A DNA stretch of 10,676 bases from Myxococcota bacterium (lineage in GTDB: Bacteria; Myxococcota; JACRCW01). The stretch is taken from positions 1 through 10,676 of the forward strand of contig JBFMGU010000327.1 in NCBI GenBank assembly GCA_040752415.1, given 5' to 3'. The notes under the pieces are model-generated. The model had not been told where the DNA came from, did no database searches, and saw only the letters and a list, made by a program, of their open reading frames with translations. How positions within the stretch are numbered: the stretch's first letter is position 1; each line of letters begins with the position of its first letter. The position numbers and the translations under genes were made by a program. Below are positions 1-10,676 of this stretch, piece by piece.

Positions 1-145
1 CGGCGGGCTGGGCAGCAGGTTGCGCGGTGGCCGGCTGTGCCGCGGGAGGCACCACCGTGGCCGGCGCGCCCGCCGGCGCCTTGCCGGCCGCCAACGTCAC
101 GGCGGGAAATGCCAATGCAATCAACAACAGGATCGACCGCTTCAT
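1..145 (-). CDS. Secreted Ala/Pro/Gln-rich protein, N-terminal part only (runs off the left edge)
   Basis: Not in the ORF track. The minus-strand ATG at 145 is preceded by an RBS GGAGAGG (complement of cctctcc, 151-157). It translates as MKRSILLLIALAFPAVTLAAGKAPAGAPATVVPPAAQPATAQPAAQPA..., a Sec-type signal peptide followed by a low-complexity linker, open to the window edge. Confidence 0.8.
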   Translation of the reverse strand, partial: MKRSILLLIALAFPAVTLAAGKAPAGAPATVVPPAAQPATAQPAAQPA

Positions 146-333
146 GATTGCCTCTCCATCTTGCGTCACTCAGGACGGTTGAGGGGACCTGTGCGTGCCC
201 CGTTCGGTTGGGGTCTACCACCGTCTCGAGCTCGCAGGACGCCATCCTTCGCCGCGACGTGGCCGATTCCTCCGCGATGGCGGCGAATCCGATCACCATT
301 GCGGCGCCGCGACCCTTTGCATCGACTCTTGTC

Positions 334-363
334 GCAATCTGCAATTCACCATTCGCATTTTGC
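334..363. promoter_or_regulatory. Paired GCA-N3-TGC palindromic sites, putative activator (enhancer) sites
   Basis: GCAATCTGC (334-342) and GCATTTTGC (355-363), starts 21 bp apart. Confidence 0.55.
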
Positions 364-461
364 CGCAGCCCGGAATTCCACATGTCGGAGCTGGGATTAC
401 GCTGTGGTTTCGTGTTCGGGCGTTCGCGTCGACCCGCGGGTTCGTCTGGGGGCCACGGTTC

Positions 462-492
462 GCAAAGTGCAAAAAACGACGTTGCAGATTGC
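462..492. promoter_or_regulatory. Paired GCA-N3-TGC palindromic sites, putative activator (enhancer) sites
   Basis: GCAAAGTGC (462-470) and GCAGATTGC (484-492), starts 22 bp apart, with an A-tract between them. 482-492 is the exact reverse complement of 334-344. Confidence 0.55.
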
Positions 493-511
493 CAGTGGGT
501 ATGGCTCTCTT

Positions 512-754
512 GAAACGACGATCTTGGCTCCCGCCAATGAGATTGGCAGGCAATGTCATGCTGACGTCCTGCTCACCGCTCGACGGGCGGACGCACCTCG
601 CAGGACTGACTGTGGGAGCATCCAGCCGCCCCGGAGCCGCAGGTCATCCTTCCCGGGTCAGTCCTGCGCCGCTGTGACGCGGCCCATGGTGAGCAGGACG
701 TAGGCATTTTCATTGCCTGCCAATCTCATTGGCGGGAGCCAAGAGCGTCGTTTC
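512..754. repeat. Long imperfect inverted repeat (degenerate palindrome) centred at 632/633; weaker similarity extends to about 483-782
   Basis: 512-555 vs 711-754 are complementary at 43 of 44 positions. 564-577 vs 688-701 match 14/14 and 599-610 vs 657-668 match 12/12. The central CCGG (631-634) has partly paired flanks. Confidence 0.95.
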
Positions 755-816
755 CGGAAATCCACACCCAATGCAATGCGCACAGCCCTGACCTCCCCGG
801 TGATGCCCCTCCCGCT

Positions 817-832
817 TTGCACATCCTTTGCA
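817..832 (+). promoter_or_regulatory. Sigma54-like -24/-12 element, variant with TTGCAC
   Basis: TTGCACA-TCCT-TTGCA against the consensus TGGCACG-N4-TTGCW. Spacing is correct but the -24 GG is TG. It ends 13 bp before the ATG at 846. Confidence 0.35.
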
Positions 833-845
833 CCCCGGACCGGGG

Positions 846-1331
846 ATGGCCTCACGCAACGGAAACATCCGCGCGCCCTCCAAGCGCTCCAGGATCCTGC
901 TCGCCGCCACGGTTCTCCTCGTCACGGCTTCCGCCGTCGGTCTGGGCGCGGGAAGGATGCGGACGTCCAGGGTGAACGCACATTCCCCCTCCGCGCCGAC
1001 GCCCGCGGAGTGCATGGACCACCAGAAGAACGGGCAGGAAACCGACACGGATTGCGGCGGACCGGCATGCCCGCGGTGCGCTGCGAGTCGCGTGTGCGTG
1101 CGGGATGGGGACTGCGCCAGCAGCGTGTGCATTCACGCGCAGTGTCGTGAGCCCTCCTGCACTGACGGCGTGCGCAACGGCATGGAAACCGACGTCGACT
1201 GCGGCGGCGGATTGCCGTGTCCCGGCTGCGTCGAGGGACGTCGGTGCGAGGGTGACCATGACTGCGCAAGCGGCACCTGCGGGTCCTGGCTGCAGGGGTT
1301 GACGTCGGAGGGGCCGGCCACATGCCGCTAG
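846..1331 (+). CDS. Membrane-anchored or secreted Cys-rich protein with two ETDxDCGG repeats
   Basis: The N-terminus has a basic stretch then a hydrophobic segment (ILLAATVLLVTASAVGLGAG). Two ~49-aa repeats follow, with pattern CxDxxxNGxETDxDCGG..CPxC....C..DxDCASxxC and 16 Cys in total. The start at ATG 846 is inferred. Confidence 0.85.
   Translation: MASRNGNIRAPSKRSRILLAATVLLVTASAVGLGAGRMRTSRVNAHSPSAPTPAECMDHQKNGQETDTDCGGPACPRCAASRVCVRDGDCASSVCIHAQCREPSCTDGVRNGMETDVDCGGGLPCPGCVEGRRCEGDHDCASGTCGSWLQGLTSEGPATCR
1011..1325 (+). repeat. Two tandem Cys-rich coding repeats, period 147 nt
   Basis: CMDHQKNGQETDTDCGG starts at 1011 and CTDGVRNGMETDVDCGG at 1158. Each unit has 8 Cys. Confidence 0.85.
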
Positions 1332-1711
1332 GGCCTGCCGCCTCCCTGACATCGAGGAAGCCTGGCAACCTCACGGCGCCAATCCCGCGTGGTGCGCCCC
1401 TTCAGCTTGAGCACGTAGAACCGCCCCTCGCTGCGCAGCAGGACGCTGGCCGCGCCAATGGAGAACACCTCGAGCCGTCCGCCGATCTTCTCGCCGAGGC
1501 GGTAGACGCGGGATTGGTTCATGCCGTTGCCCCACCGGACCACCACGTGCGAACCGCGCTGGAAATCCACGGCCACCCCGACGAGCTGGTAGTGATTCTC
1601 GGGCAGCTCCGACACCTGGTTCACGTCGTCGCCGGGCTTCAGGCACACCGGCGGCGCCGGGGCCGCGGTGGCCCCCACGAGCATGAGGGTGAGGGCAACC
1701 ATCCCGGTCAT
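1328..1711 (-). CDS. Small exported protein with a T2SS GspC HR-domain / PilP-like domain
   Basis: ATG 1711 has GGAG upstream, then a signal-like MTGMVALTLMLVGATAAPA. The segment YQLVGVAVDFQRGSHVVVRWGNGMNQSRVYRLGEKIGGRLEVFSIGAASVLLRSEGRFYVLKL follows the GspC-HR pattern LxLxGv...A.I...Q..Y..Ge.I.G...l..I....V.l...Gr...L.L. Its stop overlaps that of the convergent Cys-rich gene (CTAG, 1328-1331). Confidence 0.7.
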   Translation of the reverse strand: MTGMVALTLMLVGATAAPAPPVCLKPGDDVNQVSELPENHYQLVGVAVDFQRGSHVVVRWGNGMNQSRVYRLGEKIGGRLEVFSIGAASVLLRSEGRFYVLKLKGRTTRDWRREVARLPRCQGGGRP

Positions 1712-1759
1712 TCGTTCGCGGCTCCGCTGAAGCACAGGGGTGTGCTGCCGCCACCCGCA

Positions 1760-1776
1760 CGCAATTCGCGTGCAAG
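1760..1776 (-). promoter_or_regulatory. Sigma54-like -24/-12 element, variant with TTGCACG, for the 1711-1328 gene
   Basis: The minus strand reads CTTGCACG-CGAA-TTGCG, matching CTGGCACG-N4-TTGC except for G to T in the -24 GG. It overlaps the palindrome GCACGC-aattc-GCGTGC (1757-1773). Confidence 0.4.
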
Positions 1777-1819
1777 GTCCAGAAGCCGTTGCTACGGCGC
1801 GCCTGGCCGCGTCCCGTGG

Positions 1820-1849
1820 GCACAATGCAATTCCAACATGGCAGGATGC
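1820..1849. promoter_or_regulatory. Paired GCA-N3-TGC sites in the divergent region upstream of the kinase
   Basis: GCACAATGC (1820-1828) and GCAGGATGC (1841-1849), starts 21 bp apart. Confidence 0.55.
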
Positions 1850-1863
1850 CAACCCAGGCAATC

Positions 1864-3987
1864 ATGACCCGGTGGACGTTCTCCGCACTGACGTTGATGT
1901 TGCTGCTCCTGGCAGCGGTGCTCTCCGTTGCCGTGGACGTCCGCCGTCGTGACCGGGAGCGCCTGCTCAAGGAGTTTGCCGACAACCGGCTGGGTCAGGT
2001 GAAGCAGGCCGCCCAGATCATGGAGAACGACCTCGAGGGAATCGCCAAGGACCTGGAGGTGATGGGAGAGCTCGTGGAGACGTCGCGCACCCTGGAGGAC
2101 CGCGGCCGTGAGCTTCGGGCCATGCTCAACGTCTCCCGCGCCTACCATCGGATTGACGTCCAGGGTGAACGAGGCCCACTGCTGCGCGTCGAGCGCGACG
2201 GTCCCGCGCCGTCCCATGCCACGGTGGACGAGCTGATCCTCCACACCATGAAAAGCGCGGTGGCCAACCCGCGGGTGCCCGTCCAGACCACGCCGCCCAT
2301 TGCCACGGGAGATGGGCGCTGGTCGCGGGTGTTCGCCAAGGCGGTGGCGCTCCAGCATGGCGGCCCTCGCGTTGGCGCGGTGGCGGTTCTCGTCGACACC
2401 GAGCCGTTGTTCGGCAAGCTGCGGCTGGTGGCCTCGGATTCCAGCTCCCGGCTCCTGCTGCTGGGCGTGCATGGCCAGCCCACCCCGGTGAGCGATCCGG
2501 TGGTTGCCATGGTGGTCTCCACGCGGGCCGAGGAAACGCCTCGGATGGCCGCCGTGGCGGACGCCATGCGCGCGGGCCAGAGCGGAACCACCGTGCTTCC
2601 GTCGTCGGAAGCCACCCTGCTGGGCCTGGGCGACGAGCCCGTGGTGGTGGCCCATGCCTCCGTGAACGTGGGCGACAAACACTGGGCCATTGCCACACTC
2701 AACAGCACTGGCGCGCTGGCGGAGCAGGAGCGCACCATCACCACCCGCATCGTCCTGACCGCGGGGGCCGTCGGGCTGTGCCTCGTTGCGTTCGCCATCT
2801 ACCTGTTCGTGTCGTCGCGAAGGGCCCTCGTGGTCCGGGAACGGCTCCGGCACGCGGAACAACTGGCCCACCTCCTGGAGAAGACGGAGAAGATCCTGGA
2901 CACCATTCCCACCGGCGTGCTCGTCCTGGGGGCCACCGGCGTGGTGACGTCGGCAAACCGCGTCATCCGGGAGAACCTCAAGACCCAGAACATCCACGGA
3001 ACGCTGGACCAGGTATTCCCGGATGCACCGCCCACGTTGATGGACCGCCTGCGGTCCCTGGTGGAGGCCGCGGTGAGCTCGGACCGCGTGCGCAGCTTCC
3101 ACGGGGAGCGCATGTCGCTGTTCGGGCACGAGGGTCAGTACAGCATCCACGCCGTTCCCCTGGAGCCGCGTTTCCCGGGAGCCCGCGCACTGCTCGTCAT
3201 TGAGGACCTCAGTGAGGTGCGCTCGCTCGCCAGCCAGCTGTTGCGCGCCGAGAAGCTGGCCACGGTGGGCGTGCTTGCCGCGGGCGTGGCACATGAAATC
3301 GGGACGCCGCTCGGCATTGTCCGCGGGCGCGCGCAGAACACGCTGAAGCGACTCGGCGGTGATCACCCGCAGGCGCCCGCGCTGCGAATCATCGTGGAGC
3401 AGATTGACGCCGTCAGCCGCACCATCCGGCAGCTCCTCGACTTCTCCCGGGTGCGCCCGGCCCTCGCCGCGCCGATGCACATTGCGCAGGTGGTGCGTGG
3501 TGTCGCGGAGCTGCTCCAGCTCGAGGCGGAACGACGGAAGGTGGTGCTCAAGGTGGACGTCTCCGACGCGCTGCCGGTGATCGCCGGCGACGCCGACCAG
3601 GTCCAGCAGATGCTGGTCAATCTCACCATGAACGCCTTGGATGCGTGCCAGCCCGGCGGCAAGGTGCGGATCTCCGCCCAGGCCGACGAGCGTCGCGACG
3701 AGGCAGGCTGGAGCCACCTCCGCATCATGGTTGTCGACAATGGCTGCGGTGTTCCGGAGAATCTCCGCGCCCAGGTGTTCGACCCGTTCTTCACGACGAA
3801 GAAGCGGGGACAGGGCACCGGCCTGGGGCTGACCATCGCGGCGCAGATCGTGAGGAATCACGGCGGACAGATTGAGCTGGACAGCACGCTGGGACACGGC
3901 ACCACCGTGACGGTGCGCTGGCCCACCAAAGAGCATGAAGGGATGCAGCATGACGGCCACACCGCAAGCGCGACTGCTGATCATTGA
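1864..3987 (+). CDS. Membrane sensor histidine kinase (TM, extracytoplasmic sensor, TM, PAS, HisKA, HATPase), NtrB/ZraS type
   Basis: Two TM segments (WTFSALTLMLLLLAAVLSVAV and IVLTAGAVGLCLVAFAIYLFV) and a PAS-like ILDTIPTGVLVL...SANR. The H-box is LAAGVAHEIGTPL, N-box QMLVNLTMNALDA, G1 VVDNGCGV, F-box FDPFFTTK and G2 GTGLGL. The start may instead be 1846. Confidence 0.95.
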   Translation: MTRWTFSALTLMLLLLAAVLSVAVDVRRRDRERLLKEFADNRLGQVKQAAQIMENDLEGIAKDLEVMGELVETSRTLEDRGRELRAMLNVSRAYHRIDVQGERGPLLRVERDGPAPSHATVDELILHTMKSAVANPRVPVQTTPPIATGDGRWSRVFAKAVALQHGGPRVGAVAVLVDTEPLFGKLRLVASDSSSRLLLLGVHGQPTPVSDPVVAMVVSTRAEETPRMAAVADAMRAGQSGTTVLPSSEATLLGLGDEPVVVAHASVNVGDKHWAIATLNSTGALAEQERTITTRIVLTAGAVGLCLVAFAIYLFVSSRRALVVRERLRHAEQLAHLLEKTEKILDTIPTGVLVLGATGVVTSANRVIRENLKTQNIHGTLDQVFPDAPPTLMDRLRSLVEAAVSSDRVRSFHGERMSLFGHEGQYSIHAVPLEPRFPGARALLVIEDLSEVRSLASQLLRAEKLATVGVLAAGVAHEIGTPLGIVRGRAQNTLKRLGGDHPQAPALRIIVEQIDAVSRTIRQLLDFSRVRPALAAPMHIAQVVRGVAELLQLEAERRKVVLKVDVSDALPVIAGDADQVQQMLVNLTMNALDACQPGGKVRISAQADERRDEAGWSHLRIMVVDNGCGVPENLRAQVFDPFFTTKKRGQGTGLGLTIAAQIVRNHGGQIELDSTLGHGTTVTVRWPTKEHEGMQHDGHTASATADH

Positions 3988-5314
3988 CGATCACATCGAG
4001 ATGGCCCGGACCATGAGTGAGAATCTCTCCGACGCCGGCTTCTCCGTCGACGTGGCGGGCGGGGGCCAGGAGGCGCTGGGCATGTTGGAGGCGCGTCCCT
4101 ATGACGTCGTCATCAGTGACCTGCGCATGGAGGGCGTGGACGGCATGGACGTGCTCAAGGCGGTGAAGTCGGTGGACCCCACCGTTCCCGTGCTCATCAT
4201 GACGGCCTTCGGCTCCGTCGAGAACGCGGTGGAGGCCATGCGCGCTGGCGCCTTCCACTACGTCACCAAGCCCTTCAACCTGGATGAGGTGCAGCTGCTC
4301 GTCGAGCGCGCCGCCGCCGACCGGCGCCTGCGCGAGGAGAACAACCAGCTCCGCAGGATGATGGAGGGGACCGCGGAGGGGCAGATGGTGGGAACCAGCC
4401 AGGCCATCCGTCGGCTGCAGAGCCTGGTGGACCGCGTGGCGCTGTCCCACGCTCCCGTGCTCATCCGCGGTGAGACGGGGTCCGGCAAGGAGCTGGTGGC
4501 ACGCGCGCTCCATTCCCGCAGCCCACGACGTGACCAGCCCTTCATCAGCGTGAACTGCACCGCCATTCCGGAGCAGCTCCTGGAGAGTGAGCTCTACGGC
4601 CACGTGAAGGGTGCCTATACCGGCGCAACCTCCTCGCGACGTGGCCTGTTCGTCGAGGCGGACGGCGGGACGTTGTTCCTCGACGAGATTGGCGACATGG
4701 CGCCCGCGCTGCAGACCCGCCTGCTCCGCGTCCTCGAGGACGGCGAGGTGCGACCGGTGGGCGCGGATTCCCCGCGGAAGGTGAACGTGCGCGTCCTGGC
4801 CGCAACCCACCGCGACCTGGAGCAGCTCGCGCGGCAGGGCCGGTTCCGTGAAGACCTCTTCTTCCGGCTCAATGTGGTTCCCATCCACGTCCCCCCGCTG
4901 CGGGAACGTCGTGAGGACATTGCCGCGCTGGCGCAGCACTTCCTGGCCAGGGCGCGTGCCCGCAACCCGGAGTCACCGGTCACTTCACTATCCGCCCGGC
5001 TCCTGCAGCGACTCAGCGAGTACCACTGGCCGGGCAATGTCCGGGAGCTTGAGAACCTCGTCGAGCGGCTGGTGATCATCTCCACCGAGGCAACGGTGGA
5101 CTCCGCGGATCTGCTGACGCCCGAGCTGGGGGGACCGCCCTTCTTCCTCAAGGAGGCGCTCGAGCGCGTGGTGCCCCTCCGTCGTCTCGAGGCGGAGTAC
5201 ATCACCTGGGCCATCCAACAATGTGAAGGCAACAAGCGCCGGGCGGCGGAATTGCTGGAGGTCGACGTGTCAACCATCTACCGGCGCGAGCGTGACCGCG
5301 ACGGTTCGCGTTAG
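3950..5314 (+). CDS. NtrC-family sigma54-dependent response regulator (REC, AAA+, Fis HTH)
   Basis: [27 protein letters not shown]. Walker [24 protein letters not shown], Walker [28 protein letters not shown] and [23 protein letters not shown]. It overlaps the 3' end of the kinase by 38 bp. RBS-like GAAGGGA precedes ATG 3950 (alternative start 3935). Confidence 0.97.
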
Positions 5315-5328
5315 TCCTGTCGGGGATT

Positions 5329-5363
5329 GCATTTTGCCATTCGCCGAGCCGGCGCCAGTTTGC
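5329..5363. promoter_or_regulatory. GCA-N3-TGC site plus a degenerate partner upstream of a sigma54 promoter
   Basis: GCATTTTGC (5329-5337) is identical to 355-363. CCAGTTTGC (5355-5363) has one mismatch to the motif. Confidence 0.5.
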
Positions 5364-5384
5364 ATCCCGCCCGGTGAAATCGGT

Positions 5385-5400
5385 CGGCACATCAATTGCT
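5385..5400 (+). promoter_or_regulatory. Sigma54 -24/-12 promoter
   Basis: CGGCACA-TCAA-TTGCT, with GG (5386-5387), N10 and GC (5398-5399). A close match to TGGCACG-N4-TTGCW. Confidence 0.7.
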
Positions 5401-5412
5401 GACCACCCGGAC

Positions 5413-5856
5413 ATGCGCAAACCCGTCTACCTGCCAAGCCGCAAGGGCCGGGTGTTGAAGATCGGCGACAGCGACCCGGCGTTGGATCAACTCCTCGCGG
5501 ATGAGCTCGTCGACGCGTGGGATGTGGTCCTGGAGGATGCGGCCCCTGACGTGGTCCTGGCGGTGGTCGGCCGCTTTGGCATTGAGGAATGCATCCGGTC
5601 GGCGCGTCAACGTGTCCCCTTCAAGGGCGTCGTCGCGTTGATCCCCTTCTCGGATCACGGAATGCAGCGCGAGGCCATCCGGGGCGGCGCGGATGCCGTC
5701 TTCGAGCTCGATCAATCGCTGGCCGGCCTCGCCGACGTTCTTGCAGGCGTGATGCGGGGGGAGAGCCTGCAGGATGGCTTGGTTGTCGACGACGCGGAGC
5801 GTACGCGGGGTGCGCTTGCCCCGGTGCTTCCCTTCCGGCCGCGAGGGAAACGGTGA
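5413..5856 (+). CDS. Stand-alone degenerate receiver-like (pseudo-REC) protein
   Basis: RVLKIGDSDPAL...APDVVLAVV...VVALIPFSD...REAIRGGADAVF...LADVLAGVMRGE follows the NarL-like REC pattern (PDVVLLD; EALRAGADGYLLK; L..AIR.V.RGE) without the phosphoacceptor Asp or the conserved Lys. The start is placed downstream of the sigma54 promoter. Confidence 0.65.
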   Translation: MRKPVYLPSRKGRVLKIGDSDPALDQLLADELVDAWDVVLEDAAPDVVLAVVGRFGIEECIRSARQRVPFKGVVALIPFSDHGMQREAIRGGADAVFELDQSLAGLADVLAGVMRGESLQDGLVVDDAERTRGALAPVLPFRPRGKR

Positions 5857-5886
5857 TGCGACAGTGCGGACAGCATCCCTGCGACC

Positions 5887-6432
5887 TCACCCCTTCGGGC
5901 CGGCACGCATTGTCTCCAGCTCCTCGTGGAACTCGGCGTGGCACAGTGCGGCCGCCGTCGCCTCCGCCGTGGCGCGCATGATGAACAGCTCTTTCGGTGT
6001 CACCTTGTGCTTCTCCGCCCAGTATGCGCCGATCGCCCCGATGGGCTTCTCGTCACCAATCGGGACCGTCACCAGCGCATTCACGAAGGTCGGGCGATAC
6101 CATTCCGGGGTGATGCGCTCGTCGTTGTAGACGTCCTCCACAATGGCGGGCTGTCGGTGGAGGATGGCCCAACCGGAGATACACGACGCAGCCTCGTACC
6201 TCTGCCCCTTCCACAGCGGCCCAATGGCTTCCGACTCCGCGTAGTAGACGTGTGCGTCCTCGCTCAGGACCATGGTGACGCCGTCGCAGCCCAGCAGCTG
6301 CTTCAGCTCCACGCACAATGTCCGCGCCAGCGGCCGAACCTGCTGGCACCGGGCGAGATGAACAAACAGCTCAGCCAGGCCAAGGGCCTCCTGCGTGCTG
6401 ATCCCGGTGTCGAGACTCCCCCACGAGTCCAT
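5887..6432 (-). CDS. Stand-alone GAF domain protein
   Basis: LLGCDGVTMVL...AIGPLWKGQRY...CISGWAILHRQPAIVEDVYNDERI...YRPTFVNALVTVPIG...PIGAIGAYWA is a recognisable GAF subfamily signature. ATG 6432 is preferred over the ORF-track start at 6522. Confidence 0.9.
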   Translation of the reverse strand: MDSWGSLDTGISTQEALGLAELFVHLARCQQVRPLARTLCVELKQLLGCDGVTMVLSEDAHVYYAESEAIGPLWKGQRYEAASCISGWAILHRQPAIVEDVYNDERITPEWYRPTFVNALVTVPIGDEKPIGAIGAYWAEKHKVTPKELFIMRATAEATAAALCHAEFHEELETMRAGPKG

Positions 6433-6598
6433 TGTTGTTTTTAGCGCCACTTCGCACACCCTGCATGGAGACCTGACCCGCTGGCTCCCAGGCCATGGAG
6501 CCGGTGACCCATTCACCGTCACAGCGACGCGGAAGTCGTGACGTTGCCATCCACCGGGATGACCGTGCGGCAGGTCACCTTCGGCCGTATATCAATGC

Positions 6599-8485
6599 AT
6601 GCCCTTCCATCGTGGTGTCGTCGGGCACGCGTGCTCTTCGCGCGTGGTGGGCCTGCTGCTTTCGTGGGTGTGCGCGTGTGCGCAGGGCCCGCTGTCCCAT
6701 CAGGCGGAGGCACCGACTGCGCGCCCCGCACCCGTCGAGCTTCCGCGGGTGGACAGCGCGCCCCAACCCCTCCTGCCGCCGCCCGAGGGTGCATCACGCC
6801 CGGTCCTGCCGCGCATCTCGCGCCCCCTCCTCGACGCGCGAATCCTGGTGCTTTCCGCTGACGGAACCGAGCCGGTCCTCTCCGCCATCACGCAACTGCT
6901 GGACGCGCACGGCACGCCCTACACGGTCTGGGTCGCTGCATCTCGTGAGCCGTTGGCGGCCCGCGACCTCTCCTCCGGCACCCGCGGTTTCTACCAGGGC
7001 ATCTTCCTCACCACCGCGGCGCTGGTCACCGGTCAGGACGGCACCGCGCGCAGCGCCCTGACGCCCTCTTCGTGGCAGGCCCTATGGGAGTACGAAGCTG
7101 CCTTTAACGTCCGTGAAGTAGCCTGGTACGCCGCGCCCTCCCCCGGGTTGGCCATGGGGGAAGCCGTCGCGCTCATCGACACCCGCCGCGCGCCGCTCAC
7201 CCTGACACTGACGGACGCGGGAACACGCGTGTTCCCCGACGTCAACGCGCAGGAGCCCGTGGTCGTGGAGTCCGCGTGCGCCTACCTGGCGCGGCCCCAT
7301 GACGCACGCGTGACCCCGCTGCTCGGCGACCCGGACGGCCACGTGCTCGCCGGGGTGACCACCCACGCCAACGGAACCGAGACGCTGTTCCTCACGTTCG
7401 ACGGCAATCCGTCGACGTTGCACACGCTCCAGCTCGGACACGGTCTGCTGCGCTGGGTCACGCGCGGGGTGTTCCTGGGACAGCGCCGCATCTCCCTCAC
7501 CGCGCACGTGGACGGCGTGTTCCTGGCCACGCCCACCGTCGAGGGGCGTCACTACCGTGTCACCGCGGATGACCTGCACGCGCTCCAGCGCTGGCAGGCG
7601 TCGTTGCGCAAGCAGTCTGCCGCTGGCGCGTTCAAGCTCGACCTCGGCGTTCATCCCGGCGGCCTCTCCGTCGTGGACGGTGACCCGCTGTTGACCGCGG
7701 CGCAGCAGCTTGGGCCGCATTTCCGCTGGACCAGCCAACCCTTCGCCAACGCGGAGCCTCTCGAGCGTGCCGCGGCGGGAGAGGAGATGAGACGCACGCT
7801 CCGCGTGGTGGCGCGGGAGCTCCGGCTCAACGAGCCTCAGGTACGCACCGTCCTCTTTCCCGGCCTCCCGGGCGCGGACCTCCTCATCGCCAGCCAGGAC
7901 GTGGGCGTGCGTTACCTCGTCGCGGATGGGGCCGCGGAACCGGGCCCGGAGGATGCGCCCCAGGTCCTCGTGCGCCGGTCGACCAACCTGTTTCCCAATG
8001 TCACCACGCCGCGCCAGTGGACCACGCAATACAACCAGCTCCACCGCACGCACTGGGGCCGCGACCTCACCTACGACGAGATCCTCGACCGCGAGAGCCT
8101 GGTGATCGTGGCCGCCATTCTGCGCGGAGACAGCGCCCCGCTCGCCTTCCACCAGGCCAACCTCCATGCCTACGACGGGAACCGCTCCCTCGTCGTGGAC
8201 CTCCTGGACCGCGTCTTCCAGCGCTGCGCCCGACTGACCACCTTGCCCATCCAGAACCCCACGCCGGAGGAGCTGGGTTGGCGTCAGGAGAAGCGGGCCC
8301 AGCTGGGGCCTGCGGGGGTCCGCGCGGTGGTGCGTCCCGGCGTGTCGTTGACGGTCTCGGCCGAGCGCAACGCCATGGTCCCCGTCACAGGCATCCGCAA
8401 TGAATCCACCGACGACTACGGCGGAGAGCATCTCAGCCTGGTGGCGCTCCCGGGCGGCCGCAGCGTGACGCATCCCATTCCCTGA
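6599..8485 (+). CDS. Agd3-like (CE18) polysaccharide deacetylase homolog, probable lipoprotein, degenerate active site
   Basis: ILVLSADG...LDAHGTPY...YQGIFL...LWEYEAAFNVREV...LLRWVTRGVFLGQRRISLTAHVDGVFL...FRWTSQPFAN...VRRSTNLFPNV...PLAFHQANL are collinear with the motifs I recall for the Agd3 family. The N-terminal VVGLLLSWVCAC is lipobox-like. The start is uncertain. Confidence 0.75.
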   Translation: MPFHRGVVGHACSSRVVGLLLSWVCACAQGPLSHQAEAPTARPAPVELPRVDSAPQPLLPPPEGASRPVLPRISRPLLDARILVLSADGTEPVLSAITQLLDAHGTPYTVWVAASREPLAARDLSSGTRGFYQGIFLTTAALVTGQDGTARSALTPSSWQALWEYEAAFNVREVAWYAAPSPGLAMGEAVALIDTRRAPLTLTLTDAGTRVFPDVNAQEPVVVESACAYLARPHDARVTPLLGDPDGHVLAGVTTHANGTETLFLTFDGNPSTLHTLQLGHGLLRWVTRGVFLGQRRISLTAHVDGVFLATPTVEGRHYRVTADDLHALQRWQASLRKQSAAGAFKLDLGVHPGGLSVVDGDPLLTAAQQLGPHFRWTSQPFANAEPLERAAAGEEMRRTLRVVARELRLNEPQVRTVLFPGLPGADLLIASQDVGVRYLVADGAAEPGPEDAPQVLVRRSTNLFPNVTTPRQWTTQYNQLHRTHWGRDLTYDEILDRESLVIVAAILRGDSAPLAFHQANLHAYDGNRSLVVDLLDRVFQRCARLTTLPIQNPTPEELGWRQEKRAQLGPAGVRAVVRPGVSLTVSAERNAMVPVTGIRNESTDDYGGEHLSLVALPGGRSVTHPIP

Positions 8486-8577
8486 ACTGCGCCGTGGGCG
8501 TGTTCTGACGACGTGGCCCACGGTGGGGCTGCAGTTTTGGCTGCCAGCGGGAGGGTGGGCGGCTAGAGTGGCGTCCC

Positions 8578-9522
8578 ATGCTGCGCGTCCCCTCCACGCC
8601 CGCGGCCACCCAGGCTCCCCAGGAGCGGTGGGTCGACGCGCAGGCCATCCAGGCCCTTTCCGGGCTCCTGATCCGGGCACGCACGGTGGCCGACGGCGTG
8701 CTCGCGGGTCTGCATCGCAGCCAGCGCCACGGTCGCTCCATCGAGTTCGCGGAGCACAAGGTCTACTCCCCCGGCGACGAGACCAAGCACATCGACTGGA
8801 AGGCGTTCGGCAAGTTCGACCGCTACTACGTGAAGCGTTTCATCGAGGAGACGGCCATGCGCGCCTTCATGGTGTGCGACGTGTCCTCGTCGATGACGTA
8901 CGCCGGTGGTGCTCCCGGCAGTCTTCCCGGCGTGATGAAGGCGGATTACGCCAAGACGCTAAGCGCCACGCTCGCCTATCTCCTGCTGCGCCAGACCGAC
9001 GCGGTGGGCTGCATGACCTTCGCGGAGACTTCGGGACCGCGGGTCGCCATTCGCGGCGGGGACCGCCATCTCGTCGAGGTGCTGGAGGCGTTGGAGCAGG
9101 CGCCGGTGGGCGGGCTGACGCGACCCGCGGAGTCGTTGGCCTCGTTGGTGGGCCAGCTCTCCAAGCGCGCCATGGTGGTGGTGTGCACGGACCTCCTCGA
9201 CAGCGGCAAGGACATCCTGGGTCCGCTCAGCGCGTTGCGCACGCGCGGCGCCGACGTGGCCATCCTGCACATCCTCCACCCCGACGAGGTGCGCTTCCCC
9301 TTTGACAGCGTGGTGCGCTTCCTGGACCTCGAGGGAGACCGCACCGCGCAGGTGGACGCACCCGCCATCCGCTCCGCGTATCTCGAGGAGGTCACGACGT
9401 GGCTGCGCGCGCAGGAGGCGGCGGCGCACGAGCGTGGCCTGGACTACCACCTCATCACCACCGACACGCCCCCCGCGCGCGCCCTGCTGGAGTTCCTCGC
9501 GCCACGTCGTCGCGGGGAGTGA
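8578..9522 (+). CDS. DUF58 family protein (vWA-like, usually MoxR-associated)
   Basis: GLHRSQRHGRSIEFAEHKVYSPGDETKHIDWKAFGKFDRYYVKRFIEET, the MIDAS-like CDVSSSM, DAVG, VVCTDLLD and HILHPDEVRFPF are typical DUF58 motifs. Confidence 0.93.
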   Translation: MLRVPSTPAATQAPQERWVDAQAIQALSGLLIRARTVADGVLAGLHRSQRHGRSIEFAEHKVYSPGDETKHIDWKAFGKFDRYYVKRFIEETAMRAFMVCDVSSSMTYAGGAPGSLPGVMKADYAKTLSATLAYLLLRQTDAVGCMTFAETSGPRVAIRGGDRHLVEVLEALEQAPVGGLTRPAESLASLVGQLSKRAMVVVCTDLLDSGKDILGPLSALRTRGADVAILHILHPDEVRFPFDSVVRFLDLEGDRTAQVDAPAIRSAYLEEVTTWLRAQEAAAHERGLDYHLITTDTPPARALLEFLAPRRRGE

Positions 9523-9539
9523 ATCGCGGAAGGAACCTC

Positions 9540-10490
9540 TCAGGGACCGCCCATGGGCTCCCCGGAGCGGAACCGCTCGCGCAACGCGGCACGCAACGCG
9601 GCCAGCTCCGTCTCATCCAGCTCACCGTTTCCGTCGGCGTCGTAGGTGGCCAGGTCCTGCTGCCGACGCGCATCCAGGATCGGCTGCATCTCGTCGGGGG
9701 AGACGCACCCGCTGTCGTCGGTGTCGGCGGTCTGCACCAGGTTGAGCGCACGCTCCAGCATCTCGCGCTGCACCGTCAGTCGCGCCACGCCCTTCTCATG
9801 ACCGCCCAGCGTCCCGTCGGCGTTGGCATCAAACCGCTCCACCAGGCGCGCGGCGTGGGCTTCACAGCGTGCCGTGACGTCGGCGCGGAAGGTCTCGCGC
9901 TCGGTGGCATCCAGGTCACCGGAGCGGTCCACGTCGTAGAGGAACAGGAGGTGCGGGGGCAGGCGCGGGCGGGGCGGGCGCCCTTCGGAATCTCCCGCGG
10001 GCGGCGGCGCATCCTGGCCTGGCTCACCCTGCGGCGGCGGGAGGCACATGCCCGGCGGCGGTGGACCGCGGTGGTGTCGACGAGCCCCACGCTCCGGCTG
10101 CGACCCGGCCTCGCCCGCGTCGGGCGGGGGCGGCAGCTCGTCGGGGGACAGCTCCCCGTCGGCGTTGGCGTCAAAGCGCTGCAGCATCTCCTGCTCGTGC
10201 TGGAGCATGGCGCACTCGGGCGGGACCAGCGGGTCGTGGGGCGGACCCATGCGGTGGTGTTCTCCGGGGACCGGGGCGCCTTCCCGCGGCGCTTCGCCGG
10301 GCGGCGGACCTTCATGGGGCCCGCGCGGGCCGCGCTGAGGGGCCCCGCCACTGCTGGAGCTTCCGCCGGCCAGGGCCGCAACCTCCTCGGAGGTCTGCTG
10401 GGCCACGTCTTCCGTGACGGGGACCTGCGTGCAGGCAAAGGAGAGCATGGTGAGGCTTCCCAGGCTCCACAGGACGGTGTTGATGCGCAT
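9540..10490 (-). CDS. EF-hand calcium-binding lipoprotein with Pro/Gly-rich linkers
   Basis: RBS GAGGGAGGA precedes ATG 10490. The signal MRINTVLWSLGSLTMLSFAC ends in a lipobox Cys. There are five EF-hand loops: DANADGELSPDE, DVDRSGDLDATE, DANADGTLGGHE, DTDDSGCVSPDE and DADGNGELDETE. Confidence 0.88.
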   Translation of the reverse strand: MRINTVLWSLGSLTMLSFACTQVPVTEDVAQQTSEEVAALAGGSSSSGGAPQRGPRGPHEGPPPGEAPREGAPVPGEHHRMGPPHDPLVPPECAMLQHEQEMLQRFDANADGELSPDELPPPPDAGEAGSQPERGARRHHRGPPPPGMCLPPPQGEPGQDAPPPAGDSEGRPPRPRLPPHLLFLYDVDRSGDLDATERETFRADVTARCEAHAARLVERFDANADGTLGGHEKGVARLTVQREMLERALNLVQTADTDDSGCVSPDEMQPILDARRQQDLATYDADGNGELDETELAALRAALRERFRSGEPMGGP

Positions 10491-10676
10491 GGCGTCGGTC
10501 CTCCCTCGTCCCGCCGGGACGGGTGATGGGGCCACGGCGGGCCCGCTGGCGTTGTCTGGCCTGCTGTCGTGTGGGACACGGGGGACCTTCCGACTTTTTC
10601 TCCGCCGGGAACCCGGATCCGGATCCGCGAGAGAAATCGGGAAGATGTGGACCGCCCCCGGCGACTACCGGGGAGC

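Follow-up and report, generated by a model that had tools for sequence, protein, structure and literature searches.

The palindrome at positions 483-782 of the window almost certainly belongs, as a single copy, to a family of mobile, non-coding repeats. It probably represents an old, non-autonomous copy of a mobile element built in two layers, a hybrid of a MITE and a REPIN. The window, that is, the whole stretch of DNA analyzed here, is 10,676 bp long and is an entire contig (C254) of an 11.0-Mb draft genome (G000) in 520 contigs. Since this draft is 96.8% complete with 4.3% contamination, statements that a sequence was found once, or was not found, in it are provisional.

The arms of the palindrome paired at 43 of 44 positions between 512-555 and 711-754, at 14 of 14 between 564-577 and 688-701, and at 12 of 12 between 599-610 and 657-668, while the innermost pairing (622-632 with 633-643, 8 of 11) placed the axis of symmetry between 632 and 633, within the CCGG at 631-634. 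The blocks and the centre described in the earlier note were thus each recovered; the outward continuation that it also described was present but weaker, with 13 of 28 ungapped pairs between 483-511 and 755-782 and 7 of 9 at the GCA-N3-TGC sites. An independent repeat search returned arms at 493-555/711-773 (63 nt, 89%), 558-577/688-707 (90%), and 599-621/646-668 (78%). Folded as RNA, the plus strand reached -196 kcal/mol, compared with -116 +/- 5 for shuffled sequences (z = -15.4), and the minus strand -206 kcal/mol, compared with -118 +/- 6 (z = -14.4); none of 200 shuffles folded as stably as the native palindrome. The palindrome is therefore real, and the stability of its fold is well past chance expectation. 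It lies, as had been stated, between divergent frames, namely a minus-strand frame starting at about 145 (putatively signal-peptide-like, as judged by eye only) and a plus-strand frame at 846-1331, 64 bp upstream of which the palindrome ends.

In the family to which the palindrome belongs, each arm contains three near-invariant blocks, made up of a CCAAT-GAG-ATTGG hairpin (HP1) and a GTCCTGC...GCAGGAC pair (HP2), and capped copies carry terminal inverted repeats (TIRs) of about 37 nt. The limits of the element in the window lie at about 497-769 (273 bp with the caps), and its parts are as follows:

483-496, no strand: left outer flank, beyond the left terminus
497-533, plus strand: left TIR module, whose first 24 nt (497-520) have 3 mismatches to the family TIR pattern
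530-550, plus strand: left copy of HP1, a mini-hairpin with the stem ...GCCAAT / ATTGGC... and the loop GAG; the best-conserved block of the family (0.98)
564-577, plus strand: 5' block of HP2 in the left arm, holding GTCCTGC (conservation 0.97)
578-598, plus strand: left-arm spacer, specific to the arm type, with no complementarity to the right-arm spacer
599-610, plus strand: 3' block of HP2 in the left arm, holding GCAGGAC (conservation 0.96)
611-656, no strand: variable centre, with CCGG at 631-634; corresponds to the position of the Y1 gene at the C24 locus described below
657-668, minus strand: 3' block of HP2 in the right arm, pairing with 599-610
669-687, minus strand: right-arm spacer, of an arm type different from the left
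688-701, minus strand: 5' block of HP2 in the right arm, pairing with 564-577
716-736, minus strand: right copy of HP1, whose motif occupies 720-732 of that strand
733-769, minus strand: right TIR module, with the terminus at 769; more decayed than the left and absent among the matches at up to 3 mismatches
770-782, no strand: right outer flank, beyond the right terminus

The block at 564-577, which pairs with 688-701 across the palindrome, has an alternative partner within its own arm at 599-610. Of the 9 bases adjoining the left terminus (ATTGCCAGT), only 5 agree with their 9 counterparts outside the right terminus, which makes them at best a decayed target-site duplication.

A search of the draft with nhmmer identified 54 loci of the family, 23 of which lie no more than 350 bp from the end of a contig. 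In all, 83 arms were counted, and 29 pairs of them form convergent doublets with an HP1-to-HP1 span of 179-221 bp, a count to be read as at least 29. A REPIN/MITE-like hairpin element, one of the candidates of the earlier note, is accordingly the explanation that these counts support. As to whether the copies occur singly or always as inverted doublets, most are doublets; there are also about ten singlets in mid-contig, and in one case a Y1 transposase gene separates two single arms. The draft contains 105 occurrences of the core 13-mer. In an all-versus-all comparison of the doublet flanks, of which 49 were testable, 100% matches were confined to overlapping neighbor doublets on one contig, and the remaining similarities (72-95%) corresponded to adjoining repeats. 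By a crude caller of high-GC3 frames, 28 of the 29 doublets overlap such frames by no more than 60 nt, placing the family in extragenic DNA. Some arms are interrupted by a foreign insert, whose ends run to contig ends and whose interior is missing from the assembly; the 219 extra bases of contig C119 showed no convincing frame, and assignment of the insert to IS110 was rejected, with no match to PF01548 in the draft.

Among the genomes searched, the family was seen solely in this Myxococcota draft. The 300-bp DNA had no match in 30 relatives, and an exact 20-mer was found in no contig of the other genomes searched; in two metagenome contigs the match was confined to the 20-mer itself and is thus attributed to chance. 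An 18-mer with at most one mismatch gave 79 matches in the draft, while in 400 other genomes of the phylum it gave a single match in each of three, compared with one match for the reversed control. Among the papers listed in a literature search on REPs and MITEs in Myxococcota and Myxococcus, none contained these terms; Fujitani et al. reportedly dealt with a Myxococcus xanthus repeat in 1991.

In the family alignment, the three blocks are conserved at 0.98, 0.97, and 0.96, compared with 0.64-0.67 for the TIR module, the linker, and the spacer. The selection on the blocks that the earlier note had suspected therefore holds at the level of the family. The spacers, on the other hand, had been taken as decayed, and this was not borne out as a local process, since each doublet joins arms of two fixed, distinct types: of the 24 doublets in which both arms are full, 23 have their arms in different 85%-identity clusters, with fixed pairings that recur 7, 5, and 4 times. 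The median identity of an arm to its own doublet partner is 0.74, whereas that to the best arm on another contig is 0.96. The fixed pairing and these identities together indicate that the doublet is a copied unit. The arm types of the window copy also recur elsewhere, for example on contig C483 (90% identity across 257 bp). The stem of HP2 is invariant, and its interior is specific to each subfamily with no common fold; RNAalifold retained only HP1 and the outer pairs of HP2; as the stem never varies, covariation is no guide to whether local hairpins or a long rod is formed. Single arms folded modestly as single-stranded DNA (z = -2.3, -2.3, -0.3, and -3.9).

The earlier note had found no transposase gene in the window, which proved correct; the matching gene lies on a different contig, the 76.8-kb C24, between flgE-like and motA-like genes. 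This gene, P0001, was found once in the draft and is one of only two matches to PF01797 there, the two sharing 39% identity. Inverted single arms of the family, without a TIR module, stand on either side of P0001 (54 nt at 80% and, for HP1, 26 nt at 100%), and the gene occupies the place equivalent to the CCGG centre of the window copy. Since the same arms bracket P0001 as singles, the doublet resembles the C24 locus with the gene removed, in the way a REPIN relates to its RAYT. Among motif pairs 250-8000 bp apart, with the interior on C472 excluded, the pair around P0001 alone encloses a known coding gene. The larger composites on C42, C71, C357, and C479 were considered as further carriers of a Y1/RAYT gene and were rejected; the only frames in their interiors overlap on both strands. 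The commonest 16-mer flanking P0001 has 66 copies in the draft; reported counts of such 16-mers are 57 in the case of Group 2 RAYTs, compared with 25-32 in that of IS elements (PMC5581495). The protein is intact, with the motifs DHVH, WQ, and YVESQRTHH, scores 59.6 bits with Pfam Y1_Tnp, and aligns to IS608 TnpA over the HUH and Tyr motifs; it falls below both NCBIfam cut-offs, with 51.7 bits against 55 for IS200 (NF033573) and 25.7 against 80 for the REP-associated tyrosine transposase (NF047646). Of the two Y1 genes, P0001 alone is flanked by a dispersed repeat; the hairpin repeats following the second are local, with three BLAST matches, all on C12. On balance, the arms are likely to be functionally linked to the Y1 enzyme P0001.

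Homologous Y1 genes, 29-42% identical, were obtained from other genomes and phyla, where their gene neighborhoods are unlike that of P0001. At five of the nine homologous loci examined, inverted arms 28-73 nt long enclose the gene: 73 nt at 86% at L033, two blocks of 33 and 28 nt at L034, and 60, 54, and 42 nt at L035, L039, and L015, respectively. At one further locus (L014), palindromic repeats stand on one side only, and at three of the nine bracketing arms were absent. The L033 arm has 12 matches within its own genome, and homologues in Chloroflexota MAGs show similar bracketing. In a Sandaracinaceae genome, dispersed arms stood without an inverted partner at all five loci examined. These arms, the three homologous loci without bracketing, the differing neighborhoods, the scores of P0001 below both cut-offs, the modest folds of single arms, and the invariant HP2 stem weigh against a link between the arms and the Y1 enzyme.

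The TIR of about 37 nt gave 76 matches at up to 3 mismatches in the draft and none for the reversed control, and the pattern was not found in 12 relatives. The TIR module is common to two other non-coding composite families, whose interiors are unrelated, and its termini are sharply defined. Target-site duplications of 8-9 bp flank capped copies; they were observed at sites unrelated to HP1 on C401 (9/9), C135 (8/9), and C99 (7/9) and, by eye from the alignment, on C171 (8/9), C6 (8/8), and C94 (8/8). Others lie within an HP1 loop (C24, C36, and C197, 9/9; C317, 8/9). At the capped composites on C42, C71, C357, and C479, the HP1 halves outside the termini are inverted (6/9 as direct repeats), and hence not every flank is a duplication. 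A control with shuffled pairings reached at least 7/9 in 9.1% of pairings, a rate explained by the HP1 9-mer that many flanks share. Transposition of the IS200/IS605 type by Y1 enzymes produces no target-site duplication, while a duplication of 8-9 bp is characteristic of DDE transposases. Given these duplications, P0001 would not be the agent of the last moves of the capped copies, and from the sequence evidence the TIR layer was quite likely moved by a DDE enzyme.

Based on these observations, we propose an inner layer of about 215 bp, in which two arms of about 100 nt, each with HP1 and HP2, are inverted, and an outer layer consisting of the TIRs. As to which enzyme moves which layer, we infer that P0001 may recognise the conserved hairpin blocks on single-stranded DNA and copy or maintain the arms. 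Propagation limited to copies with intact blocks would then leave near-invariant blocks among differing spacers. The last moves of the capped copies would have been carried out by a DDE-type transposase acting on the TIRs.

The alternative that survives best, which we nevertheless regard as unlikely, is that the copies are all classical MITEs only, having arisen by internal deletion from a DDE insertion sequence with these TIRs, and that the Y1 gene is incidental in, or has captured, a bare doublet. The abundance of TIR matches, the 8-9-bp duplications that a Y1 enzyme would not leave, and the occurrence of the same TIR on two other composites are all in line with such an origin. It does not account for the arms around P0001, which lack the TIR module, for the existence of bare arms and of a bare doublet without TIRs and without a flanking duplication on C63, or for the long inverted arms, distinct in each case, at five of nine homologous Y1 loci; moreover, the inner blocks are conserved far above the TIR, and a DDE partner was not found in the draft. 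There, ISL3, IS256, and DDE_Tnp_1_2 (PF01610, PF00872, and PF13586, a set of families that is not exhaustive) gave no match, and two DDE_Tnp_1 (PF01609) genes had no matching TIR adjacent, the one on C499 having inverted repeats of its own.

Still less probable is a pure REPIN-RAYT system, in which P0001 would move everything and the direct repeats would reflect insertion into pre-existing tandem modules instead of staggered cuts. Many flanks are indeed HP1 halves, HP1 motifs show a 49-bp periodicity indicative of tandem or nested modules, the four composites with inverted HP1 halves outside their ends fit the same explanation, and P0001 is the sole transposase seen with matching flanks. However, the six duplications unrelated to HP1 and the sharp termini common to families with unrelated interiors argue against it.

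We consider it very improbable that the palindrome has a host function at this locus, as a paired ncRNA, a long RNA rod, or a bidirectional cassette for the divergent genes, all of which the earlier note had listed as candidates and for which no support was obtained. The highly stable fold, the proximity to the 846-1331 frame, and the intactness of the blocks in a copy whose TIRs have decayed could be read in this way, and mobile repeats can be co-opted. However, Rfam 15 covariance models gave no match at E<=1 in the whole window, a consensus scan of positions 100-900 found no promoter-like or terminator-like site, and the element occurs in every orientation of the flanking genes (++ 6, -+ 5, +- 3, and -- 2, counted over the 16 doublets for which genes were called to the left and to the right). 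In addition, the spacers of the two arms are unpaired, so a full rod is not maintained. Finally, an assembly artefact has a negligible probability, since a fold-back chimera, which might be suspected because the element begins less than 500 bp into a short contig and the assembly is fragmented, is expected to be perfect, whereas here the arms (89% and lower) and the spacers differ, and 28 other doublets of the same build exist, with testable flanks that are unique or share only other repeats.

With the two-layer element as the preferred reading, a mystery palindrome becomes a tractable system with a repeat family, a candidate enzyme, and candidate recognition blocks. The C24 locus and the doublet would represent an almost literal form of the hypothesised fusion of the flanks of an IS200-like gene into a doublet, and the TIR-capped copies would be rare in uniting, in one small element, the signals for two transposition mechanisms. 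If the link to the Y1 enzyme is true, REPIN-like systems would reach Myxococcota and possibly Chloroflexota. The repeats also fragment the assembly, as seen from the 23 loci at contig ends, and masking them is advisable before any other long palindrome of the genome is given an interpretation.

Bacterial MITEs are described as non-autonomous elements with terminal inverted repeats and target-site duplications (PMC5896051, PMC3184786). The capped copies share with them the small size, the lack of coding capacity, the multiple copies, the TIRs, and the use of one TIR on several interiors, and several of them also have 8-9-bp duplications. They differ in that, among the transposase families searched in the draft, no autonomous partner bearing these TIRs emerged, that the interior is a long palindrome from the flanks of a Y1 gene, and that conservation is higher in the interior blocks than in the TIRs. 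P0001 is also unlike an IS200/IS605 insertion sequence, in its score below the IS200 cut-off, the one copy found in the draft, and its flanks, which are mutual inverted repeats and not asymmetric one-strand hairpins.

As in the REPIN-RAYT systems of Pseudomonas fluorescens and E. coli, the palindromic doublets here are extragenic and each is copied as a whole, their repeat also stands inverted around a low-copy Y1 HUH gene (found once in this draft), and the flanking 16-mer is abundant while the gene itself is unduplicated. REPINs are reported to be about 100 bp long, with a palindrome of about 14 bp per REP, and to be tied only to Group 2 and 3 RAYTs (bioRxiv 10.1101/2021.07.10.451892). The inner doublet in this genome is two to three times the usual length (179-221 bp, or 273 bp with the caps), has two hairpin blocks per arm, and, on capped copies, is accompanied by TIRs and, at several of these copies, by target-site duplications. 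The REP foot GT[AG]G is not visible beside HP1, whose foot is ...TCCC(T/G). Class 2 RAYTs have the motif Y---NP (PMC6006769), whereas P0001 has Y---Q--HH and, with the NF047646 score given above, stays far below the cut-off.

Also comparable are the class 3 TnpAY1 proteins of "atypical REPtrons" (for example, in Solibacter usitatus), described as nearer to IS200 than to RAYTs and as an intermediate between IS and REPtron (PMC6006769). Their genes, like P0001, are flanked by atypical secondary structures at high copy number (PMC6006769). They are characterized by Y----Q, NHVH, a 155-residue core, and a CnGA foot (PMC6006769), whereas P0001 has Y---Q--HH and DHVH, and a CnGA foot is not evident. 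The matches listed in a search of the literature since 2018 for REPtron, IS200, and "subclass 1.2" include PMC6006769, the source paper, and PMC8266576.

By motifs alone, P0001 belongs to TnpAY1 subclass 1.2. This subclass is defined by DH[IV]H, WQ, and Y---Q--HH, with a median of 148 aa and 1.7 copies at 36% identity (PMC6006769, Table 1); P0001 has DHVH, WQ, and Y---Q--HH and is a short protein of 134-146 aa, and the draft holds 2 Y1 genes at 39%. By Quentin et al. (2018, PMC6006769), the subclass is reported as not REP-associated, whereas the arms on either side of P0001 are long and structured and recur about 80 times across this Myxococcota genome. If the link between arms and enzyme is true, subclass 1.2 would thus gain a DNA partner and a likely role. 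We tentatively suggest, as a possibility somewhat short of even, that enzymes of the subclass 1.2 type, for which a partner DNA or a role is not so far known, run giant REPIN-like systems with two hairpins per arm in Myxococcota and Chloroflexota, which would represent a second, independent origin of a RAYT/REPIN arrangement from an IS200-like ancestor, and that in the present genome the doublet has also been captured between DDE TIRs and is thereby movable by two chemistries.

The palindrome in the window is best read as a two-layered element, in which an inner, REPIN-like doublet of inverted arms would be made of the flanks of a Y1 (IS200-like) transposase gene, and an outer layer of MITE-type terminal inverted repeats (TIRs) would enclose the doublet in most copies, including that of the window. 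The arm blocks described in the earlier note were reproduced exactly (pairing at 43/44, 14/14 and 12/12 positions), as was the centre on CCGG (631-634; 8/11 paired in the centre), and an independent repeat search of the window recovered the same arms. The RNA fold of the palindrome had an energy of about -200 kcal/mol on either strand (z near -15), which was reached by 0 of 200 dinucleotide shuffles. The element matched no described RNA family (Rfam), and a promoter and terminator consensus scan gave no match. The window is a complete contig, C254, of the source draft (11.0 Mb, 520 contigs, 68.9% G+C), in which the element is placed in a gap of about 700 bp with divergent frames on both sides. 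The following frame was also observed.

846-1331, + strand: small protein, rich in Cys, hydrophobic stretch at the N terminus

This frame has an internal repeat with a period of 147 bp (1029-1060 / 1176-1207), and a Pfam search of its protein gave no match. The remaining genes were ordinary, encoding PAS histidine kinase, sigma-54 activator, GAF, Agd3-like, DUF58 and EF-hand proteins.

A BLAST search with window positions 401-860 gave matches on dozens of contigs of the source genome, and an nhmmer search with a single-sequence query gave 108 hits, merged into 54 loci. A contig end lay within 350 bp at 23 of these loci, so that the family breaks the assembly. The doublet flanks, compared all against all, shared only other repeats (72-95% identity) or same-contig overlaps, which indicated copies at separate loci and not duplicate contigs. 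With a one-arm profile, 83 arms were detected, a few of them at contig ends. Whether copies are always inverted doublets had been raised earlier; this held for 29 convergent doublets, but about ten mid-contig singlets were also found. The span in the doublets was 179-221 bp between the HP1 motifs, HP1 being a mini-hairpin whose CCAAT/ATTGG stems enclose a GAG loop. By a crude gene caller based on GC3, 28 of the 29 doublets were extragenic, and in the 16 for which a gene was called on each side, the orientations were ++ (6), -+ (5), +- (3) and -- (2). No copy was found outside the source genome among the genomes searched, the lineage being sparsely sampled (one genome in the same family, two in the same class). 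The source genome also contains at least two more abundant 16-mer families (about 196 and 155 copies), unrelated to the element, which makes it unusually rich in repeats. A clear SbcD was not seen in a TIGR00619 search of the 96.8%-complete draft, where the only match (L054, C110:1286-1561) scored 34.7 bits against a cut-off of 77.65; this may bear on the tolerance of long palindromes.

From the outside to the inside, each arm is organized as follows.

terminal module of about 37 nt
HP1
variable linker
GTCCTGC block
variable spacer
GCAGGAC block
variable centre

Over 68 arms, conservation was 0.98, 0.97 and 0.96 in the three blocks and 0.64-0.67 in the other parts compared (terminal module, linker, spacer). 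Since GTCCTGC is the complement of GCAGGAC both inside one arm and between arms, each arm can fold alone as HP1 plus a second hairpin, HP2. RNAalifold of the arms retained HP1 and HP2 alone, and three of four single arms folded into both as single-stranded DNA, with modest z (-0.3 to -3.9). Of the 24 doublets in which both arms are complete, 23 combined arms of different 85%-identity clusters, the same arm-type pairings recurred (7, 5 and 4 times), and median arm identity was 74% to the own partner versus 96% to an arm on another contig. These sequence relationships indicated that arms are copied in pairs, as whole doublets, from a small number of master types. The previous description of decayed spacers at the window locus was therefore not upheld: the spacers are inherited, the arms being recurring types with such close matches elsewhere. 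The perfect blocks between diverged spacers are the footprint of propagation needs, not of local decay.

Two of the 83 arms were single arms bracketing a gene, and ten, none of them in the window, were severed at one fixed point in the GCAGGAC block. The severing sequence is the same in all ten; it is foreign and multi-copy, its two junctions overlap by GG, and its interior is absent from the assembly.

Junctions, one end: C5:35636, C11:34358, C27:52, C42:111, C94:118, C161:52
Junctions, other end: C247:11143, C248:104, C367:98, C422:2339, C119:18596

This sequence looks like an insertion element targeting the family repeats; no IS110-type gene was found in the draft.

Near-identical copies aligned with their flanks had sharp termini, starting GGG(C/T)G(C/T)GGCTC, with direct repeats of 8-9 bp immediately outside. 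Scored by script, 20 candidate terminus pairs gave 9/9 for C24, C36, C197 and C401, 8/9 for C135 and C317, 7/9 for C99, 6/9 at five pairs, 5/9 for the window copy and at most 4 at seven pairs, five of them seemingly spurious pattern matches; by eye, C171 was read at 8/9, and C6 and C94 at 8/8. Several insertions were located in the HP1 loop, which accounts for a 49-bp spacing of HP1 motifs. In the C42, C71, C357 and C479 composites, the outside HP1 halves stood in inverted, not direct, relation. When pairings were shuffled, 9.1% reached at least 7/9, because the HP1 9-mer is often common to the flanks; the solid evidence for duplication comprises the six at HP1-unrelated sites (C401, C135, C99, C171, C6 and C94). 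The TIR pattern had 76 matches in the source genome (reversed control, 0), and it also occurred at the ends of two other non-coding composite palindrome families. These palindromes measure 330-850 bp, their interiors are unrelated and contain internal repeats, and both families end in the TIR module and HP1 halves.

Type B: C42:18036-18643, C479:1400-2178, C71:188-1033
Type C: C357:4012-4342, C197:922-1252

Target-site duplications of 8-9 bp are the work of DDE transposases, not of IS200-type Y1 enzymes. With five families searched, no DDE gene carrying these TIRs was found; multi-copy contigs may be missing from the draft. The arms around the Y1 gene described below, and some other arms or doublets (e.g., on C63), lacked the TIR module, and the C63 doublet had no flanking duplication. 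In the window copy, the six inner blocks agreed with the family consensus, the left TIR had 3 mismatches and the right TIR was absent from the pattern matches at up to 3 mismatches; from these mismatches and the flank score, the copy looks old.

Only two PF01797 (Y1_Tnp) matches were detected in the source genome, with no third; the two proteins share 39% identity. P0001 (134 aa) is encoded on a 76.8-kb contig, C24, where its gene is flanked by flgE-like and motA-like genes, and has intact HUH and Tyr motifs alignable with IS608 TnpA. Given these neighbours (L012, C24:4400-7732), this Myxococcota genome encodes flagellar parts. Inverted single family arms lie on both sides of the P0001 gene, placing it at the position of the CCGG centre of the window copy, and a complete capped doublet lies directly upstream. 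Among motif pairs 250-8000 bp apart (the C472 pair left out), the P0001 pair alone encloses a known coding gene; the other interiors inspected held nothing but frames overlapping on both strands. Relatives were scarce and distant: a search of 5.8 billion proteins gave eight others at E<=1e-5 (best identity 45-46%), of which one was labelled RayT and another IS200/IS605 at source, and among 300 other genomes sampled from the phylum, the best identity was 34%. The DH-H, WQ and Y---Q--(H/R)H motifs were present at all nine homologous loci examined, and at five of them the Y1 gene lay between inverted arms.

L033, Sandaracinaceae MAG: arms 73 nt, 86%
L034, "Deltaproteobacteria" MAG: arms 33 and 28 nt
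L035:1399-2006, Thermomicrobiales (Chloroflexota) MAG: arms 60 nt
L039:1279-2075, Anaerolineae (Chloroflexota) MAG: arms 54-56 nt
L015, genome G297: arms 42 nt

One further locus had palindromic repeats on one side only, and three of the nine had no bracketing arms. Arm sequences vary between genomes, with hairpins again readable within the arms in several. Two hairpins per arm could be read in L035, whose Y1 gene has an in-frame stop, and in L039, where doublets also flank both sides of the bracketed gene. The Sandaracinaceae arm had 12 matches inside its own genome, with no inverted partner beside the dispersed arm at the five copies examined. The recurrence of arm bracketing at homologous loci argues for a functional gene-arm association over a chance landing.

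P0001 scored under both NCBIfam cut-offs (IS200, 51.7 versus 55; RAYT, 25.7 versus 80). The second Y1 protein, P0002, has the same Y---Q--HH signature.

C12:24-440 (L011): P0002 gene, subclass-1.2-like Y1, at the contig start

Behind it (L011:441-640), a different repeat with a double hairpin is present as two units in tandem; they occur only locally (best 16-mer, 13 copies). The DHVH, WQ and YVESQRTHH motifs of P0001 fit the TnpAY1 subclass 1.2 signature Y---Q--HH, and not the Y---NP of class 2 RAYTs, as given in PMC6006769. That paper places subclass 1.2 mainly in Cyanobacteria and Bacteroidetes and lists it as low-copy, "REP: no" and not IS-like. The commonest 16-mer of the P0001 flanks has 66 copies in the genome. 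PMC5581495 gives 57 and 140 for RAYTs associated with REPINs and 25-32 for IS elements, so that the P0001 count is in the range of the former and above the latter.
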